From: a bacterium
Lineage (GTDB): Bacteria; Patescibacteriota; Minisyncoccia; Phycocordibacterales; UBA2100
NCBI GenBank assembly: GCA_030647655.1
Contig: JAUSJH010000002.1
Coordinates: 43,711 to 107,710 of the forward strand
Length of the DNA: 64,000 nt
Reading direction: 5' to 3'
Shown: positions 1-64,000 of the stretch, piece after piece
Layout: every line of letters begins with the position of its first letter
Numbering within the stretch: position 1 is the stretch's first letter
Notes under the pieces: generated by a model
What the model saw: only the letters and a program-made list of their open reading frames with translations
Told to the model about the DNA's origin: nothing
Database searches by the model: none
Position numbers and translations under genes: made by a program

Positions 1-91
1 TGCGCGTGGAACCTTTTTCAGGGAAACTTCGAATGCGCGCACCAAACATCTTACTAACCGCTCGTAATCCGTCGGCGCAATTTAAGACACT

Positions 92-2599
92 ATGGCAAAG
101 TCTAGTGACGGGGCACGCGGAAAAGATGACCCAATACCTGTTCCGAAGGCACGACCCGAAGGGGTCGTATCGCGTAGCATCTCGACCGAAATGCGCGAGT
201 CGTATCTCGACTATGCGATGTCGGTCATCACCGCCAGAGCACTTCCCGACGTGCGCGATGGGCTGAAGCCTGTGCACCGTCGTATTCTCTTTGCGATGCA
301 AGAGGCGGGCCTCTCCGTCTCCGCGAAGACGCGGAAATCGGCGACCGTCGTCGGAGATGTCTTGGGCAAATACCATCCGCATGGCGACGCATCGGTCTAC
401 GACGCGATGGTAAAAATGGCGCAAGATTTCACCATGCGTTATCCGCTCATCGTCGGGCAGGGCAACTTTGGCTCTATCGATGGCGATGGCGCCGCCGCGT
501 ATCGGTATACGGAAGCCAAGATGTCGCGTCTCGCTGGTGAGATGATGAAGGACATCGAAAAAGAGACCGTTGACTTCGTTCCGAATTACGACAACACCAA
601 ACAAGAGCCCGCTGTATTACCGTCCGCGACGCCTAATCTGCTCCTGAACGGCACTTTGGGCATTGCAGTCGGTATGGCAACGAATATCCCGCCCCACAAC
701 CTGCGCGAAGTGTGCGAAGCGGCGGTGCATCTTATCGAAAACAGTTCAGCGACGACCGAAGACCTTCTGCACTTCGTACAGGGTCCGGATTTTCCGACCG
801 GCTGTATCGCGTTCAACCAGAAGGACATTGCGCACGCGTACGCGACCGGCCGTGGCGGGGTCGTGGTGCGCGGAGACGCAGAAATAGTCGAAGGCAAGAA
901 GGGCGATTATCAAATAGTCATCACCTCGATACCGTTCCGTGTCAACAAATCCGATTTGCTGACCAAGATCGCCGACCTTGTGCATGAAAAGAAGCTCGAA
1001 GGAGTGCGCGATATCCGTGATGAGTCCACCAAAGACATCCGCGTCGTCGTCGAATTGAAGAACAATGCAAATGCCCAGACAGTATTAAACTATCTCTACA
1101 AACACACACAGCTCGAAGAGACCTTCCATTACAACGTCGTCGCACTCGTCGATGGCGTGCCGCAGACGCTTTCCCTGAAGGCACTCCTCGAATACTTCAT
1201 CGCGCATCGCAAGGAAGTAGTCACGCGCCGCACAAGGTACGACCTCAAAGTGGCGACTGCGCGCGAGCACATCTTGCTTGGTCTCAAAAAAGCGCTCGAC
1301 CACATCGACGAGATAATCGCCCTCATAAAGAAATCAAAGGATGTAGACGATGCGCGGGCGGGCCTCATGTCGAAGTTCAAGTTCTCCGTCTTGCAGGCCA
1401 ATGCCATTCTCGAGATGCGCCTCTCCAAGCTCGCCGGTCTCGAGCGCAAAAAGGTAGAAGACGAACTGAAAGAAATCCAAGCGCTCATCGAGGAATTGAC
1501 GGCGCTCTTGAAGAGCGAGAAGAAGCTCATGGGCCTTATCACCAAAGAGATACGCGAGGTTATCGAGAAATACGGCGATGACCGTCGCACCAAGATAGTG
1601 AAGCGCGGAGCGACGATACTCTCTGCTGAAGACCTTATCGCGGACGAGGATTCGGTCCTCGTCCTCACACAGGGCGGCTACATCAAGCGCACGAATCCTG
1701 CGGAATATCGCCGACAAAAGCGCGGCGGAGTGGGCGTCGTCGACCTCGATACCAAAGAAGAGGACTTCGTCACGCAATTTCTGACCGCCTCCGCGCACAG
1801 CGACCTCCTTTTCTTCTCTGACCGCGGCAAAGTGTATCAATTGAAAATGTACGACCTGCCGGAAGGCAAGCGCGCGACCAAAGGCAAATCCATCATGAAC
1901 TTCATTTCGCTCGAACAGGGTGAGCAGATAACCTCCATCCTAGCGATGCCGAAAGAAAAGAAAGCGGTCGAGGGCCTCTCGCTCATCATGGCGACGCGAA
2001 ATGGCACGGTAAAGCGCATCGCCGCCAAAAGTTTCTACGAAGTCCGCCGAAGTGGCCTTATCGCAATCGGTCTGGATAAGGGTGATGCGCTTATTTCCGC
2101 GCAATTTGTATATACCGGTGACGATGCGGTCCTAGTGACCTCGAAAGGACAGGCGATACGATTTGCCGCAAAGCAAGTACGCGAGATGGGGCGGCAGGCG
2201 GCGGGTGTGCGCGGCATGAAGCTCCGAAGCGGGGATTCGATAGTTGGCGCGGGTATCGTGCCCAAGGGCGCGAAAGACGCCCAACTCCTCGTTCTCTCCT
2301 CGACCGGCTATGGAAAAAAGACCAAACTGACCGAATACAAGACACAAGGCAGAGGCGGCTCGGGCATTAAGACAATGTCTATTACTCCGAAGACCAAACA
2401 GCTCGTGGGCGCGGCGGTCGTTCTCGCAAGGGGCGGGGAGCTTGTCGCGATGTCCAAGAAGAGCCAGACCATTCGCACGGGTCTTGATGAGATTTCCACG
2501 CTCTCGCGCGCGACCCAAGGCGTGCGCGTCATGAAAATGCGTGAAGGGGATTCGGTCGCGTCATTCGTGGTGTTCGAGGCACAAGTAGCTGGAGAGTAG
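92..2599 (+). CDS. gyrA: DNA gyrase subunit A
   Basis: 835 aa ORF. N-terminal region [28 protein letters not shown] with the active-site Tyr region YHPHGD, and the C-terminal beta-pinwheel repeats typical of GyrA. Confidence 0.95.
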
Positions 2600-2650
2600 T
2601 TTCCCCACGTATGCGGCACGCGGGCTCGAAGCCCTAACGTCCGCGGTATA

Positions 2651-3241
2651 ATGAACGCAATGCAACATGTGCAAACGCATGGTCCTTTGTCCGCACACGG
2701 GTTTGCGCATCCGCGGCGCAATGTCGCGGCACTCGGCGTCGAGCCGGGGATGTCGGTTGCTGATTTTGGTTCGGGGAGCGGCATTTATGTTCTCCATATC
2801 GCCGAAGCACTCGAAAATTTCGGGCATGTGTATGCGATAGACGTGCAACGCGATTTGCTTCAGCGTGTCAAGAACGAAGCGCACCGGCGCGGATTCAAAA
2901 ACGTCGAAGTTATCTGGACCGATCTTGAACACGAAGGCGCTTCAAAGATTGCCGATGGAAAGCTTGACCTCGTCCTCATTTCCAACCTTCTATTTCAGAT
3001 AGACAACAAGGCAGCGCTCTTCCATGAGGCGGCGCGGATACTGCGCCCTACGGGCAGGCTTGCTGTCATTGATTGGCGCGAGTCATATGGCGGCATGGGG
3101 CCACAGAAGGCGGATGTCGTCACGCAAGAGAAAGCACTCGCGCTCGCCCACGAACATGGATTTGAATTACAGCGTGAATTTCCCGCGGGCGCTCACCACT
3201 ACGGGCTTATTTTCCGATTAACAGTCCACCCCAAAACATGA
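2651..3241 (+). CDS. class I SAM-dependent methyltransferase
   Basis: Motif I VADFGSGSGIYVLHIA, an acidic post-I residue (AIDVQ), and a motif II-like LDLVLISN. Small 196 aa Rossmann-fold methyltransferase. Confidence 0.7.
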   Translation: MNAMQHVQTHGPLSAHGFAHPRRNVAALGVEPGMSVADFGSGSGIYVLHIAEALENFGHVYAIDVQRDLLQRVKNEAHRRGFKNVEVIWTDLEHEGASKIADGKLDLVLISNLLFQIDNKAALFHEAARILRPTGRLAVIDWRESYGGMGPQKADVVTQEKALALAHEHGFELQREFPAGAHHYGLIFRLTVHPKT

Positions 3242-4536
3242 GAAAACTTTCGATGTTCCAGATCATGCTTCTCGTCATCTTCGGCGGTCTTGCCGTATCT
3301 GGTGTCTTGATATTCGCACTTGCCATAGGCGGCGGCGACACGAACACGATCGGTGCCGTCAAGATTTGGGGCACGCTTGACCAAGGGGCGTTTTCCATCG
3401 TCATCCGACAGGCGACAGAACGCGATGGACAATTGAGCCAAGTCACCTACGAGCAAAAAGACCCGGCGACCTACGAGAGCGAGCTCACCAATGCGCTTGC
3501 AAGCGGCACGGGGCCAGACCTCTTCCTGATGCGGCAGGATTACGCACTTAAAGACGCCGGCAAGGTTGCCCTCATTCCGTTCTCGGCGCTTTCGCAGGCG
3601 CAATTCGAGAACGCTTTCATCGAAGCGGCAAGTCCATTCCTTACGCAAAAAGGTGTTACTGCAGTCCCCCTCTTAGCCGATCCTCTCATTTTGTATTGGA
3701 ACAAAGATATGTTGGCTGCAGGTGGATTCGCACAGCCACCGAAATATTGGGACGAGCTTTTCAACATGGCGCAGAAGATAACGACGAAAGACGACACAGG
3801 CTCTATCCGCAAATCCACGGTTGCATTCGGTGAATATCAGAACGTAACGAATGCCAAAGATATCGTCGCGACCATGATACTCCAATCCGGTAGCACCATC
3901 ACAGCGTACGACAACGGAGGGCACCTCACTCCCGCGCTCGCGCCGCGCGCTGGGGGCGCCACACAAGCAAGCGTGTCGGCCCTGCGTTTCTACACGGAAT
4001 TCGCGGACCCTTCCAAGAACAGTTACTCATGGAACCGCTCGCTTCCGGAAGCGCAAAAAGCATTCGCTTCGGGCGATGTAGCGCTCTACATCGGGTATGC
4101 AAGCGAGGCACCACTTATCGCGCGCACGAATCCAAACCTTAATTTTACCGCCTCGCCTATGCCGCAAATACGCACCGGCGGTAAGACACTCACCGCCGCG
4201 CGTGTCTATGCACTCGGAGCTTCCCGCGCAGGCAAGAATCCGACCGCTGCCATTACCGCGGCGTTCCTTCTGGCATCGTCCGAGAATGCGAAAGCGCTCT
4301 CGAGTGCGCTCGGGATACCGAGTGCACGCCGCGACGTCGTGGGGCAATCTGCGCAAGGCACTGACGACCTCTTCAACAAACAAGCCATTCTTGCCAACTC
4401 ATGGCTTGATCCTGATCCTGAAAAGACAGCTACGCTCTTTCGCGCTATGATCGAAGGTACGACAAGCGGAACCTTGCAGGTAAGCGAAGCAATCCAGCGC
4501 GCGGACCAGCAATTGGCACAAATTCTTGGCCTATGA
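3238..4536 (+). CDS. extracellular solute-binding protein (SBP family 1-like), membrane-anchored
   Basis: N-terminal transmembrane/signal anchor (MFQIMLLVIFGGLAVSGVLIF). About 430 aa periplasmic-type binding-protein composition. Start overlaps the upstream stop (ATGA). No adjacent permease genes. Confidence 0.55.
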   Translation: MRKLSMFQIMLLVIFGGLAVSGVLIFALAIGGGDTNTIGAVKIWGTLDQGAFSIVIRQATERDGQLSQVTYEQKDPATYESELTNALASGTGPDLFLMRQDYALKDAGKVALIPFSALSQAQFENAFIEAASPFLTQKGVTAVPLLADPLILYWNKDMLAAGGFAQPPKYWDELFNMAQKITTKDDTGSIRKSTVAFGEYQNVTNAKDIVATMILQSGSTITAYDNGGHLTPALAPRAGGATQASVSALRFYTEFADPSKNSYSWNRSLPEAQKAFASGDVALYIGYASEAPLIARTNPNLNFTASPMPQIRTGGKTLTAARVYALGASRAGKNPTAAITAAFLLASSENAKALSSALGIPSARRDVVGQSAQGTDDLFNKQAILANSWLDPDPEKTATLFRAMIEGTTSGTLQVSEAIQRADQQLAQILGL

Positions 4537-4991
4537 GCAAAACCGACAAACCGACCCCATCTGCGTCGTTGCAGGGCCCCAGCAGCTTTCTCGCCGTACA
4601 TGTACGTACGACTCGTTCGCTGCTCTCCCCGCGCCTCGCATCTCGGGCCGTCTTGTCACTTTTGTCTGTTATTGCATTTTATATACTCACCACCGCTGTT
4701 GCCCACGCACAAAGCACCGGTCTGGAAAATCCACTCAACAGTAATTTCAGCACCATCCCCGCCTTTATCGCGGGAGCTTTGAAGGTCCTCGTCATCGTGG
4801 CGCTACCTGTCATAGCGCTCTTCATCGTCTATTCCGGATTTTTGTTTATCTTTGCCCGCGGCGATCCTACAAAACTCACGAAAGCAAAAGAAAATTTCGT
4901 CTACGTTATTATTGGGGCGCTCCTCATTCTCGGGGCATGGGTCATCGCGACTCTCATCGGAGGGACCGTAACTCAATTAGTTGGGAATTAA
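4533..4991 (+). CDS. TrbC/VirB2-like pilin family small membrane protein (paralog A)
   Basis: Signal/TM segment AVLSLLSVIAFYILTTAVAHA-QS, then two hydrophobic helices separated by a short K/E loop (ARGDPTKLTKAKENF). This architecture is typical of the TrbC/VirB2 pilin-like proteins abundant in CPR genomes. The N-terminal extension may be over-called. Confidence 0.5.
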   Translation: MSKTDKPTPSASLQGPSSFLAVHVRTTRSLLSPRLASRAVLSLLSVIAFYILTTAVAHAQSTGLENPLNSNFSTIPAFIAGALKVLVIVALPVIALFIVYSGFLFIFARGDPTKLTKAKENFVYVIIGALLILGAWVIATLIGGTVTQLVGN

Positions 4992-4992
4992 T

Positions 4993-5379
4993 ATGCGACA
5001 TGCTCGGACCATATTACCTATACTATTGCTCGCGGCGCCAGCGGTCGCCAGCGCCGCCGCACCACGCACATTTCAGGAGCTTGCGAGCCTCATCGTCCTC
5101 ATACTCGACAATGCTACGGCAGTCCTCATTGTCGCCGGTATCGTTATCTACTTCTGGGGCATCTCGACCAACATCCTAAAACTCAGCGACGAAGGCGGAG
5201 CAAAACTCAAACTATATCTTTTCTGGGGGATCATCGTGCTTTTTGTGATGGTATCCATTTGGGGAATTCTGCGGCTTCTACAAAGTACGATTTTTGGTAG
5301 TAGTGCATATAGTCAATCGTCGGAATTGACCGAGAGCAGGTCACCGGATCTTTTCCAGCCTCCGGTCTTTAGCGAATAA
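4993..5379 (+). CDS. TrbC/VirB2-like pilin family small membrane protein (paralog B)
   Basis: ATG lies 1 nt after paralog A's stop. Signal peptide ILPILLLAAPAVASA, two TM helices, and the motif FVMVSIWGILRLLQST shared with paralog D. Confidence 0.55.
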   Translation: MRHARTILPILLLAAPAVASAAAPRTFQELASLIVLILDNATAVLIVAGIVIYFWGISTNILKLSDEGGAKLKLYLFWGIIVLFVMVSIWGILRLLQSTIFGSSAYSQSSELTESRSPDLFQPPVFSE

Positions 5380-5386
5380 CATTACT

Positions 5387-5830
5387 ATGCAAAGCCCACG
5401 ACTTCTTCCGCGCGCGCTCATGCTGGAAACGGCGGGACTTGCGTTTCTCACGACAGTGGCTCCGATGATGGCCTCGGCACAGGCGCTCACAAAAGCTGTC
5501 GGAACCTTCAACGTCTTTGTCGGGCTAATGCTCACTGCCTCCATCTTGGTATTTGGCACCGGATTCGTAGTCTGGTCCGTGCGTCTCGGGACGTGGCCGA
5601 CCTACCGCACGGAAGGCGTAAGGATAATGGAGTGGGGGGTCGTGATACTGTTTGTGCTTGTAGTAATCCTCGCTATCGTGCAGTTCTTCCAGAGTCATGC
5701 GCGGGCGGCCGCATATATCGTATCAACCATTGTTCTCATACTCGTCGCGGCCGCTATACTGGTGATGGCGGCCAAGGGCGAGAAAAAGAAGGAAGAGAGA
5801 AGGCCCCCGAGTCAGCAGGGGTTCCCATAG
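5387..5830 (+). CDS. hypothetical polytopic membrane protein
   Basis: Signal-like N-terminus (LAFLTTVAPMMASAQA), four predicted hydrophobic helices, and a lysine/glutamate-rich C-terminal tail. Confidence 0.45.
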   Translation: MQSPRLLPRALMLETAGLAFLTTVAPMMASAQALTKAVGTFNVFVGLMLTASILVFGTGFVVWSVRLGTWPTYRTEGVRIMEWGVVILFVLVVILAIVQFFQSHARAAAYIVSTIVLILVAAAILVMAAKGEKKKEERRPPSQQGFP

Positions 5831-6072
5831 GCCCGTCCGTCTGCGAGCTTGGCACACACGTACTCGTGCGTGCACCACCACTCTCATATCGGCTTCGCCA
5901 ACATTCGAGCCCTTCGGGCGCCTCGCGGCGGGGTCGGTTATCCACATCAAGTTTATGTTGTCTATTGTGTTTTCTGCTCCTATCTATACCATTGAAGTAC
6001 TCCCGCCTGCGCCGAAGGCTTCGGCGGGCAGGTAGAAATAGCGTCCACATTTATATATAGAATAAACAGAAT

Positions 6073-6435
6073 ATGCGGAAAATCATTGTTTCGTCCGGTT
6101 TTGGCGCAGCTCTCATCGCGCTCCCCGCACTTGCTTCTGCGGCGACACTGCTCGATACACTCGCTCTTTTCAATACCTTCCTGAATGCCCTCATTGGGCT
6201 TTTCATCACACTTGCCATCGTGGTCTTCTTCTGGGGCCTCATTGAGTACCTCGTGAACGCGGGGGAAGAAAAGTCCAAAGGCCTGCAAACTATGTTCTAC
6301 GGCGTTATTTGCATCTTCGTCATGGTTTCCATCTGGGGTATCATCCGGCTTCTGCAGACTACCTTCAAAGTCACTTCGACCGATCCTGTAATCCCGAAAG
6401 GTATACAGATAAATACCGGAGGCACCTATTACTAA
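6073..6435 (+). CDS. TrbC/VirB2-like pilin family small membrane protein (paralog D)
   Basis: Signal peptide ALIALPALASAAT, two TM helices with loop GEEKSKG, and the motif FVMVSIWGIIRLLQTT nearly identical to paralog B. Confidence 0.55.
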   Translation: MRKIIVSSGFGAALIALPALASAATLLDTLALFNTFLNALIGLFITLAIVVFFWGLIEYLVNAGEEKSKGLQTMFYGVICIFVMVSIWGIIRLLQTTFKVTSTDPVIPKGIQINTGGTYY

Positions 6436-6484
6436 TGGGTCTCATGGCCGCGTCTTAAAAGGCTGAACGAAACGGCCGCGCTCT

Positions 6485-6793
6485 ATGGATGCTCTCGGAA
6501 ACGTAATGGATAAGTTCTGGGCCTATATCATCTCTCCGGCCATTCTTGTCATTTTCGCCTGCGGGTTCTTTCTGTTCGTTTTTGGACTCGTTGAGTTTCT
6601 CTGGAAGTTGAACGAAGGGGGAGATAATAAAGATGGGAAACAACACATGGTGTGGGGCATCGTCGGAATGCTCATCATGGTATCAGTGTGGGGTATTCTC
6701 GACCTACTCGACAACACCTTCGGCCTCGACTATAAGAATCCCGATGTCGGCCGCGCGCAGAACGTGCAAATCCCCGTCAATTTCGGGAATTGA
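6485..6793 (+). CDS. TrbC/VirB2-like pilin family small membrane protein (paralog E)
   Basis: Two TM helices with loop NEGGDNKDGK and the motif LIMVSVWGILDLL related to paralogs B and D. No obvious cleavable signal. An alternative start is possible at the internal Met, 6506. Confidence 0.5.
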   Translation: MDALGNVMDKFWAYIISPAILVIFACGFFLFVFGLVEFLWKLNEGGDNKDGKQHMVWGIVGMLIMVSVWGILDLLDNTFGLDYKNPDVGRAQNVQIPVNFGN

Positions 6794-6818
6794 GAAATAT
6801 TGTTAGGATACGCGAGTA

Positions 6819-6900
6819 GGGCAGGTGGCGTAATTGGTAGCCGCGCTAGGCTTAGGACCTAGTCCCGCAAGGGGTGCGAGTTCGAGTCTCGCCCTGCCCA
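6819..6900 (+). tRNA. tRNA-Leu (anticodon TAG)
   Basis: Acceptor stem GGGCAGG/CCTGCCC. Anticodon stem CTAGG/CCTAG with loop CTTAGGA. Long variable arm and T-loop GTTCGAGTC. CCA is not encoded. Confidence 0.8.
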
Positions 6901-6960
6901 CTGACGATTTCTAGGAGCGACGATGTTTCCAAATGGTGAAAGTTATGTACAATCGTTGAA

Positions 6961-7033
6961 CCGCCTATAGCTCAGCTGGTAGAGCAACTGCCTCTTAAGC
7001 AGTGGGTCCCTGGTTCGAATCCAGGTGGGCGGA
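6961..7033 (+). tRNA. tRNA-Lys (anticodon CTT)
   Basis: D-arm GCTCAGCTGGTAGAGC. Anticodon stem ACTGC/GCAGT with loop CTCTTAA. T-arm CCTGGTTCGAATCCAGG. Confidence 0.8.
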
Positions 7034-7100
7034 CTAACAAGGAATCGGTAGTGGGCAAAAGCGAACGAATCAATGAGTGATTACCCTCCCGTTATTTTTT

Positions 7101-7880
7101 CTAGAGCTTCTTCGAAAAATAGTGCGATTCTCGAACTTTCCAATTCCTTTTAAGAGGGTCTAGTACTTTTTCCCCGTATTTCTCTATTACTTCATCTGCC
7201 GTTTTGTTCTTAACCTCGTCATCTTCATTAGCCATGCCTTTAACAAGTTCCTCAAGGTGTGGATCCCTCTTTTTTAATTCGTATAATGTCCAAGTGGAAT
7301 CAAGGCCAGCTTTTCTTTCTATTTTTGCCAACGATGAATCGTTTGCTCTCGCACACTCCCAATAGACTACCGTAGCCTCAAAATAGTCGCGAAGTAAATC
7401 AGGAATGCTCATCGTCTTGAGTTTGTTTTCCATTTTTATAGTGAAGAGCAAATGTTGAACAGCGAGGATGAACATTGGGACAGAGAGCACCGTAATGAGC
7501 ACGTCCAACGACAATGTAGTTACTAAGTATGGTTCAGCTTGGATTAGCGAGAGTCCTAGATTCTCCACCCACAAATAAATCAGAAAGACTGTCGCGAAAA
7601 AGGCTACAAGCGCATATAATGCGATGAAGGTGTACGCAAGTTTGCCTCGCCATCGTAGGAAAGAGAGCAAAGCCACGAGACCAATTATTTCGACAGCCAG
7701 TGAAGTCAGGATGTCTATCGCTCCGTCATGATTGTGAAAATTGCCATATTGAGTCCGAATGGTGGTCGTTAGCCAGAGTCCAATCACGATCCAGAGGAGC
7801 CGATTTCGACTCTTCAAAAGTAGCAGAATCTCGTTCCACAGAAACGCATGGTAATTCTTCAGTTTTTCTTTTTCAGCCAT
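7101..7880 (-). CDS. hypothetical membrane protein (low-GC)
   Basis: 259 aa ORF with about 5 hydrophobic helices and a charged C-terminal domain. The local GC is markedly lower than the flanks. It lies between tRNA-Lys and tRNA-Leu. Confidence 0.5.
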   Translation of the reverse strand: MAEKEKLKNYHAFLWNEILLLLKSRNRLLWIVIGLWLTTTIRTQYGNFHNHDGAIDILTSLAVEIIGLVALLSFLRWRGKLAYTFIALYALVAFFATVFLIYLWVENLGLSLIQAEPYLVTTLSLDVLITVLSVPMFILAVQHLLFTIKMENKLKTMSIPDLLRDYFEATVVYWECARANDSSLAKIERKAGLDSTWTLYELKKRDPHLEELVKGMANEDDEVKNKTADEVIEKYGEKVLDPLKRNWKVRESHYFSKKL

Positions 7881-7911
7881 ACTGAGATTTTAACAACAAT
7901 ATATTGTTTTG

Positions 7912-7995
7912 TGCCGGGGGTGGGAGTCGAACCCACAAACCTGTTTAAGGTCAAAGATTTTAAGTCTTCTGCGTAAACCATTCCGCCACCCCGGC
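7912..7995 (-). tRNA. tRNA-Leu (anticodon TAA)
   Basis: The reverse complement reads GCCGGGGTGGCGGAATGG...CTTAAAA (anticodon TAA), a long variable arm, T-arm GGTTCGACTCC, and acceptor CCCCGGC. Confidence 0.8.
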
Positions 7996-8001
7996 AGATC
8001 C

Positions 8002-8586
8002 CTATGTCGCAGGATTTCTGCGCACTATGAGTATACACACGGTTGAGGCATAGGCGAGAAATAAGTACACAGGGTAGAGGATATTCTGAAGCTCTAGGTT
8101 GTTTGAGGAAAGTAGCCCGAATAGAGCACCAGCTGAGAGCAAGACATAGGTCATCATAGTTTCGCTGTGTGGTAATCGGTACGACTTGATGGATGTCGGC
8201 AAAAGGAATAGGATATCGGCGATAATCGAAATGATAATTGCTGAAAGGGGTTCTTTGGTCGCAATCCAACTGATAATTGCTACTACGCCAAGCACGAAAC
8301 ACACTTTGTCGAGCGTATTGAATTTCGCATACCCATACCGGATGCCTAACACAGCAATAGTGGCGGTGCCGATCGTAGAGGCAATAGGCACAACTAGTGA
8401 GAGATTGGTGCCTTTCGCGAACTGAGCAACTATGGTTATTGTCGTCAGTAACGACCAGCCGACCCAAGAAACAATATTAGGATGAGTAGTGCGTGACAAA
8501 ACATCCCGTATATAGGGAATAGTCCCGGCAACCAGAAGAAGTCCAGATAAAATCGCGCATCCTATACGGATCGCATCTATGCTCAT
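8002..8586 (-). CDS. hypothetical 6-TM membrane protein
   Basis: Hydrophobic throughout (MSIDAIRIGCAILSGLLLVAG...). Start chosen at the Met immediately next to tRNA-Cys; the upstream extension in the ORF track would overlap the tRNA. Confidence 0.45.
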   Translation of the reverse strand: MSIDAIRIGCAILSGLLLVAGTIPYIRDVLSRTTHPNIVSWVGWSLLTTITIVAQFAKGTNLSLVVPIASTIGTATIAVLGIRYGYAKFNTLDKVCFVLGVVAIISWIATKEPLSAIIISIIADILFLLPTSIKSYRLPHSETMMTYVLLSAGALFGLLSSNNLELQNILYPVYLFLAYASTVCILIVRRNPAT

Positions 8587-8587
8587 G

Positions 8588-8659
8588 AGGCCACGGCGGG
8601 ACTCGAACCCGCGCATAAGAGTTTTGCAGACTCCCGTGTTACCCCTTCACCACGTGGCC
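8588..8659 (-). tRNA. tRNA-Cys (anticodon GCA)
   Basis: The reverse complement reads GGCCACGTGGTGAAGGGGTAACAC-GGAGT-CTGCAAA-ACTCT...GCGGGTTCGAGTCCCGC-CGTGGCC. Confidence 0.8.
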
Positions 8660-8692
8660 ACGTGTCGAACGCCCAACGGGGCAACTATAGCA

Positions 8693-9016
8693 TCAGTTTC
8701 TCGTTAATTCATCGACCCGTTGGCGGTTCTTTTCGCCGATGTCGAGGAGGAAATCAACGACAGGAATCGGGTGGAGACGGCTGTGGTTTTTTATGTACGC
8801 GCGGAAGTCTGTGCGGCTACGCTTTGCGAATTTGAGGGCTTGTGCTTCCATCGTCTGCGGCAGGACGGAGAAAAATATCTTCACCTCTTTGAAACTTGGG
8901 GAGACATCCGCATGCGTCACGGTGATGAGTGCTTTGACGGCTGATTCGCGCGCGAGAAAATCTCCCGCCATATGCGCGATTACTTCTGAAACCTGTGTTT
9001 GTCTCCGTGATTCCAT
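8693..9016 (-). CDS. rbfA: ribosome-binding factor A
   Basis: 107 aa. KH-like RbfA signature (VKALITVTHADVSPSFKEVKIFFSV) and the classic position immediately downstream of infB with a 4-nt overlap. Confidence 0.8.
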   Translation of the reverse strand: MESRRQTQVSEVIAHMAGDFLARESAVKALITVTHADVSPSFKEVKIFFSVLPQTMEAQALKFAKRSRTDFRAYIKNHSRLHPIPVVDFLLDIGEKNRQRVDELTRN

Positions 9017-9019
9017 GGG

Positions 9020-10516
9020 TTATTGCATAGAGCTTGTGAATGCCTCTATGACGTCGCCTTCGGCTATCTCGCACTCGCAAGCAACCTGTGCCCCGAATTC
9101 GCGGCCCTCCTCGATTCTGTCTACATCTTGTTTGTTAGCTTGGACATTCTTCAACTTTCCTGTCCCAACGAGCTCGTTGCGTCTCATGATGCGGACTGTG
9201 GCACCTCGCGAGAGAAATCCGTCGACGACTTTGCCACCGACGACCTGCGCATCTTTGCGGCTTGAGAAATGTTTCAGGATGCGGGCGCGCCCCGTGGTAT
9301 TTTCGACGAGTCTCTTGGGCGCACGCTCTCCCAAAAGTTCCTCGAGACGCTCGGTGAGTTTGTAAATGATGGTAAAAGTCTCGATTTTGATACCGTGCTG
9401 AAGCGCGAGCGCAAAGGCCGGCGCGTCGATTACTACGTTGAACCCGACGACCACCGATCCATTACTTGCGATTGCGGCCTTCACGTCATTTTCCGACACA
9501 GCGCCGATGCCCGATTGTACGATGCTCACACGCGCATGTTCATCTCCCAGCTTCTCGGTCTCTTGTGCGATAGCTTCGAGTGAGCCGGAGACGTCTGCGC
9601 GCACTATTACAGGCATGGTAAATGGACCCACTTCTCCTTCGGCAAGTAGATGAGGGGCCGCGTGCGTGCTTCCGGCAGGCGCTTCCGCAGGGCGGGCGTC
9701 TTCAGCCTCGTGCTTTGTCTCATACGCGTAAAATTCTTCACCAACATTCGGTAGCTCGTCGAATCCTATGAGCTGTACTGGCGAGGAGAAGCTCGCTTCT
9801 TCAAGGGCCACTCCCGAATAATCTTCCATAATACGCACAGGAGCGATAGCGCGCCCCGCACGTACCGACATGCCGGAGTGCAGAGTTCCGTTCTTTACGA
9901 TGAGTGTCGCGGCGAGTCCGCGCTTTTGGTCTCGATGAGACTCAATGACATAGCCTTGCGCCGCGGCGCTTGGGTCTCCGGTGAATCCCTCCATCTCCGC
10001 TACCAAGAGGATGAGGTCCAAAAGCTCTTCGACACCGGTCCCCACCTTGGCCGAAACGGCGGCCCACGGCACGTCGCCGCCGAATTTTTCGAGGTACACA
10101 TTCTGCTCCAAAAGCATCCTCTGTGTGCGCGCGATATCCGCTGTCGGCTTGTCTATCTTGTTGAGGGCGACGATGAAAGGGGTGTTTGTATCGCGGATGC
10201 TTTTCAGAGCTTCGAGCGTCTGCGCTTTCACCCCATCGTCCGCGGCAACGACGAGTATGGCGATGTCGGCGGCCGAGGCACCGCGTGCGCGTATCGCGGA
10301 GAATGCTGCGTGTCCGGGAGTATCAATAAAAGTGATGCGCTTGTTTTTGTGCACTACTTCGTACGCCGCGACGTGCTGTGTGATGCCGCCCGCTTCAGTG
10401 GCGACCACGTTTGATTTGCGGATGAAATCGAGGAGCGTGGATTTACCGTGATCAACGTGTCCCAAAACTGCCACAATAGGCGGACGCTCTGTTGAATTGT
10501 TCGGTTTTGGGGTCAT
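9020..10516 (-). CDS. infB: translation initiation factor IF-2 (N-terminally short form)
   Basis: G domain AVLGHVDHGKSTLLD...DTPGH...NKID, followed by the IF-2 domain II/C-terminal beta-barrel. Only 498 aa, so it lacks the long N-terminal region. Confidence 0.95.
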   Translation of the reverse strand: MTPKPNNSTERPPIVAVLGHVDHGKSTLLDFIRKSNVVATEAGGITQHVAAYEVVHKNKRITFIDTPGHAAFSAIRARGASAADIAILVVAADDGVKAQTLEALKSIRDTNTPFIVALNKIDKPTADIARTQRMLLEQNVYLEKFGGDVPWAAVSAKVGTGVEELLDLILLVAEMEGFTGDPSAAAQGYVIESHRDQKRGLAATLIVKNGTLHSGMSVRAGRAIAPVRIMEDYSGVALEEASFSSPVQLIGFDELPNVGEEFYAYETKHEAEDARPAEAPAGSTHAAPHLLAEGEVGPFTMPVIVRADVSGSLEAIAQETEKLGDEHARVSIVQSGIGAVSENDVKAAIASNGSVVVGFNVVIDAPAFALALQHGIKIETFTIIYKLTERLEELLGERAPKRLVENTTGRARILKHFSSRKDAQVVGGKVVDGFLSRGATVRIMRRNELVGTGKLKNVQANKQDVDRIEEGREFGAQVACECEIAEGDVIEAFTSSMQ

Positions 10517-10601
10517 ACTGGTTCATATAAATCGTGCCACCCGCCACCGCCTTGGCTTCGGCGGGCAACGGTAGGGCAATTTTCCGCAGTATACTCCTTC
10601 C

Positions 10602-11789
10602 ATGTGGGGATTCAAGAAACGTATTTACCTCGATTATGCGAGTGCCACACCCGTTCTTCCGAAGGCCGCGTCCTCTATGGAGGACGCGGCCTCGGCTTTC
10701 GCAAATCCCGGCGGGCTTCACGCGGAATCTGTAGTAGCCAAACGAGTACTTGAACATTCGCGAGATAAGATAGCGGCACATCTAGGATGCAAAGCGCGAG
10801 AGCTCATTTTTACTTCAGGACTCACGGAAGCGAACAATCTGGGAATAGTCGGCGCCGCGCGCGCTCTCGAGCGCACGCGGCGCACGCTCAAAGGAACGGA
10901 TTGGATTGTCAGCTCTATCGAGCATTCGTCCGTGCTCGAATGTTTTGCCGAAGTCGAGCGCATGGGCGGCAAGGTGACGCATGTGGAACCGGAGCCAAGT
11001 GGAATTATTCCTGCCGAGAAAATCGCGGCTCTGTTGCGGCCCGAGACGGTGTTCGTGTCAGTAGGATGGGGGAACAACGAAATTGGCACTATCCAGCCAC
11101 TTTCCACTATCGCACGCATTCTGCGCGAGCACGAAAGAAAACACCTCTCGACAAGCTCGGGGCAAGCGCGACATATTATTTTTCACAGCGACGCAGGACA
11201 GGCCCCGCTATATCGTTCGCCGCAGGTCCATACGCTCGGCGTTGATATCCTCGCGCTCGGAAGCGGCAAACTCTACGGGCCGCGCGGTATCGGTGCTTTA
11301 TACATTTCCAACAAAGTATCTCTTTTGCCGGTTATGTTTGGCGGAGGACAGGAGCGGGGCTTGCGAAGTGGCACAGAAGATGTGGCGCTCGCGGCAGGAT
11401 TCGCCGAAGCACTCGATATCATTACCCGCGAGCGCGAAAGCGAGTCGAAGCGATTGCAGAAACTGCGCGACGATTTCGCGCGTAAAATTGTTGCACACGT
11501 CCCCGACGTCGTCATCAATGGCGATCTGCGTCACGCACTTCCGCACATGCTCAATGTCTCGATACCGGGCGATAAAACAGGCGAGTATCTTGCATTACAA
11601 CTTGACCACGCAGGTATCGCACTTTCGACCAAAAGCGCCTGCAACGAAGGGCAGCAATCCTCGCACGTTGTCGAAGCGTTGGGAGTGGAGGGGTGGCGCG
11701 CAAAAAACACCCTCCGTTTCTCTCTCGGCCGCGAAACTACCGCGCGCGATATCGCTCGCACGTTGAAGGCACTCATACAACTCTCATGA
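10602..11789 (+). CDS. cysteine desulfurase (NifS/IscS family, class V aminotransferase)
   Basis: N-terminal IYLDYASATP, the PLP-lysine region HSDAGQ...ALGSGKLYGPRGIGALY, and the C-terminal active-site Cys loop STKSAC. Confidence 0.9.
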   Translation: MWGFKKRIYLDYASATPVLPKAASSMEDAASAFANPGGLHAESVVAKRVLEHSRDKIAAHLGCKARELIFTSGLTEANNLGIVGAARALERTRRTLKGTDWIVSSIEHSSVLECFAEVERMGGKVTHVEPEPSGIIPAEKIAALLRPETVFVSVGWGNNEIGTIQPLSTIARILREHERKHLSTSSGQARHIIFHSDAGQAPLYRSPQVHTLGVDILALGSGKLYGPRGIGALYISNKVSLLPVMFGGGQERGLRSGTEDVALAAGFAEALDIITRERESESKRLQKLRDDFARKIVAHVPDVVINGDLRHALPHMLNVSIPGDKTGEYLALQLDHAGIALSTKSACNEGQQSSHVVEALGVEGWRAKNTLRFSLGRETTARDIARTLKALIQLS

Positions 11790-11798
11790 GCTTGCTTT

Positions 11799-12638
11799 TT
11801 GGAGGTTTCGTACTATAAAGATGGCATGGACATGGAACAACTCTCAAAATCGCAAATTGTTCTTCTCACACTCCTCGTTTCTTTCGTTACCTCCATCGCT
11901 ACCGGCATCGTCACCGTCTCACTCATGGACCAGGCGCCGCCTGTAGTCGCACAAACGGTCAATCGCATTATAGAGCGCACGGTCGAGAAGGTGACGCCCG
12001 CGGGCCTCGCCGCGGCGACCGCCGTCACCCAAGAAAAGACCGTCATCGTCAAAGAAACCGACCTCATTTCGGCGGCTGTACTGCGGGCCAATCCTTCGAT
12101 TGTGCGGCTCTATACGACGAGCACCGACACCCCCGCATTCTTAGGGCTCGGGGTCGTGATGGATACATCGGGTACCATCGTGAGTGATGCGGGCGTGTTC
12201 AAAGACGGAGATGTGGCAATCGCAGAACAATCGAGCGGCTCTCGCGTGCGCGCGTCGCTTACTTCGCAAGACGCGACGTCTTCGCTAGCGTTCTTCGCTT
12301 CGGCAACATCTTCAATCGATGGGAAGCCGGTCACGTGGAGTCCGATTGCGATTGCCGGTACACACCCCACGTTGGGCACAACCGTCATCGCGCTTGCTGG
12401 TAAATCGGTTGCTCGTATTGCCGCGGGGATCGTTACTACATTGATTGCGCTTAGCGAAGGGGGGCCACAGGTCATCGATACCGACATAGGGCCCGAGGCC
12501 ATTCTTCCCGGCTCTCCTTTGATAACGACCGAAGGCAATCTTCTGGGCATACGAACCGAAGCGGCGCGCACGAGCTCGGCTTCGGGTTTTATATCGGCGA
12601 GCGTCCTCATAAAGCCCGACGAAAAGAAAGCTGAATAA
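11799..12638 (+). CDS. membrane-anchored trypsin-like (S1C/HtrA-fold) domain protein, probably catalytically inactive
   Basis: N-terminal TM anchor. The C-terminal region LPGSPLITTEGNLLGI resembles the GNSGGPL substrate-binding strand of HtrA-type proteases, but no catalytic His/Ser context is present. Confidence 0.35.
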   Translation: MEVSYYKDGMDMEQLSKSQIVLLTLLVSFVTSIATGIVTVSLMDQAPPVVAQTVNRIIERTVEKVTPAGLAAATAVTQEKTVIVKETDLISAAVLRANPSIVRLYTTSTDTPAFLGLGVVMDTSGTIVSDAGVFKDGDVAIAEQSSGSRVRASLTSQDATSSLAFFASATSSIDGKPVTWSPIAIAGTHPTLGTTVIALAGKSVARIAAGIVTTLIALSEGGPQVIDTDIGPEAILPGSPLITTEGNLLGIRTEAARTSSASGFISASVLIKPDEKKAE

Positions 12639-12725
12639 GCAGCCGGATTAGGGTATTTTTCCCCTTCATTTTTTGTACCCGATGCGCTATACTGCGCTTA
12701 GGATTATGCACATCAAATAGTACGT

Positions 12726-15431
12726 ATGGCACCATTCAATAATTACACAACCAAGGCGAAGGAAGCTATCCATCGCTCGCACCAGCTCGCGGTCGAGCGT
12801 GGCCACAATCAGGTATCCACGCTGCACCTTTTTGCCGCACTTTTGATGCAGGAAGAGACGATGGTTGTCCCCATGCTCGAGCAGATCGAGACAGATGTCG
12901 CGCACCTTTCCGATTCGATATTGGAATTGATCGAAGGCACGAGCGGGAACACCGCAGTATCTCCTTCCTTCCAGCTCTATCTCACGCCGGAATTGGTGCG
13001 AGTATTCGAAGCGGCGCCACGCATCGCGGCAAGTTTCAACGACCAGTTCGTCTCGCCCGAGCACCTTTTGCTCGGAATCGCAGAACACCCTGGACCTGCG
13101 TCCGATATCCTTAGCCGTTTCCGGATCGATCGCACCGCACTCGCGCGTGTGCTGACCGATATCAAAGAAGGAAAAATACGAGATACCGACACACCAGCAA
13201 AGCCCCGTGCGCTCGCGCGCTTCGCGCGCTCGCTCACTGACCGCGCGCGCGAGAACAAGCTCGATCCGGTCATCGGTCGCGACGCCGAGATTACGCGCGT
13301 CATTCAGATACTCTCCCGCCGCACCAAGAATAATCCCGTCCTCATCGGCGAAGCCGGCGTGGGCAAGACTGCGGTTGCCGAGGGGCTCGCACAGCGTATC
13401 GCCTCGAGCGACGTTCCGGAGTCACTCCGCGGCAAAGAGCTCATCCAACTTGATCTGGGGCTCCTAATCGCCGGCACGAAATACCGCGGGGAATTTGAAG
13501 AGCGTCTCAAGGCAGTCATGAAAGAAGTTGAGCGTTCGGAAGGCAAGATAATTCTTTTCATAGATGAAATGCATACGCTCGTGGGCGCCGGCGCCGCCGA
13601 AGGCTCGATGGATGCCTCCAATATGTTGAAGCCGGCGCTCGCGCGAGGGGACATCCGCGTCATCGGCGCGACTACACTCAAGGAATATCAAAAGCACATC
13701 GAGCACGACGCCGCGCTCACTCGCCGCTTCCAGCCGGTGTACGTCAACGAGCCTTCTATTGAGGACGCCATCGCCATCCTGCGAGGTCTCAAAGAGCGCT
13801 ATGAGCTCTACCACGGGGTGCATATTACCGATGACGCGATGATTTCTGCGGTCCAGCTTTCCGCGCGTTACATCACCGAGCGTTTTTTGCCGGACAAAGC
13901 CATCGACCTCATCGACGAAGCCTCTTCGGCACTGCGTCTCTCGCTCGAGAACAAACCACCGGCGCTCGAGGAAGCGCATCGTAAGGTAACGCGTCTCGAG
14001 ATAGAGCGCGAAGCTCTGAAAAAAGAATCAGAAGCTGGTGAAGGCAAGGCGCGCACGCGCGTGAAATCGATAGACAAGGAAATCGCAGACCTCCGCGATG
14101 GGACCCGTGAGCTCGAAATGAAGTGGAAGAATGAAAAAGAAACACTTACCGAGATCAGGCGCGCGAAAGGCGAGCTGGAATCGGCACGCATCGAATCTGA
14201 CGCGGCCGAGGCGATAGCGGATTTCACAAAGACCGCTGAGTTGCGCTACGGCAAAATACCGCTTTTGGAAAAGGAAATCGAAACGGCCACGAAGCGCCTA
14301 AAGAAATTACAGCAGACGCGTCGTGTACTCAAGGAGGAAATCACAGAAGAAGACATCGCCGGTGTAGTCTCACGATGGACGGGCGTACCAGTCTCGCGCA
14401 TGCTAGAGGAAGAGGCGGAAAAGCTCTCACGTATGGAGGAGGAGCTCAAAAAGCGGATTGTGGGGCAGGATGAGGCGGTCTCCAAAATCTCCGACGCTAT
14501 TAAGAGAAGCCGTGCTGGCATAAGTGATCCCAATCGTCCGGTCGGCTCCTTTCTCTTCCTAGGGCCCACGGGCGTAGGCAAGACAGAATTGACACGCGCA
14601 CTTGCAGAATTCCTCTTCAACAGCGAGAAGGCGCTCATACGCGTCGACATGTCGGAATACATGGAGAAGCACTCTGTGTCAAAGATGATAGGCTCGCCAC
14701 CAGGATACGTGGGATATGACGAGGGGGGCGGCCTCACGGAGCTCGTACGACACCGGCCGTACTCGGTCATCCTTTTCGATGAGATAGAAAAGGCGCATCC
14801 GGAAGTATTTAATATCCTCCTGCAGGTCCTCGACAACGGCCGTCTCACCGACGCCAAAGGTCGCGTCATCAATTTCAAAAACACAGTCGTCATCATGACC
14901 TCCAACATCGGCTCGGAACACATCGACAAGATGTCGGGTCTCGGATTCGGGAGCGGCTTGAGCAAGACCGAAGGCGAGCGTTATGAGCAGGTCAAGGAGA
15001 AGGTCATGAGCTCTCTCAAAGAGTTTTTCCGCCCAGAATTCTTGAACCGCTTGGATGAGATAATTCTCTTCAACATCCTTTCGACGGATGCCATCAAAGA
15101 TATCGTGCGGATGCAGATAAGTATCGTAGCGAAGCGTTTGGAGGAAAAACAGATAAAACTCTCGCTCACCGACGCGGCACTTGCTCACCTCGCCAAAGAA
15201 GGCTACAGCCCGCAATACGGTGCGCGGCCTCTCAAGCGCCTCATTCAGACCAAAATACTCACTCCTATCGCCAACATGATGGTCGCGCGCGGGGTGATGG
15301 AGGGCGGGTCTGTGGCGGTGGATTTCGACGCGGAAGGCGGTGCGGACAAAAAAGGCGACTTCAAATTCGACGTACGCAAAGGGCCGGAGCGGCACCGCAG
15401 CGCTCGCGTGCGAGCCGCAGTAAGGGCTTAA
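12726..15431 (+). CDS. clpB: ATP-dependent chaperone ClpB
   Basis: 901 aa. Clp N-domain, two AAA+ modules (Walker A GEAGVGKT and GPTGVGKT) and the long coiled-coil middle domain specific to ClpB. Confidence 0.95.
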
Positions 15432-15457
15432 ATCTTCTGCGCAATGAGCAAGATGAT

Positions 15458-16507
15458 CTAGTTATCTCGGTTTGCTGTTTGGTTAATTCTGAAAGAGCTT
15501 AAGATTGATTGAACGTCTGCGTCGTACCGCATAGAACCCTTTGGCACATCAGCTGTTAGTCTCCAAAAGAAATAAGCGGAATCTGATGTCTGCCTGCTCC
15601 ACGCACGGTCGTAAATGTAATAAACATACCTCTTCGGCCCATCTAGTTCCGTATAGACAACACGCGCCTCATTGACACTTGAAGGACCTGTCATTTCTAC
15701 CGTTTCGACCGTGAGATTGTTCTCAGTGCCGTACGTTGCCGCTTCATCACTCGCCATTTTTAGGAAGGCATCTTGGTTGAATAGTGCAGTAGGTGCAATG
15801 CTCCATGGTTGCCATCGCTCAATCTGAACCGTTACGTTTGAATCATCTCTTGGATTCAACGTCACGTTGCCGTATTGAAGGGGCGGCTGGTCGTACATCC
15901 AATCTTTCGGAAACTCGAAAGTGTATTTATCCAGTGGCTCGTAGTATTCAATGAGGGTGCCCTTCTCAGTTAACGTCACTTCGTTTCTGGTGTGATTCCA
16001 AAAATGGACTGGTGGAAGGAGAAAACCAGCAAGCGTCAAAATGAATATTGCCACCAAAGCCCACATAACCCATTTGGACCGCGGCAGTTTTTCGTTGTTC
16101 TTTTGCCAGTCATAGGTCTTGAAGACCACTAGAGCGATTTGCAGTGCAACGACAGCCAGAATCAGTCCCATGGCAGGTGGAGTAACGTTACCTGTATAAG
16201 AAACCTTCATCATCCATGTTGAGATGAGTCCATATGCAGCGACGATTAAGAGTAAGACTGCGATAATACGAGAATTGAAAAAATACAGAATCACCGCGAA
16301 GATGAGAAGTAATAGACCGTCAAAATTCGGCCATGTGAGTATGGGAACAGAGAGCGCATTACTGCTTACACTTATCCACCAAAAAAATAAAAGTCCTGCT
16401 GCTTGAATCCCAGTCACAACGCATAGGCCGAGTAACGCAGACCTCTTCGCCTTAACAGTCTCTTCGGCAGACTTGTAAGGTTCTCCAAGCAGAAATATTG
16501 AAGCCAT
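15458..16507 (-). CDS. hypothetical membrane protein with large extracytoplasmic domain
   Basis: 349 aa with 4-5 N-terminal TM helices, then a Trp/Tyr-rich soluble domain. Lower GC than the flanks. Confidence 0.5.
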   Translation of the reverse strand: MASIFLLGEPYKSAEETVKAKRSALLGLCVVTGIQAAGLLFFWWISVSSNALSVPILTWPNFDGLLLLIFAVILYFFNSRIIAVLLLIVAAYGLISTWMMKVSYTGNVTPPAMGLILAVVALQIALVVFKTYDWQKNNEKLPRSKWVMWALVAIFILTLAGFLLPPVHFWNHTRNEVTLTEKGTLIEYYEPLDKYTFEFPKDWMYDQPPLQYGNVTLNPRDDSNVTVQIERWQPWSIAPTALFNQDAFLKMASDEAATYGTENNLTVETVEMTGPSSVNEARVVYTELDGPKRYVYYIYDRAWSRQTSDSAYFFWRLTADVPKGSMRYDADVQSILSSFRINQTANRDN

Positions 16508-16563
16508 AAGATTTCTTCATAATCCTAACACCTAATCACGCGGTTATTAATTCAGCTCAATTT

Positions 16564-16646
16564 TGCGTCGGGAGGGATTCGAACCCCCGAAGACCGAAGT
16601 CGCGTGGTCTACAGCCACGTGCATTTGACCACTCTGCCACCGACGC
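16564..16646 (-). tRNA. tRNA-Tyr (anticodon GTA)
   Basis: The reverse complement reads GCGTCGGTGGCAGAGTGG...CGTGG-CTGTAGA-CCACG, a long variable arm, T-arm GGGGGTTCGAATCCCTC, and acceptor CCGACGC. Confidence 0.8.
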
Positions 16647-16692
16647 AACAGCGTACAGTATGCCGTATTTTCCTGCATGCTACAATATTTGC

Positions 16693-17133
16693 ATGACCCG
16701 CAGGCAGGTGGTTCGATTGGCCGTACTCTTCCTCCTAGTCTTTATAGTGGCGCCCTCGCTTGTGCTTGCGCAGGGCAATATTTTGCCCGGCCAAATCGTG
16801 CCCCAACAGTGCAACGACCCCGGTGGCTGTAAATCAATATGCGACTTGGCACAGGTCGCGCAGAATGTTCTCAATACCGGCATCTACATCGCTGTTTTTC
16901 TCTCCGCAGTCCTTTTCGCGTGGGCAGGATTCTTATATCTCACGAATTCCGCGAATTCAAGCGGCATATCGAAGGCCAAGGAAGTATTCCTCAACGTGGG
17001 GATTGGACTCGTCATCATCCTTGCCGGCTGGCTTCTCGTAGACACGCTCATCAAGGTCCTTGCGGGAGGGAAGTTCGGCACATGGAATAAAGTGTGCGAG
17101 CTTCTTCTGCATCACGTATCGGCTTTCGTATAA
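16693..17133 (+). CDS. TrbC/VirB2-like pilin family small membrane protein (paralog F, Cys-containing)
   Basis: Signal peptide RLAVLFLLVFIVAPSLVLAQG, a Cys-rich loop (QQCNDPGGCKSICD), then two TM helices with loop NSANSSGISKAKE. Start moved to the internal Met to avoid tRNA-Tyr. Confidence 0.5.
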   Translation: MTRRQVVRLAVLFLLVFIVAPSLVLAQGNILPGQIVPQQCNDPGGCKSICDLAQVAQNVLNTGIYIAVFLSAVLFAWAGFLYLTNSANSSGISKAKEVFLNVGIGLVIILAGWLLVDTLIKVLAGGKFGTWNKVCELLLHHVSAFV

Positions 17134-17174
17134 AAGGTTGCGAAATACAAGGCTTTCGGCTATAGTCTCGCGGT

Positions 17175-17333
17175 ATGTCACAGAATCAACTCATAAAAAT
17201 CGCCTGCTCGAAGTGCGACCGCACCAATTATTGGTCGCGCAAGAACAAGAAGCTCGTTACCCGCAAGATCGAATTGAAGAAATATTGCAAGTGGTGCCGC
17301 AAACACACACCGCACAAAGAGGCTAAGAAGTAG
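17175..17333 (+). CDS. rpmG: 50S ribosomal protein L33
   Basis: 52 aa (MSQNQLIKIACSKCDRTNYWSRKNKKLVTRKIELKKYCKWCRKHTPHKEAKK) with the two CxxC zinc-ribbon pairs of L33. Below the ORF-track size cutoff. Confidence 0.8.
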   Translation: MSQNQLIKIACSKCDRTNYWSRKNKKLVTRKIELKKYCKWCRKHTPHKEAKK

Positions 17334-17350
17334 CGCGTACGAACGAAATC

Positions 17351-17377
17351 AAAGAGCCTGCGCATAGCAGGCTCTTT
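17351..17377 (+). terminator. stem-loop terminator downstream of rpmG
   Basis: Arms AAAGAGCCTGC and GCAGGCTCTTT around the loop GCATA, with a T-rich 3' arm. Confidence 0.6.
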
Positions 17378-17424
17378 TGACGTATACCTTGATATGATGT
17401 ATGTAACCACTAACGAAGGTTCAT

Positions 17425-18093
17425 ATGTTGCCCAAAAAACCAGAAAAGAAGAAAGCGATTCGTTTGCGTGAGCAAGGTCGTTCTCTGAACGAAATCGCAA
17501 GGCAACTTAAAGTCTCAAAGGCATCTGTCTCTATTTGGGTACGGGACACAGTTTTGTCGAAACGTGCGCAGGAAAGAATTGAAAGGAAGAAGCTCGAGGC
17601 GCGCATGAAGGCCGCGAAGACTAATCGCGAACGGACAGAGCGCCTTCTACAGAACGCCGCCGCGAATGCTGATGCCGCGGTATCTAGCCTCAAACTTGAT
17701 GTCGAACTTATGCAAGTAATGTGCGCACTTATTTACTGGTGCGAGGGAGAGAAGGCGAAAAATGATAAAACGCTGACGTTCGCGAATTCCGACCCACGTC
17801 TTGTGACGACATTCCTGTTCCTATTACGCAAAAGCTTCGAGTTAGATGAGGGAAAACTCAGAGTCTGCCTACACTTACACGACTATCACAAAGAAAAGGT
17901 TCAGGTGCAGTTTTGGTCGCGGGTAACGAGGATACCGCCCACTCAGTTTCTAAAAACTTACCACAAGCAACACACGGGAAAACGTACGCGAGAAGGATAT
18001 GCAGGATGCGCGAGTATACGGTATTATGACACTCGGATTGCTCGGCAACTGCAAGCGCTCGCCCGGGCATTCCTAAAGAAAACGGGTCCATAG
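17425..18093 (+). CDS. HTH-domain protein with single-motif LAGLIDADG-like (homing endonuclease-like) domain
   Basis: N-terminal HTH (RSLNEIARQLKVSKASVSIWV). Central ALIYWCEGEK followed by LTFANSDP...LLRKSF...GK, which matches the LAGLIDADG motif and the downstream scaffold of I-CreI-like enzymes. The stop codon overlaps the first 10 nt of tRNA-Trp. Confidence 0.45.
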   Translation: MLPKKPEKKKAIRLREQGRSLNEIARQLKVSKASVSIWVRDTVLSKRAQERIERKKLEARMKAAKTNRERTERLLQNAAANADAAVSSLKLDVELMQVMCALIYWCEGEKAKNDKTLTFANSDPRLVTTFLFLLRKSFELDEGKLRVCLHLHDYHKEKVQVQFWSRVTRIPPTQFLKTYHKQHTGKRTREGYAGCASIRYYDTRIARQLQALARAFLKKTGP

Positions 18094-18157
18094 TTCAATG
18101 GTAGAATATCTCTCTCCAAAAGAGCAGACCTAGGTTCGATTCCTAGTGGGCCCGCCA
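18084..18157 (+). tRNA. tRNA-Trp (anticodon CCA), CCA end encoded
   Basis: GGGTCCATAGTTCAATGGTAGAAT; anticodon loop CTCCAAA; T-arm CTAGGTTCGATTCCTAG; acceptor TGGGCCC-G-CCA. Confidence 0.75.
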
Positions 18158-18167
18158 ACAAAGCGAT

Positions 18168-18656
18168 ATGCAAGAAACGCCTAATGAATTCGGAGATATC
18201 TCAGTAATTCCGGATGTCTCTTCAGGTGATTCCAGATTTGCAGAATATTGGAATATAGTCTTATCAGAGTTTCGCGGCAAGATTCCATGGGTCGAAGAGG
18301 TAGACATCTCACAAGTGAGCGCCCACCTTGTAGTAGAAAATCAGAAAGTCATTGGAGGTCTGGCGCTATTTAAACAGTCTCCTGAAAGTAAACCGCTTAT
18401 TGAGGACAAAGAAGCTAAATTTGGGAAAGGTGGCTTATATGTCAGTTGCTTCGTAATGGATAAAGAACATAAAGGGAAAATCACGCAAACAATTTTTAAC
18501 ACAACCTTGAACTCGATATTGCACGCACATGGACCAATATGGTTCGTAGCTGATTCGAAGATGGCACCGTACTATGAGAGATTCGGTGCAAAGCATACCG
18601 CAACAATAAACAACCTAGAAATTTACTCCATACGGGACAAGGAAATTACTTCTTAA
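18168..18656 (+). CDS. GNAT-fold acetyltransferase-like protein (tentative)
   Basis: 162 aa with lower GC. VIGGLAL...GGLYVSCFVMDKEHKGKKIT resembles the GNAT beta4/motif A. Weak similarity only. Confidence 0.35.
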   Translation: MQETPNEFGDISVIPDVSSGDSRFAEYWNIVLSEFRGKIPWVEEVDISQVSAHLVVENQKVIGGLALFKQSPESKPLIEDKEAKFGKGGLYVSCFVMDKEHKGKITQTIFNTTLNSILHAHGPIWFVADSKMAPYYERFGAKHTATINNLEIYSIRDKEITS

Positions 18657-19560
18657 GCCACTCCCGGACCGTTTTCGACATACGCTGCCTCTCTGACGGC
18701 TTAAACCACAGAATATCATTATTTCGTTTCCAATATGTGAGTTGGCGCTTCGCATAGCGGCGGATGTCGCGATTAAGCTTCTCTATCATCTGGGGTCTAG
18801 TCGTCTTGTTTTGGAGCAGGGAAGCGAGGGCTCGGTATTCAAGCCCGAGCTCCTCCATACGCTTGTATGAAAGTCCCTGTTTATGCAACCGTTTCGCCTC
18901 TGCAATCATTCCGAGCCTTATACGATGTGTCAGTCGCTCATGTATCCTACGTTCCAACACTTTACTTTGTAAAGCGACACCGAGCCAGCAGACATCGAAA
19001 TATGGAAACTGGAGTGACTGATTTCGTAAATCAATCATCGGAACTCGGCCGATGGAGTCGACTATTTCTAGCGCTCTAATAAGGCGGCGCTTGTTGTGAC
19101 GGTCAATATTTCTTGCACGTCGCGGGTCGCTTTTTTGCAACATGGCAAAAAGTTCGGTGGTCGACTTGTTCTCGAGCAGTGCGCGAAGCTTTTTGTTGGG
19201 CGGGACGTTGGGCAATACGATGCGGCCAACAAGTGCGTCGATATAGAATCCCGTGCCGCCGGTTACTATCGGCAATTTGCCGCGCGACGAAATATCCTCG
19301 ATCGCAGTACGGCCATGCCTCACAAAATCGTCGGCGCTAAAGTCCTTCTTTGGTGATGCGATATCAAGCAGGTGGTGGGGCACGCCTTTCATTTCACGCT
19401 TTGTGATTTTACCCGTGCCGATATCGAGACCTCGATACACCTGCCGCGAATCCGCGGAAATTATCTCTCCATCAAAGCGGCGCGCGAGCTCGACCGCGAG
19501 CGCGCTTTTGCCAGAGCTGGTCGGGCCGACGATTATTAACACCTTTTGTTTCTTGTTCAT
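18646..19560 (-). CDS. miaA: tRNA dimethylallyltransferase
   Basis: P-loop LIIVGPTSSGKSALAVELA, SADSRQVYRGLDIGTGK, and the HHLLDI motif. Confidence 0.9.
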   Translation of the reverse strand: MNKKQKVLIIVGPTSSGKSALAVELARRFDGEIISADSRQVYRGLDIGTGKITKREMKGVPHHLLDIASPKKDFSADDFVRHGRTAIEDISSRGKLPIVTGGTGFYIDALVGRIVLPNVPPNKKLRALLENKSTTELFAMLQKSDPRRARNIDRHNKRRLIRALEIVDSIGRVPMIDLRNQSLQFPYFDVCWLGVALQSKVLERRIHERLTHRIRLGMIAEAKRLHKQGLSYKRMEELGLEYRALASLLQNKTTRPQMIEKLNRDIRRYAKRQLTYWKRNNDILWFKPSERQRMSKTVREWLKK

Positions 19561-19593
19561 TGCTGGCGTATTATAGACGCTCTGCCCGCCTCT

Positions 19594-19607
19594 CCGCCAA
19601 TTGGCGG
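19594..19607. promoter_or_regulatory. perfect 14-bp palindrome CCGCCAATTGGCGG upstream of parB
   Basis: A perfect inverted repeat. It shares CCGCCA/TGGCGG arms with the two other sites at 20771 and 20846. Confidence 0.3.
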
Positions 19608-19622
19608 ATTCGGCGCGGCAAT

Positions 19623-19644
19623 GCTGGGATGGCGGAATTGGTAG
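19623..19644 (+). repeat. 22-nt near-identical copy (21/22) of the 5' end of tRNA-Leu(CAA), not part of a foldable tRNA
   Basis: GCTGGGATGGCGGAATTGGTAG here against GCCGGGATGGCGGAATTGGTAG at 19702-19723. No complementary 3' acceptor strand lies downstream. Confidence 0.6.
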
Positions 19645-19701
19645 TGCTGGGACATCGGTGCCATGATAGCGAAGGTCATTACAGGTTAAGATTCACAATA
19701 A

Positions 19702-19783
19702 GCCGGGATGGCGGAATTGGTAGACGCGCACGACTCAAAATCGTGTATCGCAAGATGTGAGAGTTCGAGTCTCTCTCCCGGCA
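19702..19783 (+). tRNA. tRNA-Leu (anticodon CAA)
   Basis: Acceptor GCCGGGA/TCCCGGC. Anticodon stem CACGA/TCGTG with loop CTCAAAA. Long variable arm. T-arm GAGAGTTCGAGTCTCTC. Confidence 0.85.
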
Positions 19784-19804
19784 CAATGGTATAATTCTTT
19801 TCAT

Positions 19805-20830
19805 ATGGACAGTCCGTATCAAGGCGATTCGATTTTCTGGGTGGAGGTGGAGCGCATAAAGCCTAATCCGTTTCAGCCACGCAAAATCTTCGATGAAGCG
19901 GCACTTTCATCGCTCGCGGAATCCATCCGCCAGTACGGCGTCCTCCAGCCACTCACTGTGACGCGCAAGGAGATAGAGCGGCCCGGTGAGGGTATATACG
20001 TCGAATACGAGCTTATAGCAGGCGAGCGGCGTCTACGCGCCGCTCGCATCGCTGGCATCGTTCAGGTGCCCGTTGTCATCCGCCATGGCGAGGATTCAGA
20101 CCGGATGAAGCTCGAGCTCGCGATCATCGAGAATTTGCAGAGAGAAGATCTCAATGTCGTGGACCGTGCTATCGCGTTCGAGCGATTGACCAAAGAATTC
20201 GGGCTCAAGCACATCGAGGTGGGGAAACGCGTGGGCAAAAGCCGAGAATACGTCTCCAACACCCTGCGCATCCTCCTTCTTCCGCAGTACATGCGAGACG
20301 CACTTGCCGCGGGCGAGATCAGCGAGGGCCACACCCGCCCCCTCCTCATGCTTATAGATCGCCCAGCGGAACAAAAGACATTCTTCCAAGAAATAATCAC
20401 GCGTCGTATGACGGTGCGCGATGCAGAACAATTCGCGCGCCGGATAGCGACAGAACGTACAAGAAAGCCTGACCTCACCCCAGAGCTATTGCTCCTCGAA
20501 CGCGAGTTTACCGAGAAATTGGGCACGCGGGTGCGCATCGAGAAGAAGGACCAAGGCGGCAAAGTCCTCATTGATTTCTTTTCGGTGGACGACCTCGCAC
20601 ACATTAGGGACGTCTTGAATCGGGAACATGAAGTACGCGCGCCATCCGCGCCTGCAGAAGCACCGTCTTCAGCGCAAGTACAGAATGAAAGTCCGATAGC
20701 AGAAGCGGCTCCTTCGGAGCCGGAGGAGAAGAAAAATACTCCTTCTGTCTCCGGACAAGAAACGGGTTCTCCGCCAGCTGGCGGATCACCGCAAGACGAC
20801 CTCTATTCGATAAATAATTTCAGCGTTTAG
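19805..20830 (+). CDS. parB: ParB/Spo0J-like partition protein
   Basis: ParB N-terminal box (VERIKPNPFQPRK...LAESIRQYGVLQPL...YELIAGERRLRAA), an HTH region, and a low-complexity Pro/Ala/Ser/Glu C-terminal tail. ATG start chosen just after tRNA-Leu; the track's GTG start overlaps the tRNA. Confidence 0.85.
   Translation: MDSPYQGDSIFWVEVERIKPNPFQPRKIFDEAALSSLAESIRQYGVLQPLTVTRKEIERPGEGIYVEYELIAGERRLRAARIAGIVQVPVVIRHGEDSDRMKLELAIIENLQREDLNVVDRAIAFERLTKEFGLKHIEVGKRVGKSREYVSNTLRILLLPQYMRDALAAGEISEGHTRPLLMLIDRPAEQKTFFQEIITRRMTVRDAEQFARRIATERTRKPDLTPELLLLEREFTEKLGTRVRIEKKDQGGKVLIDFFSVDDLAHIRDVLNREHEVRAPSAPAEAPSSAQVQNESPIAEAAPSEPEEKKNTPSVSGQETGSPPAGGSPQDDLYSINNFSV
20771..20784. promoter_or_regulatory. 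perfect 14-bp palindrome CCGCCAGCTGGCGG in the 3' end of parB
   Basis: Same arm sequence as the 19594 site, and followed by GAT. Confidence 0.3.
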
Positions 20831-22398
20831 CCGGATTTCTTTTTTCCGCCAAAGGCGGATCCGCCTTTGGCGGATGCTTCCATAGCGGCGAGCGCCGCGC
20901 GGATATGTTTCTTTGCCATATTGGTCTTTGCGATATCGTGCCATTTTCGGGAGGGTTTTGCCGACGGCTTGGTGATTATTTCGACCATATCTCCGTTGCG
21001 CAAAGCGGTCTCGAGCGAAACCATTTTGCCGTTCACGCGTGCGCCAGACATTCTGTTGCCCAAATCGGAATGGACCGCGTAGGCGAAATCAATGGGCGTT
21101 GCCGCGACGGGCAGGTCTATGACATCTCCTTTGGGAGTGAAAACGAACACTCGATGACTGAAGAAATCGGACTTGAGAGTATCGAGATACTCTTCGGAGG
21201 CCTCTCCCCCTTGATGTACGCGTGCTAGTTCCTGAAGCCACTCAGGAGTATTCTCTTTGAGAGTTACGGGCTCACTCGGTTTGGGGCCTGCGCGTCTCGG
21301 GAAAAACTGCCGCATCCATTCGAGTCCGCCGCGTTTGCCTTCTTGCCCTCCTTCCCGCATCTCCTTGTAGGTCAGGTGCGACGCGATGCCGTAGAGCGCC
21401 TCGCGGTGCTGTGCCTCGGTACGGAGTTGCATTTCCAAGGCACTCCCGTCGCCGGTATAAACCGTCGTGTGGATGCTCTGGTATCCGTTTGGCTTCGGGA
21501 AGGCAATATAATCCTTGATTTTTCCAGGTACCGGCCGCCAGTGGCCATGAATGATACCAAGGGCCGAATAACAGTCGGCGACTGACGGGAAGATAACGCG
21601 GAGTGCGAGAATGTCGTATATCTTGCTAATGTCCCGCCGACCGAGCTTCAGATAGAGGCTGTAGATACCCTTGATACGAGCCTCGGTGCGGAAGTTGCGC
21701 AGTCCCGCTTCAGCAAGCTCACGCTTGAGGTCGTGCTCGACTTTTTCGAGCCGTTTCTCGTTCTCTTTCCTGCGCTCTTTGAGAAGTTCGCGCGTTTTCT
21801 CGTATTCTTTTGGGAACGCATGGGGGAATGCCGCGTCTTCCAATTCTTGTTTGGTAACGCTCATACCGAGCCTATCGGCGATGGGAGCGTATATCTCGAG
21901 CGTCTCTTGCGCGATGCGCGTGCGTTTTTCCACTTTGGGCACGTGCCCGAGCGTGCGCGCGTTGTGGAGACGATCCATCAGTTTGATAATAAGTACGCGG
22001 ATGTCTTTGGCAGTTGCTGCAAAAAGCTTGCGGAGAGATTCTGTGTGCCGCTCGAGACCGCGATAGCGAAGCGTTCCTAATTTTGTAACACCTTCGACGA
22101 GCGAAAGGACCTCGTGCCCGAATTGTTCCTCCATTATTTTTGGCTTTATACCGGCATCCTCAATGGTGTCATGCAAAAGTCCGGCGGCTATTGCTTGCGC
22201 GTCCATACCGGCTTGCGCCAATAGGCACCCTACTTCCGCGGGATGGATGAAATATGCATCGCCCGAATAACGTTTTTGCTCTTTATGGGCCTCTTTCGAG
22301 AATTCGTACGCCTTTGTAACGAGCGCGATATCCGCCGCGCTTTTTCCCGACATTGCGGCGAGGATTTCGGAGAGGGGGCGGGGATTGACGGGACCCAT
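20827..22398 (-). CDS. bifunctional (p)ppGpp synthetase/hydrolase, RelA/SpoT family (short form)
   Basis: HD hydrolase domain (HPAEVGCLL...HDTIEDAG), the synthetase domain (RVIFP...YQSIHTTV), and a TGS domain. 523 aa, so no ACT domain. Confidence 0.9.
   Translation of the reverse strand: MGPVNPRPLSEILAAMSGKSAADIALVTKAYEFSKEAHKEQKRYSGDAYFIHPAEVGCLLAQAGMDAQAIAAGLLHDTIEDAGIKPKIMEEQFGHEVLSLVEGVTKLGTLRYRGLERHTESLRKLFAATAKDIRVLIIKLMDRLHNARTLGHVPKVEKRTRIAQETLEIYAPIADRLGMSVTKQELEDAAFPHAFPKEYEKTRELLKERRKENEKRLEKVEHDLKRELAEAGLRNFRTEARIKGIYSLYLKLGRRDISKIYDILALRVIFPSVADCYSALGIIHGHWRPVPGKIKDYIAFPKPNGYQSIHTTVYTGDGSALEMQLRTEAQHREALYGIASHLTYKEMREGGQEGKRGGLEWMRQFFPRRAGPKPSEPVTLKENTPEWLQELARVHQGGEASEEYLDTLKSDFFSHRVFVFTPKGDVIDLPVAATPIDFAYAVHSDLGNRMSGARVNGKMVSLETALRNGDMVEIITKPSAKPSRKWHDIAKTNMAKKHIRAALAAMEASAKGGSAFGGKKKSG
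20846..20873. promoter_or_regulatory. perfect 28-bp palindrome CCGCCAAAGGCGGATCCGCCTTTGGCGG just downstream of parB
   Basis: A perfect 28-nt inverted repeat lying in the convergent parB/relA junction (it codes the GGSAFGG tail of relA). Same CCGCC/GGCGG arms as the other two sites. Confidence 0.3.
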
Positions 22399-22451
22399 AT
22401 AAAAGGATAATACTGCGTGTTAGGAAGTTGGCAATGAAGGAAAACACCATG

Positions 22452-24632
22452 CTACTTTTTCAGTTTGTGAGGATTGTGATTTGGACAACTTTTATTACTG
22501 CAACGCTCAGGAATCGTCTTTGTGCCTTCCATCATGAGCGAATTGCACATTTCACACATGCGCCCAGTCGGCTTTGCTTTGATGGCATTTTTGCATTCCG
22601 GATAATTTGAGCAGGAAAAGAAAATACCGAAACGGCCACGACGCTCTACCATTTCGCCATTCCGCCGGCCGGCGGATGCACAATCGGGGCAGGCGACGCC
22701 GGTTTTCGTACGCGCTTCTTCCAAGGCATCCTTTCGCACGAATTTGCACTTCGGAAAATTCGAGCATGCAATGAATCTCCCGAAGCGGCCTTCGCGCTCC
22801 ATCAGCTTGCCGTTCTTGCACTGCGGGCATGCCTCGCCGATGTCTTTTGGTGGAGCTATTTCAGTTCCGTCTTCTTTGCGTGCGCCGAGGCATTCGGGGA
22901 ATTTGGCACAGCTCATAAAGCGGCCGTTTTTAGACAATTTGTAGACCATTGGTCCGCCGCACAGCGGGCAAGGAAATTCTTTTGGCGCGTCGCCCATATT
23001 GGTTATTTTCTCTATTTTATTCTTGCTTTTAATCGCCTTATTGAATGGGCCGTAAAAATCTTTGAGCGTCTTTTCATACTTGCGCTTTCCCTCGGCTATC
23101 TCGTCAAGCTCATTCTCCATTTCTGCGGTGAAGGTATCGCTTATGTACTCTGCGAAGTTGCCTTCGATGAATGTGGAAACGACATCGCCGGTTGCTGTCG
23201 GGAGAAGTGTGCGCCCCTGTTTGTCTACGTAGCCGCGCGTCTCGAGCGTCCTGATTATCGAGGCGTAGGTCGAGGGTCGGCCGATGCCGCGCTTCTCCAG
23301 CTCTTTCACCAAGCCCGCTTCGGAATATCTGCTTGGCGGTTGCGTCTCTTTGCCTTCTGAACGCGCTTCGACAAGCGTGAGCGCCTCACCCGCAACTGCT
23401 TTTGGCAATTCAACATCTTCTCCGCGCGCGTCGGGGTCGGCCGCGAGCCAGCCGTCGAACATCACGCGTGAGCCATTCGCGGCGAAGTCGGGAATGGAGC
23501 CATCTGTAATATTCGCGCGTATCTTCGTGCGCATTATCTTTGCATCTGCCATCTGTGAGGCGAGGGCACGGGCGCGAATGAGCGCGTACAATTTTTTCTG
23601 CTCCTCATTGTGGCCGAGACTGCGCTTGCTCGGGTCGGTCGGGCGCACCGCTTCGTGCGCCTCCTGTGCGCTTTTGCTCTTTGTCTTGTACACGCGCGCT
23701 TCGACGTACTTGTCGCCGAATTCGCTACGTGCGGCACTAATCAAATTATCCTGCGCTTCCTTTCCGAGATTCGTGCTGTCGGTGCGCATGTAGGTGATGA
23801 ATCCCGCTTCGTACAATTTTTGCGCTATGCCCATCGTGCGCGATGGCGAGAGGCCTAGGCGCGTGGATGCTGCCTGCTGGAGAGTTGAGGTCGTGAAGGG
23901 GGCTTTTGGGGTTCTCGATTGCTCCGATTCCTCGACGCCTGTCACATTCCATTTTCCGCTTTTCGCCGCTGTGAGAATTCGTTCAGCTTCTTTCTCCGTC
24001 TTCGGCTCCTCGGTGCAAATCACAGTGAATTGTTCGTTCTTCCGCGTCTTCACGTCAGCGCTTATCACCCAGAATGGCTCCGGTATGAATGCGCGTATCT
24101 CACGTTCGCGCTCCATAATGATGCGCAGTGCTGGGGATTGGACACGGCCGGCCGAAAGACCGTAGCGCACCTTTTTCCAAATGAGACCGGAGAGGTCGTA
24201 GCCGAAGAGGCGGTCCAAAACGCGCCGTGCCTCTTGAGCGTGCACAAGCTCTTCATCTATCAGGCGGGGGTGAGCTAGCGCTTCTTGCATCGCCTTCTCG
24301 GTAATCTCGTGGAATACGATGCGTTTAGGCTTTTTGAGGCCTATGGTTTCCGCCAAATGCCACGCTATCGCCTCGCCCTCGCGGTCGGGGTCGGTCGCGA
24401 GGATGACCTCATCTGCGCGCGCCGCTACTTCGTGGAGTTCGTCTATTATCTTCTGCTTCTCTTTGACGACGATATAGCGCGGGACGAACCCGTTCGCCAC
24501 ATCGACGGCGTCTTTGTTGCTCTTGGGCAAGTCGCGAATGTGGCCGACGGATGCGCGCACGGTAAAACCCTTCCCGAGATATTTCTCGATGGTCTTCGCT
24601 TTTGCGGGTGATTCAACTATTACAAGCTTCAT
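22452..24632 (-). CDS. topA: DNA topoisomerase I
   Basis: Canonical start MKLVIVESPAKAKTIEKYLG, the TOPRIM and catalytic Tyr domains, and multiple C-terminal Cys4 zinc ribbons. The upstream extension in the track was trimmed. Confidence 0.95.
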   Translation of the reverse strand: MKLVIVESPAKAKTIEKYLGKGFTVRASVGHIRDLPKSNKDAVDVANGFVPRYIVVKEKQKIIDELHEVAARADEVILATDPDREGEAIAWHLAETIGLKKPKRIVFHEITEKAMQEALAHPRLIDEELVHAQEARRVLDRLFGYDLSGLIWKKVRYGLSAGRVQSPALRIIMEREREIRAFIPEPFWVISADVKTRKNEQFTVICTEEPKTEKEAERILTAAKSGKWNVTGVEESEQSRTPKAPFTTSTLQQAASTRLGLSPSRTMGIAQKLYEAGFITYMRTDSTNLGKEAQDNLISAARSEFGDKYVEARVYKTKSKSAQEAHEAVRPTDPSKRSLGHNEEQKKLYALIRARALASQMADAKIMRTKIRANITDGSIPDFAANGSRVMFDGWLAADPDARGEDVELPKAVAGEALTLVEARSEGKETQPPSRYSEAGLVKELEKRGIGRPSTYASIIRTLETRGYVDKQGRTLLPTATGDVVSTFIEGNFAEYISDTFTAEMENELDEIAEGKRKYEKTLKDFYGPFNKAIKSKNKIEKITNMGDAPKEFPCPLCGGPMVYKLSKNGRFMSCAKFPECLGARKEDGTEIAPPKDIGEACPQCKNGKLMEREGRFGRFIACSNFPKCKFVRKDALEEARTKTGVACPDCASAGRRNGEMVERRGRFGIFFSCSNYPECKNAIKAKPTGRMCEMCNSLMMEGTKTIPERCSNKSCPNHNPHKLKK

Positions 24633-24704
24633 ATTATTGAACGCCTCTGCGTTTGAGGCGTAGTCATACTCCAGAAGACTACCACATGTCAAATCACTAA
24701 AGGA

Positions 24705-24731
24705 AAATGCTCGGCGCAAGGCCGAGCATTT
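24705..24731 (-). terminator. 11-bp stem-loop between small ORF and topA
   Basis: AAATGCTCGGC-GCAAG-GCCGAGCATTT. A weak T tract follows on the minus strand. Confidence 0.4.
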
Positions 24732-24752
24732 CAAAGGCAGCGTCCGCCTGAA

Positions 24753-24974
24753 CTACTCACGGACGAACTCCGCTGGAGCGTTGAACCGATGATCGAAGAC
24801 GTGTGTTCGATCGCCACGGTTAAGTCGAACGGCGAAGCCGTTGTACCAATCGACAATCAGCTCGAATGGCGCGTCGACACTATCGGCTTTTTCACCGGCA
24901 TGAGCAATCAGGATGCCCAGTGTCCGCAGTTGCCCAGCGCTCATCGCTATCCGTATGGGTGTATTCAATTGCAC
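24753..24974 (-). CDS. small hypothetical protein (uncertain)
   Basis: A 73-aa ORF with ordinary composition in the topA-dprA gap. A strong hairpin (24705-24731) lies just downstream on the same strand. No recognisable family. Confidence 0.25.
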   Translation of the reverse strand: MQLNTPIRIAMSAGQLRTLGILIAHAGEKADSVDAPFELIVDWYNGFAVRLNRGDRTHVFDHRFNAPAEFVRE

Positions 24975-25041
24975 GGGACTCTCCCTCGGTTAGCCGAATC
25001 AACTTCGGCGAAATGCCACTATGTATCTTTTTATACTTCTG

Positions 25042-25908
25042 TCAACGCACTCGCACCACACCCAACTCCTCCACTATCAATCCCTTTATTTCCATCGTAC
25101 TAAGCAGCACGTTGGCTTCGGAAATTGGGAGTTCGAGCTCCGTTATCAGTTCGTCGCGAGAGACTGGCGAATGGATTATCTCGAAGACACGCAATTCATC
25201 GGGAGAGAGGTCGTCGCGCAATTCTGCCCATGAAGCAGGACCTTCGCGCTTCGCGATGCCGAGCGCCACGAGGATATCTTCCGCAGATGTGGCCGCCGTG
25301 GCGCCGAGCCGCAGGAATTGGTGTGTGCCTTTGCTCTCCGCGCTGAAGATAGAGCCGGGGACGACCAGTAAGTCGCGGTTGTATTCGGTGACGAGCTTGG
25401 CCGTAATGAGCGAGCCGGATTTTTCTTTCGCCTCGATGATGAGTGTGGCATGCGAAAGCCCCGCCATTATTCTGTTGCGCTTGGGGAACATATAATCCAT
25501 CGTCTTTGCATCGGGTTTTTCTTCCGAAATGAGTGCGCCACCGGCTTTGAGTATCTCGCGTGCGAGGCCTACATTTGCCTTCGGGTACACAACATTCCAA
25601 TCCAATCCCGAGCCTGGGACGCCGACCGTCGTAAGGCCGGCATCGAGCGCGCATCGATGCGCCTCGGCATCAACTCCATACGCGAGCCCCGAAACGATCA
25701 CGATAGGGTAGCCGCGCAAGCCTTCTATCAGATGCCGGCACGCCTGTTTGCCGTAGGTACTCATCGCGCGGCTTCCGACGACCGCGAGCCATTTCTTCTC
25801 GAAGCTTGGCCACTCCCCACGCATACACAACTGCTTCGGCGCGTCAGGAATTTCCCGCAGAAGAGGCGGAAAATCAGCGGGGGAAAGCAGTTTGAGCGCA
25901 TCGTCCAT
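25042..25908 (-). CDS. dprA: DNA processing protein DprA (Smf)
   Basis: Rossmann-like DprA core (AVVGSRAMSTYG...IVSGLAYGVDAEAHRCAL...KRNRIMAGLSHATLIIEA) and a C-terminal winged helix. Start placed at MDDALKLL; the longer track ORF would run antisense through serS. Confidence 0.85.
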   Translation of the reverse strand: MDDALKLLSPADFPPLLREIPDAPKQLCMRGEWPSFEKKWLAVVGSRAMSTYGKQACRHLIEGLRGYPIVIVSGLAYGVDAEAHRCALDAGLTTVGVPGSGLDWNVVYPKANVGLAREILKAGGALISEEKPDAKTMDYMFPKRNRIMAGLSHATLIIEAKEKSGSLITAKLVTEYNRDLLVVPGSIFSAESKGTHQFLRLGATAATSAEDILVALGIAKREGPASWAELRDDLSPDELRVFEIIHSPVSRDELITELELPISEANVLLSTMEIKGLIVEELGVVRVR

Positions 25909-25930
25909 ATAATGGTATGATTTTAACATC

Positions 25931-27205
25931 ATGTTGGACATCAAATTTATACGAGAGAATAAGGACATCGTCGCGGCGGGGGCGAAGAAGAAGCGCGTCA
26001 CGGTGGATATCGACAGACTCCTTGTGGTGGACGACAAGCGACGGGAGCTCCAACTTACCATCGACCAGAAGCGCGCCGAGCAAAATACGGCTTCCGATTC
26101 GATAGCGAGCGCAAAAAATGATACGGAGAGAAAGGAGATAATAACGCGCATGCAGGGAGTGAAAGAGGTGCTTAAATCCGAAGAAGAATCAATGCAGGAA
26201 ATCATGAAAGAGTGGCGCTCTCTCATGGTGATGGTGCCGAATGTGCCCGATATGTCAGTGCCGGATGGGGAGTCTGACGCAGATAACAAGGAAGTGCGTC
26301 AATGGGGTAAGGTACCAAAATTTGATTTCGAGCCCAAGAGCCATAGTGAGCTTCTGCTCGCGAACGATATGGCCGATTACGAGCGCGGGGCCAAGGTCGC
26401 GGGCTTTCGCGGCTACTTCCTCAAGAACGATGGTGCGCGTTTGGTATGGGCGCTCGAGCGCTTTGTGCAGGACAGATTCATGACGCGCGATGGTTTTACG
26501 CCGATGATAGTACCGAGTCTTGTACGGCGAGAAAGTTTCGTCGGCACGGGATATCTGCCGCAGAGCGAGGAGGATCTCTACAAGACGCAGGACGGCGAGT
26601 ACCTCGCGGGCACCGCCGAAGTCGCCTCGATGGGGTACTACATGGGGGAGATAGTGGATAAAAAAGATCTTCCCATCAAATTTTTCTCGTTCTCGCCCTG
26701 TTTCCGTCGCGAAGCGGGGAGTCACGGCAAAGATACTAAAGGCATATTCCGAATACATGAATTTGTGAAATATGAACAGGTCGTGCTTTGCGAAGCGAGC
26801 CACGAAGAATCGGTTCGATTACATGAAGAGCTCACCACGAACGCCGAGACGCTTTTACAGGAATTGAAATTGCCCTATCGCGTTGTTGTGAATTGCGGCG
26901 GAGACCTAGGATTAGGGCAAGTGAAAAAGTATGATATCGAAGCGTGGATGCCGAGCGAGAAAAAATATCGCGAGACGCACTCATCTTCATATTTTCATGA
27001 TTTCCAGACGCGGCGGCTCAATATCCGCTATCGCGGAGAGGATGGTGTGGTCCGATACGTACACTCACTCAACAACACCGCGCTCGCGATGCCGCGTATT
27101 CTCTGTCAGATAGTAGAGAACAACCAACGCGCGGAGGGCTCGATTGCAATCCCGGAGGCACTTCGGGCGTACATGGGCAAAGATGTCATCACGAGGACTC
27201 ATTGA
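25931..27205 (+). CDS. serS: serine--tRNA ligase
   Basis: N-terminal coiled-coil arm (MLDIKFIREN...) and class II motifs (FRRE...GLGQ...). 424 aa. Confidence 0.95.
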   Translation: MLDIKFIRENKDIVAAGAKKKRVTVDIDRLLVVDDKRRELQLTIDQKRAEQNTASDSIASAKNDTERKEIITRMQGVKEVLKSEEESMQEIMKEWRSLMVMVPNVPDMSVPDGESDADNKEVRQWGKVPKFDFEPKSHSELLLANDMADYERGAKVAGFRGYFLKNDGARLVWALERFVQDRFMTRDGFTPMIVPSLVRRESFVGTGYLPQSEEDLYKTQDGEYLAGTAEVASMGYYMGEIVDKKDLPIKFFSFSPCFRREAGSHGKDTKGIFRIHEFVKYEQVVLCEASHEESVRLHEELTTNAETLLQELKLPYRVVVNCGGDLGLGQVKKYDIEAWMPSEKKYRETHSSSYFHDFQTRRLNIRYRGEDGVVRYVHSLNNTALAMPRILCQIVENNQRAEGSIAIPEALRAYMGKDVITRTH

Positions 27206-28139
27206 TCTACGGAAGCGGTCGCCGCAGGGGCAGCAGCGACTTTTTACGCCCCTGCCACGGCGGGGTGAACCGGAAAGTCCGAAACGTCCTATGCCACTGC
27301 GCGCGCGCCGTCGGCGACGGTACGCGCTTATCGCGTTTGCAGCCCTCATACTCATCGTGGTGGCAGTCTATGGCGTGAGCTTCATCTCATACCTTCCACG
27401 CTACACTATTCAGTCCATATCTATCGAGGGGGCACGTGAGGTGCCCGAGGAGCTTATCCGCCGCTATACCGAGACCATTCTCAACGACGGCTCATACACA
27501 ATACTCTCCCGCGAAAATATCTTCCTCTATTCGCGCACTGAAATAGAAAAAGGGCTCGAAAGTTTCTTGCCTCGCATAGAATCTGCGCACGTCGTGGCTC
27601 AGTCTGTGCTTTCAACTGATCTTCATATCGTCGTGGAAGAACGCGAGCCGTATGCCCTCTGGTGTCTCGTAGAAGGAGGAGCGTGTTATCTGATGGACAA
27701 AAACGGATTCATTTTTTCTGCGATGGCCTCATCGAGTCCTGGAGAGCGCACAACGCAGTACATCTTCGGGGGTTCGATTTTAAGCAGCACGGATTCGACG
27801 GGCTCACAGCAGGTAAATCCGATAGGACAGAAATTCATCCCCGCCCATCTCCCCGGACTTCTTTCGCTTCTTGAAATATTGGGCCAGTCCGGATTCGAAC
27901 CAAAAGGAGCCGTGGTAGACAACGACCAAGATTTCTTTGTGTCGCTCCGAAAAGGCTTCACGTTAAAAGCGTCGTTTGGTCAGGATACGAATACACTCAC
28001 CAAAAATCTCGAGCTCGTATTGTCTTCCGATGCGTTGCGCGGAAAGGAAAAAAGTATCGAATACATCGACCTGCGTTTTGGAAATCGCGTATATTACAAA
28101 TTGAAAGGAGAGGCGGAGGTATCAAACACCAGGCCATGA
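27183..28139 (+). CDS. FtsQ/DivIB-like cell division protein (POTRA domain)
   Basis: Basic cytoplasmic N-terminus, a single TM helix (YALIAFAALILIVVAVYGVSF), then a POTRA-like region (YTIQSISIEGAREVPEELIRRY). The start is uncertain: 27183 or 27291. Confidence 0.5.
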   Translation: MSSRGLIDLRKRSPQGQQRLFTPLPRRGEPESPKRPMPLRARRRRRYALIAFAALILIVVAVYGVSFISYLPRYTIQSISIEGAREVPEELIRRYTETILNDGSYTILSRENIFLYSRTEIEKGLESFLPRIESAHVVAQSVLSTDLHIVVEEREPYALWCLVEGGACYLMDKNGFIFSAMASSSPGERTTQYIFGGSILSSTDSTGSQQVNPIGQKFIPAHLPGLLSLLEILGQSGFEPKGAVVDNDQDFFVSLRKGFTLKASFGQDTNTLTKNLELVLSSDALRGKEKSIEYIDLRFGNRVYYKLKGEAEVSNTRP

Positions 28140-28214
28140 AAATATGAGAGGAGTTGCGAGTGACAGGAAGTGCGGCGTGAATGCTACTATGTTCAGAGTC
28201 GGACCGTATAACTC

Positions 28215-29570
28215 ATGCCCCGCCACGACCATCTTATGATAATAGAGCAGATTAACCAGAACATCAGGGAAAATAGGCAAAATTCTACGCTCGATTTTGT
28301 CTATCAGCGAATGTCGACATCCTTGCCCGTAGACAGAAAACTTGTCGCCGGATTCCTCCAGAAAGAAGGTGGACTATCTGAGGGTTTTTTATTGTTCGTT
28401 GAAGCACTCAGCGACAGACGAAAACGCTACTCTCCCGAAGATCTCGAAGAACGAGATGCAAAGGCTGTAGAACAGGCGAGTCCGTATGTGCCGAATGAAA
28501 GTGCGAGCAGGAATGTCGTACTCCGACGCGAGGATGAGGGAATACCGAGTGCCCTCGAGCTATTCTTCTTGATGCTCCTGTCGAGCAAGGAATGGGAGCA
28601 GATCTGCACTACGAAAGAAGAGGGAACTGCTCTCGGAGAGATGTCGACGCGCAATGTCATCGAGAATGTATTGGGTGACACGCCTCGCACCAAGAAATTC
28701 ACCCATGCGGTACAAGCAGAAGTGCGAAAATTCGCGGAGTCCGCTTCTGTCGTATGCGACGCAGGTTGCGGACCGTTTCCAATCTTAGGTCTTTCGGCTG
28801 CGCTCGCATCTCCACGAGCTGCAGTAACGTGTATAGAATTGAACCCGCTTTCTGCAAGGATAGCGCAGGCAATCGTGGATAAATTCGTTGCGAACGGCAG
28901 CATCGCGGCGGGACAGATCCTCGTAAAAAGCGGCGATGCATTGACCGAACCCCTTCCTCCTGAAGGAAGTATCGACCTCTTTATTTCCGAGACGCTCGGT
29001 GCCGGACTTATGGATGAGCCGGGACCCGATATATTTTCGCGTTTTGCCCCGTGCATTAATCGAGATCGTGGTTCGACTATTCCATACCGCGCCAAACTTT
29101 CTGCGGCAGTCGTCCCGGTAAATAAAGGCATATCGCACGGCAAAGATGGGAGAAAGATTACGAGGTATCCGAACTTCGTTCTCAATACGAATGGTACAGA
29201 ATTACCGGTCGTTCCTGCAGGTGAGTGGGTCCCGCTCGAAGGCGGAAAAGAGTTGCCGCTTACCGATATTCCCAAATGCATCAATGGCGTTATCGACCTT
29301 CCGTCCGGGTTGAGCCGCGCTGAGTTTGATGGGAACTATGATGTTGCGATATCCACGGAGTTTGTTATTAATCAAGATAGGCGAGAAGCCGTGGCCCGAT
29401 ACGAAACATTCATCACATCACCCGTAATGTTAGGAGTGGGTTTCGTTACGATTCCACAAAAGCTACAGAAGTCCGCTCTCGCATCTCTTAGGATTAAATT
29501 TTCGTTCGTACCGGGAGGTAACTCGCGTTTAGCATCAAAAGTCGAGGTGGTGCGGAGAGGCGATATTTGA
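28215..29570 (+). CDS. PRMT-like (protein arginine N-methyltransferase-type) class I SAM methyltransferase with N-terminal extension
   Basis: Motif I VVCDAGCGPFPILGL, post-I AAVTCIELN, the motif II/double-E region ILVKSGDALTEPLPPEGSIDLFISETLGAGLMDEPGP (compare PRMT [26 protein letters not shown]), then a beta-barrel-like C-terminus. Confidence 0.55.
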   Translation: MPRHDHLMIIEQINQNIRENRQNSTLDFVYQRMSTSLPVDRKLVAGFLQKEGGLSEGFLLFVEALSDRRKRYSPEDLEERDAKAVEQASPYVPNESASRNVVLRREDEGIPSALELFFLMLLSSKEWEQICTTKEEGTALGEMSTRNVIENVLGDTPRTKKFTHAVQAEVRKFAESASVVCDAGCGPFPILGLSAALASPRAAVTCIELNPLSARIAQAIVDKFVANGSIAAGQILVKSGDALTEPLPPEGSIDLFISETLGAGLMDEPGPDIFSRFAPCINRDRGSTIPYRAKLSAAVVPVNKGISHGKDGRKITRYPNFVLNTNGTELPVVPAGEWVPLEGGKELPLTDIPKCINGVIDLPSGLSRAEFDGNYDVAISTEFVINQDRREAVARYETFITSPVMLGVGFVTIPQKLQKSALASLRIKFSFVPGGNSRLASKVEVVRRGDI

Positions 29571-29574
29571 TACG

Positions 29575-30543
29575 GTGCCGAAAACCGGTATGCAATCGTT
29601 TTGGGGAAAATTGCCGAAGCCGTTTTTTGCGCTTGCGCCGATGGAAGATGTGACGGATGCCGCGTTTCGCCGCCTCATCGCGAAGTACGGCAAACCGGAT
29701 GTGATGTTCACAGAATTCACTTCGGCCGACGGTCTTGCGCGCGCGGATGAAGAAGGGAAAAAGAAACTCTTGAAAAAGCTCGAATATTCTGAATCCGAGC
29801 GTCCCATCGTCGCACAGCTTTTCACATCTAATCCCGAATACATGGAAGCGGGCGCGAAGCTTTGTGCGGAACTCGGCTTTGATGGCTTTGATATCAACAT
29901 GGGTTGTCCCGACAGGGCGGTGGAGAAAAGCGGCTGCGGTGCGGCGCTCATAAAGAATCCTGCGCTCGCGCGCGAGCTCATCCGTGCGGCGAAGAAGAGC
30001 GGCCTGCCTGTGTCGGTGAAGACGCGTATCGGGTACAACAGTGATGAACTTGATACATGGCTTCCTGAATTGCTTGCCGAAGAGCCCGCGGCAATAATCA
30101 TCCACGCACGTACGCGCAAGGAAATGTCGGACGTACCTGCGCGGTGGGACACGATTGCGCGCGCGGTCGCAATTCGCGACTCATCGAAATCAAAGACACT
30201 CATCATTGGTAATGGTGACGTGAAAGATATCGCCGAGGCGCGCGCCAAAGCGGCAGAAACAAAATGCGACGGTGTCATGCTCGGCTGTGCGATTTTCGGC
30301 AACCCGTGGCTGTTTGTGGGGCGCACAGAGCCGCCATCGCGCGAAGAAAAGATACAAGCACTTATCGAGCACCTTGTGCTTTTCGATGAGTTGCTCGGCG
30401 ACACGACCAATTACGCGACGATGAAAAAGCATTTCAAAGCATACGTTTCAGGCTGGGACGGAGCAAAAGAATTACGTGTGAAATTGATGGAAACCCAATT
30501 TGCAAAAGAGGCTCAACAGGTTATTCAAAGTGTTGTTTTTTAA
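29575..30543 (+). CDS. tRNA-dihydrouridine synthase
   Basis: FMN TIM-barrel Dus signature (LAPMEDVTDAAFRRL...VAQLF...DINMGCP...VSVKTRIG). Confidence 0.9.
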   Translation: MPKTGMQSFWGKLPKPFFALAPMEDVTDAAFRRLIAKYGKPDVMFTEFTSADGLARADEEGKKKLLKKLEYSESERPIVAQLFTSNPEYMEAGAKLCAELGFDGFDINMGCPDRAVEKSGCGAALIKNPALARELIRAAKKSGLPVSVKTRIGYNSDELDTWLPELLAEEPAAIIIHARTRKEMSDVPARWDTIARAVAIRDSSKSKTLIIGNGDVKDIAEARAKAAETKCDGVMLGCAIFGNPWLFVGRTEPPSREEKIQALIEHLVLFDELLGDTTNYATMKKHFKAYVSGWDGAKELRVKLMETQFAKEAQQVIQSVVF

Positions 30544-30625
30544 GACGAACAAGAGTATCGTCTGCATCGGACGGCACATTCACGTAACCCATATCCTATA
30601 CCCATGCAGGAAAGAAAGGCTCCAA

Positions 30626-31243
30626 ATGAAAGAACCCAAGCTAATATGGCGGCCTTATGCGCCGAAGGACATTGCTCGGCCGATGCCCCCACAAGTGGTG
30701 GCCAAAGCAAGTCCAGAGAAGAGTGCCTTAACCACTGGTGCTCGTGCGCCTCTGCCGCTACCCCCGAAACCGGCGGTTCGCGTAGAAGACAAAGCAGCAC
30801 CAGCCGGACAAAGAACGCGAAGTACAGTCAAGGCTCCGGTTATTCGTGGTGGAGCTTTGCTCGACATGATGGCGGAAATCAAACGACAGCACAAACTCGT
30901 TCTTAATCTAGCCTATATTGCTAGGCAGATGGGCATGCCGGTCCAGCTTGTACGTAAGCTGTACTTAGCTGGGAACTTCACTCCCGAAATGGAGGCGCTC
31001 ATTAGAACCGAAGATCTTTGGCTCGAAATAGCGTTTGCTATCCAGCAGTATCCACCAGCGCTTCGTGCTCCGATTGCAAAGACCTTCAAGTCGGCTGGGC
31101 GAACGCCAAGGAATCTCGGTCGCATCCTACGCGATGCGGAATCTGACGGCATGCAGATGAAGACTCTTCGGTTTCGGCTCGAAAGCCTAGGAGTCGTGTG
31201 GCCGAAAGGTCTGAATAATGACGGTACGCCGAAACAGGTGTAA
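30626..31243 (+). CDS. hypothetical protein (Pro-rich N-terminus, HTH-like C-terminus)
   Basis: Start trimmed to MKEPKLIW. A Pro/Ala-rich linker, then LAYIARQMGMPVQLVRKL, a helix-turn-helix-like segment. No confident family. Confidence 0.4.
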   Translation: MKEPKLIWRPYAPKDIARPMPPQVVAKASPEKSALTTGARAPLPLPPKPAVRVEDKAAPAGQRTRSTVKAPVIRGGALLDMMAEIKRQHKLVLNLAYIARQMGMPVQLVRKLYLAGNFTPEMEALIRTEDLWLEIAFAIQQYPPALRAPIAKTFKSAGRTPRNLGRILRDAESDGMQMKTLRFRLESLGVVWPKGLNNDGTPKQV

Positions 31244-31309
31244 CGGGATAATGGGAGGGTAGGCCGGCCGCTATGCGACCGGCCTCTCTTCTTTCTGTAT
31301 AATGCTTTC

Positions 31310-32350
31310 ATGTCAAAAGAAGCTCGGCACGCGACGCTCTATCGCACGTATCGACCGGCCACGTTTGCCGAAGTGCGCGGGCAAGCACATGTGGTAGACG
31401 TGCTCGAGAAGGCAATCAAGAATAACAAGCCCGCGCATGCGTACCTCTTTTCCGGAGGGCGGGGGACGGGGAAAACCTCTGTCGCGCGTATCCTTGCACG
31501 TGAGCTCGGTGTCACCGACAAAGACCTATACGAGATAGACGCCGCTTCCAATACCGGTGTCGACGACATCCGCGAATTGCGCGAAGGCGTTCACACCGTG
31601 CCGTTCGAATCGCCGTACAAGTTTTACATAATCGACGAAGCACACATGCTTTCGCGTGCCGCGTGGAACGCATTTCTTAAAACACTCGAAGAGCCGCCCG
31701 CGCACGTGATTTTTGTCCTCGCGACGACCGCGCTCGAGAAAGTGCCCGATACCATCCAATCGCGCTGCGAGGTCTATGCCTTCAAGCAGCCGACGAGGGT
31801 GATGCTTGCGGAGGCGGTTGCCGATATTGCGAAAAAAGAGGGATATGCGCTCGAACGCTCCGCGGCGGAACTGGTCGCACTTCTTGCCGAAGGCTCGTTC
31901 CGCGACGCGCTTTCTATTTTACAGAAAGTGCTTTCGGTTTCGGACAACAAAAAAATAGAGGTCACAGAGGTGGAGATGGTCTCCGGCGCTCCGCGCAGTG
32001 AGATGATACGGCAGTTGCTTTCGGCAATCGCGAAGAAGGATTGCACGAACGCGCTCGGGGTGATACAGCAAGCTGTATCGGAAAACATGGACGCGCGTAC
32101 GCTCATGAAACTTCTCATTCATCGTATGCGCGTCGTGCTCCTTCTGCGCTCCGCGCCCGATCTAGGGCATCAGCTCTCGCACGAACTCACCGAAGCCGAC
32201 TTGGCACTTGCACTTGAGCTCTCCAAGGAAGCCGGTGTGAATTCCAATACATTACGAACACTGCTCGAAGCGTACTCGCAGACAGCTTATGCCGCCGTGC
32301 CGCACTTGCCGCTTGAGCTTGCGCTCATCGATATATGCGCCGCGAAGTAA
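31310..32350 (+). CDS. dnaX: DNA polymerase III subunit gamma/tau (short form)
   Basis: AAA+ clamp-loader motifs (YRPATFAEVRGQ, GGRGTGKTS, YIIDEAHML, the SRC motif in QSRCEVY) and domain III. Confidence 0.85.
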   Translation: MSKEARHATLYRTYRPATFAEVRGQAHVVDVLEKAIKNNKPAHAYLFSGGRGTGKTSVARILARELGVTDKDLYEIDAASNTGVDDIRELREGVHTVPFESPYKFYIIDEAHMLSRAAWNAFLKTLEEPPAHVIFVLATTALEKVPDTIQSRCEVYAFKQPTRVMLAEAVADIAKKEGYALERSAAELVALLAEGSFRDALSILQKVLSVSDNKKIEVTEVEMVSGAPRSEMIRQLLSAIAKKDCTNALGVIQQAVSENMDARTLMKLLIHRMRVVLLLRSAPDLGHQLSHELTEADLALALELSKEAGVNSNTLRTLLEAYSQTAYAAVPHLPLELALIDICAAK

Positions 32351-33144
32351 AGAAAGGCAGGCCCGCGCCTGCGCGCGGGCCGGCTAAGTCGCCCAAAAAA
32401 GAGACTTCGTGGGGACACGTGGCCAATTGGTATCACGAACACGTGAGCGAATCCGGCGATACGTATCACGAGAAGGTTATCAAGCCCAATCTGCTCCGCG
32501 TGCTCGGCGACGTGCAGGGAAAATTGATCTTGGACGTTGCCTGCGGACAGGGTTTTTTCTCCCGAGCGCTTGCGGCGAAGGGCGCTCGAGTGACAGGCGT
32601 CGATATCGCGCCGGAGCTCATCGCTATCGCGCGTCAACTCGGCCCTGCCGACATTTCCTACATCGCCGCTTCCGCCTCGCGCATGCCGCTACCGGATTCG
32701 TCATTCAATGCGGCACTGTGCGTACTCGCACTCCAAAACATCAAAGACCTTTCAGGCGCGCTCGCACAAGTCGCGCATCTCTTGAAAAAAGACGGTTCGT
32801 TCGTAATCGTGCTCAATCATCCATGTTTTCGTATACCGCGGCATTCCGAGTGGGGATTTGACCCGGATGCCTCCGTACAATTCCGCCGCATCGACAGGTA
32901 TCTCTCCGAGAGTTCATATGCTATCCAGATGCACCCGGGGAAGAATCCCGACGTGACGACGCTCTCGTACCACCGCCCGCTCCAGCTCTATATGAAAGAA
33001 CTCGCGAAACACGGCTTCGTCCTCGCGGGCCTCGAAGAATGGATATCACATCGCGTGAGCGAAAAAGGGCCGCGCGCGGGGGCGGAAGACCGCGCGCGCA
33101 AGGAGTTCCCATTGTTCCTGATGCTCAACGCGCGTAAACAATAA
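32335..33144 (+). CDS. class I SAM-dependent methyltransferase (Methyltransf_11-like)
   Basis: Motif I ILDVACGQGFFS and post-I VTGVDIAPE. The start overlaps the dnaX stop. Confidence 0.7.
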   Translation: MRREVKKGRPAPARGPAKSPKKETSWGHVANWYHEHVSESGDTYHEKVIKPNLLRVLGDVQGKLILDVACGQGFFSRALAAKGARVTGVDIAPELIAIARQLGPADISYIAASASRMPLPDSSFNAALCVLALQNIKDLSGALAQVAHLLKKDGSFVIVLNHPCFRIPRHSEWGFDPDASVQFRRIDRYLSESSYAIQMHPGKNPDVTTLSYHRPLQLYMKELAKHGFVLAGLEEWISHRVSEKGPRAGAEDRARKEFPLFLMLNARKQ

Positions 33145-33150
33145 TTTTTA

Positions 33151-33168
33151 CTGGGGGACTTGGAATCG
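33151..33168 (-). repeat. 18-nt exact copy of the 3' end (T-arm/acceptor) of tRNA-Gln
   Basis: CTGGGGGACTTGGAATCG occurs at 33151-33168 and again at 33270-33287, the true tRNA 3' end. The copy at 33151 is not part of a foldable tRNA. Confidence 0.6.
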
Positions 33169-33269
33169 CCTCTCGTTGCTGCTGCAACTCGAAACCTTCG
33201 CTCCCTCGTCGGGAGCTGCGGCCCGCGGTTCGTATTCAAGTCTACCCCACTTTTCCGCTTCGCTTCAAA

Positions 33270-33340
33270 CTGGGGGACTTGGAATCGAACCAAGATTCAC
33301 AGCTCCAAAGGCTGCTGTCCTACCGTTAGACGATCCCCCA
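33270..33340 (-). tRNA. tRNA-Gln (anticodon TTG)
   Basis: The reverse complement reads TGGGGGATCGTCTAACGGTAGGAC-A-GCAGC-CTTTGGA-GCTGT-GAAT-CTTGGTTCGATTCCAAG-TCCCCCA-G, with a U1-A72 pair as in E. coli tRNA-Gln. Confidence 0.75.
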
Positions 33341-33399
33341 ATGTTTGTCGATACTACGGATTATATCCTCTTTTAGCAACCGGAAGGAGGTGTGGTAGC

Positions 33400-33792
33400 A
33401 TGGGCCACATGAACAAACTATTAGGCATCGCAGTCCTTATTATTCTCATCGGCGGGGGTTTTTGGTATATGCAATCTAACAAGCAGTCTAACAAATTTGT
33501 GAATACTGCAGATATGTGGGGCAAATACCCATATGAATGTGATGAGCATGTAACCTTTACAATGACACCAGCATCAGACATGAGTTCCATTCAGGTCGCG
33601 CCTTCCAACAATGGAACGTATCCGCCTGCGAGTACGCTTATGAAAAAGGAGAGCGCCTCGGGGGTTCGCTATGAGGGCAACGGCATCGTCTTTGCGGGAA
33701 GAGGAGAGACGGTAACGCTCGGAGAGGGGGACTCGGCCATCAACTGCTCTCCTATCCCGCAAGAGTGGGGGTCATTTAATTTTGGCGACTAG
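33400..33792 (+). CDS. small secreted/membrane-anchored hypothetical protein
   Basis: Strong RBS GGAAGGAGG 8 nt upstream. Signal anchor LLGIAVLIILIGGGFWY. 130 aa. Confidence 0.5.
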   Translation: MGHMNKLLGIAVLIILIGGGFWYMQSNKQSNKFVNTADMWGKYPYECDEHVTFTMTPASDMSSIQVAPSNNGTYPPASTLMKKESASGVRYEGNGIVFAGRGETVTLGEGDSAINCSPIPQEWGSFNFGD

Positions 33793-33889
33793 TTTGGAAA
33801 AGAAAAAACGTCGCGATTTTCTGTGAGGGAAATGGTGCTGGGCACCATTTCCCTCTATCGGCGATTGGTCAAGGAGTCACCTGCGAGAA

Positions 33890-34420
33890 TCAGGAGCCTG
33901 CGGAGAATTTCACGTACGTCGGGATAACGAAGAACTTCACGTCCTTTGCCCAGTCGTGACAGTCCCAGCCGACGTTATCGGCGCTCACACCGAAGTTTGC
34001 TCCGCTCGTGAGGTCGTTGGGGATGACTTGAGGAAGTTCAGAGATAGATTTGATGCTCGACTTCTTACCGACCGTCGCGCCCTCCTTCCAACTGTAGAGA
34101 AAGCCGCCGTCGTATATCATGAGGTTTGCCGAAGTTTCGTTGCTTGATACCGTCCGGAACTCGCCGCGCATTTTTCCGTCGGCGATATATACCCTGCTAC
34201 TACTTTTCCCGGACGAGCTGACCTGCTCGTACAAGCATTCGTGATTTCCGGATTGAGTAAAGATGCTACGGAACGTGTTGGAGCCTGTTGGTTTTACGGC
34301 TGTGTTGCCGGTAGTGCCTTGTGTTTCAGTTACGTCGTTGTTTGAAGGTGAGAAATACCAAATACCAAGCGCGGCGATAATGATGACGACAATGCCTCCG
34401 ATGAGTATATTCTTGTTCAT
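33890..34420 (-). CDS. secreted hypothetical protein
   Basis: Start trimmed to MNKNILIGGIVVIIIAALGIWYF (a signal anchor). Thr/Ser/Gly-rich mature domain. Confidence 0.45.
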   Translation of the reverse strand: MNKNILIGGIVVIIIAALGIWYFSPSNNDVTETQGTTGNTAVKPTGSNTFRSIFTQSGNHECLYEQVSSSGKSSSRVYIADGKMRGEFRTVSSNETSANLMIYDGGFLYSWKEGATVGKKSSIKSISELPQVIPNDLTSGANFGVSADNVGWDCHDWAKDVKFFVIPTYVKFSAGS

Positions 34421-34566
34421 AGATTGATTTGAGAATAGATTATGTCTTTTACACGGTGACGAGGATGAGATCCAGCGACCTTTCGCGTGGATTATAGCAC
34501 ACATGTGGAGATATCGGAAGGTGGGAGGTACGTCGGTCCGCTTACGTGCGCCGCTCTCGCATCCCT

Positions 34567-35271
34567 CTAGAATCCGAGAGACTTGAGGAAGGCAGATAGT
34601 TCCGCGCCTTCTATCGCGCGGTGTTCACCCGCCTTCAGGCCGCCGAGTTTGATATTCATTATACGTGTCCGTTGCAGGTCAATTGCATCGTTGTGCAAGG
34701 CCGCGCACATGCGGCGTATCTGGTGTTTCTTACCTTCGGTCAGCACTATCGAGAATAGCCGAGGACCAAGTAGAGTAACCGAGCATTTTTTGGTGGTGTA
34801 GTCGCCGATATCAACACCTTTTTCCATGTGCTCCTTGAAACTCGGACGCATTTTTGTCGCGGTTTCCACGCGATACTCTTTTTCGTGCTCGTACTCTGGA
34901 TTAAGAAGCTTGTCGGTAATGCGTCCGTCGTCGGTCAGAATGATGAGGCCGTAGGAATCCTTGTCGAGCCTCCCTACAGGGAAAACTCCTTTCAGAGGAA
35001 TACTGCCCACGATATCCTCTTCGTCATCTTGCGAAGAATGCGTGGTAATGCCGCGGGGTTTGTTGTATGCATAATAGCGATACTTCGGAGCTCGCCATTT
35101 CACGTCCACGACATCACTCTCGGAGACCTTGTCGCCGAGGATCGCACGTTTGCCGTTGATGAAAACTTTGCCCTCAGAGATTATGTCGTCCGCCTCGCGG
35201 CGCGTGCAGTACCTCTTGGAAGCGAGGTACTTGTTGATGCGCATCGGATATTGTGGTTTTTCTATGGTCAT
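34567..35271 (-). CDS. pseudouridine synthase, RsuA/RluB family
   Basis: S4 domain (MRINKYLASKRYCTRREADDII) and the catalytic motif VGRLDKDSYGLIILTDDG. Confidence 0.85.
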   Translation of the reverse strand: MTIEKPQYPMRINKYLASKRYCTRREADDIISEGKVFINGKRAILGDKVSESDVVDVKWRAPKYRYYAYNKPRGITTHSSQDDEEDIVGSIPLKGVFPVGRLDKDSYGLIILTDDGRITDKLLNPEYEHEKEYRVETATKMRPSFKEHMEKGVDIGDYTTKKCSVTLLGPRLFSIVLTEGKKHQIRRMCAALHNDAIDLQRTRIMNIKLGGLKAGEHRAIEGAELSAFLKSLGF

Positions 35272-35365
35272 AGATAGAGAGAATAGTACACCCCGTGAGA
35301 TAAAGAAGTTTTGTGTTTGTTGCTAAAGCCAAAAGTAGCTATCTCACGGGGTACACTAGCACTGT

Positions 35366-35659
35366 ATGCACCATTTCGTCTACATTCTTGAATGCGCCGA
35401 CACAACGCTCTACGTAGGATGCACGAATGATTTGAATAAAAGATTGAAAGAGCACAACGGCGCAAAAGCGGGAGCTCATTACACCAAAATCCGCCGGCCC
35501 GTCGTTCTTAAGTACTCTGAAAGGTTTGTGACACTTGGAGAAGCTCGGGCACGAGAATATGAAATAAAAGGCTGGCGACGAGAGAAAAAAATTGCCTTAT
35601 TCACTCGAGGAGCTAGTCCTGAACGCAGTGAAGGACGCGCGCCCGAGAGGCGGAGATAA
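35366..35659 (+). CDS. GIY-YIG nuclease domain protein (UPF0213 family)
   Basis: [28 protein letters not shown], with the GIY-YIG motif and the conserved Arg/Glu. Confidence 0.7.
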
Positions 35660-35740
35660 AATGCTTGACGCGAGCGGAGAAACTGGAGCTGATAAAAGCC
35701 TGATAGGGCAGTTTGTCCACGTCTGCATGTGTGGTTGCGC

Positions 35741-35758
35741 ATACCCCCTAGGGGGTAT
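35741..35758. promoter_or_regulatory. CsoR-type operator (inverted repeat ATACCCCCTAGGGGGTAT) overlapping the csoR promoter
   Basis: A perfect 18-bp palindrome matching the ATACCC-N-GGGTAT consensus of copper-sensing CsoR operators. It sits 12 nt upstream of the csoR ATG, next to a TATATACT -10-like box. Confidence 0.6.
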
Positions 35759-35769
35759 ATACTGCCGCC

Positions 35770-36045
35770 ATGGCACACACGCATGACGCGAGCAAGAAGA
35801 GGCTGATGCGGCGCCTCAAGATTATCGAAGGTCAGATAAGGGGCCTTCAGAACATGATTAAGAAAGACATCTACTGTGTTGATGTCATTACACAAACATC
35901 GGCGGTAAAGCAGGGACTCTCCAATGTGGAGAATATGATTTTGGAGAACCACCTTTCGACCTGTGTCGTGAAGCAGATACAAGGCGGCAATTCGAAAAAG
36001 GCGGTTGACGAAGTACTCAAGGTCTACAAACTCAAGAGAAAATAG
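35770..36045 (+). CDS. csoR: copper-sensing transcriptional repressor, CsoR/RcnR family
   Basis: 91 aa. RLKIIEGQIRGLQNMIKKDIYCVDVITQTSAVKQGL...LENHLSTCV with the conserved Cys/His metal ligands, immediately upstream of copA. Confidence 0.8.
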   Translation: MAHTHDASKKRLMRRLKIIEGQIRGLQNMIKKDIYCVDVITQTSAVKQGLSNVENMILENHLSTCVVKQIQGGNSKKAVDEVLKVYKLKRK

Positions 36046-36046
36046 T

Positions 36047-38350
36047 ATGGCGCACGACACGTACAGGGTAAAAGGCATGCACTGCGCGTCGTGCGCGAGC
36101 ATTATTGAGAAGACGCTCAAGAAGGTGAACGGCGTGCAGAGCGTCGAGGTCAATTACGGGACCGAGACGGCCAAGGTGACTTTTGATGAAGCAAAAACAA
36201 ATCCACGCCACCTTTCACAAAAAATAGAACCGCTTGGATATTCTCTCTCGCTCTCGGCGCCGGCGTCCGCAGAGCCCACAGCGGCGTCCATGGGCATGTC
36301 GGAGAACGAACACGCAGCGCACCTCGGGCTCAATCAGACAAAAGAAGAAAAACTGGCCGAGCTTGCAGGAATGAAGCGCATGCTTATGAGTGCTTTGCCG
36401 CTTGCGGCACTCGCCGCCGCGGGAATGATGTGGGGGATAGCGGTACGACTCGCGTTTCTGCCAAATTCTTCTGCACTTACCTCCGCGCTCGGGTTCTTCA
36501 CGCCGCTTGCGGCTACGTACATGCTTTTCGTTGTGGGCAGGCCCTACCTCTTGGGTTTCTACCGCTTTTTGCGCTATGGGCATGCAAATATGGATACCCT
36601 CATCGGTATCGGCACATCCGCCGCCTATATCTACAGCGTTGCAGTATCAATATTCGCGAAAGAGCTGACCCCATTCATCAACGTGGACAGTACCTACTAC
36701 GACGTCACCATCATTGTGATAGCGTTCATTACTCTCGGGAAATATCTTGAAGCGCAGTCAAAATTGAAAACAGGGGACGCGATAGAGAAGCTTTTGAATC
36801 TGCAAGCGAAAACGGCCCTCATCATCCGCGATGGTAAGGAGCTAGAAATTCCGGTAGACCAAGTTGTGCAGGGAGATCTTATCGTCGTGAAGCCAGCGGG
36901 GAGAATACCCGTGGACGGAATACTCACCGAAGGTTCGTCATATGTCGATGAGTCAATGATCACGGGAGAGCCCATGCCGGTAAAAAAGGCGGCGGGGGAT
37001 ACGGTAGTTGCGGGAACGCTCAATACGAGTGGGTCGTTCACATTTAAGGCGACGAAGGTTGGTTCAGAAACGATGCTCGCGCACATCGTCAAGATGGTGG
37101 AAGAGGCGCAGGGCTCTCGTGCCCCTATTCAGGCGCTTGCCGACAAGATTTCAGGCGTTTTCGTGCCCATCGTGCTCATCGTCGCGTTTCTCGCGCTGGC
37201 GAGCTGGCTTGTCGTCGGCTCGCAGTACCTCGGCTTCGCGCAGGCGCTTTCTTTCGGGCTCGTGTCATTTGTGGGCGTTCTTGTCATCGCATGCCCGTGC
37301 GCTCTCGGCCTCGCGACGCCGACTGCGATTATTGTTGGCGTAGGCAAAGGCGCGAGGGAGGGTATCCTCATCAAAGACGCGGCAACGCTGGAGAAACTTC
37401 ACAAGGTGGACGTCATTCTCGTGGATAAGACTGGCACCATCACGCGAGGTAGGCCGGAACTTATGTCAATAAAGAATCTGTCCGAGAAAAGCGATACAGA
37501 TATCATCGCGATACTTTCATCTCTTGAAAACAGGTCTGAGCATCCTATAGCGCATGCGGTTGTGAATTATGCAAAAGAGAAAGATATTGCGCTTTTACCC
37601 GTAGAGCAATTTGAAATAATCAAAGGAAAAGGACTCGGCGGTGTCATAAACGGCGTAGAATATCGGGTTGGGAGTGAGAAGCTCGCCCGTGAACTAGGAG
37701 CCACGTTCGCTTCACTTGAGAAAGACACATCAGAGGGAAAAACACCGGTCATTTTGGCAGCGAGCGGGAAAGCGCTCGCGGTCGTAATGGTAGCCGACCA
37801 AGTGAAGCCGGAGTCAGTACAGGCTGTGAAGGATTTGCACGTACTCGGAATTAAAATAGTGATGTTGACGGGAGACGACAAGAACACCGCACGATTCATT
37901 GCGGACCAAGTCGGCATCGACGAAGTAGTCGCGGAGGTCTTGCCGGAAGATAAGCTGAAAAAAATACAGGCGCTTCAGGCAAGTGGTCTCGTAGTCGCCA
38001 TGGCAGGCGATGGCGTTAATGACGCGCCTGCTTTGGCACAGGCGGATGTGGGCATCGCGATGGCGACAGGGACCGACGTTGCCATTGAATCTGCGGGCAT
38101 CACTCTCTTGCATGGCGATATCTCAAAGTTGGTGAAGGCTGTCCGCCTTTCAAAAATGACGATGCGCGGCATCAAGCAGAATCTCTTTTGGGCATTCATC
38201 TACAACATCGTCGGCATCCCGCTTGCGTCGGGAGTATTTTTCCCATTCTTCGGATGGCTCTTGAGCCCTGTCTTTGCGGGACTTGCCATGGCTTTCAGTA
38301 GTGTTAGTGTTGTAGTGAACTCCCTTCGTCTTAAGGCAAAAGCACTATGA
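36047..38350 (+). CDS. copA: copper-translocating P1B-type ATPase
   Basis: N-terminal HMA domain (GMHCASCASIIEKTL), TM CPC motif (IACPCALGLATP), and the DKTGT, TGD and GDGVNDAPAL motifs. Confidence 0.95.
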   Translation: MAHDTYRVKGMHCASCASIIEKTLKKVNGVQSVEVNYGTETAKVTFDEAKTNPRHLSQKIEPLGYSLSLSAPASAEPTAASMGMSENEHAAHLGLNQTKEEKLAELAGMKRMLMSALPLAALAAAGMMWGIAVRLAFLPNSSALTSALGFFTPLAATYMLFVVGRPYLLGFYRFLRYGHANMDTLIGIGTSAAYIYSVAVSIFAKELTPFINVDSTYYDVTIIVIAFITLGKYLEAQSKLKTGDAIEKLLNLQAKTALIIRDGKELEIPVDQVVQGDLIVVKPAGRIPVDGILTEGSSYVDESMITGEPMPVKKAAGDTVVAGTLNTSGSFTFKATKVGSETMLAHIVKMVEEAQGSRAPIQALADKISGVFVPIVLIVAFLALASWLVVGSQYLGFAQALSFGLVSFVGVLVIACPCALGLATPTAIIVGVGKGAREGILIKDAATLEKLHKVDVILVDKTGTITRGRPELMSIKNLSEKSDTDIIAILSSLENRSEHPIAHAVVNYAKEKDIALLPVEQFEIIKGKGLGGVINGVEYRVGSEKLARELGATFASLEKDTSEGKTPVILAASGKALAVVMVADQVKPESVQAVKDLHVLGIKIVMLTGDDKNTARFIADQVGIDEVVAEVLPEDKLKKIQALQASGLVVAMAGDGVNDAPALAQADVGIAMATGTDVAIESAGITLLHGDISKLVKAVRLSKMTMRGIKQNLFWAFIYNIVGIPLASGVFFPFFGWLLSPVFAGLAMAFSSVSVVVNSLRLKAKAL

Positions 38351-38763
38351 ATACATTCTCACAAAGAAATATCCTAGCGGCGCTCATGCTGGTGTCGTTT
38401 CTCGCGGTCGTACTTTTCAGTTTTGCCGCCATGGCGCATGGGGAGGAAGGAGGCATGCAGGGTGACTGCCCGTTTTCCGCCATGGGATTACCACTGTGTC
38501 CACAAAACATAGATGCCGCCGTTGTCCACCATATATCGGCATATCAATCATTTCTCGCGGTGTTCGTGGGCCCGAGCATAACGGTCGCTATAATCTCCTT
38601 GCTCTCCGGTCTGTTTGCCGCATTTCTACTCTCGACCGGACCGCCTTTATACAGGTCATATGTGTTTAAGACACGTTTCCACAGCATTTCGTCCCCAGCT
38701 CCGCGAGATAGAAAGACAGCTCGCTGGCTCTCGCTTTTAGAGAACAGTCCCTCCGTCGCCTAG
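38347..38763 (+). CDS. small membrane protein with CPF/LCP Cys motif (hypothetical, copA-linked)
   Basis: Signal anchor plus a second TM. GDCPFSAMGLPLCPQN between the helices. Overlaps the copA stop (ATGA). Confidence 0.45.
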   Translation: MNTFSQRNILAALMLVSFLAVVLFSFAAMAHGEEGGMQGDCPFSAMGLPLCPQNIDAAVVHHISAYQSFLAVFVGPSITVAIISLLSGLFAAFLLSTGPPLYRSYVFKTRFHSISSPAPRDRKTARWLSLLENSPSVA

Positions 38764-38793
38764 AACACCCAAAAGCAGAGGCTTTTGGGTGTT
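38764..38793 (+). terminator. 12-bp stem-loop after the copA-linked small gene
   Basis: AACACCCAAAAG-CAGAGG-CTTTTGGGTGTT. Confidence 0.55.
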
Positions 38794-38851
38794 CACGCTC
38801 GCCAAACCGGCGGGACGTGTATTTCTTTATCTATCTATAAATCTAAAAACT

Positions 38852-39352
38852 ATGAAAAACAAAACATTAATCTACTCTGTCGTTTTCTTCCTTGCGATCA
38901 TGGGCCTCTTCGCATGGGGCAATGCCGCAAAGGGCGGGGATACATCAGGATCGAATAGTCAAAAAAGCGCTCTTGTCGCGCCGGAAGTTCTCTACGACTT
39001 CGGCATAATCTCAATGAAAAACGGCAATGTCACCAAAGAGTTCACCGTGACCAACCCCACGCAAGAGGACATCACCGTAAAGACCGTGTTCACTTCCTGC
39101 ATGTGCACGGAGGCCTTCATCGTGGAGTCAGACGGGAGCGCCAAGGGGCCATTCGGCATGCCGGGTCATGGCGGCGCAGTTCCGCCTGCCAACGAACTCA
39201 TTAAGGCGGGCGAGAGCCGCTCCATCCGTGTTGTCTACGACCCGAATGCGCACGGCCCGGCCGGAGTAGGCGTTATTGACAGGTTCGTAACGCTCACTGA
39301 CACATCTGGTAATACGGTCGAACTAGAAATCAAGGCAAACGTGACCCCTTAG
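38852..39352 (+). CDS. DUF1573-like secreted protein
   Basis: Signal peptide MKNKTLIYSVVFFLAIMGLFAWG. YDFGIISMKNGNVTKEFTVTNPTQEDITV...SCMCT...SIRVVYDP matches the DUF1573 Ig-like fold pattern. Confidence 0.55.
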   Translation: MKNKTLIYSVVFFLAIMGLFAWGNAAKGGDTSGSNSQKSALVAPEVLYDFGIISMKNGNVTKEFTVTNPTQEDITVKTVFTSCMCTEAFIVESDGSAKGPFGMPGHGGAVPPANELIKAGESRSIRVVYDPNAHGPAGVGVIDRFVTLTDTSGNTVELEIKANVTP

Positions 39353-39354
39353 TT

Positions 39355-40134
39355 ATGAAGCGAATCCTTATCATCGCGGGTGTCATAGGCGCATTCATTC
39401 TTGCCGTCATTGTCCTCAAATTCAGTCCCGCAACATCAACACTCATCTGGAGCGCGAGCCAGGGCGGCGCGTGGCTTTTGCCGCTCGTGCTCATATCGTC
39501 GCTTCTCGACAGCGTACATCCGTGCTCGTTCTCCATCCTCCTTATCACGATAGCGTTCTTGTTCGGACTGCAGTTGACGCGCGAGAAAATCCTGCAAATT
39601 GGAGGCGTCTACATCGCCGGCATATTCGCGGCGTATCTCGCGATAGGGCTCGGCTTACTCAAGGTCTTGCACCTCTTCAATACTCCGCACTTCATGGGGA
39701 AGCTGGGCGCCTCGCTTCTCATCCTCTTCGGCATCATCAACTTGCTGAACCGGTTCTTCCCGAATATGCCGATCAAACTCAAAATGCCGTCCCTAGTAAA
39801 TCGGCCTATGGCGAAACTCTTGGAGCAGACGTCTATCGCTGCGGCATTCGGGCTCGGTATCTTGGTCGGCATATGTCAGTTCCCCTGCATGGGCGGGCCG
39901 TACCTAATGGTCATCGGGCTTCTGCGCGACAGCCAGACGTATCTCGCAGGGTTCTGGTATCTACTCTTGTACAATGTAATCCTCATCGTGCCGCTCGTCC
40001 TCGTCTTGTGGTTCTCTGCCGATAAAACCGTGGTAGACAAGATGCAGGAATGGAAACGCGAGAACCTCTCGCACGTACGGCTCATAGCCGGCATCACCAT
40101 GATCGTACTCGGCGCGCTTATTCTCATCGTCTGA
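39355..40134 (+). CDS. CcdA/DsbD-like thiol-disulfide transporter membrane protein
   Basis: Six TM helices with Cys in TM1 (HPCSFSILLITIAF) and TM4 (CQFPCMGGPYLM), as in the cytochrome c biogenesis CcdA/DsbD_2 family. Confidence 0.6.
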   Translation: MKRILIIAGVIGAFILAVIVLKFSPATSTLIWSASQGGAWLLPLVLISSLLDSVHPCSFSILLITIAFLFGLQLTREKILQIGGVYIAGIFAAYLAIGLGLLKVLHLFNTPHFMGKLGASLLILFGIINLLNRFFPNMPIKLKMPSLVNRPMAKLLEQTSIAAAFGLGILVGICQFPCMGGPYLMVIGLLRDSQTYLAGFWYLLLYNVILIVPLVLVLWFSADKTVVDKMQEWKRENLSHVRLIAGITMIVLGALILIV

Positions 40135-40141
40135 TAACGCT

Positions 40142-40591
40142 ATGCTCATTACTATCACCGTCGTCTCAATTCTGGCCGTTACTGTACTGGTATGGCTCGC
40201 CAACAGGATACTGCCGTTCAAGGTTTGTCCGGTATGCGCCGGAGTATTTCTCACGTGGGTGTGGCTTCTCGGCGCATACTTCTTGGGCTACCAGATTGCT
40301 CTCGTGGTCCCCGCGCTTCTCATGGGCGGGTCGGTTGTCGGCATCGTGTATCAGGTGGAGAAGAAATTGCGGAACGTATCGGCCGGTGCGTTTCTGCTCT
40401 GGAAAGCGTTCTTTATCCCGGCTGGATTTGTCGCCGCGTACGCCGTTCTCGAACAATTGTGGACCGGACTCTTTCTCGCGGTCGCTTTTCTCGTGGCGAT
40501 ATCAGCTTGGTTCTTGTCTTCAAACAGTAGACCAGACTCGCGCAAAGAAACCGCCGAGGAAATTGAGAAGAAAATGAAAGATTGCTGCTAA
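40142..40591 (+). CDS. membrane protein with TM CPVC motif and C-terminal CC
   Basis: Four TM helices, KVCPVCAG in TM1/2, and a charged tail ending in DCC. Confidence 0.45.
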   Translation: MLITITVVSILAVTVLVWLANRILPFKVCPVCAGVFLTWVWLLGAYFLGYQIALVVPALLMGGSVVGIVYQVEKKLRNVSAGAFLLWKAFFIPAGFVAAYAVLEQLWTGLFLAVAFLVAISAWFLSSNSRPDSRKETAEEIEKKMKDCC

Positions 40592-40604
40592 TTAAAATTA
40601 AATT

Positions 40605-41585
40605 ATGGAACAACAAACACTCATAAAGAAAATAGATGTTGCATATCGCGAGTACGGCACTCCCGTTAGCATTGTGATTGCGGCAGTTATTATTGCGAAC
40701 GCGATGTCCCTGACACAGGGTAGCGGCACCGCTGGATTTCTCGGAGGTAATCTTTCGGGAGCGGATGCAAAGCTCTCGGCGTTGGAGGAGGCGGTACTTC
40801 CCGCGGAAGGCGTGAAGTTGCCGATTGTGTGGGGCGACCTCGGTGCCCAGCTTGTAGAAGCGGGAGCAATTGACCCAGTAGCGTTCAAAAAGATATATCA
40901 GTCTCGCGGAACATTTTCTGCCGAGTACGAGAAGCTTCTCTCCGGACGCACGAATGGCCCGCTCACGATTACGGCAGACAATGCCGGATATCTCCTCAAT
41001 TTGCTCTGGGCTTTCGGACTTGCCAACAAAAATCCGATACTCGAAGACAAAAAGGAAATGATGAACCCGGAGTACGGTGAAGTGGGCAACTTCGCCTCGA
41101 CTGGCGGGTGGACAATCGCCAAAGGAAACGCGATGGACCACTACAGCAAGCACGCGCTCGTTACGCTTACCGCAGAGCAACAGAAGCTTGTCGATGAGGT
41201 ATCACGCAACATCTACCGGCCGTGTTGCGGCAATTCGGTACACTTTCCCGACTGCAATCATGGCATGGCGATGCTCGGACTCCTTGAGCTCATGGCCTCG
41301 CAAGGTGTAAGCGAGAAAGACATGTACAAAACAGCGCTCGTGGTCAATTCCTATTGGTTCCCGGACACATATCTTACGATTGCGATGTACATGCAAAGCA
41401 AGGGTGTTTCGTGGGGAGCTGTGTCACCGAAGGAAATGCTCGGTGCCGATTATTCGAGCGCGGCGGGTTTCCAGAACATCTCGTCGCAAGTCAACGTTCC
41501 TTCGGGTAATGGCGGAGGAGGCGGCTGTGGCGTAGATACAGGAGCGTCGGCTGCGCCGCAGCAGCAAAGCGGGTGTGGGGTGTAG
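40605..41585 (+). CDS. membrane-anchored hypothetical protein with Cys cluster
   Basis: N-terminal TM anchor. YRPCCGNSVHFPDCNHG Cys/His cluster. Gly-rich C-terminus ending in CGV. Confidence 0.45.
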   Translation: MEQQTLIKKIDVAYREYGTPVSIVIAAVIIANAMSLTQGSGTAGFLGGNLSGADAKLSALEEAVLPAEGVKLPIVWGDLGAQLVEAGAIDPVAFKKIYQSRGTFSAEYEKLLSGRTNGPLTITADNAGYLLNLLWAFGLANKNPILEDKKEMMNPEYGEVGNFASTGGWTIAKGNAMDHYSKHALVTLTAEQQKLVDEVSRNIYRPCCGNSVHFPDCNHGMAMLGLLELMASQGVSEKDMYKTALVVNSYWFPDTYLTIAMYMQSKGVSWGAVSPKEMLGADYSSAAGFQNISSQVNVPSGNGGGGGCGVDTGASAAPQQQSGCGV

Positions 41586-41625
41586 AATTAGAAGTCAACA
41601 CTTATTACGTAACAAAATAACAAGT

Positions 41626-42282
41626 ATGAAAACAAACACATTGGTATCAGTGCGAAACGCCTTACTCATTCTGGTGTTTGCGAGTGCGTTGCCGATCTTG
41701 GCCTTCGGACAAACTACGTCGACCGACACCACTACAGATGAAGTCGCCGCCGGTCAGCAACTCTGGCAGAAGCTCGGAGCGAAGCAAATCTCGTGCAATA
41801 AGCTGACGGACTCCGATTACGAACACCTCGGCGAGTACTTCATGAGCCAAATGATGGGAAGTTCCCACGAGGCTATGAACGAGACACTCAAAAGCCGTTT
41901 GGGAGCGAGTGGTGAAGAGCAAATGCATCTCGCTATGGGGAAGCGCTTGAGCGGTTGTGACACGCAGGCCGCGTATCCTTCTGGCTTCCAGGGCTTCATG
42001 CCAATGATGGGCGGAGGGTCAGGTTATTACGGGTCTAACAATGGAACTTCTATGATGGGAGGATATGGCGGTTGGCTGATGGGATTAGGCGGTATCTGGA
42101 TGCTCTTCAATGTTCTGTGGTGGGTTGTTGTAGTAGCCGCAATCATCTGGCTAGTGAGGCGATTCTTTGGTACGTCTAGAAGTGGAGGAGGTTCGCCGCT
42201 CGATATACTCAAAGGTCGCTATGCGAAAGGGGAGATAGACAAGGAAGAATTCGAGTCAAAGAAAAAGGACCTCACTGCATAA
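41626..42282 (+). CDS. membrane protein with C-terminal SHOCT domain
   Basis: Signal peptide, a Met/Gly-rich region, a TM helix, then DILKGRYAKGEIDKEEFESKKKDL, the SHOCT motif. Confidence 0.5.
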   Translation: MKTNTLVSVRNALLILVFASALPILAFGQTTSTDTTTDEVAAGQQLWQKLGAKQISCNKLTDSDYEHLGEYFMSQMMGSSHEAMNETLKSRLGASGEEQMHLAMGKRLSGCDTQAAYPSGFQGFMPMMGGGSGYYGSNNGTSMMGGYGGWLMGLGGIWMLFNVLWWVVVVAAIIWLVRRFFGTSRSGGGSPLDILKGRYAKGEIDKEEFESKKKDLTA

Positions 42283-42291
42283 CAACAAACT

Positions 42292-42393
42292 ATGCACAAC
42301 CATAACGGCAAGGGGGATAATTCAATGATGTGGATGACGGTGCTCTGCTGCGCACTGCCGCTCGTTGTCCTCCTTGTCCTGGCGCTTCGATGA
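42292..42393 (+). CDS. 33-aa hydrophobic peptide (tentative)
   Basis: MHNHNGKGDNSMMWMTVLCCALPLVVLLVLALR. A His-rich N-terminus plus one TM helix. Below the ORF-track cutoff. Confidence 0.25.
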   Translation: MHNHNGKGDNSMMWMTVLCCALPLVVLLVLALR

Positions 42394-42423
42394 CACAGTC
42401 GTAATTACTAACGAACAATCTCT

Positions 42424-42678
42424 ATGATTAATACAACTCATCTTCTCAAAGTTACGGCGGCGTGGATAAGCATCGTGTATGCCGTTTGCTTTCTTGGCGT
42501 AGCGCTCTTCCCCGGAATCAGGTCAGCGTTCATGTATTACGGGCTTCATACGACGGCAAGCGTGGGCGAGAACATAATGACGCTCACTACATTCCTCTCC
42601 GGCCTCGTGGTATGGAACGTAGTCGCACTTCTGGCGGTTGGCCTGTTCGCCGCGCTCTTCAACAAAATCAAGGCGTAA
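42424..42678 (+). CDS. small 2-TM membrane protein
   Basis: 84 aa with two hydrophobic helices. Confidence 0.35.
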   Translation: MINTTHLLKVTAAWISIVYAVCFLGVALFPGIRSAFMYYGLHTTASVGENIMTLTTFLSGLVVWNVVALLAVGLFAALFNKIKA

Positions 42679-42761
42679 AGAAGGCGGGTGTGATAGGATG
42701 GTCGCTTACATGCCGGATTCGGGTCAAAAGACATGGACACTTATCGACTATTTAGGAATCT

Positions 42762-43178
42762 ATGAAAACAGGATTTATCATTGCCGGCATCGTGGCGGTG
42801 CTCCTAATCGGTGGCGTATGGTGGACAAACAGTCTCCAAAACAATGATTCGGACGTTATAGCCAGAAGCGGCTTACACTGGCATCCGACCCTTGCTATCT
42901 ACGTGAAAGGAGAGAAAGTTGAAATTCCGCAGAACGTCGGGCTGGGCGCGGTGCATAAGCCGATGCATACGCATGAGGACCTGCCGCTCATACATCTCGA
43001 ATTTAGTGGTGTCGTAAAGAGAGAGGACCTCATGCTCGGGCAGTTCTTCAAGAATTGGGAACGTGACATGCGCTCGTTCGGAGAGAACATGCGCATGACG
43101 GTAAATGGAGTCGAAAATACAGAATATGATAGTTATGTCATGAAGGATAAGGATGCAATAGAATTACATTTTGACTAA
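42762..43178 (+). CDS. secreted hypothetical protein
   Basis: Signal anchor MKTGFIIAGIVAVLLIGGVWW. His-rich segment LHWHP...HKPMHTHEDLP, a possible metal-binding site. Confidence 0.45.
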   Translation: MKTGFIIAGIVAVLLIGGVWWTNSLQNNDSDVIARSGLHWHPTLAIYVKGEKVEIPQNVGLGAVHKPMHTHEDLPLIHLEFSGVVKREDLMLGQFFKNWERDMRSFGENMRMTVNGVENTEYDSYVMKDKDAIELHFD

Positions 43179-43202
43179 AACGGACATAATCATCATCCCG
43201 GC

Positions 43203-44036
43203 TCAATCCCGCACGATGACGGGCGTGCCCACATCGGCCCACAGGTAGAGCGTGTGCGCTTGCTCAAGCGGAAGGTTCACACATCCATGCGACCATCGTT
43301 TCCCGAACTTATCGTGCCAGTACGCACCATGGATGACGCCGCCCTCACGGGTGAAATATAAATTCCACGGCACGCCGGGGAGATCGTAGTATTGGGCGCT
43401 CACGCCGGGCAGGGGCCCCTGCATATAGCGGGTCGGAGTCTTTTTGTAGACGGTGAATGTGCCGCGCGGCGTGGGCGTGAATGCGAGTCCGGAAGATATT
43501 CGCTCCTGCATGAACAGCGTGTCGCCTTCGTATGCATAGAGCATTTGTGCGGAGCGATCGACGAGAATGCGCTTTGTGCTCGAAGCTCTTGTGCCTCCCG
43601 CCAAGTTGATGATGCCTTCGTCGCTGAACGGGCGGACGAATTCTCCAGCCACATACCAATTTCTGCTCACGCGCTCGGGGTAACGGACGGGTTCGTCAAA
43701 TGCGATTTTGTACCACGTGCGCCCATCACGCTCGAGCGTTTCCCCTACCTTGAGCACCACGCCCGTGCGCAACCGCGTGACCACGGGATATTTTTCGCCG
43801 GGACCGGAGCGGACATGTACGCATGTTCCCTCAAAGTACGGCCCGCAGCTGTCCATTACCTCAATGTATTGAAAGAGTGGCGGTGCGACGATGGGCTCTG
43901 TTTGTTCTATTGGCGCCGTTGCGACTGCCGGCACGGCACTTCGCGTGATTTCTTGCAGGGTCAGGTCGGTTACGAGGACAATCGCTACTGTGGCCAAGAG
44001 CACAAGAAATATCCTCTGTCGCACAAGCACGCTCAT
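43203..44036 (-). CDS. L,D-transpeptidase (YkuD domain)
   Basis: Catalytic motif HGAYWHDKFGKRWSHGCVNL and an N-terminal signal anchor. Confidence 0.8.
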   Translation of the reverse strand: MSVLVRQRIFLVLLATVAIVLVTDLTLQEITRSAVPAVATAPIEQTEPIVAPPLFQYIEVMDSCGPYFEGTCVHVRSGPGEKYPVVTRLRTGVVLKVGETLERDGRTWYKIAFDEPVRYPERVSRNWYVAGEFVRPFSDEGIINLAGGTRASSTKRILVDRSAQMLYAYEGDTLFMQERISSGLAFTPTPRGTFTVYKKTPTRYMQGPLPGVSAQYYDLPGVPWNLYFTREGGVIHGAYWHDKFGKRWSHGCVNLPLEQAHTLYLWADVGTPVIVRD

Positions 44037-44108
44037 GGGGGCATTCTATGTATTTTTTGAAAGCGCACAATCAGGACTCAATACATATGATTGTGCTAGC
44101 ATGCCCCC

Positions 44109-45077
44109 ATGCTGGTAGATGAAATAACCATAACGACCAAAGCGGGCGATGGCGGCAAAGGCTGCGTTGCTTTCAATAAGGTCAAGCTCTCGCGGGGCCC
44201 CACGGGGGCAGATGGAGGGCTCGGTGGAAGCGTCTACTTCGAGGGCACCTCGGATATCAATGCGCTCATGAACTACGCCAGCCAGAAAGAAGTGGCGGGA
44301 GAGAAGGGGCATGATGGCCGCGGGCAATTCCTCGACGGTCGTCGCGGGGAAGATCTCGTCGTGAAAATCCCGACGGGGACCACTATCACCAATATAGAAA
44401 CGAACTATACCCAAGAGATAACAAAAGTGGGTGAGCGCATCCTTGCCGCAGGCGGGGGCATCGGCGGGCGGGGGAATTTCAAATTCCGTTCAGCTATAAA
44501 TACAACGCCGATGGAATCGGAAGAAGGCACGCCGGGCGACCGCGCGACTTACCGACTCGAGCTCCGGCTCATCGCCGACGTGGGCCTCGTTGGCTTGCCC
44601 AATGCAGGCAAATCGAGCCTGCTCAATGAGCTCACCGCCGCCAAAAGCCGTGTGGCTAATTACGCCTTCACCACGCTTGAGCCGCACCTTGGCTCGTACT
44701 ACGGAATTATCCTCGCCGATATCCCCGGCATCATCGAAGGGGCGTCGGGCGGCAAGGGGCTCGGCGTCAAATTCCTCAAACACATTGAGCGCACCAAGGT
44801 ACTCTTTCATCTCATCGATGCAGAATCCGACGACGTCGTGCGCGACTACAAAGTCATTCGCAACGAATTGCAGACGTATAACCCAGAGCTCACCAAGAAA
44901 ATCGAACATATCCTCCTTACGAAGACTGATGCAGTGCCTCCCGAGGAGTTAAAAGAAAAGATTGCGGCACTAAAAAAAGCCAAACTCAAGCCACTTCCGA
45001 TATCCATCCTCGAACCAGCAAGCCTCGAAGAAGTGAAAAAAATCCTCAACAAGATCAAGGACGAGAAAGGGTTGTAG
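44109..45077 (+). CDS. obg: GTPase Obg (short form)
   Basis: Gly-rich Obg fold (DGGKGCVAF...GGLGGSV) and G domain (GLPNAGKSSLL, DIPG, TKTD). Confidence 0.9.
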   Translation: MLVDEITITTKAGDGGKGCVAFNKVKLSRGPTGADGGLGGSVYFEGTSDINALMNYASQKEVAGEKGHDGRGQFLDGRRGEDLVVKIPTGTTITNIETNYTQEITKVGERILAAGGGIGGRGNFKFRSAINTTPMESEEGTPGDRATYRLELRLIADVGLVGLPNAGKSSLLNELTAAKSRVANYAFTTLEPHLGSYYGIILADIPGIIEGASGGKGLGVKFLKHIERTKVLFHLIDAESDDVVRDYKVIRNELQTYNPELTKKIEHILLTKTDAVPPEELKEKIAALKKAKLKPLPISILEPASLEEVKKILNKIKDEKGL

Positions 45078-45152
45078 GTCCGAGCTTCGAGAAAGGGTTC
45101 CTGACACCCTTCCTCCCACAGCAAAATCAAGACGATTTATCGGATCGGTAGC

Positions 45153-45179
45153 CGACACCAAGGTCCGGCCTTGGTGTCG
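45153..45179 (+). terminator. 11-bp stem-loop after obg
   Basis: CGACACCAAGG-TCCGG-CCTTGGTGTCG. No clear U tract. Confidence 0.4.
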
Positions 45180-45266
45180 TAAGCCACTTCACAATCAGGT
45201 GCCAATCCCGTCGTATACTTGCAACAATGAGGTTCGAACCGCTGGTTTATCTGATACACTTATCCT

Positions 45267-45986
45267 ATGAGTTACAGTAAAAAATTATTTGTAATTGCAA
45301 CAATTATTGCATTAAGCGGAATAGTCGGGGCTTTATTATTGACCGTTTTTATACCTGGGTTTTATCTTTGGTACATAGGTATCCCTTTAATGCTCATAGT
45401 TTTTTTATTTGCATTAAGAAAACTTTTTCAATCTACAACAGTACAGAAAGATAAAATATATATTGTAATCACGCTTGTTATCAGCATTTTATATTTACTT
45501 CCTACTAGTAGTACTTTGTGGTCTCGGTTTAATTATAATCTTAGAAATTACGGAATGGAAAAAGTGCAAAACTTTGAGCAATGTGGAAGCATTCCCTATG
45601 TATCTCAAAAGGATGAGTGTATTACTCACGTTGCAAAAGTAAAAGGTGATGCTGACGGATGTAATCAAATATCAGATATACATACTCAGAATTCATGTAA
45701 ACGATTTGCCACAGCAACACTAGCAGGGATTATGAATGATGTCTCCCTATGCTTTAAGATAGAAGATTATATTGAAAAAGATTATGAACGTATTCAACGT
45801 CTTATAATCCCTATTTGTATAGGAGAAGTCGCTAGGATCAATAATAACCAGGACGCATGCAATGCATTTCGTGATGTTGAAGGATTTGTAAAAGAACATG
45901 GTGAAGTAGAAGTGAAGCAATATATTGATGAATGTAAATCCAGAGCCGCTGGAACCCCTGTTCAACTTCCAATTATCTCACGGTAA
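45267..45986 (+). CDS. low-GC Cys-rich membrane-anchored hypothetical protein (likely foreign)
   Basis: 239 aa with GC far below the window average. Two N-terminal TM helices and 12 Cys in the soluble domain. Confidence 0.5.
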   Translation: MSYSKKLFVIATIIALSGIVGALLLTVFIPGFYLWYIGIPLMLIVFLFALRKLFQSTTVQKDKIYIVITLVISILYLLPTSSTLWSRFNYNLRNYGMEKVQNFEQCGSIPYVSQKDECITHVAKVKGDADGCNQISDIHTQNSCKRFATATLAGIMNDVSLCFKIEDYIEKDYERIQRLIIPICIGEVARINNNQDACNAFRDVEGFVKEHGEVEVKQYIDECKSRAAGTPVQLPIISR

Positions 45987-46032
45987 ATAAATGGGGACAA
46001 TAAACGGGTATAAACGGGGATATAAACGGGGA
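45986..46032. repeat. four tandem copies of an 11-12 bp unit ATAAAYGGGGA
   Basis: AATAAATGGGGAC / AATAAACGGGT / ATAAACGGGGAT / ATAAACGGGGAC, directly after the stop of the low-GC gene. Confidence 0.7.
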
Positions 46033-46089
46033 CAGGCACAGTTTATCTCCCTTTTTTGTGGCGTGAAAAGCACAAAGGTCGGTTCTTTG

Positions 46090-46200
46090 TGCTTCGAGGA
46101 CTTTTAGACGCTGTTTCCGGCGACGAAGCCGGTGGTCCAGCAGAGCTGGAGCGAGTAACCTCCCGATGGGCGATTGATGTGGAGCACGTCGTCCGTGAGA
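46090..46200 (-). pseudogene. orphan duplicated 3'-end fragment of the HI0933-like flavoprotein gene
   Basis: About 100 nt that are roughly 90% identical to 46910-47010, including a 59-nt exact core. The minus strand translates to DDVLHINRPSGGYSLQLCWTTGFVAGNS, which equals the C-terminus of the 46914-48161 gene. Confidence 0.7.
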
Positions 46201-46273
46201 AAAGGATAGGCGCAGTTTATTTCACTTTTCTGGGGTGTAATGTTTTTCGGTGGGCGACCCGCGATGAAGGAGG

Positions 46274-46612
46274 TTACTTAATGAGGGTTACAGTGCGCAT
46301 GAGACTGTTGAGCGCTCGCCGGTCTTTCGCTCCGAGAGTGCCAATGCATTTGAGAAGGCGCCGCGAGTCGAGAGCGCGCAGTTGAAACACAAGAGCTACG
46401 GATGGTTTGGTAAGCTTGTTAGTCGCGTCGGGCAAAATGCGCAGGGTGGCATTGAACCGCAAGCGGGCAGTATTTGAAGAAAGTGGAATAATGAGAGAAA
46501 CGCCCCCTTCTCCATACAAAAATATCCCCGGCCGGATGCCTGCCTGTTCGCGCCCCGAGGGAATAGTGCCGAGATCTACGAGGACAATGTCCCCCGGCAC
46601 CACGCTGGTCAT
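46274..46612 (-). CDS. MazF/PemK-family toxin (mRNA interferase)
   Basis: GDIVLVDLGTIPSGREQAGIRPGIFL...LIIPLSS matches the PemK/MazF fold signature. 4-nt overlap with the upstream antitoxin. Confidence 0.75.
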   Translation of the reverse strand: MTSVVPGDIVLVDLGTIPSGREQAGIRPGIFLYGEGGVSLIIPLSSNTARLRFNATLRILPDATNKLTKPSVALVFQLRALDSRRLLKCIGTLGAKDRRALNSLMRTVTLIK

Positions 46613-46809
46613 AGGTTGCGGGCTTTTGCGAATTGCGCGAAATCTCTCAAGGACGTCTCGTCCCAGAGACGCATCTCCGCGGCCATATCATTCTCCGCCT
46701 CAATGGCTTGTTTGAGTGCGGTACGGACATACTCTGTCTGCGTCACACCGTGCCTCTGCGCACGCTGGCGAACTTGTTTTTCGAGGCTCTTTGGGATGAC
46801 TACGTTCAT
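46609..46809 (-). CDS. antitoxin (RHH/MazE-like)
   Basis: 66 aa. MNVVIPKSLEKQVRQRAQRHGVTQTEYVRTALKQAIE is a ribbon-helix-helix. Translationally coupled to the toxin. Confidence 0.6.
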   Translation of the reverse strand: MNVVIPKSLEKQVRQRAQRHGVTQTEYVRTALKQAIEAENDMAAEMRLWDETSLRDFAQFAKARNL

Positions 46810-46913
46810 GCGATTAGTATAGCGCTATAAATCCTTCAATGCCACTCATAGATAAACGGAGATTCTCCTTCGCCAAGGCTACGCAAGGGCGCAGCAGGCG
46901 CAGTTTGCCTCTT

Positions 46914-48161
46914 TTAGACACTGTTACCGGCGACAAATCCGGTGGTCCAGCAGAGCTGGAGCGAGTAACCTCCCGATGGGCGATTGATGTGGAGCACATC
47001 GCCGATGAGGTAGAGATTGGGGACTTTTAGGGAGCGCATGGTGCGCGTGTCTACTTCAGTGAGCGGCACGCCGCCGTCGGAGATGACCGCTCTATCGAAC
47101 CCCATGAGTCCCGAGATTGTGAGTGGCGCGCCTTTTAAGAGATGAACGAGTCGTTTGCGCTCTTCTTTTGTCACGTTGTGGGCTTTGAGATTTACATCGG
47201 GAAGCGCAAGCAGAATGAGAATTCCTTTTGCCATTCCATTCGGAAGAATCTCTGCCAGTACATTTTTAAAATCCTTATTCTTGTTGGCATCCATCTTGGC
47301 AATTATCTGCCGCTCGAGGGCGGCGAAGTCTGTATCGGGATACATGTCGATGGTCGCGGTAACCTCGGCATTCTTGAGCAATTCCGCAACGGCGCTCGCG
47401 CTGTTCAATATGAGGGGTCCCGAGAGTCCGAAGTGGGTGAAGAGTAGCCCGCCCGTCTTTGAGAATGCGCGTTTGCCGTCGGAGAAGAAGGTGATTTTCA
47501 TACGCTCGAGCGAGATGCCCGCGAGCGACTTTACCCAGCTCTCGCTTACTTTCAAGGGCACGATAGTCGGAGTTGGCTCCTGCACGGTATGTCCAAGCTC
47601 TGTGAGCCATTTGAATCCATCGCCCGTCGAGCCCGTCTCGGGATGCGAGACGCCGCCGGTTGCGATTATGAACGTATCAGCACGATAGGTGCCGTGTTCG
47701 GTCTTTGCCTCCGCGATGCGATTGCCGACGGCGGAGAGATTCTTCACAGACGTTTTCATCATCACGGTAACGCCTGCGTCGGTAAGATATTTTTTCATGA
47801 CGCGCGTTACGTCGGGAGATTTTTGCGTCTCGGGGAAAGCCCGCCTGCGCGCTTCTACGACGAGCGGGAGCCCGCGTACGCCAAAAAAGTCGAACGTATT
47901 CTGCACTCCGAATTGTGAGAGCGGGGAATAGAGGAATTGCTCCGCTGAGCCGTAGTGTTTGGCAAATGCATGTCGGTCAAACTCGGCATTAGTGATGTTG
48001 CAACGGCCGCCACCAGTGATATCAAGTTTCTTCCCGAGCGTCGCATTTTTCTCGAGCAGCAAGACCGATCTGCCGCGCTCGGCCGCACGCCCCGCCGCCA
48101 TCATTCCCGAAGCTCCGCCGCCGATGACGATGACCTCGTATTTTTTGGTCTCTGCGCTCAT
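46914..48161 (-). CDS. HI0933-like FAD-dependent flavoprotein (YhiN/aminoacetone oxidase family)
   Basis: YEVIVIGGGASGMMAAG Rossmann motif. ...GGGRCNITN and the C-terminal GGYSLQLCWTTGFVAG are typical of the family. Start trimmed to MSAETKKYEV. Confidence 0.85.
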   Translation of the reverse strand: MSAETKKYEVIVIGGGASGMMAAGRAAERGRSVLLLEKNATLGKKLDITGGGRCNITNAEFDRHAFAKHYGSAEQFLYSPLSQFGVQNTFDFFGVRGLPLVVEARRRAFPETQKSPDVTRVMKKYLTDAGVTVMMKTSVKNLSAVGNRIAEAKTEHGTYRADTFIIATGGVSHPETGSTGDGFKWLTELGHTVQEPTPTIVPLKVSESWVKSLAGISLERMKITFFSDGKRAFSKTGGLLFTHFGLSGPLILNSASAVAELLKNAEVTATIDMYPDTDFAALERQIIAKMDANKNKDFKNVLAEILPNGMAKGILILLALPDVNLKAHNVTKEERKRLVHLLKGAPLTISGLMGFDRAVISDGGVPLTEVDTRTMRSLKVPNLYLIGDVLHINRPSGGYSLQLCWTTGFVAGNSV

Positions 48162-48436
48162 AAAAGATGTATAACAGGCTTCCGTGGCTCGTGCGAGTTG
48201 AAATTTGATTTTTTGGCCGAGTGTGTTATTATCACTAGATGAACCTGCCCTCCAAGACATTTCATCGCAATGGCAGGTGGATAGAAAAACCGGATACGAC
48301 CAAAGTGGCGGTCTGTGCCTGTGAGAATAAGTACATCAAAACGCGTCCGGAGCAGAGCCAGTGCCTCAAGTGTATCTACAGGCGACCCGCGACCCGCTAG
48401 TACCTCGTCTGGTAGAATTATAGTTTCTATACCTGC

Positions 48437-49150
48437 GTGAGCCGGAATTGCATGAATGATATTAAGAACTTCATAAAATATATCGAGCCCGGTGCTTTTT
48501 ATTTTGCGCTCGCGGCTGTCTTTACCATAGTTACGCTTGTGCGAGAGCCGCTGGGCCTGCCCGGTGTCGACACGCTTGCGAATATCGCTACGGGATTCTT
48601 CGAACGATACGGTCTCATGGCGCTCTACGTAGCCGCGCTCATCGAGAGCCTTTTTATGATAAGTTTTTATTTTCCCGGCTCGCTCGTTGTCATTCTCGCG
48701 ATACTCGTCTCAGACCGCAGTTTTTTGGCGCTTACCATTATCATCGCGATCGGCTGGGCGAGCGTTATGACGGCGACCGTCATCAATTACTGGCTCGGCA
48801 AAGAAGGATTTTATCGTCTGCTTCTGTACCTCGGAAGCGAGGACGGCGTGCATGACATGCAAAAGTGGCTCGAAAAGCGCGGGAAATGGGCCATATTTCT
48901 CTCTGCGGTGCATCCCAACATTCTCGCCATCACGAATATTTGTATGGGCATTGCTAGGGCCGGTCTCGCAAAGACGCTCGCATTTTCTTTTGTCGCTATT
49001 GCCTTCTGGATACCGGTCCAAGTCTATGTTCTCGGTTTCCTGCTCCCTGATCCGAAAGAAAGTGCCGCGTTCTTGCAGTGGATAATCGTGGTAGGCATTT
49101 TCGTCCTCGGCGTGCGCGCCGTGCGCAAAAAAAGCGCAGAATTGGTGTAA
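48437..49150 (+). CDS. DedA/TVP38-family membrane protein
   Basis: A polytopic membrane protein with DedA-like re-entrant helix composition (FPGSLVVILAILVSD...). Confidence 0.6.
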   Translation: MSRNCMNDIKNFIKYIEPGAFYFALAAVFTIVTLVREPLGLPGVDTLANIATGFFERYGLMALYVAALIESLFMISFYFPGSLVVILAILVSDRSFLALTIIIAIGWASVMTATVINYWLGKEGFYRLLLYLGSEDGVHDMQKWLEKRGKWAIFLSAVHPNILAITNICMGIARAGLAKTLAFSFVAIAFWIPVQVYVLGFLLPDPKESAAFLQWIIVVGIFVLGVRAVRKKSAELV

Positions 49151-49167
49151 AATATTGGGAAACCTTT

Positions 49168-49443
49168 ATGAACAAAGAAATCAAACGGATACTGGTCGTC
49201 AGTGCGGGCGTTGCATTTATCGTGCTCGGCCTTATCGGCCTCGCATTGCCCTTCTTGCAGGGATTTCTTTTCATGGCCATCGGCCTTATCTTGCTTTCCA
49301 TGTCATCCACCCGCGTGCGCACGTGGATGAAAGTGCGCACCACACCTTATCCCAAACTTCATGCAGGGGTTGAGAAAATAGAAGCGTGGATGTTGCGCAT
49401 TATCGGACGGGTGGACGAGGAGGATGGTCAGCCTCACGCCTAA
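49168..49443 (+). CDS. small 2-TM membrane protein (YbaN/DUF454-like)
   Basis: MNKEIKRILVVSAGVAFIVLGLIGLALPFLQGFLFMAIGLILL. Confidence 0.45.
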   Translation: MNKEIKRILVVSAGVAFIVLGLIGLALPFLQGFLFMAIGLILLSMSSTRVRTWMKVRTTPYPKLHAGVEKIEAWMLRIIGRVDEEDGQPHA

Positions 49444-49458
49444 CTGCGTATTACGCTC

Positions 49459-50739
49459 ATGGAGATAATAAAAGAATTCGGCTCAAAGACATTTTCTTCG
49501 CTCAAGATACGAAATTACAGGCTCTATTTTCTGGGGCAGGGGCTCTCCCAGTGCGGCAATTGGATGCATATCGTCGCTTTGGGCTGGCTCGTCCTCGAAT
49601 TGACCGGCTCGGGAGCGGCGCTCGGTAGCGTTCTTGCGTTCCGTTTTGCGCCGATGCTTCTCGGAGGTCTGTTCGCAGGCATCATTGTAGATAGATTCGA
49701 CAAGCGGCGCATTCTGTATGTAACACAATCCCTTTTTTCACTTCTCGCGCTCTGCTTAAGTATTTTGGTCTACACGGACACAATCCAGATTTGGATGCTT
49801 TTTGCGAACGCACTCATCATCGGTCTCATCGATGTCGTCGATAATCCGACGCGCCAGACCTTCGTCCACGGAATGGTGGGGAGGGACAATGTGCGCAACG
49901 CGGTCACATTGAGCTCGACGCAGGCGAATCTCGCCCGCGCACTGGGACCTTTGATCGCCGGCTCGCTTATCGCAAGCGTCGGCATCGCCTTCTGCTTTTT
50001 TGTTAACGCTGTTTCTTTTGGCGCGGTACTCATCGTCCTCTCTCTCATGCGGGAGAGCGAATTTCACAGGGAACACAGTGAGCACAAAGCGCTCGGGCAT
50101 ATCTTGGAGGTCCTCTCGTATGTCGCGTCGATGCCTATCATCCGTACCGTCCTTCTCGTCATGGCGGCAATCGGGGCCTTTTCCTATGAATTTCAAGTCA
50201 GCTTGCCCTTGCTTGCACAGCAGACTTTCTCCGGCGCCGCCGCTGATTATGCGGCACTTCTCTCGGCGATGGGCGCGGGCTCGGTCGCGGGCGGCCTTTT
50301 TGCCGCAAGCCGGCACAGGATCGCCCCGCATGAATTCGTCATCTCGGCTTTGCTTTTTGGACTTTCCATTGTGCTCACTTCCATCATGCCGACCCTTTCG
50401 CTTGCGATAGTCGGAATGATGTTTGTGGGATTCTTTTCCATCAATCTCACATCGCTCGGAAATACGATGATACAGCTCGATGCGGCCGCGCATATGCGCG
50501 GCCGCGTTATGTCGCTGTGGGCCATGAGCATCTTCGGATCGACGCTTATCGGCGGACCAATAATCGGTCTCATCGGGCAATATGCGGGCGCGCGATGGGG
50601 GCTCGCCTTGGGCGGTGTCGTAGCCATTTTTGCCGGCCTCTATGCGGCGCGGACACTTCTTAAAAAAGACGAGACACAGCCGCTACCCGATGTCGAATTT
50701 GAGAGTGAGGACAGCACAGCAGAAAATCTGAAACTTTAA
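49459..50739 (+). CDS. MFS transporter
   Basis: 12 TM helices and the MFS motif GIIVDRFDKRR between TM2 and TM3. Confidence 0.85.
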   Translation: MEIIKEFGSKTFSSLKIRNYRLYFLGQGLSQCGNWMHIVALGWLVLELTGSGAALGSVLAFRFAPMLLGGLFAGIIVDRFDKRRILYVTQSLFSLLALCLSILVYTDTIQIWMLFANALIIGLIDVVDNPTRQTFVHGMVGRDNVRNAVTLSSTQANLARALGPLIAGSLIASVGIAFCFFVNAVSFGAVLIVLSLMRESEFHREHSEHKALGHILEVLSYVASMPIIRTVLLVMAAIGAFSYEFQVSLPLLAQQTFSGAAADYAALLSAMGAGSVAGGLFAASRHRIAPHEFVISALLFGLSIVLTSIMPTLSLAIVGMMFVGFFSINLTSLGNTMIQLDAAAHMRGRVMSLWAMSIFGSTLIGGPIIGLIGQYAGARWGLALGGVVAIFAGLYAARTLLKKDETQPLPDVEFESEDSTAENLKL

Positions 50740-51198
50740 TATTTCTGTCAGGCGGAGGCGGATTACGAAACAAACCTTGCGGCGAAGAGGGAAATCGAAG
50801 AATTACAAATCAGGCCTGCACGCATCGAGGACGAGAAACTTGAAAAGATTTTGAAGATTTTGGAAAGTAAATAAATCACTCTGGCCGGCGACCTTCCAGC
50901 TCCTCTTGTTCCTCTCTGGTAGCTTTTTCTAATTCCGTTTCATTTTCGACTTGCGCGGCGCTTTTCTTTGGGATAGTTTCGTACAAATCGGCACGCGTAT
51001 CAGACTCCGTGCCCTTTTTCTCTTCTTGACGCTCTATTTCGGCATCCCTTTCGGCGCCATACAGCCGCCTGCGCACTTCTTCGGGGGATATGCGCTTATC
51101 TTTTTCTGCATCTTCAGGCATGTGTGGATTCTAACATATCCACACATGTAGCGGGTGCTTTACTTGACTAAATCGCTGCACTTTGGTAAAGTGGATGC

Positions 51199-51507
51199 AT
51201 GAACTGGAATTTGCCGCAAAATAAGGCTTTAATAAAGGCGATTTTGTCGCTCGAAAACTCTGACGAAGCGCGGCGCTTTTTACGCGATCTTCTTACCGAA
51301 GGGGAGATAGAGGAGTTCACACGACGTTTCGAGACGGCCGAGCTACTTACCGAAAAGGTTCCGTATTCAATGATAGAGAAACAAACCGGGCTTAGCTCAA
51401 CGACCGTAGCGAGAGTTTCGAAATGGCTCAACGGCAAGGAGGGCGGCTACCGCCAAGTCATCAGCAAACTCCATCACCACTCAACATCTCTGGCGAGAGG
51501 GAGTTGA
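51199..51507 (+). CDS. TrpR-like (YerC/YecD family) DNA-binding protein
   Basis: 102 aa. LLTEGEIEEFTRRFETAELL...SMIEKQTGLSSTTVARVSKWL, a Trp-repressor-fold HTH. Confidence 0.6.
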   Translation: MNWNLPQNKALIKAILSLENSDEARRFLRDLLTEGEIEEFTRRFETAELLTEKVPYSMIEKQTGLSSTTVARVSKWLNGKEGGYRQVISKLHHHSTSLARGS

Positions 51508-51537
51508 GTTGATATTTCATTTCAGATTTTCAAACCA

Positions 51538-51561
51538 ACCCCCTCTCGCGAGGGGGTTTTT
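51538..51561 (+). terminator. rho-independent terminator
   Basis: ACCCCCTC-TCGC-GAGGGGGT followed by TTTT. Confidence 0.75.
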
Positions 51562-51895
51562 GCTACGTGCCTCGGCCTCTGTGGCCGGAAAGAAAATCTG
51601 CTCTTTGAGGTACGAAAATGGCTCAGGAACGACCGAATAGGATCTTGGATGAAGAGGATCTTTCTGAGTGGAGGCCGCTAATTGGGCCCGCTTGGACGGC
51701 ATATGTGCTCGAATCGGTGAAAGCTCGCGTTGAAGTTTGGCTGTTTGGTCCGAATGACGATGTCAACGCCTGTTGCGAGCTCTAGAACTCCGATCAAGAG
51801 AGGCTCAAAGAACTACTTCAAGACGGCATGGGTGTTGCCGGATTGTTCCTCCACCCACCATTGAACGACGAACCACCACTCTGAAAGGAAATGTC

Positions 51896-52783
51896 ATGTC
51901 TTCCATCCTCCTGCCTTCAAGCAAGAGCGTCAACCAACGTACGTTGGACATTCTTAGTTCTGCCGGCATCGCATTGGACCGAATGGGTTCAAAACGCGAT
52001 ACCAACATCCTCCTGACTGGCATCAAGTGGCCGATGACGGCGGCGCTCGTTCATCAGTCACGTATTCCGCAACTAGTCGCAGACGGTGCGTATACGCTCG
52101 GTATCGTCGGCCTCGATTCCGTTAAAGAGAGCGGCGTCGATGTGGAAGTGTGTGCCGACCTTCTGTTCAACCGTTCGACGTGGAACAAGGCAAAAATTGT
52201 CCTCGTTACGAAAGAAGGCGGTCTGACTGATGCGACCAGCGTTCCGAACGGCGCGCAAGTCCTGACGGAATATCCGCGTCTTACGCGTCAGTTCTTCGGG
52301 AAACTCGGCCGCAAGGTGGTTATCGTACCCTCGCGCGGCTCCATTGAGGCGGAGATTCCGAATCCGTATCCGTTTGGCGTCTGCCTTACGGAAACCGGAC
52401 AAAGCCTCCGGGCCAACGGTCTTCGTGTCATCAGGACTCTGATGGAGACCAGCACTGTCCTAATCGCCAACAAGAAGGAGTACAGGGATCCGGAAACGCA
52501 ACGAAGTATCCGGGCCTTTAAAACAATCCTGCTCGGCGTCATCGCCGCACGGGAAAAGGTTATGCTCGCGGCAAACGTGCCTGTAACGAATCTTAACGAA
52601 GTGCTTGCCGCTTTGCCGGCACTTCGGAGCCCGACCGTCACAAAACTTGCCAACGAACGATACGTCTCGGTGAGCGTTGTCGTATCGCGTGACAAGCTCA
52701 ATGATCTGCAAGAGCGGCTTCTGGTTCTTGAAGCGGAAGGACTTGTCGTGATGCCGCTCTTTTCACTCATCCAATCCCGGTAA
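51896..52783 (+). CDS. hisG: ATP phosphoribosyltransferase (long form with C-terminal regulatory domain)
   Basis: Catalytic core with CLTETGQSLRANGL (the PRPP-binding signature) and a C-terminal HisG_C domain. Start at MSSILLPS. Confidence 0.85.
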   Translation: MSSILLPSSKSVNQRTLDILSSAGIALDRMGSKRDTNILLTGIKWPMTAALVHQSRIPQLVADGAYTLGIVGLDSVKESGVDVEVCADLLFNRSTWNKAKIVLVTKEGGLTDATSVPNGAQVLTEYPRLTRQFFGKLGRKVVIVPSRGSIEAEIPNPYPFGVCLTETGQSLRANGLRVIRTLMETSTVLIANKKEYRDPETQRSIRAFKTILLGVIAAREKVMLAANVPVTNLNEVLAALPALRSPTVTKLANERYVSVSVVVSRDKLNDLQERLLVLEAEGLVVMPLFSLIQSR

Positions 52784-52801
52784 ACCTGAAAGGAGACAGG
52801 A

Positions 52802-53122
52802 ATGGAATGGAGTATCCGAACTTTGGAGAACCGACTCGAGGAGCGGGCGAAGGCTCCGGCGAGCGAATCGTACACGCGGCAGTTGATCGACAAGGGGGTT
52901 CGCGAATGTGCCAAGAAGTTCGGCGAAGAAGCCGTCGAGGTCGTCGTTTCCGCGACGAGTGAAGATGGTCCACAAATCATCGCCGAATCGGCCGACATGA
53001 TATATCACCTGCTCGTGTTGCTCATGTCGCACGGCCTTACCTTTGCGATGGTTGAAGAAGAACTTAAACGTCGCGAAGGGCAATCGGGGTTGGCTGAGAA
53101 AGCTGCACGCAAACCGACGTAG
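52802..53122 (+). CDS. hisE: phosphoribosyl-ATP pyrophosphohydrolase
   Basis: MazG-like all-alpha domain (LENRLEERAKAPASESYTRQLIDKG...EEAVEVV...ESADMIYHLLVLL). Confidence 0.85.
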   Translation: MEWSIRTLENRLEERAKAPASESYTRQLIDKGVRECAKKFGEEAVEVVVSATSEDGPQIIAESADMIYHLLVLLMSHGLTFAMVEEELKRREGQSGLAEKAARKPT

Positions 53123-53167
53123 GGCGGCAGTCGCTTTCCGCCAAAAGGGTAACTGTTCTTTTCAACG

Positions 53168-53196
53168 GGCGCGCTTCGGCGCGCCCGCAATCTTTT
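53168..53196 (+). terminator. GC-rich stem-loop terminator after hisE
   Basis: GGGCGCGC-TTCG-GCGCGCCC followed by a T-rich stretch. Confidence 0.6.
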
Positions 53197-53375
53197 AGTT
53201 GCGCGAAATGGGGGATATGATATTGTGTACGTACATGCTTTCAATGACACATAACATCCGACGAACAGCTTCATTTGAGGCTGTTTAGAGTGTTTGTACC
53301 CCCACACGAACTTTCCAAAACGGCCTCAATCAGGGCCGTTTTTCGTTAGATGCAACCGAAAGAACGCATCTGACG

Positions 53376-53765
53376 ATGCGTTCTTTCACAATGGAGGAAA
53401 TGAAGATGTCAAAGTGGAAAGAAAAACCCGCTATGACTGCGAAAGATGCGCTGCTTGAACGTATCGAACAGTGGAAACGTGCTTCAGTCACACACGTGGT
53501 CAACGATCTCTACCTGACCATCGGCAAAAAGGTTAGCGACCGACTACAAACCAGTCTCATGACCAGCAAGTTTTCGGCGGTGTGGATCGATCCCATCTTG
53601 GCGTTCATCGAGTCTTCGGCGAAGCAGCTTTACGAGTCGGGCAGTACGGCCGATGACCTCAACGCCAACCTAATCGCCGAAGTTGCTGCACTTCGCTTTG
53701 AGAGTCTGGAATTCGAAGCGAGGATTCGAACTCTCGAACGCGCACGTAGTCGCACCGAGAAGTAA
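53376..53765 (+). CDS. hypothetical protein
   Basis: A 129-aa ORF that is predicted helical with no TM. Possible internal starts. Confidence 0.35.
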   Translation: MRSFTMEEMKMSKWKEKPAMTAKDALLERIEQWKRASVTHVVNDLYLTIGKKVSDRLQTSLMTSKFSAVWIDPILAFIESSAKQLYESGSTADDLNANLIAEVAALRFESLEFEARIRTLERARSRTEK

Positions 53766-53792
53766 GCACACCACACCCAGCAGGAGATTCCG

Positions 53793-54305
53793 ATGAACTT
53801 GAATTGGAATGCCTTAGTGGCGAAAATGAAGGTCACTGGGGAGTTCGATCCCGATGGTCTCGAGGCAGATTCGCTTGAACATGACTACAACGAAGGTCGG
53901 ACTGTCATCCGCACCTACGGCTCTCGGATCACGGCACATGCTTCGGTTGGGGGCGGCGGGTACTTTCCTTGGTACCCGGAGTACGAAATTCGACGCATCT
54001 ACGTTGCCTCTGGAGCCAACGGCAAGGGCAAGGGTCGGGAAATTGTGACGGAGCTGATGGAGCGATTCACGCGGATCGAACTCGGACTTCCGAGGAAGGT
54101 TCCCACCTTCTTTCTCATCAGCAAGAATCCGGCTGTCTGGCACATTGCAAAATCGCTTGACTTTGCGGCCGTAACGATACACTCGATGCCGTATGTCGTA
54201 GATTGGGCGAACAGAGGGGGGCTTTACTATCGACTACCTGAATCCGCGCGTTGCGACGAGCCGTGGAAGCTGAAGGAGCCGCAGCGGTGGTTGTACCTCA
54301 AATGA
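53793..54305 (+). CDS. hypothetical protein, possible GNAT-like acetyltransferase
   Basis: IRRIYVASGANGKGKGREIV resembles GNAT motif A. Weak. Confidence 0.35.
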   Translation: MNLNWNALVAKMKVTGEFDPDGLEADSLEHDYNEGRTVIRTYGSRITAHASVGGGGYFPWYPEYEIRRIYVASGANGKGKGREIVTELMERFTRIELGLPRKVPTFFLISKNPAVWHIAKSLDFAAVTIHSMPYVVDWANRGGLYYRLPESARCDEPWKLKEPQRWLYLK

Positions 54306-54310
54306 CGACG

Positions 54311-54349
54311 GGCGCACGCGGATGATTCCGCGTGCGCCTGTACTTTTTT
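54311..54349 (+). terminator. rho-independent terminator
   Basis: GGCGCACGCGGA-TGAT-TCCGCGTGCGCC followed by TGTACTTTTTT. Confidence 0.8.
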
Positions 54350-54355
54350 AATTGT

Positions 54356-54372
54356 GTAATACAATGGTAGCC
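54356..54372 (+). repeat. 17-mer GTAATACAATGGTAGCC (copy 1)
   Basis: Shares 16 of 17 positions with 55341-55357. Both lie just upstream of a biosynthetic gene start. Confidence 0.4.
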
Positions 54373-54377
54373 ACCGT

Positions 54378-55325
54378 ATGAGACACCTTATATCGCTCAA
54401 AGAACAGAGTGCGGATGATATCCGCGATATTATTGCGCTCGCGGCGCGTATCAAGAAAAAATATCGTGCGGGGGAAACGACGGATATTTTGCACGACAAG
54501 ACGCTCCTAATGTTCTTCCAGAAGGGTTCGACTCGGACGCGAATTTCATTTGAAGCGGGAATGACGGAGCTTGGCGGTCACGCCATCTACCTCGATGCCG
54601 CGAAGACGCAATTTGCTCTCGCCGATTTCCGTGACGAGATACGGGCCGCGATGCGTTTCGGGGATATCCTGATGATGCGCCTTATGCGTGTAGAAGACGT
54701 CGCGCTCGCGGCTTCGTTTGATCAGGTTCCTGTTATCGATGGCTGTAGCGAGAAATATCATCCCTGCCAAGCGCTTGGGGATATTTTCACGATGGCGGAG
54801 CACTCTAAGGGGTTGAAAAATGTCAAAAAGGTCGCATGGCTTGGTATTGAGAACAACATGTCAAATACTCTCAAGCTTGCGTGCGCTAAGCTCGGGATAG
54901 AGGTGGCCCTTGTCACTCCTGAGGTGAATGCCGCGAGCGTGGATAAGGAACTAAATACAATGGCAAATGCGACCGGAAAAGTGAAAAAAGTCCTTGATAT
55001 CAAAGAAGCACTTCACGGGGCTGATTATGTGCACACCGATACGTGGATGGATACGGAATACTTTAAATCGGGGAAACCACTCCCCGAATTTGCCGCGGAA
55101 TTCGAGCGTCGCATGAAGGTCTTTATGCCATACCAACTTAATGCCGCGCTCATCGAGAAATACGCTCCAAAGGCCGGCATTATGCATTGCATGCCTATGC
55201 ACGTAGGATACGAAATTACTCGCGACGCCATTGAGCACAAGAACTCGGTCATCTTCGATCAGGCGGAGAATCGCAAGCATGTCCAAAAGGCGATTTTACT
55301 CTGGCTGTTGGAGAAGGGCCTGTAA
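54378..55325 (+). CDS. ornithine/aspartate carbamoyltransferase-family enzyme (OTC-like; substrate uncertain)
   Basis: STRTR carbamoyl-phosphate motif, HPCQALGD, and the C-terminal HCMPMH (compare HCLP). The second-substrate loop reads DTWMD rather than the canonical DVWxSMG. Confidence 0.75.
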   Translation: MRHLISLKEQSADDIRDIIALAARIKKKYRAGETTDILHDKTLLMFFQKGSTRTRISFEAGMTELGGHAIYLDAAKTQFALADFRDEIRAAMRFGDILMMRLMRVEDVALAASFDQVPVIDGCSEKYHPCQALGDIFTMAEHSKGLKNVKKVAWLGIENNMSNTLKLACAKLGIEVALVTPEVNAASVDKELNTMANATGKVKKVLDIKEALHGADYVHTDTWMDTEYFKSGKPLPEFAAEFERRMKVFMPYQLNAALIEKYAPKAGIMHCMPMHVGYEITRDAIEHKNSVIFDQAENRKHVQKAILLWLLEKGL

Positions 55326-55340
55326 TATACCAATGCCGCG

Positions 55341-55357
55341 GTAATACAACGGTAGCC
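55341..55357 (+). repeat. 17-mer GTAATACAACGGTAGCC (copy 2)
   Basis: See copy 1. Located 43 nt upstream of the purF ATG. Confidence 0.4.
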
Positions 55358-55399
55358 CATACCGTCTTTTGTTTTTTCTGGTACAATTCCACTTTAGAT

Positions 55400-56869
55400 A
55401 TGCTAACCCTTGGAGAAAAATGTGCGGTCTTCGGAGTCTATGGAAAAGGATTCGACGTCGCGCGGCTCTCTTTCTTCGGACTTTTCGCACTCCAGCATCG
55501 CGGGCAGGAGAGCTCCGGAATTGCAACGGGAAATGGAGAGACGGTGTGTCTTCACAAGGGAATGGGACTTGTCTCACAGGTGTTCAATGAGGATGTCATG
55601 GAGTCGCTCAAGGGTCACATAGCGGTCGGACACAATCGGTATTCGACGACCGGCGGCTCCAAGGTGAAGCATGCCCAGCCGATGCTCGCCGCTGGCGCTC
55701 GCTCGCTCCAGCGAATCGTCTACGACGACGCCAATCCAAGCCTTCATGATTCCGTTTCGCTCTGTTCCACACCTGACGACGGCGCAATCGCGCTTGTGCA
55801 TAACGGTAATCTTCCCTCGACCACAGTGCTTCTCGAATTTCTCAAAGAGAAGGGAGTCGACTCGTCCGAATTCTCGGACTCCCGCATGATCGTTGAGGCC
55901 ATTGCGGCATCCATGCGCGAGGGCGTTGGCCTCGAGGGGGCTATCAAGAATATCTATCCGCTCCTCACCGGTGCATTCTCAATTCTCATCATGTCCAAGG
56001 ATAAGCTCATCGCCATTCGCGACGTATGCGGCATTCGCCCGCTCTCCATCGCAAGCTTGAATGGCGGGTACATCATCGCTTCGGAGACATGTGCCTATCC
56101 GCCGATTGGTGCAGTGTATCTGCGCGATGTGGCTCCGGGGGAGATGGTGGTGATAGACGAAGGAGGTATTCACGCGCAGGAGCTAGCCACTCCGAATCCC
56201 AAGCTCGACATATTCGAGTTCGTCTACTTCGCACGACCCGACAGTGAGCTCCTCGGTAAGTCTGTCTATGAAGTGCGGCGCAATTTCGGCGTTCAGCTTG
56301 CGAAGGAATATCCGCTTGAAGCCGACGTCGTGATACCCGTGCCGGAAACAGCGATTGCTTCGGCCATCGGCTACGCCCAGACTCTCGGCATTCCTTTCGA
56401 AATGGGGCTTACCAAGAATCGCTACATCCATCGCACTTTCATCACACCCGAACAGCACATACGCGAACAAGGGGTCAAAGCGAAACTCACGCCGATACCG
56501 GAAGTCGTTCGGGGGAAGCGTGTTGTCGTGTTCGATGATTCCATCGTACGCGGTACGACCTCTCGCCAGATAGTGAAAATGCTTTTTGAAGCCGGCGCAA
56601 AAGAAGTACACTTCCTCGTCGCTTCGCCGCCCGTGAAATACCCAGATTTTTACGGCATCGACACACCTAGACAGTCAGACCTCATCGCGGCCACGAAATC
56701 CGTGGAAGAGATGCAGGCATATCTCGGTGCTACATCGTTGCGATTTCTCTCATACGAAGGAATGATAAAAGCCACGGGGCTTCCGGAGGGCCGTTTTTGC
56801 ACCTCGTGTTTTACCGGCGTCTATCCGATAGATATCAAAGAACGCGCGAAGGAGGTGAAAAAGGTGTAA
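55400..56869 (+). CDS. purF: amidophosphoribosyltransferase (with short propeptide)
   Basis: Propeptide MLTLGEK, then the Ntn Cys in CAVFGVYG. Glutaminase domain followed by the PRTase motif VVVFDDSIVRGTTS. Confidence 0.9.
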   Translation: MLTLGEKCAVFGVYGKGFDVARLSFFGLFALQHRGQESSGIATGNGETVCLHKGMGLVSQVFNEDVMESLKGHIAVGHNRYSTTGGSKVKHAQPMLAAGARSLQRIVYDDANPSLHDSVSLCSTPDDGAIALVHNGNLPSTTVLLEFLKEKGVDSSEFSDSRMIVEAIAASMREGVGLEGAIKNIYPLLTGAFSILIMSKDKLIAIRDVCGIRPLSIASLNGGYIIASETCAYPPIGAVYLRDVAPGEMVVIDEGGIHAQELATPNPKLDIFEFVYFARPDSELLGKSVYEVRRNFGVQLAKEYPLEADVVIPVPETAIASAIGYAQTLGIPFEMGLTKNRYIHRTFITPEQHIREQGVKAKLTPIPEVVRGKRVVVFDDSIVRGTTSRQIVKMLFEAGAKEVHFLVASPPVKYPDFYGIDTPRQSDLIAATKSVEEMQAYLGATSLRFLSYEGMIKATGLPEGRFCTSCFTGVYPIDIKERAKEVKKV

Positions 56870-56977
56870 ATGTAAGCAGATGTGGGATAATGCGTCTTCA
56901 TGATGAGGGTCGTAACTCGAGTAGCGAGAATATGGCTTTGAATCAAGACTTTATAAGTATTAACTGTATAATCCATT

Positions 56978-57679
56978 ATGAACATCATTCGTAACTCGGC
57001 GGTCATGGCCGCACTCGTTCTTTCTCTCGGGTTCGCACTGCCTGCTTTTGCTCAAGGAGCTTATGGGACAATTGATTCGAAAACGCAGGGCACTGTCGAT
57101 GTGGGGACTGCTCGCGTCGGCGCTGACGCCGACATCAATGTGAAGGTTAACGCAAACGTTAAGGCCTCCAGCAGCCCGGCTTCCGGCTCGTCAGACATCC
57201 GCGTCCAAGGGGGCGATGTCAACGGTGACGGAGTGGCGGGTATAGCCGCTACGGGAACCTCCATGGGTGACCCCGATTTCGATCTCGCCGCCATGCAGGC
57301 GGAGAGCGCCGAAGACCACGTCGCACTTACCTCCAAGCAATCAGTAAAGCTCTTCGGATTCATTCCGGTCACGGTGAAAATGAAGGTGAACGTGGATGCG
57401 AACGGCGACGTTACAGTCTCATATCCGTGGTGGACGTTTCTCGCAGTGACCAACAGGGATAATCTTGAATCAAAGATAGAAGCACAAACCAAAGTGATTA
57501 CAGCGCGTGAAGCTGGCTCGGGCATGGCAACGGGCCGTGTCGCAGCCGGCGATGTGAGTGGAGACGGCGTCGAGGCTTCAGTGAAGCTCTCGGCAGACAT
57601 ACAGGCGCGTCTCATCGAATCGGTACAAGCGGCATTACAGTTCCAGTGGAAGGTAGACACACAGGGACCGACGATCTAA
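56978..57679 (+). CDS. secreted hypothetical protein with internal VNANVKA/GDVNGDG repeats
   Basis: Signal peptide AALVLSLGFALPAFA-QG. Repeated Val/Asn/Gly/Asp-rich beta-like segments. Confidence 0.5.
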   Translation: MNIIRNSAVMAALVLSLGFALPAFAQGAYGTIDSKTQGTVDVGTARVGADADINVKVNANVKASSSPASGSSDIRVQGGDVNGDGVAGIAATGTSMGDPDFDLAAMQAESAEDHVALTSKQSVKLFGFIPVTVKMKVNVDANGDVTVSYPWWTFLAVTNRDNLESKIEAQTKVITAREAGSGMATGRVAAGDVSGDGVEASVKLSADIQARLIESVQAALQFQWKVDTQGPTI

Positions 57680-57695
57680 AATTATTCACAACCTC

Positions 57696-57719
57696 AAAAC
57701 GCCCCGCACGGGGCGTTTT
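57696..57719 (+). terminator. rho-independent terminator
   Basis: AAAACGCCCCG-CA-CGGGGCGTTTT. Confidence 0.8.
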
Positions 57720-57757
57720 GTGTACTAGACAAACATACCGTCGGCGAGTAGTCTGGG

Positions 57758-59011
57758 ATGATGTCATTCAACAAACCATATTTACCGAGCGAGAAGATAT
57801 TAAAAAACTACGCGGATGTGCTCGTGAATTTCGCGCTCGGAGGCGGGAAGGGAATTAAAAAAGGGGACGTCGTGCGCGTTTCCGCGTCGGAGTCCACCAA
57901 GCCGCTTTTTATGGCCGTGTGCAATGCTGTTGTGGACGCCGGAGGTCACGTGCTTTCGCACTACGGGCCGGACGATGAAAAAGGTGACAAGCGCCGGAAT
58001 ATCAGCGTTTCGCGGTATTTTTATGAACACGCACAGCCGCACCAACTATCGTTTTTCCCCAAAAAATATTTGAAGGGACTTGTGGAGCAAATGGACCATT
58101 CAGTCTTCCTCCTTGCAGAGAAGGACCCGAAGGCGCTTGCGGGCGTGGACGGCAAAAAGATAATGCAGAGAGGACTTGCCATGAAGCCTTTCATGGACTG
58201 GCGGCATGAAAAAGAATGGAAAGGAAAGTTCACGTGGACCATCGCGCTCTACGGCACTCCCGCTATGGCGCGTGAGGCAGGGCTTTCCGAGAAAGAATAT
58301 TGGGACCAGATAATCAAGGCATGCTTCCTGAATGAGAAGAATCCGATAGCGAAATGGAAGGCCGTGTATCGCGATATCGAGAAATATCGTAGCCGTCTTA
58401 ATAAACTCTCGCCAAAGATAGACAGGCTGCACGCCAAAGGCCCCGACATGGACATTTGGTACAAGCTCGGCGAAAAACGTGCGTGGCACGCGGGCTCCGG
58501 AAGGAACATTCCAAGCTTTGAGATATTCACGTCGCCGGATTGGCGGGGGACCAACGGTTGGATACGCGTCAATCAGCCGCTCTATCGCTACAGCAACAAG
58601 ATTACGGGCATTCAATTATGGTTCAAGAACGGTCGTGTGATAAAAAGCTCGGCGAAGACCAACGAGAAATTATTGAAGGAAATGATAGCGACGAAAAACG
58701 CCGACAAGATAGGCGAGTATTCGCTCACCGACAAACGTCACTCGCGCATCACTAAATTCATGGCGGAGACGCTTTTCGACGAGAACATGGGCGGTCCCTA
58801 TGGCAATTCGCACATCGCGCTCGGTATGAGCTACCGCGACACCTATGCCGGTGACGTTTCGAAGCTTACCGACAAAGAGGCAAAGCGTCTCGGCTTCAAC
58901 GACTCATCGGTACACACCGATGTCGTCTCGACGACGGACAGGACGGTCACAGCGCACCTCAAAGACGGCTCGAAGAAAGTTATCTACAAAGCCGGCAAGT
59001 TCGTACTGTAA
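57758..59011 (+). CDS. M29-family aminopeptidase (AmpS/PepS-like)
   Basis: 417 aa. N-terminal YADVLVNFALGGGKGIKKGDVVRV and overall M29 (thermophilic metalloprotease) architecture. Confidence 0.8.
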   Translation: MMSFNKPYLPSEKILKNYADVLVNFALGGGKGIKKGDVVRVSASESTKPLFMAVCNAVVDAGGHVLSHYGPDDEKGDKRRNISVSRYFYEHAQPHQLSFFPKKYLKGLVEQMDHSVFLLAEKDPKALAGVDGKKIMQRGLAMKPFMDWRHEKEWKGKFTWTIALYGTPAMAREAGLSEKEYWDQIIKACFLNEKNPIAKWKAVYRDIEKYRSRLNKLSPKIDRLHAKGPDMDIWYKLGEKRAWHAGSGRNIPSFEIFTSPDWRGTNGWIRVNQPLYRYSNKITGIQLWFKNGRVIKSSAKTNEKLLKEMIATKNADKIGEYSLTDKRHSRITKFMAETLFDENMGGPYGNSHIALGMSYRDTYAGDVSKLTDKEAKRLGFNDSSVHTDVVSTTDRTVTAHLKDGSKKVIYKAGKFVL

Positions 59012-59020
59012 ACTAGAGGA

Positions 59021-59668
59021 ATGAAAACGGTTTACTTCGTACGGCACGGGGAGAGCGAGGATAATGCGGCCAAGCGCTACAATGCGTTCGATACACATCT
59101 CTCGCAGAAAGGTGAGCGGCAAGCCATCGGAATCACCAAACGTTGCTCGTACCTTCCCGTCGAGATCATTATTTCGAGCGATATGGAGCGGGCGCGGCAG
59201 ACAGCCCATGTCATCGCAGAACACGTTCCACACACCATCACGGAGAGTGCCTTGTTCAGGGAAAGAATCACCGCAGCACGCCTTTTGGGCAAGTCGCATG
59301 ATGACCCCGAAGCAATTAAAATTGTAGAAGAGTCGCGAAAAAATTTCCACGTCCCTGGATGGAGGCATGAGGGCGGAGAGAATTTTGAGGACTTGAAGGC
59401 CCGTGCGCTACAAGGTCTCGCGTACCTCACGGGACGGACAGAAGACTCAATACTTGTTGTGACCCACGGTTTTTTCATGCGCGTCATTGTCTCCGCCGTG
59501 CTCTTTGGAAAAGAACTCACCTCACATGAGTGTCTGGACGTAATCGACGGACTCGGAGAACTTGAAAATACCGGATTGACGGTAATTCATAGCAAAGAAG
59601 GAAAAAAACTCCGCGGTCGCTCTCCGTGGCGGCTTGCAGTATGGAACGACCACGCGCACCTCGGGTAA
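59021..59668 (+). CDS. histidine phosphatase family protein (phosphoglycerate mutase-like)
   Basis: The RHGE catalytic motif (VYFVRHGESEDN) and a downstream His (VVTHGFFMR). Confidence 0.8.
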   Translation: MKTVYFVRHGESEDNAAKRYNAFDTHLSQKGERQAIGITKRCSYLPVEIIISSDMERARQTAHVIAEHVPHTITESALFRERITAARLLGKSHDDPEAIKIVEESRKNFHVPGWRHEGGENFEDLKARALQGLAYLTGRTEDSILVVTHGFFMRVIVSAVLFGKELTSHECLDVIDGLGELENTGLTVIHSKEGKKLRGRSPWRLAVWNDHAHLG

Positions 59669-59718
59669 CGCACCGGAAGATATTGCAGTTGCAAGGGAAT
59701 AGTCTACACTGACTTTCG

Positions 59719-60630
59719 ATGGAACATCTTGTTGAGACCCAGCAGTTTGATAGGAAGTCACTCAAGAAGCTTTTCGAACTTGCCACATCTATCGAAGGCA
59801 AGCGCGACGAGTCACTCAAAGGAAAAATATTAGTTTCTCTTTTTTTCGCCCCTTCAACTCGTACGCGCCTTTCTTTTGAATCCGCCATGTTTCGTCTCGG
59901 CGGTGACGTGATAACAATGGAAAGCGGAGAGTCATCGTCGCAATCGAAAGGCGAGACTCTTGAGGATTCCATACGGGTTGTCTCTCAGTACGGAGATATC
60001 ATTGTCATGCGTCATGGGGAAGTCGGCACCGCCGCGCGCGCCGCGGCTGTTTCAAAAGTCCCAATCATCAACGCTGGGGATGGCAACATGGGCCAGCACC
60101 CCACGCAAGCATTGCTCGATCTCTACACGATTCAGCGAGAGCTCGGGTGCGAGGATGGCATACACGTTGCGATAGTCGGCAATCTGAAATATTACCGCTC
60201 GCCGCGCTCTCTTGCGTATCTCTTGAGTAAATATAAAGACATGCATGTGACGTTTATTTCATCACCCGAGCTGCGAATGGAGGGGGACGTAAAGGAGCAT
60301 TTGAAAGAGAGCGGAGTCCAATTTATCGAGACCGAAGACATGATTGAGGGTATACGTGACGCCGATGTCGTGTATCAAACGCGAATTGCAAAGGAGTGGA
60401 TAAAGAACGACGAAGAATATGAGCGGCAGCGGGGCCGCTACATCATCACGCGTGCGGTAGCCGATTCTATGAAGAAAGGTGCCATCATTATTCACGCCTT
60501 GCCTCGCGTCGGTGAAATAGAAGCGGAGGTGGATGATTCACCGCATGCTGTGTACTTCAAACAGGTCGGTTACGGCCTCATCGTGCGCATGGCGCTTTTG
60601 AAGACGATGCTCGGAGGAAAGAAAATTTAA
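59719..60630 (+). CDS. pyrB: aspartate carbamoyltransferase catalytic subunit
   Basis: STRTR, HPTQALLD, and the ATCase-type HALPRV motif. 303 aa. Confidence 0.9.
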   Translation: MEHLVETQQFDRKSLKKLFELATSIEGKRDESLKGKILVSLFFAPSTRTRLSFESAMFRLGGDVITMESGESSSQSKGETLEDSIRVVSQYGDIIVMRHGEVGTAARAAAVSKVPIINAGDGNMGQHPTQALLDLYTIQRELGCEDGIHVAIVGNLKYYRSPRSLAYLLSKYKDMHVTFISSPELRMEGDVKEHLKESGVQFIETEDMIEGIRDADVVYQTRIAKEWIKNDEEYERQRGRYIITRAVADSMKKGAIIIHALPRVGEIEAEVDDSPHAVYFKQVGYGLIVRMALLKTMLGGKKI

Positions 60631-61178
60631 TCTCGTTGTTCGAGTTTTTTGACGACCACGCTTCCTATCCACGCAAAGAGGCCCCCCAATACCAGCCCCG
60701 CGAGAACGTCGGTCATATAGTGTACGCCAAGATACATGCGACTGAAAGCGATGGCCGCAATGAGGACGGCGAGTAGTATCGTTGCCGCGATACGCCACGG
60801 ACCCGCGGGTATCGTGCGCCACGCGAGATAGATACAAAATCCGTAGAGCACCGAGGCGAGAGTCGCATGCGCGCTGGGGAAAGAAAATCCCGTTTCGGTA
60901 TATGCCTGAAAAACGAGGTCAGGTCGCGCACGATGCACAAGAGATTTTATTGCGAGTACAGCGCCGGCACTTCCAACGACACTTACAACAAGACCCGCGA
61001 GGTAGACGTATCTGCATCGTAGCAACAAGTACAGGCCTACGCACACGGCAAGCCCGAAGATGAAAAACGCACCGCCCAATTCACTGATGCTGATGAATAT
61101 CTTAGTCGTCGCAAGAGCGCGATGCGCGTAGAGTGTTTCGAGTACGGAGGCGTCGAGCGATGCTAGGAACGTCGTCAT
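60627..61178 (-). CDS. PAP2-family phosphatase (undecaprenyl-diphosphatase-like)
   Basis: KxxxxxxRP (KSLVHRARPDL), PSAH (FSFPSAHAT) and SRxxxxxHxxxD (SRMYLGVHYMTDV) motifs. Start at the Met directly after the dgkA stop. Confidence 0.75.
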   Translation of the reverse strand: MTTFLASLDASVLETLYAHRALATTKIFISISELGGAFFIFGLAVCVGLYLLLRCRYVYLAGLVVSVVGSAGAVLAIKSLVHRARPDLVFQAYTETGFSFPSAHATLASVLYGFCIYLAWRTIPAGPWRIAATILLAVLIAAIAFSRMYLGVHYMTDVLAGLVLGGLFAWIGSVVVKKLEQRD

Positions 61179-61537
61179 ATGAGGCGAACGATGTACGGTA
61201 TAAAAATAACGAGACCGATTATGGTCGCCGTGATACCCATCAAAAGCGCCGCTCCAGACCCGAGGTCTTTCACTTTCCCAATGCTTGGATGTTCTTCGGG
61301 CGTGACGTGATCGCAAAGCTCCTCGATAGCGGTATTGAGTGCCTCTACCGCCAGCACCGCGCCGATGGTAAGTAGCACTATAAGAAATTCCGTCGTCGAA
61401 ATCTGGAGTGCGTACGAAAGGGCAAGTATCACGACGGCAGTAACAGTCTGTACCCTAAAACTAAATTCTTCCCGCCACAGCGTCACAATTGCCAGCCACG
61501 ACGGCCGTATATTTTGTATCTTCTTCCTGAACGACAT
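61175..61537 (-). CDS. dgkA: diacylglycerol/undecaprenol kinase DgkA family
   Basis: 120 aa with 3 TM helices and the motif LAVEALNTAIEELCDHV. Confidence 0.8.
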   Translation of the reverse strand: MSFRKKIQNIRPSWLAIVTLWREEFSFRVQTVTAVVILALSYALQISTTEFLIVLLTIGAVLAVEALNTAIEELCDHVTPEEHPSIGKVKDLGSGAALLMGITATIIGLVIFIPYIVRLI

Positions 61538-61556
61538 ACTCCCAAGTATACGTCAC

Positions 61557-62270
61557 TTAAAGTCCAGCCAGAGATACTGCAACGTAGAGGACCCCGATAC
61601 CGAGCACGGTCGCACAACTCGTCCACATGGTCGGGTGGCGGTGGTGGCTTTCGGGCAAGAGGTCAGAAGCGCCGATGTAGAGGAAAAATCCGCAGAATGA
61701 AGCGAGCATGACTCCGAGCGCTTGCTCCGGCAGTACAAACAGGAAAGTTGAGAGGATACCGACGGCGGGCGCCACGGCATCAAGAAGAAGCCAGCGGAAA
61801 GCATTGTGCCGCGAGCCGCCGCTTTTCAATATCATGTTGACTGTGTTGATGCCGTCGGAGAAATCATGCGTGAGGACCGCGACGGCGACTATCGCACCCA
61901 CGGCGGGTGATACCTGAAAGGCGAAGCCGATGCCGACACCGTCAAGAAAACTGTGGAATGAGAGCGAGCCGGCACCCAATATGCCGCGACTTCCATGCCC
62001 CTCCTCGTCGGTATGCGCGTGCAATAGGACGATACGGTCGAGGAAGAGATAGATGACAAATGCGAGCGCGACGATGCTCGTGACCGTCGATATATCAAAA
62101 TAAGTACTCCCGAGCTTGAGCGCCTCCGGCAGAAGATCAAAGAAGGCAACTCCGATAACCGCGCCCGCGCTAAAGCCAAGTATGAGATGCAGTTTATCTT
62201 TAAATCGGAGCGCAAAAAGTCCGCCCAAGAGCGTGGCCACGAACGTGGCTGCGGCAACTGCGAACAACAT
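61557..62270 (-). CDS. ZIP-family metal (Zn/Fe) transporter
   Basis: His-rich cytoplasmic loop (HAHTDEEGHGSRG) and the ZIP signature HSFLDGVGIG...HDFSDG. The upstream extension in the track was trimmed. Confidence 0.75.
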   Translation of the reverse strand: MLFAVAAATFVATLLGGLFALRFKDKLHLILGFSAGAVIGVAFFDLLPEALKLGSTYFDISTVTSIVALAFVIYLFLDRIVLLHAHTDEEGHGSRGILGAGSLSFHSFLDGVGIGFAFQVSPAVGAIVAVAVLTHDFSDGINTVNMILKSGGSRHNAFRWLLLDAVAPAVGILSTFLFVLPEQALGVMLASFCGFFLYIGASDLLPESHHRHPTMWTSCATVLGIGVLYVAVSLAGL

Positions 62271-62613
62271 GCCATGAACTATATCGCATGATGCCAAAAT
62301 TGACACGTGCGTAGGATGCGTGCGTAGAATATGCAAGAAGAGATGAATCTGATAAACTTCTCCGATGCCGGAAGATGATTCGTACGACAAGAACAACCCG
62401 TGGATTCTCAATAAGATGATAGCTTTTTCAGAACGCCTGTTTGAGTCTGACAAAAGCGCAAACCTCGTCGTCATCGCCTTCGTTGTGCTTTTTGTCCTTA
62501 TGGCCCTTGGAATCGGGATTACACTCACGCGCGCTACCGCTCCTGTTCATCAGGTCGAGGCCAGCAATTGATGGCTCTTTATTGTGCCGCAAATTTGCTA
62601 CTATTAAGGCACT

Positions 62614-64000
62614 ATGAGTGAGCAAGATATCCGGCAAGAGCGTCTGAAGAAGCTTGAGATGCTGAAAGCCGCGGGGATGGAAGGCTATCCGGCCGATTCG
62701 CACCGCGACACGAGAAACGCAGACGTCGTCACCGGTTTCGATGAGTTGGAGAAAAATGGCCGCAAGGTTCATATAGGGGGGCGTGTTATGTCTCTGCGTG
62801 GACAGGGCGGCATTATCTTCGCCGATCTGTACGACGGGACCGGACGCATTCAAATTGTATTGCAACAAGAAGAAGTGGAGGAAAAGCTCTTCGGCCTTTT
62901 CGCGAACACAGTAGACATAGGCGATTTTGTCGAGGCTTCGGGCACGATGTTCAAGACAAAGCGCGGGGAACGCTCTCTGAAAGTGCAGAAATGGCGTATG
63001 CTCGCAAAATCACTCCTACCCATTCCGACCGAACATTTTGGTCTCAAAGACGAAGAATTGGTCTTGCGCCAGCGATATCTCAATATCCTTCTCAATCCGG
63101 ATGTACGCGCAATGTTCGAGCGGCGCGCACGATTTTGGCAGGCCGCGCGCTCGTTTTATCTCGCGCGCGGATTTCTCGAAGTAGAAACTCCTGTACTAGA
63201 AACAACGCCGGGAGGGGCTGACGCGCGGCCTTTCAAGACGCATCACAACGCGCTCGACATCGATATATATTTGCGCATCGCTCTCGAATTGTGGCACAAG
63301 CGACTTTTGGTCGCCGGATTTCCCAAAGTATTCGAGATAGGACGCGTCTTTCGCAACGAAGGCCAATCACGCGAGCACTTGCAGGATTTTACGTTCCTCG
63401 AGTCATACGAGGCATACAGCGACCTCGAGAAGGGAAGTGAGTTTCTCAAAGAGCTGTATCGACATATCGTGAAAGAGGTCTACGGAAAATATACGTTCGA
63501 TATCAACGGACACACGGTGGATTTCGCAGAAGAGTGGCCAACTATCGATTTCAGCACGGTCATCAAGAAAGAATTTGGTATTGACCCTATTTCATGCCCC
63601 GAAAAAGAGGCCATTAAAGCCGCGAAGGATGCTGGCGTAACGTTCGGTGATTCACCGAACAAAGCACGTGCGGTGGATCATCTCTGGAAGCAGGTCAGGA
63701 AATCTATCGCCGGCCCTGCGTTTCTCGTCGGTGTTCCGGCATATCTCGAACCACTCGCGAAAAGATCAATCGAGAATCCGGATATCGTCGAGCGGCTACA
63801 GGTCATTCTCGCAGGCTCGGAAATGGGCAAGGGTTTCAGCGAGCTTAATGACCCGCAAGACCAGCGTGCACGATTTGAAGAACAGCAAAAATTACGCGAT
63901 GCCGGCGATGATGAGGCACAACGGCTCGACGAAGACTACATTCGTGCGATGGAGTACGGCATGCCGCCCGCCTTCGGTTTCGGTGTCTCCGAACGCCTCT
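62614..64000 (+). CDS. lysS: lysine--tRNA ligase, class II (3' partial, runs off window)
   Basis: OB-fold anticodon-binding domain (RVMSLRGQGGIIFADL), then class II motifs 1-2 (FEIGRVFRNEG...) and the motif 3 region. No stop before the window end. Confidence 0.9.
   Translation, partial: MSEQDIRQERLKKLEMLKAAGMEGYPADSHRDTRNADVVTGFDELEKNGRKVHIGGRVMSLRGQGGIIFADLYDGTGRIQIVLQQEEVEEKLFGLFANTVDIGDFVEASGTMFKTKRGERSLKVQKWRMLAKSLLPIPTEHFGLKDEELVLRQRYLNILLNPDVRAMFERRARFWQAARSFYLARGFLEVETPVLETTPGGADARPFKTHHNALDIDIYLRIALELWHKRLLVAGFPKVFEIGRVFRNEGQSREHLQDFTFLESYEAYSDLEKGSEFLKELYRHIVKEVYGKYTFDINGHTVDFAEEWPTIDFSTVIKKEFGIDPISCPEKEAIKAAKDAGVTFGDSPNKARAVDHLWKQVRKSIAGPAFLVGVPAYLEPLAKRSIENPDIVERLQVILAGSEMGKGFSELNDPQDQRARFEEQQKLRDAGDDEAQRLDEDYIRAMEYGMPPAFGFGVSERL

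What the first reader, a model, noticed from the sequence alone, without database searches (positions are those of the whole stretch)
4533..6793. Tandem array of five paralogous TrbC/VirB2-like pilin genes
Five consecutive same-strand genes encode 100-150 aa proteins. Each has a signal peptide or anchor plus two hydrophobic helices separated by a short charged loop. A sixth copy sits at 16693-17133. Three of them (4993, 6073 and 6485) share a near-identical C-terminal helix, FVMVSIWGI(L/I)RLLQ(S/T)T. This is a locally amplified pilin-like family, possibly subunits of a surface filament or conjugation-like pilus. No ATPase, secretin or VirB4-like gene lies in the window, so the assembly machinery is not linked here.
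Basis: partly seen in the sequence, partly recalled or inferred. Interest (0 to 1): 0.6.

Follow-up and report, generated by a model that had tools for sequence, protein, structure and literature searches.

The report
Conserved VirB2-like pilin gene array
Six small membrane-hairpin genes in this Kaiserbacteria (candidate phyla radiation) chromosome belong to the VirB2/TrbC "T4SS pilin" family; such arrays are already described in these bacteria, and this one is an old, conserved operon, not a recent amplification.

Summary
Five same-strand genes (4533-6793) and a sixth (16693-17133) encode homologous 102-152 aa proteins with two hydrophobic helices. The first gene passes the Pfam thresholds for T4SS_pilin (PF18895) and TrbC/VirB2 (PF04956), and NCBI already names it "pilin". 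The other five connect to PF18895 through sub-threshold hits, hits among their orthologues, profile comparisons and intermediate sequences.

The window is housekeeping chromosome of a Candidatus Kaiserbacteria MAG. It holds no VirB4, VirB6, VirD4 or type IV pilus gene. A published table marks most Kaiserbacteria assemblies as VirB4-positive.

Tandem VirB2-like arrays in Patescibacteria are published (441 arrays; an essential six-pilin array in Southlakia epibionticum). This is a new member of a known kind.

New here:
- The order solute-binding protein, p1, p2, p3, p4, p5 recurs in 55 of 80 species-level genomes, with one-to-one orthologues.
- dN/dS is 0.1-0.26, so there is no diversifying selection.
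- Deeper Paceibacteria keep the same gyrA–methyltransferase–binding-protein–array block, but two or three pilin modules are fused into one protein. This suggests the paralogues assemble together.

Pilus formation and dependence on a type IV secretion system are inferred, not shown.

The parts
3238..4536 (+). Membrane-anchored MalE-like solute-binding protein (432 aa). Its stop overlaps the p1 start by 4 bp. A possible partner of the array.
   Evidence: Pfam SBP_bac_8 6e-22 and SBP_bac_1 3e-21. Distant sugar-binding relatives in the PDB. It lies directly upstream of the array in 77 Kaiserbacteria loci, with a median gap of -4 nt, and also in distant Paceibacteria loci L091, L093, L095 and L096. 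The linkage cannot be separated from general synteny: the methyltransferase gene overlaps the binding-protein gene in the same way.
4533..4991 (+). p1, a canonical T4SS_pilin/TrbC-type pilin precursor. It has a 59-aa leader ending AHA|QS and a 93-aa mature two-helix hairpin.
   Evidence: PF18895 37.4 bits and PF04956 30.6 bits, both above their cut-offs. All 120 listed homologues carry PF18895 and most also carry PF04956. The exact sequence is MDO8513974.1, which NCBI names 'pilin'. AlphaFold2 helices at 75-107 and 112-150 with pLDDT 88-96. The mature part is highly conserved and the leader is variable.
4993..5379 (+). p2, a p4-type pilin-like paralogue with a signal peptide (ASAAA|P), a hairpin and a variable C-terminal tail.
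   Evidence: BLASTP to p4 E 3e-19. hhalign to p4 99.8%. 18 of 78 orthologues hit PF18895, best E 3.8e-6.
5387..5830 (+). p3, the most divergent paralogue: signal peptide, hairpin with a conserved RLGTWPTYRTE loop, then a third helix and a lysine/glutamate-rich tail.
   Evidence: hhalign to p4 98.4%. 14 of 60 orthologues hit PF18895. In 12 of the 15 loci without a BLAST-detectable p3, a shorter two- or three-helix ORF sits in the same slot.
5987..6001 (+). Conserved element TACCATTGAAGTACT upstream of p4. It resembles a -10 box plus the start of a transcript. A GC-rich hairpin follows at 6002-6032.
   Evidence: The motif lies within about 160 nt upstream of p4 in 37 of 79 loci, against a background of 0.002 per 190 nt in the same loci. 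Its function is inferred.
6073..6435 (+). p4, the most conserved paralogue, with a signal peptide (ASA|A), a hairpin and a conserved tail VTSTDPVIPKGIQINT.
   Evidence: PF18895 23.3 bits; some orthologues carry a precomputed PF18895 hit. Median identity to the window over 79 genomes is 68%, above IF-2 at 63%. AlphaFold2 hairpin with pLDDT 83-92.
6485..6793 (+). p5, the last member of the array. It has no signal peptide and begins directly with the hairpin.
   Evidence: PF18895 23.5 bits. hhalign to p4 99.4%. The same leaderless type, about 80 aa long, ends the arrays of the distant loci L091 and L093.
16693..17133 (+). p6, a p1-type paralogue with four conserved cysteines: three in the N-terminal extracytoplasmic segment and one near the C-terminus.
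   Evidence: PF18895 23.6 bits. hhalign to p1 97.4%. It is syntenic after clpB in L018, L029, L031, L048 and L051. In L091, L093 and L095 the p6-like gene is the first gene of the array, directly after the binding-protein gene. Cysteine pattern.

Best explanation
Shown. The six genes encode members of the VirB2/TrbC superfamily, Pfam T4SS_pilin PF18895. Each is a small protein whose core is a hairpin of two hydrophobic helices joined by a short charged loop. They form an ancient, non-redundant set, not a recent amplification. The block gyrA, methyltransferase, solute-binding protein, p1, p2, p3, p4, p5 is inherited vertically across Kaiserbacteria under purifying selection. In deeper Paceibacteria the same block carries p6-type, p1-type, p4-type and leaderless p5-type modules, and some of these are fused into one polypeptide.

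Inferred mechanism.
1. p1-p4 and p6 are exported by the Sec pathway and cut by signal peptidase I at Ala-X-Ala-type sites. This leaves hairpins of about 90-120 aa in the membrane with both termini outside and the loop inside. p5 inserts without a leader.
2. The different hairpins assemble side by side into one hetero-oligomeric tube or filament. p1, p4, or both would be the bulk subunits. p3, with its extra helix and cytoplasmic tail, would stay in the membrane as a base. p6, with its cysteine-rich head, and the tails of p2, p4 and p5 would be exposed on the surface.
3. Assembly is driven by the Patescibacterial monoderm-type type IV secretion system (VirB4, VirB6, PrgI/VirB3) encoded elsewhere in the genome. 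The structure serves contact or exchange with a host cell.

The adjacent membrane-anchored solute-binding protein may be a partner.
For: Family:
- p1 is above the gathering thresholds of PF18895 and PF04956.
- All listed p1 orthologues carry PF18895, and NCBI names p1 'pilin'.
- p4, p5 and p6 are just below threshold.
- PF18895 is the top family among p2 and p3 orthologues.
- The p4 profile finds 7,411 representative proteins. All ten multi-module hits I scanned are strong PF18895 proteins, 51-86 bits.
- Modules in L091, L093 and L095 hit both p1/p6-type and p4-type HMMs, which bridges the two subfamilies.

Topology:
- Hydropathy and AlphaFold2 hairpins agree.
- The p6 cysteines sit in both terminal segments, which fits both termini being on the same, outer side.

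Ancient and non-redundant:
- 55 of 80 genomes have the identical order, and 12 of the 15 loci with no BLAST-detectable p3 keep a short divergent ORF in the p3 slot.
- dN/dS is 0.12, 0.14, 0.26, 0.115 and 0.106 for p1-p5, against 0.087 for the binding protein, at dS 0.56-0.92.
- p4 dN is lower than IF-2 dN.
- Third codon positions in the shared p2/p4 helix are randomised.

Co-assembly:
- 52 of the top 150 representatives have two or three modules.
- These fused proteins sit in the same locus.
- L095 fuses a p1-type module to a p4/p5-type module.

Link to a secretion system:
- VirB2-like pilins and arrays are reported across Patescibacteria together with VirB4, and the array of S. epibionticum is essential.
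- In the excerpts of Table S1 that I saw, 27 of 34 Kaiserbacteria assemblies are VirB4-positive. Four of the five I could match to array-bearing loci are among them.
Against: - No type IV secretion gene lies in the 64-kb window or within 10 kb of the array in any of the more than 85 related loci examined. The functional link to VirB4 therefore rests on the literature only.
- Fold searches of the models against the PDB returned only generic helical hairpins. There was no VirB2 or TraA hit, and no Foldseek match with E below 1. A profile sequence search of the PDB found nothing.
- p2 and p3 from the window have no Pfam hit of their own.
- Proteins with four to six helices from covalently fused hairpins, and p3 with a third helix, are not known to be extracted into conjugative pili.
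- The loops of p4 and p5 have no net positive charge, so the positive-inside rule does not fix their topology.
- No filament has been seen.
Confidence: 0.6

Rival explanations
1. A membrane-resident hairpin ring or channel that is never extruded and works independently of the type IV secretion system. The paralogous hairpins would pack laterally in the membrane, as the hairpins of ATP-synthase c-rings do. Together with the anchored solute-binding protein they would form an uptake or envelope device.
For: - The array is never next to type IV secretion genes, but it is always directly after a solute-binding protein gene, down to relatives with only 55% GyrA identity whose downstream synteny is broken.
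- Fused proteins with two or three hairpins are common. From my own knowledge, such fusions are typical of membrane rings such as duplicated or triplicated c subunits and are unknown for pilins.
- p3 has an extra helix and a cytoplasmic basic tail.
- ATP-synthase subunit c was among the top, non-significant, Foldseek hits.
Against: - p1 clearly matches the TrbC/VirB2 and T4SS_pilin models.
- There is no ATP-synt_C or transporter HMM hit, and no conserved acidic residue lies in the middle of either membrane helix.
- The binding-protein linkage cannot be told apart from general synteny, because gyrA and the methyltransferase gene are equally conserved neighbours.
- In S. epibionticum the equivalent array lies inside the essential type IV secretion cluster.
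Confidence: 0.2
2. A lineage-specific amplification kept for surface variation. The paralogues would be interchangeable major pilins that diversify to evade or adapt to different hosts. This is what the first reader implied and what has been suggested for Patescibacterial arrays by analogy with Bartonella and Anaplasma.
For: - Paralogues are only 16-41% identical, in the range reported for published arrays, which average 25%.
- A few genomes have extra copies: p4 duplicates in L021, L038, L050 and L087, and a p1 duplicate in L066.
- The C-terminal tails of p2 and p5 are variable.
Against: - Orthologues are one-to-one and in a fixed order in 55 of 80 species-level genomes.
- dN/dS is 0.1-0.26, similar to housekeeping neighbours.
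- p4 is more conserved than IF-2.
- Each position has its own conserved signature: the p3 loop, the p4 tail, and the absence of a leader in p5. The leaderless p5 type at the end of the array persists in distant lineages.
- Third codon positions are randomised, so there has been no recent duplication or gene conversion.
Confidence: 0.07
3. Not pilins at all: type IV pilus (PilA-type) pilins, holins, or unrelated small hydrophobic proteins that resemble one another through composition.
For: - p3 has a weak, sub-threshold match to a holin family (PF07332, 20.6 bits against a cut-off of 28.4) and a charged C-terminal tail.
- The helical hairpin fold is generic.
Against: - No class III prepilin leader (G|FTLIE-type) occurs in any of the six proteins or in any window ORF.
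- The HMMs of the six groups hit no other membrane protein among 480 window ORFs.
- PF18895 is the only family that recurs among the orthologues.
- The region is housekeeping chromosome with no phage or lysis genes.
Confidence: 0.03

Closest known systems
VirB2-like pilin arrays of Patescibacteria (Quinonero-Coronel et al. 2025, PMC12102498; the essential pilin series in the type IV secretion cluster of Southlakia epibionticum ML1, Wang et al. 2023, PMC10633639, described as six VirB2-like pilins in PMC12857230; the 'Sec secreted array' of TM7x)
   Same: The same Pfam families (PF18895, PF04956). Tandem genes for small, sequence-divergent pilin-like proteins with conserved structure in a monoderm CPR bacterium. 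Identity between paralogues of 16-41%, against a published mean of 25% and maximum of 54%. No relaxase or coupling protein nearby.
   Different: This array is in Kaiserbacteria (class Paceibacteria), whereas the published arrays are said to be most abundant in Microgenomatia and Saccharimonadia. It is not inside or beside a virB4 cluster. It lies in a housekeeping block directly after a solute-binding protein gene. Its membership and order are fixed across the family and it is under purifying selection. This argues against the host-range or antigenic-variation idea offered in that paper. The paper does not mention the binding-protein linkage or multi-module fused pilins.
TrbC (RP4), VirB2 (Agrobacterium Ti) and TraA (F) conjugative pilins of Gram-negative type IV secretion systems
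   Same: A long leader peptide (59 aa in p1) cut at an Ala-X-Ala site. A mature hairpin of about 90 aa with two hydrophobic helices and a short loop that is basic in p1, p3 and p6. p1 is above the PF04956 threshold.
   Different: No detectable sequence match to solved pilins. The host is a monoderm. There is no adjacent virB operon. Six distinct paralogues replace one major pilin. Several carry C-terminal tails of 20-30 aa. Cyclisation by a TraF-type peptidase could not be tested. In p6, conserved cysteines in both terminal segments could instead join the termini by disulfide bonds; this is an inference.
Mbov_0395 / MMCAP2_0565 pilin-like conjugal transfer protein of Mycoplasma integrative conjugative elements (NCBIfam NF045849)
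   Same: A small pilin-like hairpin protein in a monoderm, MPF-FATA-type conjugation system. p1, p6 and p4 give weak matches to it (E 4.7e-5, 2.4e-4 and 4.6e-3).
   Different: All scores (11-23 bits) are far below the family cut-off of 40 bits. The genes are chromosomal, not on a mobile element, and form a multi-gene array.
Multiple virB2 paralogues of Bartonella and Anaplasma type IV secretion loci
   Same: Several divergent VirB2-family genes in tandem.
   Different: Those are thought to give antigenic variation, as cited in PMC12102498. Here the orthologues are conserved one-to-one and under purifying selection.

Membership tests
T4SS_pilin (Pfam PF18895) / TrbC-VirB2 (PF04956) superfamily | Match to the family HMM at or above the curated gathering score | tested here: met
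   p1 scores 37.4 against 26.6 (PF18895) and 30.6 against 27.9 (PF04956). p4, p5 and p6 score 23.3-23.6 bits, just below. The window's p2 and p3 have no hit, but 18 of 78 and 14 of 60 of their orthologues hit PF18895 at E up to 0.01. Relatives retrieved with the p4 profile score 51-86 bits.
T4SS_pilin (Pfam PF18895) / TrbC-VirB2 (PF04956) superfamily | A cleavable, often long, Sec signal peptide followed by two hydrophobic helices joined by a short loop, with a mature size of about 70-120 aa | tested here: met
   Hydropathy and -3/-1 rule sites and AlphaFold2 hairpins. Exceptions: p5 has no leader and p3 has a third helix. No dedicated signal-peptide predictor was available.
T4SS_pilin (Pfam PF18895) / TrbC-VirB2 (PF04956) superfamily | Structural similarity to solved VirB2, TraA or TrbC pilins | tested here: inconclusive
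Conjugative or T4SS pilus system (functional membership) | Genomic linkage to VirB4, VirB6, VirB3/PrgI or other mating-pair-formation genes | tested here: not met
   None in the 64-kb window and none within 10 kb in L002-L096. Presence elsewhere in Kaiserbacteria genomes is known only from the published Table S1: 27 of 34 assemblies seen are VirB4-positive.
Conjugative or T4SS pilus system (functional membership) | Polymerisation into an extracellular filament; maturation by cyclisation or acetylation | not testable with these tools
   This needs cryo-electron tomography, proteomics or mass spectrometry. No multimer prediction tool was available.
Patescibacterial VirB2 array (as defined in PMC12102498) | Two or more VirB2-like genes in tandem, or separated by one non-pilin gene, in a Patescibacteria genome | tested here: met
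   Five adjacent homologous genes plus a sixth 10 kb away. Taxon names of the homologues are Candidatus Kaiserbacteria or Parcubacteria.
Type IV pilus (PilA/ComG-type) pilins | A class III prepilin leader with a G|F/M-T-L-I/L-E cleavage motif and an N-terminal hydrophobic helix | tested here: not met
   A regular-expression search finds no such motif in the six proteins or in any window ORF. The only related hit is ComGF at E 0.21 for p4.
Holins | A holin family HMM match and a neighbouring endolysin or phage context | tested here: not met
   p3 scores 20.6 bits on PF07332, below the cut-off of 28.4, and only 1 of 60 orthologues matches. The neighbours are housekeeping genes.

The most novel reading that the evidence does not exclude
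The solute-binding protein together with the p6-, p1-, p4- and p5-type hairpin modules is a self-contained envelope machine, conserved across Paceibacteria. It would be a hetero-oligomeric hairpin tube or ring derived from VirB2 pilins that no longer depends on a type IV secretion system. It might capture or conduct host-derived sugars or other molecules. The natural two- and three-module fusions would show that different modules are neighbours in the assembly.
Probability: 0.15. Interest if true: 0.8.

Novelty: new member of a known kind. Interest (0 to 1): 0.4.

Why it matters
Patescibacteria are a large share of bacterial diversity and depend on host cells. In the one species where a genome-wide knockout screen has been done, the type IV secretion system and its pilin array are essential, yet their function is called "completely unknown" (PMC11665869). 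This locus adds three constraints.
- The paralogues are individually conserved and ordered, so they are probably distinct parts of one structure and not interchangeable variants.
- Fused forms with two or three modules exist at the same locus. This gives a natural hint about which modules sit next to each other.
- In Paceibacteria the array travels with a membrane-anchored solute-binding protein and not with virB4.

Each point can be tested with multimer modelling, co-evolution analysis, or cryo-electron tomography of the few cultured Paceibacteria. As a window finding it is ordinary: the family is in Pfam, p1 is already annotated as "pilin", and arrays of this kind are published.

Tried and rejected
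- A profile of p1 orthologues against PDB sequences gave no hit even at E 10.
- dN/dS against the species-level relatives is saturated (dS above 1, or undefined). I replaced it with the closer contig L088.
- The promoter and terminator consensus scan of 2400-7200 was barely above the shuffled expectation. Rfam found only the eight tRNAs. The 242-nt spacer between p3 and p4 folds no better than shuffles, z = -0.29.
- My first degenerate pattern for the element upstream of p4 was mis-specified and found nothing. A regular expression then found it.
- I tried to reach the source contig (197,796 bp, NCBI) to look for VirB4. Exact-protein look-up returned only a 5-kb copy, and P0400 is not on record. 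I therefore could not inspect type IV secretion genes in this genome or in the complete relative CP066682.1.
- The 349-aa multi-pass membrane protein next to p6 (15458-16507, - strand) was considered as a VirB6 candidate. It has no Pfam hit and is absent from the same position in relatives.
- Recent gene conversion was considered as the cause of the shared p2/p4 helix. It was rejected because only 6 of 16 third codon positions agree.
- I considered treating the 4-bp overlap between the binding-protein gene and p1 as proof of functional coupling. I rejected this because the methyltransferase gene overlaps the binding-protein gene in the same way.

Full report
**1. What is in the sequence**

- p1 4533-4991 (152 aa)
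- p2 4993-5379 (128 aa)
- p3 5387-5830 (147 aa)
- p4 6073-6435 (120 aa)
- p5 6485-6793 (102 aa)

A sixth copy, p6, lies at 16693-17133 (146 aa).

All-against-all BLASTP gives two groups. Within {p2, p3, p4, p5}, p2, p3 and p4 match each other, and p5 matches p2 and p4, at E 3e-7 to 3e-19 with 28-41% identity; p3-p5 is weak (E 0.003). The pair {p1, p6} has E 3e-8. Cross links are weak: p1-p5 1e-4 and p4-p6 1e-3.

HMMs built from the orthologues of each gene were run against all 480 window ORFs of at least 45 aa. They hit only these six genes and no other membrane protein. The similarity is therefore not a composition artefact, and the window holds no further copy.

Hydropathy shows a leader followed by two hydrophobic helices with a short charged loop. 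AlphaFold2 agrees: p1 has helices at 75-107 and 112-150 with pLDDT 88-96, and p4 has a hairpin with pLDDT 83-92.

- p5 has no signal peptide.
- p3 carries a third helix and a lysine/glutamate-rich tail.
- The "near-identical" helix holds for p2 and p4 (14 of 16 residues) but only loosely for p5 (9-10 of 16).

**2. Family**

p1 passes the curated thresholds of Pfam T4SS_pilin (PF18895, 37.4 bits against 26.6) and TrbC/VirB2 (PF04956, 30.6 against 27.9). All 120 listed p1 homologues carry PF18895 and most also carry PF04956. The identical protein is MDO8513974.1, which NCBI annotates as "pilin". p2-p6 are annotated "hypothetical protein".

p4, p5 and p6 score 23.3-23.6 bits on PF18895. The window's p2 and p3 have no hit of their own. 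Among their orthologues, PF18895 is by far the commonest family: 18 of 78 for p2 and 14 of 60 for p3.

hhalign between orthologue alignments gives 89-99.8% probability within {p2-p5}, 97.4% for p1-p6 and 86% for p4-p6.

A profile of p4 orthologues, searched against 1.84 billion representative proteins, finds 7,411 relatives at E up to 1e-3. All ten multi-module hits I scanned are strong PF18895 proteins at 51-86 bits. Individual modules in distant loci hit both the p1/p6-type and the p4-type HMMs. Together these results tie all six genes to one superfamily.

No type IV pilus prepilin leader occurs anywhere in the window.

**3. Organism and surroundings**

Homologues are named Candidatus Kaiserbacteria, Parcubacteria or Paceibacterota.

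The window is housekeeping chromosome. It carries:
- gyrA, a methyltransferase and a solute-binding protein, followed by the array;
- then tRNAs, rbfA, infB, a NifS-like gene, a protease and clpB;
- then p6, miaA, parB, relA, topA, dprA, serS and others.

No VirB4, VirB6, VirD4, PilB or secretin gene is present. The ORFs without a Pfam hit are too small or have the wrong topology to be VirB4 or VirB6.

**4. Comparative result**

A scan of one genome per species found 126 genomes with a p4 relative, and 80 loci were kept.

- The order binding protein, p1, p2, p3, p4, p5 is identical in 55 of the 80.
- 13 loci have the order binding protein-p1-p2-p4-p5, with no BLAST-detectable p3. In all, 15 loci with p2 and p4 lack a detectable p3, and 12 of these have a short divergent two- or three-helix ORF in the p3 slot.
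- The remainder are contig ends or carry an extra p4 or p1 copy.

Median identity to the window across these genomes is 68% for p4, 63% for IF-2, 60% for p1, 55% for the binding protein, 53% for p5, 51% for p2 and 47% for p3. In each paralogue the mature hairpin is conserved and the leader is not. Each has its own signature: the C-terminus of p1, the RLGTWPTYRTE loop of p3 and the VTSTDPVIPKGIQINT tail of p4.

Against the closest contig (L088, dS 0.56-0.92), dN/dS values are:

| Gene | dN/dS |
|---|---|
| p1 | 0.12 |
| p2 | 0.14 |
| p3 | 0.26 |
| p4 | 0.115 |
| p5 | 0.106 |
| binding protein | 0.087 |

In the helix shared by p2 and p4, only 6 of 16 third codon positions agree.

The array is therefore an old set of one-to-one orthologues under purifying selection. 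It is not a local amplification and it is not diversifying.

**5. Beyond Kaiserbacteria**

About a third of the best hits to the p4 profile (52 of 150) are proteins of 190-400 aa with two or three pilin modules. Only the first module has a signal peptide, and the modules are joined by linkers rich in Gly, Ser, Pro and Thr.

Their genes sit in the same block in more distant Paceibacteria, where GyrA is 55-67% identical to the window's:
- L091 and L093: gyrA, methyltransferase, binding protein, a p6-type gene, a p1-type gene, a three-module p4-type gene, one or two p4-type genes (L093 also has interspersed non-pilin ORFs, including a Y1 transposase), and a final leaderless p5-type gene.
- L095 and L096: binding protein, a p6-type gene, one protein that fuses a p1-type module to a p4/p5-type module, and a p4-type gene (upstream gyrA and the methyltransferase are visible only in L095). 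Here the downstream synteny is different.

Three inferences follow:
- p6, which is an outlier in the window, belongs ancestrally to the array.
- The gene order by module type is conserved.
- By the Rosetta-stone argument, the fusions suggest that the different modules work side by side.

The 2025 survey of Patescibacterial type IV secretion systems mentions neither fused pilins nor a solute-binding protein neighbour.

**6. What is already known**

Quinonero-Coronel et al. 2025 (PMC12102498) searched 3,035 Patescibacteria genomes with PF04956, PF18895 and CONJScan profiles. They found:
- VirB2-like pilins in 1,948 assemblies that also have VirB4, and near virB4 in 1,135 of them;
- 441 arrays of 2-11 pilin genes, with mean identity 25%.

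Wang et al. 2023 (PMC10633639) showed by Tn-seq that the type IV secretion cluster of Southlakia epibionticum, including its series of predicted pilins, is essential. A 2025 review describes these as six VirB2-like pilins and calls them the only pilins in a monoderm type IV secretion system.

In the excerpts of Table S1 of the 2025 paper that I saw, 27 of 34 Kaiserbacteria assemblies are marked VirB4-positive. Four of the five that I could match to array-bearing loci are among them: L020, L022, L045 and L057 are positive and L011 is not.

The kind of feature is therefore published. This is a further member, in a class where arrays were said to be less abundant.

**7. Mechanism**

Shown: family membership, hairpin topology at the level of prediction, conservation, order and fusions.

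Inferred:
- Sec export and signal peptidase I cleavage at Ala-X-Ala-type sites (AHA|QS in p1, ASA|A in p4).
- A topology with both termini outside. This is supported indirectly by the four conserved cysteines of p6, three near the N-terminus and one near the C-terminus. The same pattern occurs in the distant L095 homologue.
- Lateral co-assembly of the different hairpins into one tube or filament.
- Assembly driven by the type IV secretion system encoded elsewhere in the genome.

The main rival keeps the family assignment but drops the pilus and the secretion system. It proposes a membrane-resident hairpin ring that works with the binding protein. I cannot exclude it. No secretion gene is ever linked to the array, fused multi-hairpin proteins are unknown among pilins, and p3 looks membrane-retained.

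The binding-protein linkage itself cannot be separated from general synteny. gyrA and the methyltransferase gene are equally constant neighbours, and the methyltransferase gene overlaps the binding-protein gene by 4 bp, just as the binding-protein gene overlaps p1.

**8. Verdict**

"Locally amplified" and diversifying selection are not.
- Novelty: a new member of a known kind.
- Interest is moderate (0.4). It rests mainly on the conserved stoichiometric-looking gene set and the fused-module relatives, which make the architecture of the Patescibacterial "pilus" testable.

Noticed in passing
L091:10001-11089, L093:10001-11005, L095:10001-10852 (also P0246-P0257, P0262, P0264, P0268, P0282, P0295, P0324): Single proteins of 190-400 aa contain two or three tandem T4SS_pilin hairpin modules (PF18895, 51-86 bits). 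Only the first module has a signal peptide. They lie at the same gyrA–methyltransferase–binding-protein locus in other Paceibacteria. L095 fuses a p1-type module to a p4/p5-type module. The 2025 survey paper does not mention them.
   Followed up: partly
window 5987-6001 (and the 60 nt upstream of p4 in L008-L057): A conserved element, TA[C/G][C/G]AT followed by 4-6 nt and then GTACTTA, lies 25-45 nt upstream of the p4 start. It is present in 37 of 79 loci against a background of 0.002 per 190 nt. It is probably a dedicated promoter or 5'-UTR element for p4 and p5. The same regular expression gives only two loose matches elsewhere in the window, which argues against a general promoter consensus.
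   Followed up: partly
window 6002-6032: A GC-rich hairpin (CCCGCCTGCGCCGAAGGCTTCGGCGGGCAGG) sits between that element and p4. A near-identical hairpin is at the same place in L013 but not in most relatives, so it looks like a small insertion.
   Followed up: no
window 16693-17133 (p6) and its homologues in L018, L029, L031, L048, L051 and L095:9570-9962: The p6-type pilins keep four cysteines: IVPxxC…GGCxSxC near the N-terminus and WNKxC near the C-terminus. Disulfides between the two extracytoplasmic ends could mimic the head-to-tail cyclisation of TrbC and VirB2. This is pure inference.
   Followed up: partly
window 6819-8659: The stretch between p5 and rbfA is a variable spot. In the window it holds tRNA-Leu, tRNA-Lys, a 259-aa and a 204-aa membrane protein without any Pfam match, tRNA-Leu and tRNA-Cys. 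In L002 it holds an F420-ligase-like gene and a LAGLIDADG endonuclease. In L005 and L006 it holds a secreted protein rich in Tyr and Asn, and a methyltransferase.
   Followed up: no
L002:8607-8870: An 87-aa acidic, non-membrane ORF is inserted between p1 and p2 in one lineage (also in L003 and L004). It is absent from the window.
   Followed up: no
L021, L038, L050, L087 (extra p4-type gene); L066 (extra p1-type gene): A few genomes carry an extra copy of a single array member, so limited copy-number change does occur on top of the conserved five-gene core.
   Followed up: no
window 15458-16507 (- strand): A 349-aa multi-pass membrane protein without a Pfam match lies between clpB and tRNA-Tyr/p6. 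It is not found at this position in relatives that have both clpB and p6.
   Followed up: partly
window 2651-4536: The methyltransferase, binding-protein and p1 genes overlap one another by 4 bp (ATGA) at both junctions. None of the array genes has a recognisable Shine-Dalgarno sequence.
   Followed up: partly
window 4533-4991, 6073-6435, 16693-17133: p1, p6 and p4 give weak, sub-threshold matches (11-23 bits against a cut-off of 40) to NCBIfam NF045849, the pilin-like conjugal transfer protein of Mycoplasma integrative conjugative elements. This hints that VirB2-like hairpins are not wholly absent from monoderm (MPF-FATA) systems.
   Followed up: no

Follow-up and report, generated by a model that had tools for sequence, protein, structure and literature searches.

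Eukaryotic RNA and chromatin biology relies centrally on protein arginine methylation, which in bacteria is barely understood. In all canonical protein arginine methyltransferases (PRMTs) the arginine pocket is lined by the THW loop (Thr-His-Trp; FSW in PRMT5), type I PRMTs need dimerisation for activity, and both this loop and the dimerisation arm are regarded as integral parts of the PRMT catalytic machinery. Computational work of the Aravind group, as cited in PMC3417536, described bacterial PRMT-like 'peptide methylases', reportedly encoded in operons for secondary metabolites or as fusions to giant synthetases. In streptozotocin biosynthesis, SznE/StzE carries out SAM-dependent guanidino-N methylation of free L-arginine (PMC11705231).

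Here we analyse a gene that had been predicted, from the DNA sequence, to encode a eukaryote-type PRMT-like enzyme. It lies in a stretch of 64,000 nucleotides (the window) from an uncultured groundwater bacterium, Candidatus Kaiserbacteria.

Results

A conserved two-domain methyltransferase gene

The open reading frame (ORF) occupies positions 28215–29570 of the window on the forward strand (stop codon included), begins with ATG and encodes 451 aa; at NCBI the product (identical protein P0001) is labelled 'hypothetical protein Q7S50_00465'. Full-length homologues from other metagenomes are 35–63% identical, and the ORF is a real, conserved, two-domain methyltransferase gene. The true start codon is probably the second ATG (M8, 28236–28238, read from the DNA), because most homologues, once aligned, start at this residue with MIE, MNE or MTE. 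Across the family the whole protein is acidic (pI 5.1–6.5): by domain, the pI is 5.0 for the N-terminal part and 9.5 for the basic C-terminal part. The GC3 of the gene is 0.50, the lowest locally (neighbours: 0.54–0.67).

Sequence and predicted fold resemble those of PRMTs

Taken singly, the ORF protein yields nothing significant in a Pfam scan (the sole match is MTS, E 0.24) and no match in NCBIfam or PHROGs; it does not pass the curated PRMT profile PF05185 at the gathering threshold (22.9 bits), and its best match in the PDB is PRMT2 at E 0.033. Searched with a profile of 13 family sequences, the PDB returns PRMTs for all of the top 52 distinct sequences, with both catalytic Glu residues aligned; over profile positions 142–290 the E-values are 9e-12 for CARM1, 2.5e-9 for PRMT6 and 5.7e-9 for PRMT1. 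Comparison by hhalign of an 80-sequence family alignment with PRMT1 gives a probability of 97% (E 1e-10), and comparison with PRMT1, CARM1 and PRMT6 together (each reference sequence verified) a probability of 98.6% (E 9.6e-16, 329 columns). As judged from sequence profiles, the correspondence is far beyond chance. The match had also been called close, and here the original prediction overstated the case: the motifs do align in unbiased searches, but the likeness is remote, amounting to 26% identity over ~145 residues in the PRMT1 hhalign comparison and to 14–18% identity with eukaryotic PRMTs in structural alignments.

The AlphaFold2 model (pLDDT 93.5, pTM 0.92) has a class I Rossmann fold, and Foldseek searches with two models returned only PRMTs among the top 50 for each. 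By sequence profile and predicted fold, the nearest known relatives are eukaryotic PRMTs; no biochemically or structurally characterised bacterial PRMT-fold enzyme is among the matches found. Shorter (tier-2) relatives are closer to the curated models: 27 of the 37 scanned match Pfam PF05185 (PRMT5), with a best E of 1.3e-10. Weak Pfam matches among the relatives also include PrmA (PF06325; 9 of 38 sequences scanned, best E 4.5e-6) and the RNA methyltransferases TRM5-TYW2, GidB and TrmK. The only PADLOC match, a weak one to mad2 (E 6e-4, 16.7 bits) in the Rossmann region, was taken as generic methyltransferase similarity and not as a defence system.

The SAM-binding domain and the double-E loop

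The PRMT-type SAM-binding Rossmann domain, delimited by the PDB profile search and by hhalign, comprises residues 141–291 (28635–29087, forward strand, as for all features below). Conservation within it was counted in an alignment of 80 relatives with ~25% shared identity. It opens with helices (residues 145–171, 28647–28727) that carry VLGDTPRTKKF, the counterpart of the PRMT helix motif (M)LxDxxRTxxY, aligning with MLSDKPRTETY of PRMT2 and MLKDEVRTLTY of PRMT1: R158 is found in 80 of 80 sequences, T159 in 77, and D155 and F162 in 75 each. In PRMT1 the Arg of this helix binds the SAM carboxylate. Strand beta-1 and the glycine loop follow as motif I (SVVCDAGCGPFP, residues 178–189, 28746–28781), whose core, VCDAGCGPFP (residues 180–189), aligns with VLDVG(S/C)G(T/S)G of PRMTs; G184 and G186 are invariant, D182 is kept in 75/80 and P189 in 76/80. 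The post-I strand (28824–28838) ends in E208 (79/80), aligned with the Glu of 'IGIE' in PRMT1 and of 'YAVE' in CARM1; in PRMTs the post-I acidic residue binds the ribose hydroxyls of SAM. Behind the strand of residues 235–239 lies S-G-D241-A242-L (28929–28943; D241 75/80, A242 76/80), an adenine-side motif in the aligned position of 'GKVEEV' in PRMT1. On this alignment the protein retains the complete set of SAM-holding residues of PRMTs: R158 (carboxylate), the glycine loop with G184 and G186, E208 (ribose) and D241 (adenine side).

The double-E loop, D254-LFIS-E259-TLGAGLMD-E268-P269 (28974–29021), was located by hhalign, by the PDB profile alignment and by conservation. E268 is present in 80 of 80 relatives and E259 in 78 (the other two have D), with S258 in 78 and T260 in 79; the two Glu residues align with both catalytic Glu of CARM1 (SEPMGYMLFNE) and PRMT1 (SEWMGYCLFYE) at the same 9-residue spacing, which suggests a PRMT-like active-site geometry. 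The original prediction named motif I, the post-I acidic residue and the double-E loop; the protein has all three, aligned with those of PRMTs. The flanks of the double-E loop are unlike those of any PRMT type, and the positions that set the product in eukaryotic enzymes differ: V152 (Cys in most relatives) corresponds to Met48 of PRMT1 and Phe327 of PRMT5, and P269 to Met155. Because of these differences it is not predictable whether mono-, asymmetric or symmetric dimethyl-arginine would be formed.

The flanking domains

Residues 1–140 (28215–28634) form, in the AlphaFold model, an all-helical domain specific to the family, with helices at 5–15, 24–34, 38–49, 53–63, 74–86, 96–103, 113–120 and 124–130 and a pLDDT above 85 from residue 21 onward. 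A domain of 170 aa had been proposed here; it is shorter, at ~140 aa, since residues 141–171 already belong to the PRMT helix with D155-x-x-R158-T159. Searches of Pfam, NCBIfam, PHROGs and PDB sequences gave no match for this domain. The tier-2 relatives align only from about residue 105, and keep residues 105–115 (R-x-D-x-G-x-P-S-x-L-E).

The C-terminal domain (residues 292–451, 29088–29567) is predicted to be beta-rich and to pack on the Rossmann domain as in PRMTs, and is the counterpart of the PRMT beta-barrel; comparison with PRMT barrels shows no similarity at the level of sequence, no PRMT_C-type Pfam match and low hhalign confidence. Two motifs stand out by conservation. One is the barrel turn F431-V-P433-G434 (29505–29516; G434 80/80, P433 69/80, and Y at position 431 in 69/80). 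The other, Y396-E-T-F-I-T401-S-P403 (29400–29423; S/T398 78/80, T/S401 79/80, P403 64/80), is by its spacing the counterpart of 'GFSTSP', which precedes the THW loop of PRMT1, and the interval Y375...T401-x-P403 likewise equals Y...T-S-P of PRMT1. The THW loop itself, for which a check had been recommended, appears to be absent, deleted by the combined indications of column conservation, spacing and modelled secondary structure: among the 80 relatives columns 404–416 are gapped and unconserved, with no His or Trp after P403, and in the model a strand (404–406) follows P403 directly. In hhalign the THW falls, at low confidence, inside an insertion found only in PRMTs. A helical dimerisation arm is not predicted either: between residues 281 and 367 the model contains no helix of four residues or more, and has short strands instead. 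Because type I PRMTs need to dimerise for activity, this family may construct its active site in another way or act on another substrate. Set against the counter-case named with the original prediction – best matches to generic small-molecule methyltransferases, with neither double-E nor THW conservation – the protein has PRMTs as its best matches and a conserved double-E, but lacks the THW.

Family, locus and accessory status

An exhaustive phmmer search of 1.84 billion representatives revealed a wider, unannotated family comprising 255 or more clusters at 50% identity, where a word-indexed search gave 6–9 relatives even with the 80-sequence profile. This roughly agrees with the expectation that PRMT homologues are rare in bacteria. 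The taxa named, for the few clusters that carry taxon names, are Parcubacteria, Saccharibacteria and one Myxococcota-like contig. Of the 255 matches, the best 150 all belong to this prokaryotic family and include no eukaryotic PRMT. Within the PRMT-like superfamily the family forms a bacterial branch of its own and is no canonical PRMT: 'eukaryote-type', as first proposed, does not describe a purely prokaryotic family at 14–18% identity to the eukaryotic enzymes, without THW loop or predicted arm. One protein of 2837 aa (P0019), with 25 matched stretches, was considered as a giant synthetase and rejected; its Pfam matches are incoherent, with zero confident stretches, and it was taken as repetitive or biased sequence.

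In Kaiserbacteria the gene (X) sits between an FtsQ-like gene and dus, in the order SerRS-FtsQ-like-X-Dus-DnaX; within the window it ends 4 nt before dus. This synteny is limited to Kaiserbacteria, and the neighbours in other lineages are unrelated. In every context examined the gene is surrounded by housekeeping genes (SerRS, the FtsQ-like gene, Dus, DnaX, ribosomal proteins, PfkB and others), and no partner or candidate substrate is conserved across lineages. In one lineage with SerRS 79% identical (loci L001–L006) the gene is in the same slot at 45% identity. Three closer Kaiserbacteria (L014–L016; SerRS 85–88% identical) have the same gene order without the gene, and their empty slots hold no remnant of it, the small ORFs found there not being conserved. 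Because of these three the gene is accessory; and because dus remains where the gene is missing, its adjacency to dus is incidental.

Discussion

These data are best explained by a cytoplasmic member of the PRMT-like superfamily, a SAM-dependent N-methyltransferase that most likely methylates arginine in proteins or peptides; from sequence and model together we give this reading a probability of about 0.6. E259 and E268 would clamp the guanidinium group, and with such a clamp the methyl group would most likely go to the omega-nitrogen of arginines in a single protein or peptide or in a small set of them; it is from the two conserved Glu residues that we infer arginine methylation. The acidic, family-specific helical domain (1–140) probably picks the substrate, and may stand in for the active-site wall formed, in eukaryotic PRMTs, by the THW loop and dimerisation arm. 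The acidity of the protein and its N-terminal domain hint, weakly, at a basic protein substrate rather than RNA. Being accessory, placed in a variable slot and missing from close relatives, the gene has a modulatory rather than an essential role. Literature searches returned no characterised member of the family and no paper on a PRMT in CPR bacteria.

If the acceptor were not a protein, the enzyme could act on free L-arginine or some other guanidino metabolite, or on a small peptide of possibly non-ribosomal origin, activities for which the bacterial PRMT-related 'peptide methylases' and SznE/StzE (free L-arginine; PMC11705231) are precedents. A smaller substrate could be reflected in the missing THW loop and dimerisation arm, and the accessory status of the gene is compatible with it; but the contexts examined contain no nearby gene for an NRPS, a dioxygenase, an amine oxidase or any other biosynthetic enzyme, the small genomes of Kaiserbacteria (859 kb in the one complete relative) leave little room for secondary metabolism, and an extra domain of 140 aa suggests a macromolecular substrate, all of which makes a non-protein acceptor unlikely. 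We consider it about equally improbable that the PRMT-like scaffold now serves to methylate a different site on a macromolecule – Lys, His or the N-terminal amine of a protein, or a tRNA or rRNA base. The absent THW loop and the unusual flanks of the double-E would suit such a change, as would, for RNA, the gene end 4 nt before dus (the gene of a tRNA-modifying enzyme), the basic C-terminal domain and the relatives' weak matches to TRM5-TYW2, GidB and TrmK. Amino-group RNA and DNA methyltransferases and the protein methyltransferases PrmB/PrmC, however, have (D/N/S)-P-P-(Y/F/W) as motif IV, where the present family, after strand 4, has the PRMT signature S-E-T-(L/M); a guanidinium is the best explanation for a pair of invariant acidic residues spaced as in PRMTs; dus is retained by the relatives without the gene; and the protein as a whole is acidic.

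Two further readings concern the status of the protein and not its acceptor. The loss of the THW loop and dimerisation arm, together with fast evolution (45% identity where SerRS is 79% identical), might indicate a catalytically dead scaffold or regulator comparable to the PRMT1 'prozyme' of Trypanosoma. Yet 80 sequences with only ~25% identity have kept all the SAM-binding residues and the two catalytic Glu, and strong purifying selection at exactly these positions is not expected of a pseudoenzyme: a dead enzyme is very improbable. Still less credible is a canonical PRMT recently acquired from a eukaryote. Its best PDB neighbours by structure and sequence are eukaryotic PRMTs, its GC3 is the lowest among its neighbours and its distribution is patchy; but being nearest in the PDB is a sampling effect, because the PDB matches include no bacterial PRMT-fold structure, and a recent transfer is at odds with an identity of only 14–18%, with the missing THW loop and unpredicted helical arm, and with the best 150 of 255 matches in a library of 1.84 billion proteins being prokaryotic family members and never a eukaryotic PRMT.

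Within the preferred reading, arginine methylation of a protein or peptide, a more far-reaching proposal can be made, which we regard as tentative and on balance doubtful: that the family is a native bacterial PRMT system of CPR and a few other phyla, monomeric and minimal, in which the N-terminal domain would replace the THW loop and dimerisation arm in the arginine pocket and which would methylate specific Arg-rich proteins, for example ribosomal, division or nucleoid proteins. If true, it would offer a prokaryotic model of PRMT chemistry before the eukaryotic enzymes arose, and the family may show what the bacterial ancestors of eukaryotic PRMTs were like. Because the SAM site and the double-E clamp are kept while THW loop and dimerisation arm are not, the family would be a natural experiment on the minimal needs of arginine methylation. 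The significance is limited by the gene being accessory and the family rare; nevertheless a 'hypothetical protein' gains a testable function in CPR bacteria, a large proportion of whose genes lack annotation.

How the family relates to described systems can be set out as follows. PrmA, the ribosomal protein L11 methyltransferase, is comparable: it N-methylates a protein in bacteria and carries, ahead of its Rossmann domain, an N-terminal domain that recognises the substrate; by the joint test of a PF06325 match and an architecture without C-terminal barrel, the ORF protein is not a PrmA. SznE/StzE, compared here by description of the reaction only, acts on free L-arginine inside a biosynthetic gene cluster. 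The PRMT-like 'peptide methylases', as far as they are described in PMC3417536, are bacterial members of the PRMT-like radiation, so that PRMT-like domains are not eukaryote-only; by that same description the ORF family is set apart from them, standing alone among housekeeping genes in small CPR genomes, with no NRPS, peptide dioxygenase or amine oxidase neighbour and no synthetase fusion in any locus examined. Compared with the eukaryotic PRMTs (PRMT1/2/3/6/8, CARM1, PRMT5, PRMT7, PRMT9), the protein lacks the THW loop and a predicted dimer arm, has a unique N-terminal helical domain of 140 aa and no significant Pfam match of its own, is 14–18% identical, and belongs to a prokaryotic family with an accessory gene; what it shares with them is the D-x-x-R-T helix, motif I, the post-I Glu and the double-E loop, with the same spacing and both Glu retained.

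The gene and its family

The ORF at 28215-29570 (+ strand; ATG start, 451 codons) is a real gene, since full-length homologues of its product (35-63% identity) occur in independent metagenomes; NCBI also lists the identical protein under the title 'MAG: hypothetical protein Q7S50_00465 [bacterium]'. Since the first residue of the homologues aligns with M8 ('MIE...') and not with the listed ATG, the annotated start at 28215 is probably seven codons too early and the true start 28236. No clear Shine-Dalgarno sequence stands ahead of either ATG (28215, 28236) in window DNA 28215-28238.

The family is rare. An exhaustive phmmer search against 1.84 billion representatives returned 255 proteins at E ≤ 1e-3, of which 126 reach E ≤ 1e-10. 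A small group (tier 1) shares the whole architecture (440-470 aa, 34-64% identity); a larger one (tier 2, 350-480 aa) aligns over residues ~105-305 only, with a local identity of 35-45%. One protein from the search, P0019 (2837 aa, 25 separate matched stretches), was rejected as a relative: its Pfam matches are incoherent (TetR_C_46, 40S_S4_C, DUF3723), none of its stretches is confident, and it is probably repetitive or compositionally biased sequence. In an 80-sequence alignment (~25% identity to the query) R158, G184, G186, E268, P290 and G434 are invariant, while E208 is kept in 79 of the 80, E259 in 78 (the other two having Asp), T159 in 77, and D155 and D241 in 75 each.

Likeness to PRMTs

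Against curated profiles, the protein alone matched only MTS in Pfam (E 0.24) and nothing in NCBIfam or PHROGs; 27 of 37 scanned tier-2 members matched PF05185 (PRMT5; best E 1.3e-10), the scanned members also matching generic methyltransferase models. Searched singly against PDB sequences, the protein found PRMT2 as its best match (E 0.033), with VLGDTPRTKKF paired to MLSDKPRTETY and ISETLG to SEWMG. When a 13-sequence family profile was compared to all PDB sequences, PRMTs filled the top 52 distinct matches (CARM1 9e-12, PRMT6 2.5e-9, PRMT1 5.7e-9) and the first non-PRMT appeared only at 4e-4. The profile places the family's 'SEtlgaGLlDE' opposite CARM1 'SEPMGYMLFNE', which pairs the two catalytic glutamates of the double-E loop at identical spacing. 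Using hhalign, the 80-sequence family matched PRMT1 with a probability of 97% (E 1e-10) and a PRMT1, CARM1 and PRMT6 alignment with 98.6% (E 9.6e-16, 329 columns); these reference sequences were checked against PDB chains 6nt2_A, 2y1w_A and 4hc4_A.

Structure prediction agreed. A first model from six sequences was mediocre (pLDDT 73); that from the 80-sequence alignment reached pLDDT 93.5 and pTM 0.92. With either model the Foldseek top 50 consisted of PRMTs only: the specific match is thus, as modelled, to the two-domain PRMT architecture, beyond a generic methyltransferase. The protein is annotated solely as hypothetical, and the structural match is solid and somewhat surprising. Computational work has pointed to PRMT-like domains in bacteria (PMC3417536), and Legionella homologues are predicted but never studied (PMC10117894); our literature search found no paper linking arginine methyltransferases with CPR bacteria.

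Distribution and genomic context

The window's SerRS is 83-87% identical to proteins named Candidatus Kaiserbacteria (Parcubacteria, CPR), which places the window in a Kaiserbacteria genome. The genes around the PRMT-like gene are housekeeping (RelA/SpoT, TopA, DprA, SerRS, an FtsQ-like POTRA protein, Dus, DnaX). The FtsQ-like gene and dus flank a slot whose content varies among Kaiserbacteria (window 28140-28214; L014 9243-9636; L015 9180-9630; L016 9144-9550). One lineage from Rifle-type groundwater (L001-L006; SerRS 79% identical) carries the PRMT-like gene there, as the window does, at 45% identity. Three closer Kaiserbacteria (L014-L016; SerRS 85-88%), among them the complete 859-kb genome CP066682.1, keep the gene order entire with no trace of it; their slots hold only minus-strand ORFs of 70-87 aa, unconserved among the three and without a match in the window. 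Since close relatives lack the gene and more distant ones carry it, it is accessory in Kaiserbacteria; repeated loss is probable. At 0.50, the gene's GC3 is the lowest of nine genes compared in the region (neighbours 0.54-0.67), a weak sign of an accessory or laterally moved gene.

Several nearby features were also recorded. An ORF between dus and dnaX (30500-31243, 247 aa as listed, no Pfam match) overlaps the end of dus, so it probably starts further downstream than listed; at the corresponding position (L001 4878-5366), L001-L006 carry an ORF of 162-164 aa. A UbiE/Methyltransf_11-type methyltransferase gene (32335-33144) shares 16 nt with the 3' end of dnaX, a gene pair kept in L014 and L015. 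The listed 210-aa ORF at 33160-33792 (+), with a weak MliC match (E 2.8e-4, short of the Pfam threshold), runs across a tRNA gene encoded on the other strand (33270-33340), and its 5' part is therefore probably non-coding.

Elsewhere, a pattern scan of 185,579 GTDB species representatives confirmed tier 1 at only one further locus, in a Candidatus Saccharibacteria MAG; tier 2 occurs in one Parcubacteria MAG and on a Myxococcota-like contig. Contexts vary by lineage, and no one partner gene recurs in all the loci examined. The Saccharibacteria-type tier-1 homologue adjoins an orthologous PfkB-family kinase (L007 187-3324, L010 6529-7470; 53% identity between loci), with S-adenosyl-homocysteine hydrolase also near in L007 and SAM synthetase about 4 kb off in another homologue locus, L012. 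These surroundings may be linked to the SAM cycle; the 64-kb window contains no PfkB and no AdoHcyase. L012 further holds tandem PRMT-like paralogues (5001-7420; 375 and 394 aa), both matched by the window protein in tblastn. The Parcubacteria tier-2 homologue has upstream of it (L008 1333-5305) a cassette for prokaryotic ubiquitin-like conjugation (Multi_ubiq, Prok-E2_E, ThiF with JAB), together with a gene for an AbiEii toxin; directly downstream comes another small methyltransferase of class I (7169-7786).

Predicted function

Alignment and model together show a predicted complete SAM site and PRMT-type double-E loop, both under strong purifying selection. Since the loop's two glutamates would hold a guanidinium, the reaction would be arginine methylation. 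A protein or peptide is the most likely substrate, given the extra N-terminal domain, which is acidic (pI 5.0), the lack of biosynthetic genes nearby, and the motif IV. RNA and DNA amino-methyltransferases carry (D/N/S)PP(Y/F/W) at motif IV; this family has the PRMT-type S-E-T-(L/M) instead. A different acceptor, RNA included, is thus unlikely, even with the THW loop missing, dus adjacent and the C-terminal domain basic.

Methylation of free arginine or a small peptide has parallels in bacterial peptide methylases (as cited in PMC3417536) and SznE/StzE (PMC11705231); set beside the same acidic domain and lack of biosynthetic neighbours, we think it improbable to a similar degree. That the protein is a pseudoenzyme, as its missing PRMT features and fast evolution might suggest, is very unlikely beside the conserved cofactor site and both glutamates. 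Least credible is a canonical eukaryotic PRMT recently transferred: its closest PDB neighbours are eukaryotic, but overall identity to PRMTs is 14-18%.

Comparison with canonical PRMTs

The preferred reading, a protein or peptide arginine methyltransferase, describes an enzyme that departs from canonical PRMTs in several respects. A conserved block, Y375...E/D397-S398-x-I-T401-x-P403, matches by spacing the PRMT1 Y...G-F-S-T-S-P, which stands directly ahead of the THW loop. The loop itself, present in canonical PRMTs, is absent here: columns 404-416 of the 80-sequence alignment are unconserved, gapped and without His or Trp, and in the model a strand begins straight after P403. In the hhalign result, which is of low confidence in this region, THW likewise falls within an insertion that only the PRMTs have. 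Where PRMTs have a helical dimerisation arm, the model shows short hairpins, with no helix of four or more residues within 281-367. An extra N-terminal domain was correctly foreseen and is family-specific, no relatives outside the family being detected in Pfam, PDB sequences or the 1.84 billion-protein phmmer search; it is modelled as helical and spans residues 1-140, not the 170 aa claimed. Two positions that set the product type in PRMTs are also changed: V152, mostly Cys in the relatives, stands where PRMT1 has Met48 and PRMT5 Phe327, and P269 stands where PRMT1 has Met155; each differs from every eukaryotic PRMT type.

Canonical membership therefore fails on the THW loop and curated-profile thresholds, and probably, from the model, on the dimer arm. 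Of the original 'eukaryote-type PRMT', motif I, the acidic post-I residue and the double-E loop survive; the close match to the PRMT core does not. The cofactor site and catalytic loop are nevertheless predicted, from alignment and model, to work like those of PRMTs.

What the first reader, a model, noticed from the sequence alone, without database searches (positions are those of the whole stretch)
33145..33340. Duplicated 3' end of tRNA-Gln about 100 bp from the intact gene
An exact 18-nt copy of the tRNA-Gln T-arm and acceptor 3' end (CTGGGGGACTTGGAATCG) lies at 33151-33168, immediately after the methyltransferase stop codon. It is separated from the true tRNA by a 101-nt spacer containing a GCTCCC-TCGTC-GGGAGC hairpin. 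A duplicated tRNA 3' end is the classical signature of integrase-mediated insertion (attL/attR), but here the copies are only about 100 bp apart. That suggests either a deleted element remnant or a small structured RNA between the repeats.
Basis: seen in the sequence. Interest (0 to 1): 0.5.

Follow-up and report, generated by a model that had tools for sequence, protein, structure and literature searches.

The report
Conserved mini-cassette inserted in tRNA-Gln
The duplicated tRNA end is real and brackets a 119-base, gene-less but conserved and folded insertion in the tRNA-Gln gene of a Kaiserbacteria (Patescibacteria) genome, apparently one of a wider, seemingly undescribed set of tiny cassettes next to tRNA genes in this phylum.

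Summary
The repeat is real: an exact 19-nt direct repeat (33150-33168 and 33269-33287), about 0.01 expected by chance. tRNA-Gln(UUG) lies on the minus strand, so the repeat runs from its T-loop to one base past its 3' end.

It is not a random scar. The same 119-nt unit follows tRNA-Gln in four Kaiserbacteria lineages at 93-95% identity, while 4-fold sites of the adjacent methyltransferase gene are saturated (43%). Relatives have precise empty sites. In one lineage the ancestral tRNA trailer follows the distal repeat. This is the junction anatomy of site-specific insertion at the T-loop.

The unit folds on the tRNA-sense strand into a three-way junction. Its closing helix pairs an inverted copy of the tRNA 3' end with the distal repeat. 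Every substitution in the two inner hairpins is compensated.

No recombinase, ORF, second tRNA or Rfam family is present. The same layout occurs at tRNA-Ile and tRNA-Gln(CUG) in other Patescibacteria, sometimes in tandem, with a GCGAAGC motif enriched 14-fold.

Best reading: a miniature, non-autonomous integrative cassette whose fold is under selection. Whether the fold acts as a hairpin recombination site or as an RNA is open.

The parts
33270..33340 (-). tRNA-Gln(UUG) gene, no encoded CCA
   Evidence: ARAGORN; Rfam RF00005, 60.6 bits
33269..33287 (-). Proximal copy of the 19-nt repeat (T-loop C56 to discriminator G73, plus one U). It completes the working tRNA and is attL-like. Inferred to be cassette-borne.
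   Evidence: flank logic from L116 versus L002
33250..33269 (-). 20-nt linker UUUGAAGCGAAGCGGAAAAG. It holds the GCGAAGC mini-hairpin motif at the tip of the palindrome formed by the tRNA 3' end and its inverted copy.
   Evidence: Only 2 variable positions across 4 lineages. Palindrome folded as DNA: -16.3 kcal/mol, z = -6.4, 0 of 200 shuffles as stable. Motif enrichment.
33225..33249 (-). A': imperfect inverted copy of the tRNA 3' end (UGGGG-UA-GACUUG-AAUAC-GAA-C-CGC). It is the 5' strand of closing helix P1.
   Evidence: the repeat finder pair I1; folds; invariant in 4 lineages
33200..33216 (-).
   Evidence: 4 of 6 pairs show changes on both sides and one shows G-C to G-U across lineages. 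Stems: CUCCC/GGGAG, GUCUC/GAGAC, GCGUC/GACGC.
33170..33193 (-). Hairpin HP2 (UUC-GA-GUUGC-AGCA-GCAAC-GA-GAG) with conserved GA/GA internal loop and AGCA loop
   Evidence: One pair changed on both sides, and one pair lost on both sides together in L104 and L116
33150..33168 (-). Distal copy of the 19-nt repeat. It is the 3' strand of P1. Inferred to be the displaced original tRNA 3' end (attR-like).
   Evidence: In L116 this copy is followed by the trailer that directly follows the tRNA in L002.
33360..33365 (-). TATAAT hexamer 20 nt upstream of the mature tRNA 5' end; possible -10 box of the unit
   Evidence: Read from the sequence. Not called by the two-hexamer promoter scan.

Best explanation
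The two repeats are the ends of a 119-bp, ORF-less insertion cassette lodged in the 3' end of the tRNA-Gln(UUG) gene.

Shown: the cassette is a discrete unit, namely linker, inverted copy A' of the tRNA 3' end, two hairpins, and a direct copy A. It is present in four Kaiserbacteria lineages and precisely absent from others. The identity block begins in the T-loop and ends one base past the tRNA. The ancestral tRNA trailer can be found after the distal copy. On the tRNA-sense strand the unit folds into a three-way junction whose variable stems co-vary.

Inferred: it entered by site-specific (integrase-type) recombination at the T-loop sublocation. The cassette supplied the replacement 3' end of the tRNA and displaced the original 3' end to the far side. 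It is a miniature, non-autonomous element that depends on a recombinase encoded elsewhere.

Also inferred: its fold is kept by selection. My preferred reading is that the cassette-borne palindrome (A, GCGAAGC-tipped linker, A') rebuilds the duplex of the tRNA gene end as a hairpin-type attachment site, in the way integron attC or CTX-phage attP sites do. I hold this sub-mechanism at about 0.3.
For: The exact 19-nt repeat is far beyond chance.

The same 119-nt unit follows tRNA-Gln in L001/L101, L104 and L116/L117. Identity is 93-95%, against 43% at 110 four-fold sites of the neighbouring methyltransferase gene.

Empty sites exist with the same tRNA 3' end in L108 and L112. L002 has the tRNA followed by ccagcttatgctaagtcaggtgactga. 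L116 has caagcttatgctaagtcaggtgactga directly after the distal repeat.

The start of the repeat in the T-loop matches a canonical integrase sublocation (bioRxiv 10.1101/2020.11.02.365908, citing Williams 2002; Islander, PMC4383910).

Structure: RNAalifold independently gives 34 pairs, 5 with changes on both sides and none broken. All cells are paired, and 0 of 500 shuffles reach the covariation score. Slid registers pair in at most 50% of cells.

The palindrome of tRNA end, linker and A' has z = -6.4 as DNA.

The same layout, sometimes in tandem, occurs in L100, L092, L046 (tRNA-Gln CUG) and L058 (tRNA-Ile). In L109 the 18-nt distal copy carries that genome's own T-arm variant.

GCGAAGC, known as an unusually stable DNA mini-hairpin (PMC13037366), is 14-fold enriched in these spacers. 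Six of 7 copies are on the tRNA-sense strand.
Against: No integrase or other recombinase lies in or beside any copy. Neighbours are KilA-N, GIY-YIG, Y1_Tnp and HicA ORFs. None was found among 30 window ORFs scanned.

A 119-bp double-stranded circle is too small to be a comfortable recombination substrate.

No free or viral form was found.

The tRNA allele upstream of the presumed crossover also tracks with the cassette: 0-3 differences among carriers against 6-19 between carriers and the non-carriers compared. A pure T-loop crossover does not predict this. It fits either vertical descent or transfer of the whole tRNA+cassette unit.

Only four lineages carry this exact cassette, so covariation rests on few independent events. 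Template-switch mutation in DNA quasi-palindromes could mimic compensation.

The architectural relatives at other tRNAs show no significant sequence homology to it.
Confidence: 0.55

Rival explanations
1. The unit is a functional small RNA or structured 3' trailer, co-transcribed with tRNA-Gln. Helix P1 copies the first five acceptor pairs (U1-A72, G2-C71 to G5-C68), the discriminator G and the T-stem. It therefore mimics the acceptor/T-arm minihelix. RNase P, RNase Z and the CCA-adding enzyme could then process it. It could act as a decoy or regulator, or simply sequester the extra tRNA 3' copy. This is compatible with an insertional origin. It competes only as the reason for conservation.
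For: Three invariant G.U pairs, plus a G-C to G-U change in two lineages, work only on the tRNA-sense strand. Loops and junctions are invariant while stems co-vary, which is the usual pattern of functional RNAs. There is no terminator between the tRNA and the unit in the window. The orientation is always that of the tRNA, even where the unit is inverted as a whole. The sense-strand fold is somewhat better than the antisense fold: z = -3.2 against -2.2.
Against: No Rfam family matches, even at E<=10. The predicted minimum-energy fold of the whole tRNA+unit transcript (-86.6 kcal/mol) destroys the cloverleaf. It is 17 kcal/mol more stable than cloverleaf plus junction (-69.6). In the analogous L058 module an intrinsic terminator hairpin separates the tRNA from the module. 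Close relatives do without the unit. P1 never varies, so there is no covariation evidence for the mimic helix itself.
Confidence: 0.3
2. It is an inert scar. A kilobase-scale island once sat between attL and attR and was almost entirely deleted, and what remains is drifting.
For: The repeat has classic att anatomy. L109 has a 1-kb insertion at the same place. The 8 nt just 5' of its distal copy (GCGAGAGG) match this unit at 7 of 8 positions, and it shares the 10-mer GAGTTGCAGC.
Against: Identity across four lineages is 93-95% while synonymous sites are saturated. Substitutions are concentrated in two stems and all are compensated. Outside the junction, similarity to the L109 island is not above shuffles: 62 of 200 shuffles score as high.
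Confidence: 0.1
3. No mobile element is involved. The layout arose by local DNA repair or replication errors at the tRNA end. Examples are fold-back priming on the GCGAAGC mini-hairpin, which would create the inverted copy, and slippage, which would create the direct copy.
For: A long quasi-palindrome is centred on a very stable mini-hairpin. Inverted copies without a direct copy occur at L023. The unit is itself inverted in the window.
Against: This does not explain the precise 119-nt filled/empty alternation with the ancestral trailer after the distal copy. It does not explain why the direct copy starts at canonical integrase sublocations (T-loop here, anticodon loop in L100). It does not explain the conserved non-tRNA cargo hairpins shared by four lineages.
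Confidence: 0.12
4. The whole 190-bp tRNA+cassette is the mobile unit. It replaces the resident tRNA-Gln by homing or gene conversion, for example after cleavage by the GIY-YIG endonucleases encoded next to tRNA-Gln in relatives. Resident 5' and 3' fragments are left behind.
For: The tRNA allele tracks with the cassette and not with methyltransferase similarity. Window-L116: 80% methyltransferase identity, 1 tRNA difference. L001-L112: 90.5% identity, 9 differences. In the four carriers, conservation starts exactly at the tRNA 5' end and stops at the distal repeat, and all flanks differ. 5' tRNA fragments with GIY-YIG ORFs, or their remnants, lie upstream in L001 and L104. L112 shares its tRNA allele with the distant L110 and carries a GIY-YIG ORF.
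Against: The window and L116 have no 5' fragment and no endonuclease gene. L112 and L107 have the GIY-YIG cassette without this 3' unit. One-gene similarity is not a phylogeny, and a single loss in L112 also fits the data.
Confidence: 0.2
5. The repeat is an assembly artefact, or part of a second genuine tRNA.
For: None found.
Against: Four independent assemblies carry the unit. ARAGORN and Rfam find a single tRNA.
Confidence: 0.01

Closest known systems
Genomic islands and prophages integrated into tRNA genes by tyrosine integrases (attL/attR; Islander/Williams scheme)
   Same: An intact tRNA plus a displaced 3' fragment in direct orientation. The identity block runs from the T-loop to the gene end. 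Relatives have empty sites. The original trailer lies beyond the distal copy. Accretion can be tandem (L100, L092, L046).
   Different: The insert is 100 nt between the repeats rather than kilobases. It has no integrase and no ORF. It carries an inverted copy of the att core and conserved, co-varying hairpins. It is conserved across lineages like a gene.
Integron gene cassettes with attC sites, and CTX-phage-type folded single-stranded attP sites (own knowledge)
   Same: The layout is a target-site core, then a cassette body, then an imperfect inverted repeat whose distal arm repeats the core. The hairpin has bulges at fixed places and a variable, sometimes branched, tip. There is no recombinase in the cassette. 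Arrays grow at one site.
   Different: There is no GTTRRRY/RYYYAAC core and no IntI/attI/Pc platform or dif site. The core is a tRNA 3' end. Single-strand recombination is untested here.
Neisseria intergenic mosaic elements (arrays of 50-150-bp units bounded by 20-bp dRS3 repeats that are phage attachment sites) and cis-mobilisable att-flanked elements lacking an integrase (own knowledge)
   Same: Very small non-coding units bounded by att-type repeats, sometimes in arrays and dependent on trans-acting enzymes.
   Different: A different phylum, and the repeats are not tRNA-derived. No tRNA restoration is involved. No such unit is known to carry co-varying hairpins plus a tRNA-end palindrome.
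tRNA-like minihelix substrates and tRNA-linked small RNAs (RNase P model substrates, mascRNA, 3' external transcribed spacer sRNAs; own knowledge)
   Same: A helix copies the acceptor and T stems and ends in the discriminator base, directly downstream of a tRNA in the same transcript direction.
   Different: There is no T-loop, D-arm or encoded CCA. There is a 2-nt bulge inside the helix. Processing is untested.
Group I introns in Patescibacteria tRNA genes (PMC13011429)
   Same: The same phylum, with tRNA genes as targets of selfish or structured insertions.
   Different: Those introns sit in the anticodon loop, are several-fold larger and self-splice. This unit lies after an intact tRNA, is 119 nt long and matches no intron model.

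Membership tests
tRNA-integrated element (attL/attR) | Intact tRNA plus a displaced tRNA fragment in direct orientation | tested here: met
   19-nt exact direct repeat; a single intact tRNA
tRNA-integrated element (attL/attR) | Identity block starts at a canonical sublocation (anticodon loop, T-loop or 3' end) and runs to the gene end | tested here: met
   The block starts at T-loop C56 and ends 1 nt past G73. Sublocations as summarised.
tRNA-integrated element (attL/attR) | Empty site in relatives, with the original flank beyond the distal copy | tested here: met
   L108, L112 and L002 are empty. The L116 flank after the distal copy equals the L002 flank after the tRNA at 26 of 27 positions.
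tRNA-integrated element (attL/attR) | Integrase gene inside the element, next to one att site | tested here: not met
   The 100 nt between the repeats hold no ORF. No integrase was found in neighbours or in 30 window ORFs.
Integron cassette / attC | Imperfect inverted repeats forming a bulged hairpin whose distal arm repeats the target core | tested here: met
   A' pairs with the distal copy, with a UA bulge and an AAUAC internal loop. The tRNA end/linker/A' palindrome has z = -6.4.
Integron cassette / attC | Core sites GTTRRRY and RYYYAAC, and an IntI/attI platform | tested here: not met
   These motifs are absent from the unit (sequence). No integrase was found.
Integron cassette / attC | Recombination of the folded single strand | not testable with these tools
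   Needs biochemical or genetic assays.
Second tRNA gene or tRNA pseudogene | Cloverleaf detectable by tRNA models | tested here: not met
   ARAGORN finds nothing there. Rfam finds no tRNA there at E<=10. There is no T-stem 5' strand before the copy.
Any Rfam 15 RNA family (ribozymes, riboswitches, sRNAs, introns) | Covariance-model match | tested here: not met
   Only weak chance hits (CyaR 19 bits, mir-631, an IRES), all far below their gathering scores
Intrinsic terminator | GC-rich hairpin followed by a U run | tested here: not met
   None called in the region on the tRNA strand. The unit is followed by UAAAAAUU.
MITE | Terminal inverted repeats at both ends of the inserted segment, plus a short target-site duplication | tested here: not met
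   The inserted segment, defined against empty sites, includes a 20-nt linker outside the inverted repeat. The duplication is 19 nt of tRNA.
tRNA acceptor/T-arm minihelix mimic | Continuous helix copying the acceptor and T stems plus the discriminator | tested here: inconclusive
   5 + 6 pairs identical to tRNA-Gln pairs, interrupted by a 2-nt bulge. The helix is invariant, so there is no covariation test. Enzymatic recognition was not tested.

The most novel reading that the evidence does not exclude
Patescibacteria carry a so far undescribed class of ORF-less mini-cassettes of about 100-240 bp. They insert into the T-loop region of tRNA genes through a hairpin-type attachment site: a cassette-borne palindrome that rebuilds the tRNA gene end, often tipped by the GCGAAGC DNA mini-hairpin. 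They pile up in short arrays next to the tRNA and are moved in trans by a host or distant recombinase. This would be a tRNA-based analogue of integron cassettes or CTX-type single-strand integration. The window's unit would be one well-conserved member.
Probability: 0.22. Interest if true: 0.8.

Novelty: new variant of a known kind. Interest (0 to 1): 0.6.

Why it matters
tRNA genes are the classic landing sites of islands and prophages. Those elements are kilobases long and carry their own integrase.

A 119-bp unit is something current island finders and RNA family libraries both miss. This one is gene-less. It shows the full att anatomy, is conserved like a gene, co-varies like a structured nucleic acid, and recurs in layout at other tRNAs of the phylum.

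If it moves through a folded hairpin site, it extends single-strand site-specific recombination to tRNA targets. It would do so in a phylum with tiny genomes and natural competence genes.

If it acts as an RNA, it is a new tRNA-end mimic attached to the tRNA-Gln gene.

Either way, it flags tRNA-Gln in Kaiserbacteria as a hot spot. The gene is invaded from both sides, by GIY-YIG cassettes on the 5' side and mini-cassettes on the 3' side, and whole tRNA alleles appear to be swapped between lineages.

Tried and rejected
**Second tRNA or pseudogene at the first copy.** Rejected.

**Known RNA family, ribozyme or group I intron.** No Rfam match at E<=10, and the unit is too small for a group I intron (PMC13011429).

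**Terminator.** None on the tRNA strand.

**Exact-protein look-ups.** Look-ups of the two flanking window proteins found nothing.

**Methyltransferase orthologues as a route to more loci.**
- P0043, P0033, P0005 and P0019 loci lack a tRNA-Gln with the unit.

**Pattern and similarity scans.**
- Viral contig scans for the repeat pair, for A' and for the 18-nt core: no hits.
- Phage and plasmid BLAST with the unit: no match.
- Ten of the 16 metagenome hits to the two-copy pattern were unrelated protein-coding tandem repeats.

**Covariance model of the unit.** It finds only the four known lineages in 500 kb; the next hit scores 11 bits.

**Sequence homology to other modules.** Homology of the unit to the L109 island interior and to the L046 and L058 modules is not above shuffles. 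I therefore claim shared architecture only.

**Integrase in cis.** None found.

**Simple in-place inversion in the window.** Rejected, because the ATATCCT..TTTAGC motif keeps its forward orientation.

**Complementarity of A' to the tRNA anticodon stem (GGAGCUG).** It is not kept in the other lineages, so I treat it as chance.

**Literature.** Searches found no description of such units.

Full report
**Observation**

The window holds an exact 19-nt direct repeat, ACTGGGGGACTTGGAATCG, at 33150-33168 and 33269-33287. These are the only two matches even with three mismatches allowed. Shuffles give 0.01 expected matches.

ARAGORN and Rfam find one tRNA-Gln(UUG), on the minus strand at 33270-33340. 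Neither finds a tRNA at the other copy, even at E<=10.

In tRNA sense the repeat is CGAUUCCAAGUCCCCCAG+U. It covers the last five T-loop bases, the 3' strands of the T and acceptor stems, the discriminator and one trailer base. The order is tRNA, then a 100-nt spacer, then the second copy. That copy ends 5 nt from the stop codon of a convergent class I methyltransferase gene.

**Organism and context**

Methyltransferase homologues carry names such as Candidatus Kaiserbacteria, Parcubacteria group and Patescibacteria. The neighbourhood is housekeeping: Dus, dnaX, a methyltransferase, a pseudouridine synthase and a copper ATPase. In relatives the order Dus-dnaX-methyltransferase-tRNA-Gln is conserved, with the tRNA on the same strand as the methyltransferase gene.

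**The same unit elsewhere**

Directly after tRNA-Gln, four lineages carry the same 119-nt unit, that is, spacer plus distal copy:
- the window;
- L001/L101 (a groundwater MAG and its ENA contig);
- L104 (JGI);
- L116/L117 (NCBI/ENA).

Spacer identity is 93-95% and tRNA identity 96-100%. Between the window and L001 the methyltransferase gene is only 43% identical at 110 four-fold degenerate sites, which is saturated. Conservation begins exactly at the tRNA 5' end and stops at the distal repeat. All eight flanks differ.

A covariance model of the unit finds only these copies in 500 kb of fetched sequence. Viral, phage and plasmid collections have nothing.

**It is a precise insertion**

L108 and L112 have a tRNA-Gln with the same 3' end and no unit. 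In L002 the tRNA is followed by ccagcttatgctaagtcaggtgactga. In L116 the near-identical caagcttatgctaagtcaggtgactga follows the distal repeat.

So the distal copy with its trailer is the original gene end. The tRNA-proximal copy plus 100 nt is the inserted DNA.

The identity block starts in the T-loop. In L100 a different spacer is bounded by a 37-nt block that starts in the anticodon loop. These are the two symmetric sublocations used by tyrosine integrases (citing Williams 2002). The regenerated target plus a displaced fragment is how islands are mapped (PMC4383910; PMC9897764).

However, there is no ORF in the unit. No recombinase lies beside any copy; neighbours are KilA-N, GIY-YIG, Y1_Tnp and HicA ORFs. 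None was found among 30 window ORFs scanned.

**Structure**

On the tRNA-sense strand the unit folds into a three-way junction (-44.8 kcal/mol, z = -3.2). RNAalifold on the four lineages returns the same fold: 34 pairs, 5 changed on both sides, none broken.
- Closing helix P1 pairs an imperfect inverted copy of the tRNA 3' end (A', 33225-33249) with the distal repeat.
- HP1 exists as CUCCC/GGGAG, GUCUC/GAGAC and GCGUC/GACGC.
- HP2 exists as GUUGC/GCAAC, GCUC/GAGC and GUUC/GAAC, with the AGCA loop and flanking GA/GA kept.

All cells pair, and 0 of 500 shuffles reach the covariation score. Slid registers pair in at most 50% of cells.

Three invariant G.U pairs and a G-C to G-U change fit only the tRNA-sense strand.

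P1 and the linker never vary. For them there is conservation but no covariation evidence.

**A palindrome at the tRNA end**

A' is also complementary to the tRNA's own 3' end. The tRNA end, the 20-nt linker (UUUGAAGCGAAGCGGAAAAG) and A' form a quasi-palindrome (as DNA -16.3 kcal/mol, z = -6.4).

The predicted minimum-energy fold of the whole tRNA+unit transcript (-86.6) uses this pairing and destroys the cloverleaf. The sum for cloverleaf plus junction is -69.6. This is awkward for a purely RNA-level rationale, unless processing outruns refolding.

**Generality**

I examined 37 tRNAs in all fetched loci. Several show the same layout of tRNA end, hairpin linker, inverted copy, cargo and direct copy:
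- L058 tRNA-Ile;
- L046 tRNA-Gln(CUG), with a second, truncated module in tandem;
- L100 (second module);
- L092 (first module).

Direct or inverted partial copies also occur at tRNA-Pro, tRNA-Thr, tRNA-Ala and the window's tRNA-Leu(CAA).

In L058, L046 and the window, the inverted copy is interrupted at the same place, between the acceptor part and the T-stem part. The interruption is a hairpin in the first two and a 2-nt bulge in the window.

In L109 a 1-kb insertion ends in an 18-nt copy that carries that genome's own T-arm variant.

Sequence homology of these modules to the window's unit is not above shuffles, so I claim shared architecture only.

GCGAAGC is reviewed as an extraordinarily stable DNA mini-hairpin (PMC13037366). 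It is 14-fold enriched in these spacers (7 observed, 0.49 expected), and 6 of 7 copies are on the tRNA-sense strand. This observation was made post hoc.

**History of the locus**

The tRNA allele tracks with the unit rather than with methyltransferase similarity. Carriers differ at 0-3 tRNA positions at 80-95% methyltransferase identity. Carriers against the non-carriers compared differ at 6-19 positions, and at 6-13 where methyltransferase identity is comparable (78-92%). L001-L112 shows 90.5% identity and 9 differences.

This fits either old vertical retention with allele replacement in L112, or movement of the whole 190-bp tRNA+unit. I cannot separate the two.

On the 5' side, GIY-YIG endonuclease ORFs, or their remnants, sit between a 5' tRNA-Gln fragment and the intact gene in L001, L107, L112, L104 and L100. 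tRNA-Gln is therefore invaded from both sides.

In the window the unit is inverted relative to all relatives. It lies between the TTTTTA and ATATCCT..TTTAGC pieces of what is the tRNA promoter region elsewhere. A simple inversion does not explain this.

**Interpretation**

Shown:
- a real repeat;
- a discrete, precisely inserted, gene-less 119-bp unit;
- conservation far above neutral expectation;
- a co-varying fold on the tRNA-sense strand;
- a recurring layout at other tRNAs.

Inferred:
- insertion by integrase-type recombination at the T-loop;
- dependence on a trans-acting enzyme;
- selection on the fold.

My preferred reading of the fold is a hairpin-type attachment site, as in integron attC or CTX-phage attP. 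Its support:
- the palindrome is entirely cassette-borne;
- its tip is a DNA-specific stable hairpin;
- modules occur in short arrays;
- no cassette carries a recombinase;
- one analogue is separated from its tRNA by a terminator.

An RNA role, as an acceptor/T-arm mimic or an insulating trailer, remains a serious rival. An inert scar is unlikely.

**Novelty**

The att anatomy is textbook. A conserved, structured, ORF-less mini-cassette with an inverted copy of the tRNA end is not in Rfam, and it is not in the papers I could search. I class it as a new variant of a known kind, with a modest chance of being a new class of single-strand-type cassettes.

Noticed in passing
window 19624-19645 (+), upstream of tRNA-Leu(CAA) at 19702-19784: A 19-nt copy (GGGATGGCGGAATTGGTAG) of the 5' end and D-arm of tRNA-Leu(CAA) lies 57 nt upstream of the gene. 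The spacer contains AGCGAAG. This is the 5'-side counterpart of the finding, in the same genome.
   Followed up: partly
window 33145-33400, compared with L001 4745-5100, L104 323-520 and L108 3311-3368: The tRNA-Gln+cassette unit is inverted in the window relative to every relative. It sits between the TTTTTA and ATATCCT..TTTAGC pieces of the relatives' tRNA promoter region. The motif keeps its forward orientation, so this is not a simple inversion.
   Followed up: partly
L001 4794-5100; L107 1526-1850; L112 1545-1855; remnants at L104 374-520 and L100 5399-5492: Small GIY-YIG endonuclease ORFs (83-84 aa) lie between a 5' fragment of tRNA-Gln and the intact tRNA-Gln. The fragment often has a hairpin inserted in its D-loop. 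L104 and L100 have ORF-less versions. This looks like a homing-type cassette on the 5' side of the same gene.
   Followed up: partly
L107 1941-2041: A second, full-length tRNA-Gln-like pseudogene lies 19 nt after the intact gene. It carries the same 32-nt D-loop insertion as the upstream 5' fragment (1526-1580).
   Followed up: no
L109 3441-5636, compared with L108 3440-3526: A 2.2-kb island follows tRNA-Gln (a KilA-N ORF, two small ORFs and a HicA toxin gene). It is absent from the relative L108. Its first 1-kb module ends in an 18-nt copy of L109's own variant tRNA 3' end.
   Followed up: partly
L046 1225-1467 (-) and L058 2611-2776 (-): Modules with the same layout follow tRNA-Gln(CUG) and tRNA-Ile(GAU) in distant Patescibacteria. 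L046 has two modules in tandem, the outer one truncated. In L058 an intrinsic-terminator-like hairpin forms the centre of the palindrome.
   Followed up: partly
All tRNA-flanking spacers listed: GCGAAGC/AGCGAAG is 14- to 30-fold enriched in these spacers and almost always on the tRNA-sense strand. The test was made after the motif had been noticed.
   Followed up: partly
L116 3720-4412; L088 5857-6312: IS200-type Y1 transposase ORFs lie near the locus in two relatives. In L116 the ORF starts 147 nt after the cassette, beyond the ancestral trailer. No link to the cassette was found.
   Followed up: no
tRNA-Gln genes of L108/L109 and L112/L110: tRNA-Gln alleles do not follow methyltransferase similarity. 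L108-L109: 89.6% methyltransferase identity but 14 tRNA differences. L112-L110: 78.7% identity but 2 differences. This suggests the tRNA gene is swapped between lineages.
   Followed up: partly
window 33151-33340 (-): The predicted minimum-energy fold of the full tRNA+cassette transcript pairs the tRNA 3' half with the inverted copy. It also pairs the tRNA 5' acceptor strand with the distal repeat. This fold is 17 kcal/mol more stable than cloverleaf plus junction.
   Followed up: no
window 25042-26289 (-): A DprA (DNA-processing protein A) gene is present. It may be relevant if single-stranded DNA uptake feeds cassette recombination; this is only a thought.
   Followed up: no
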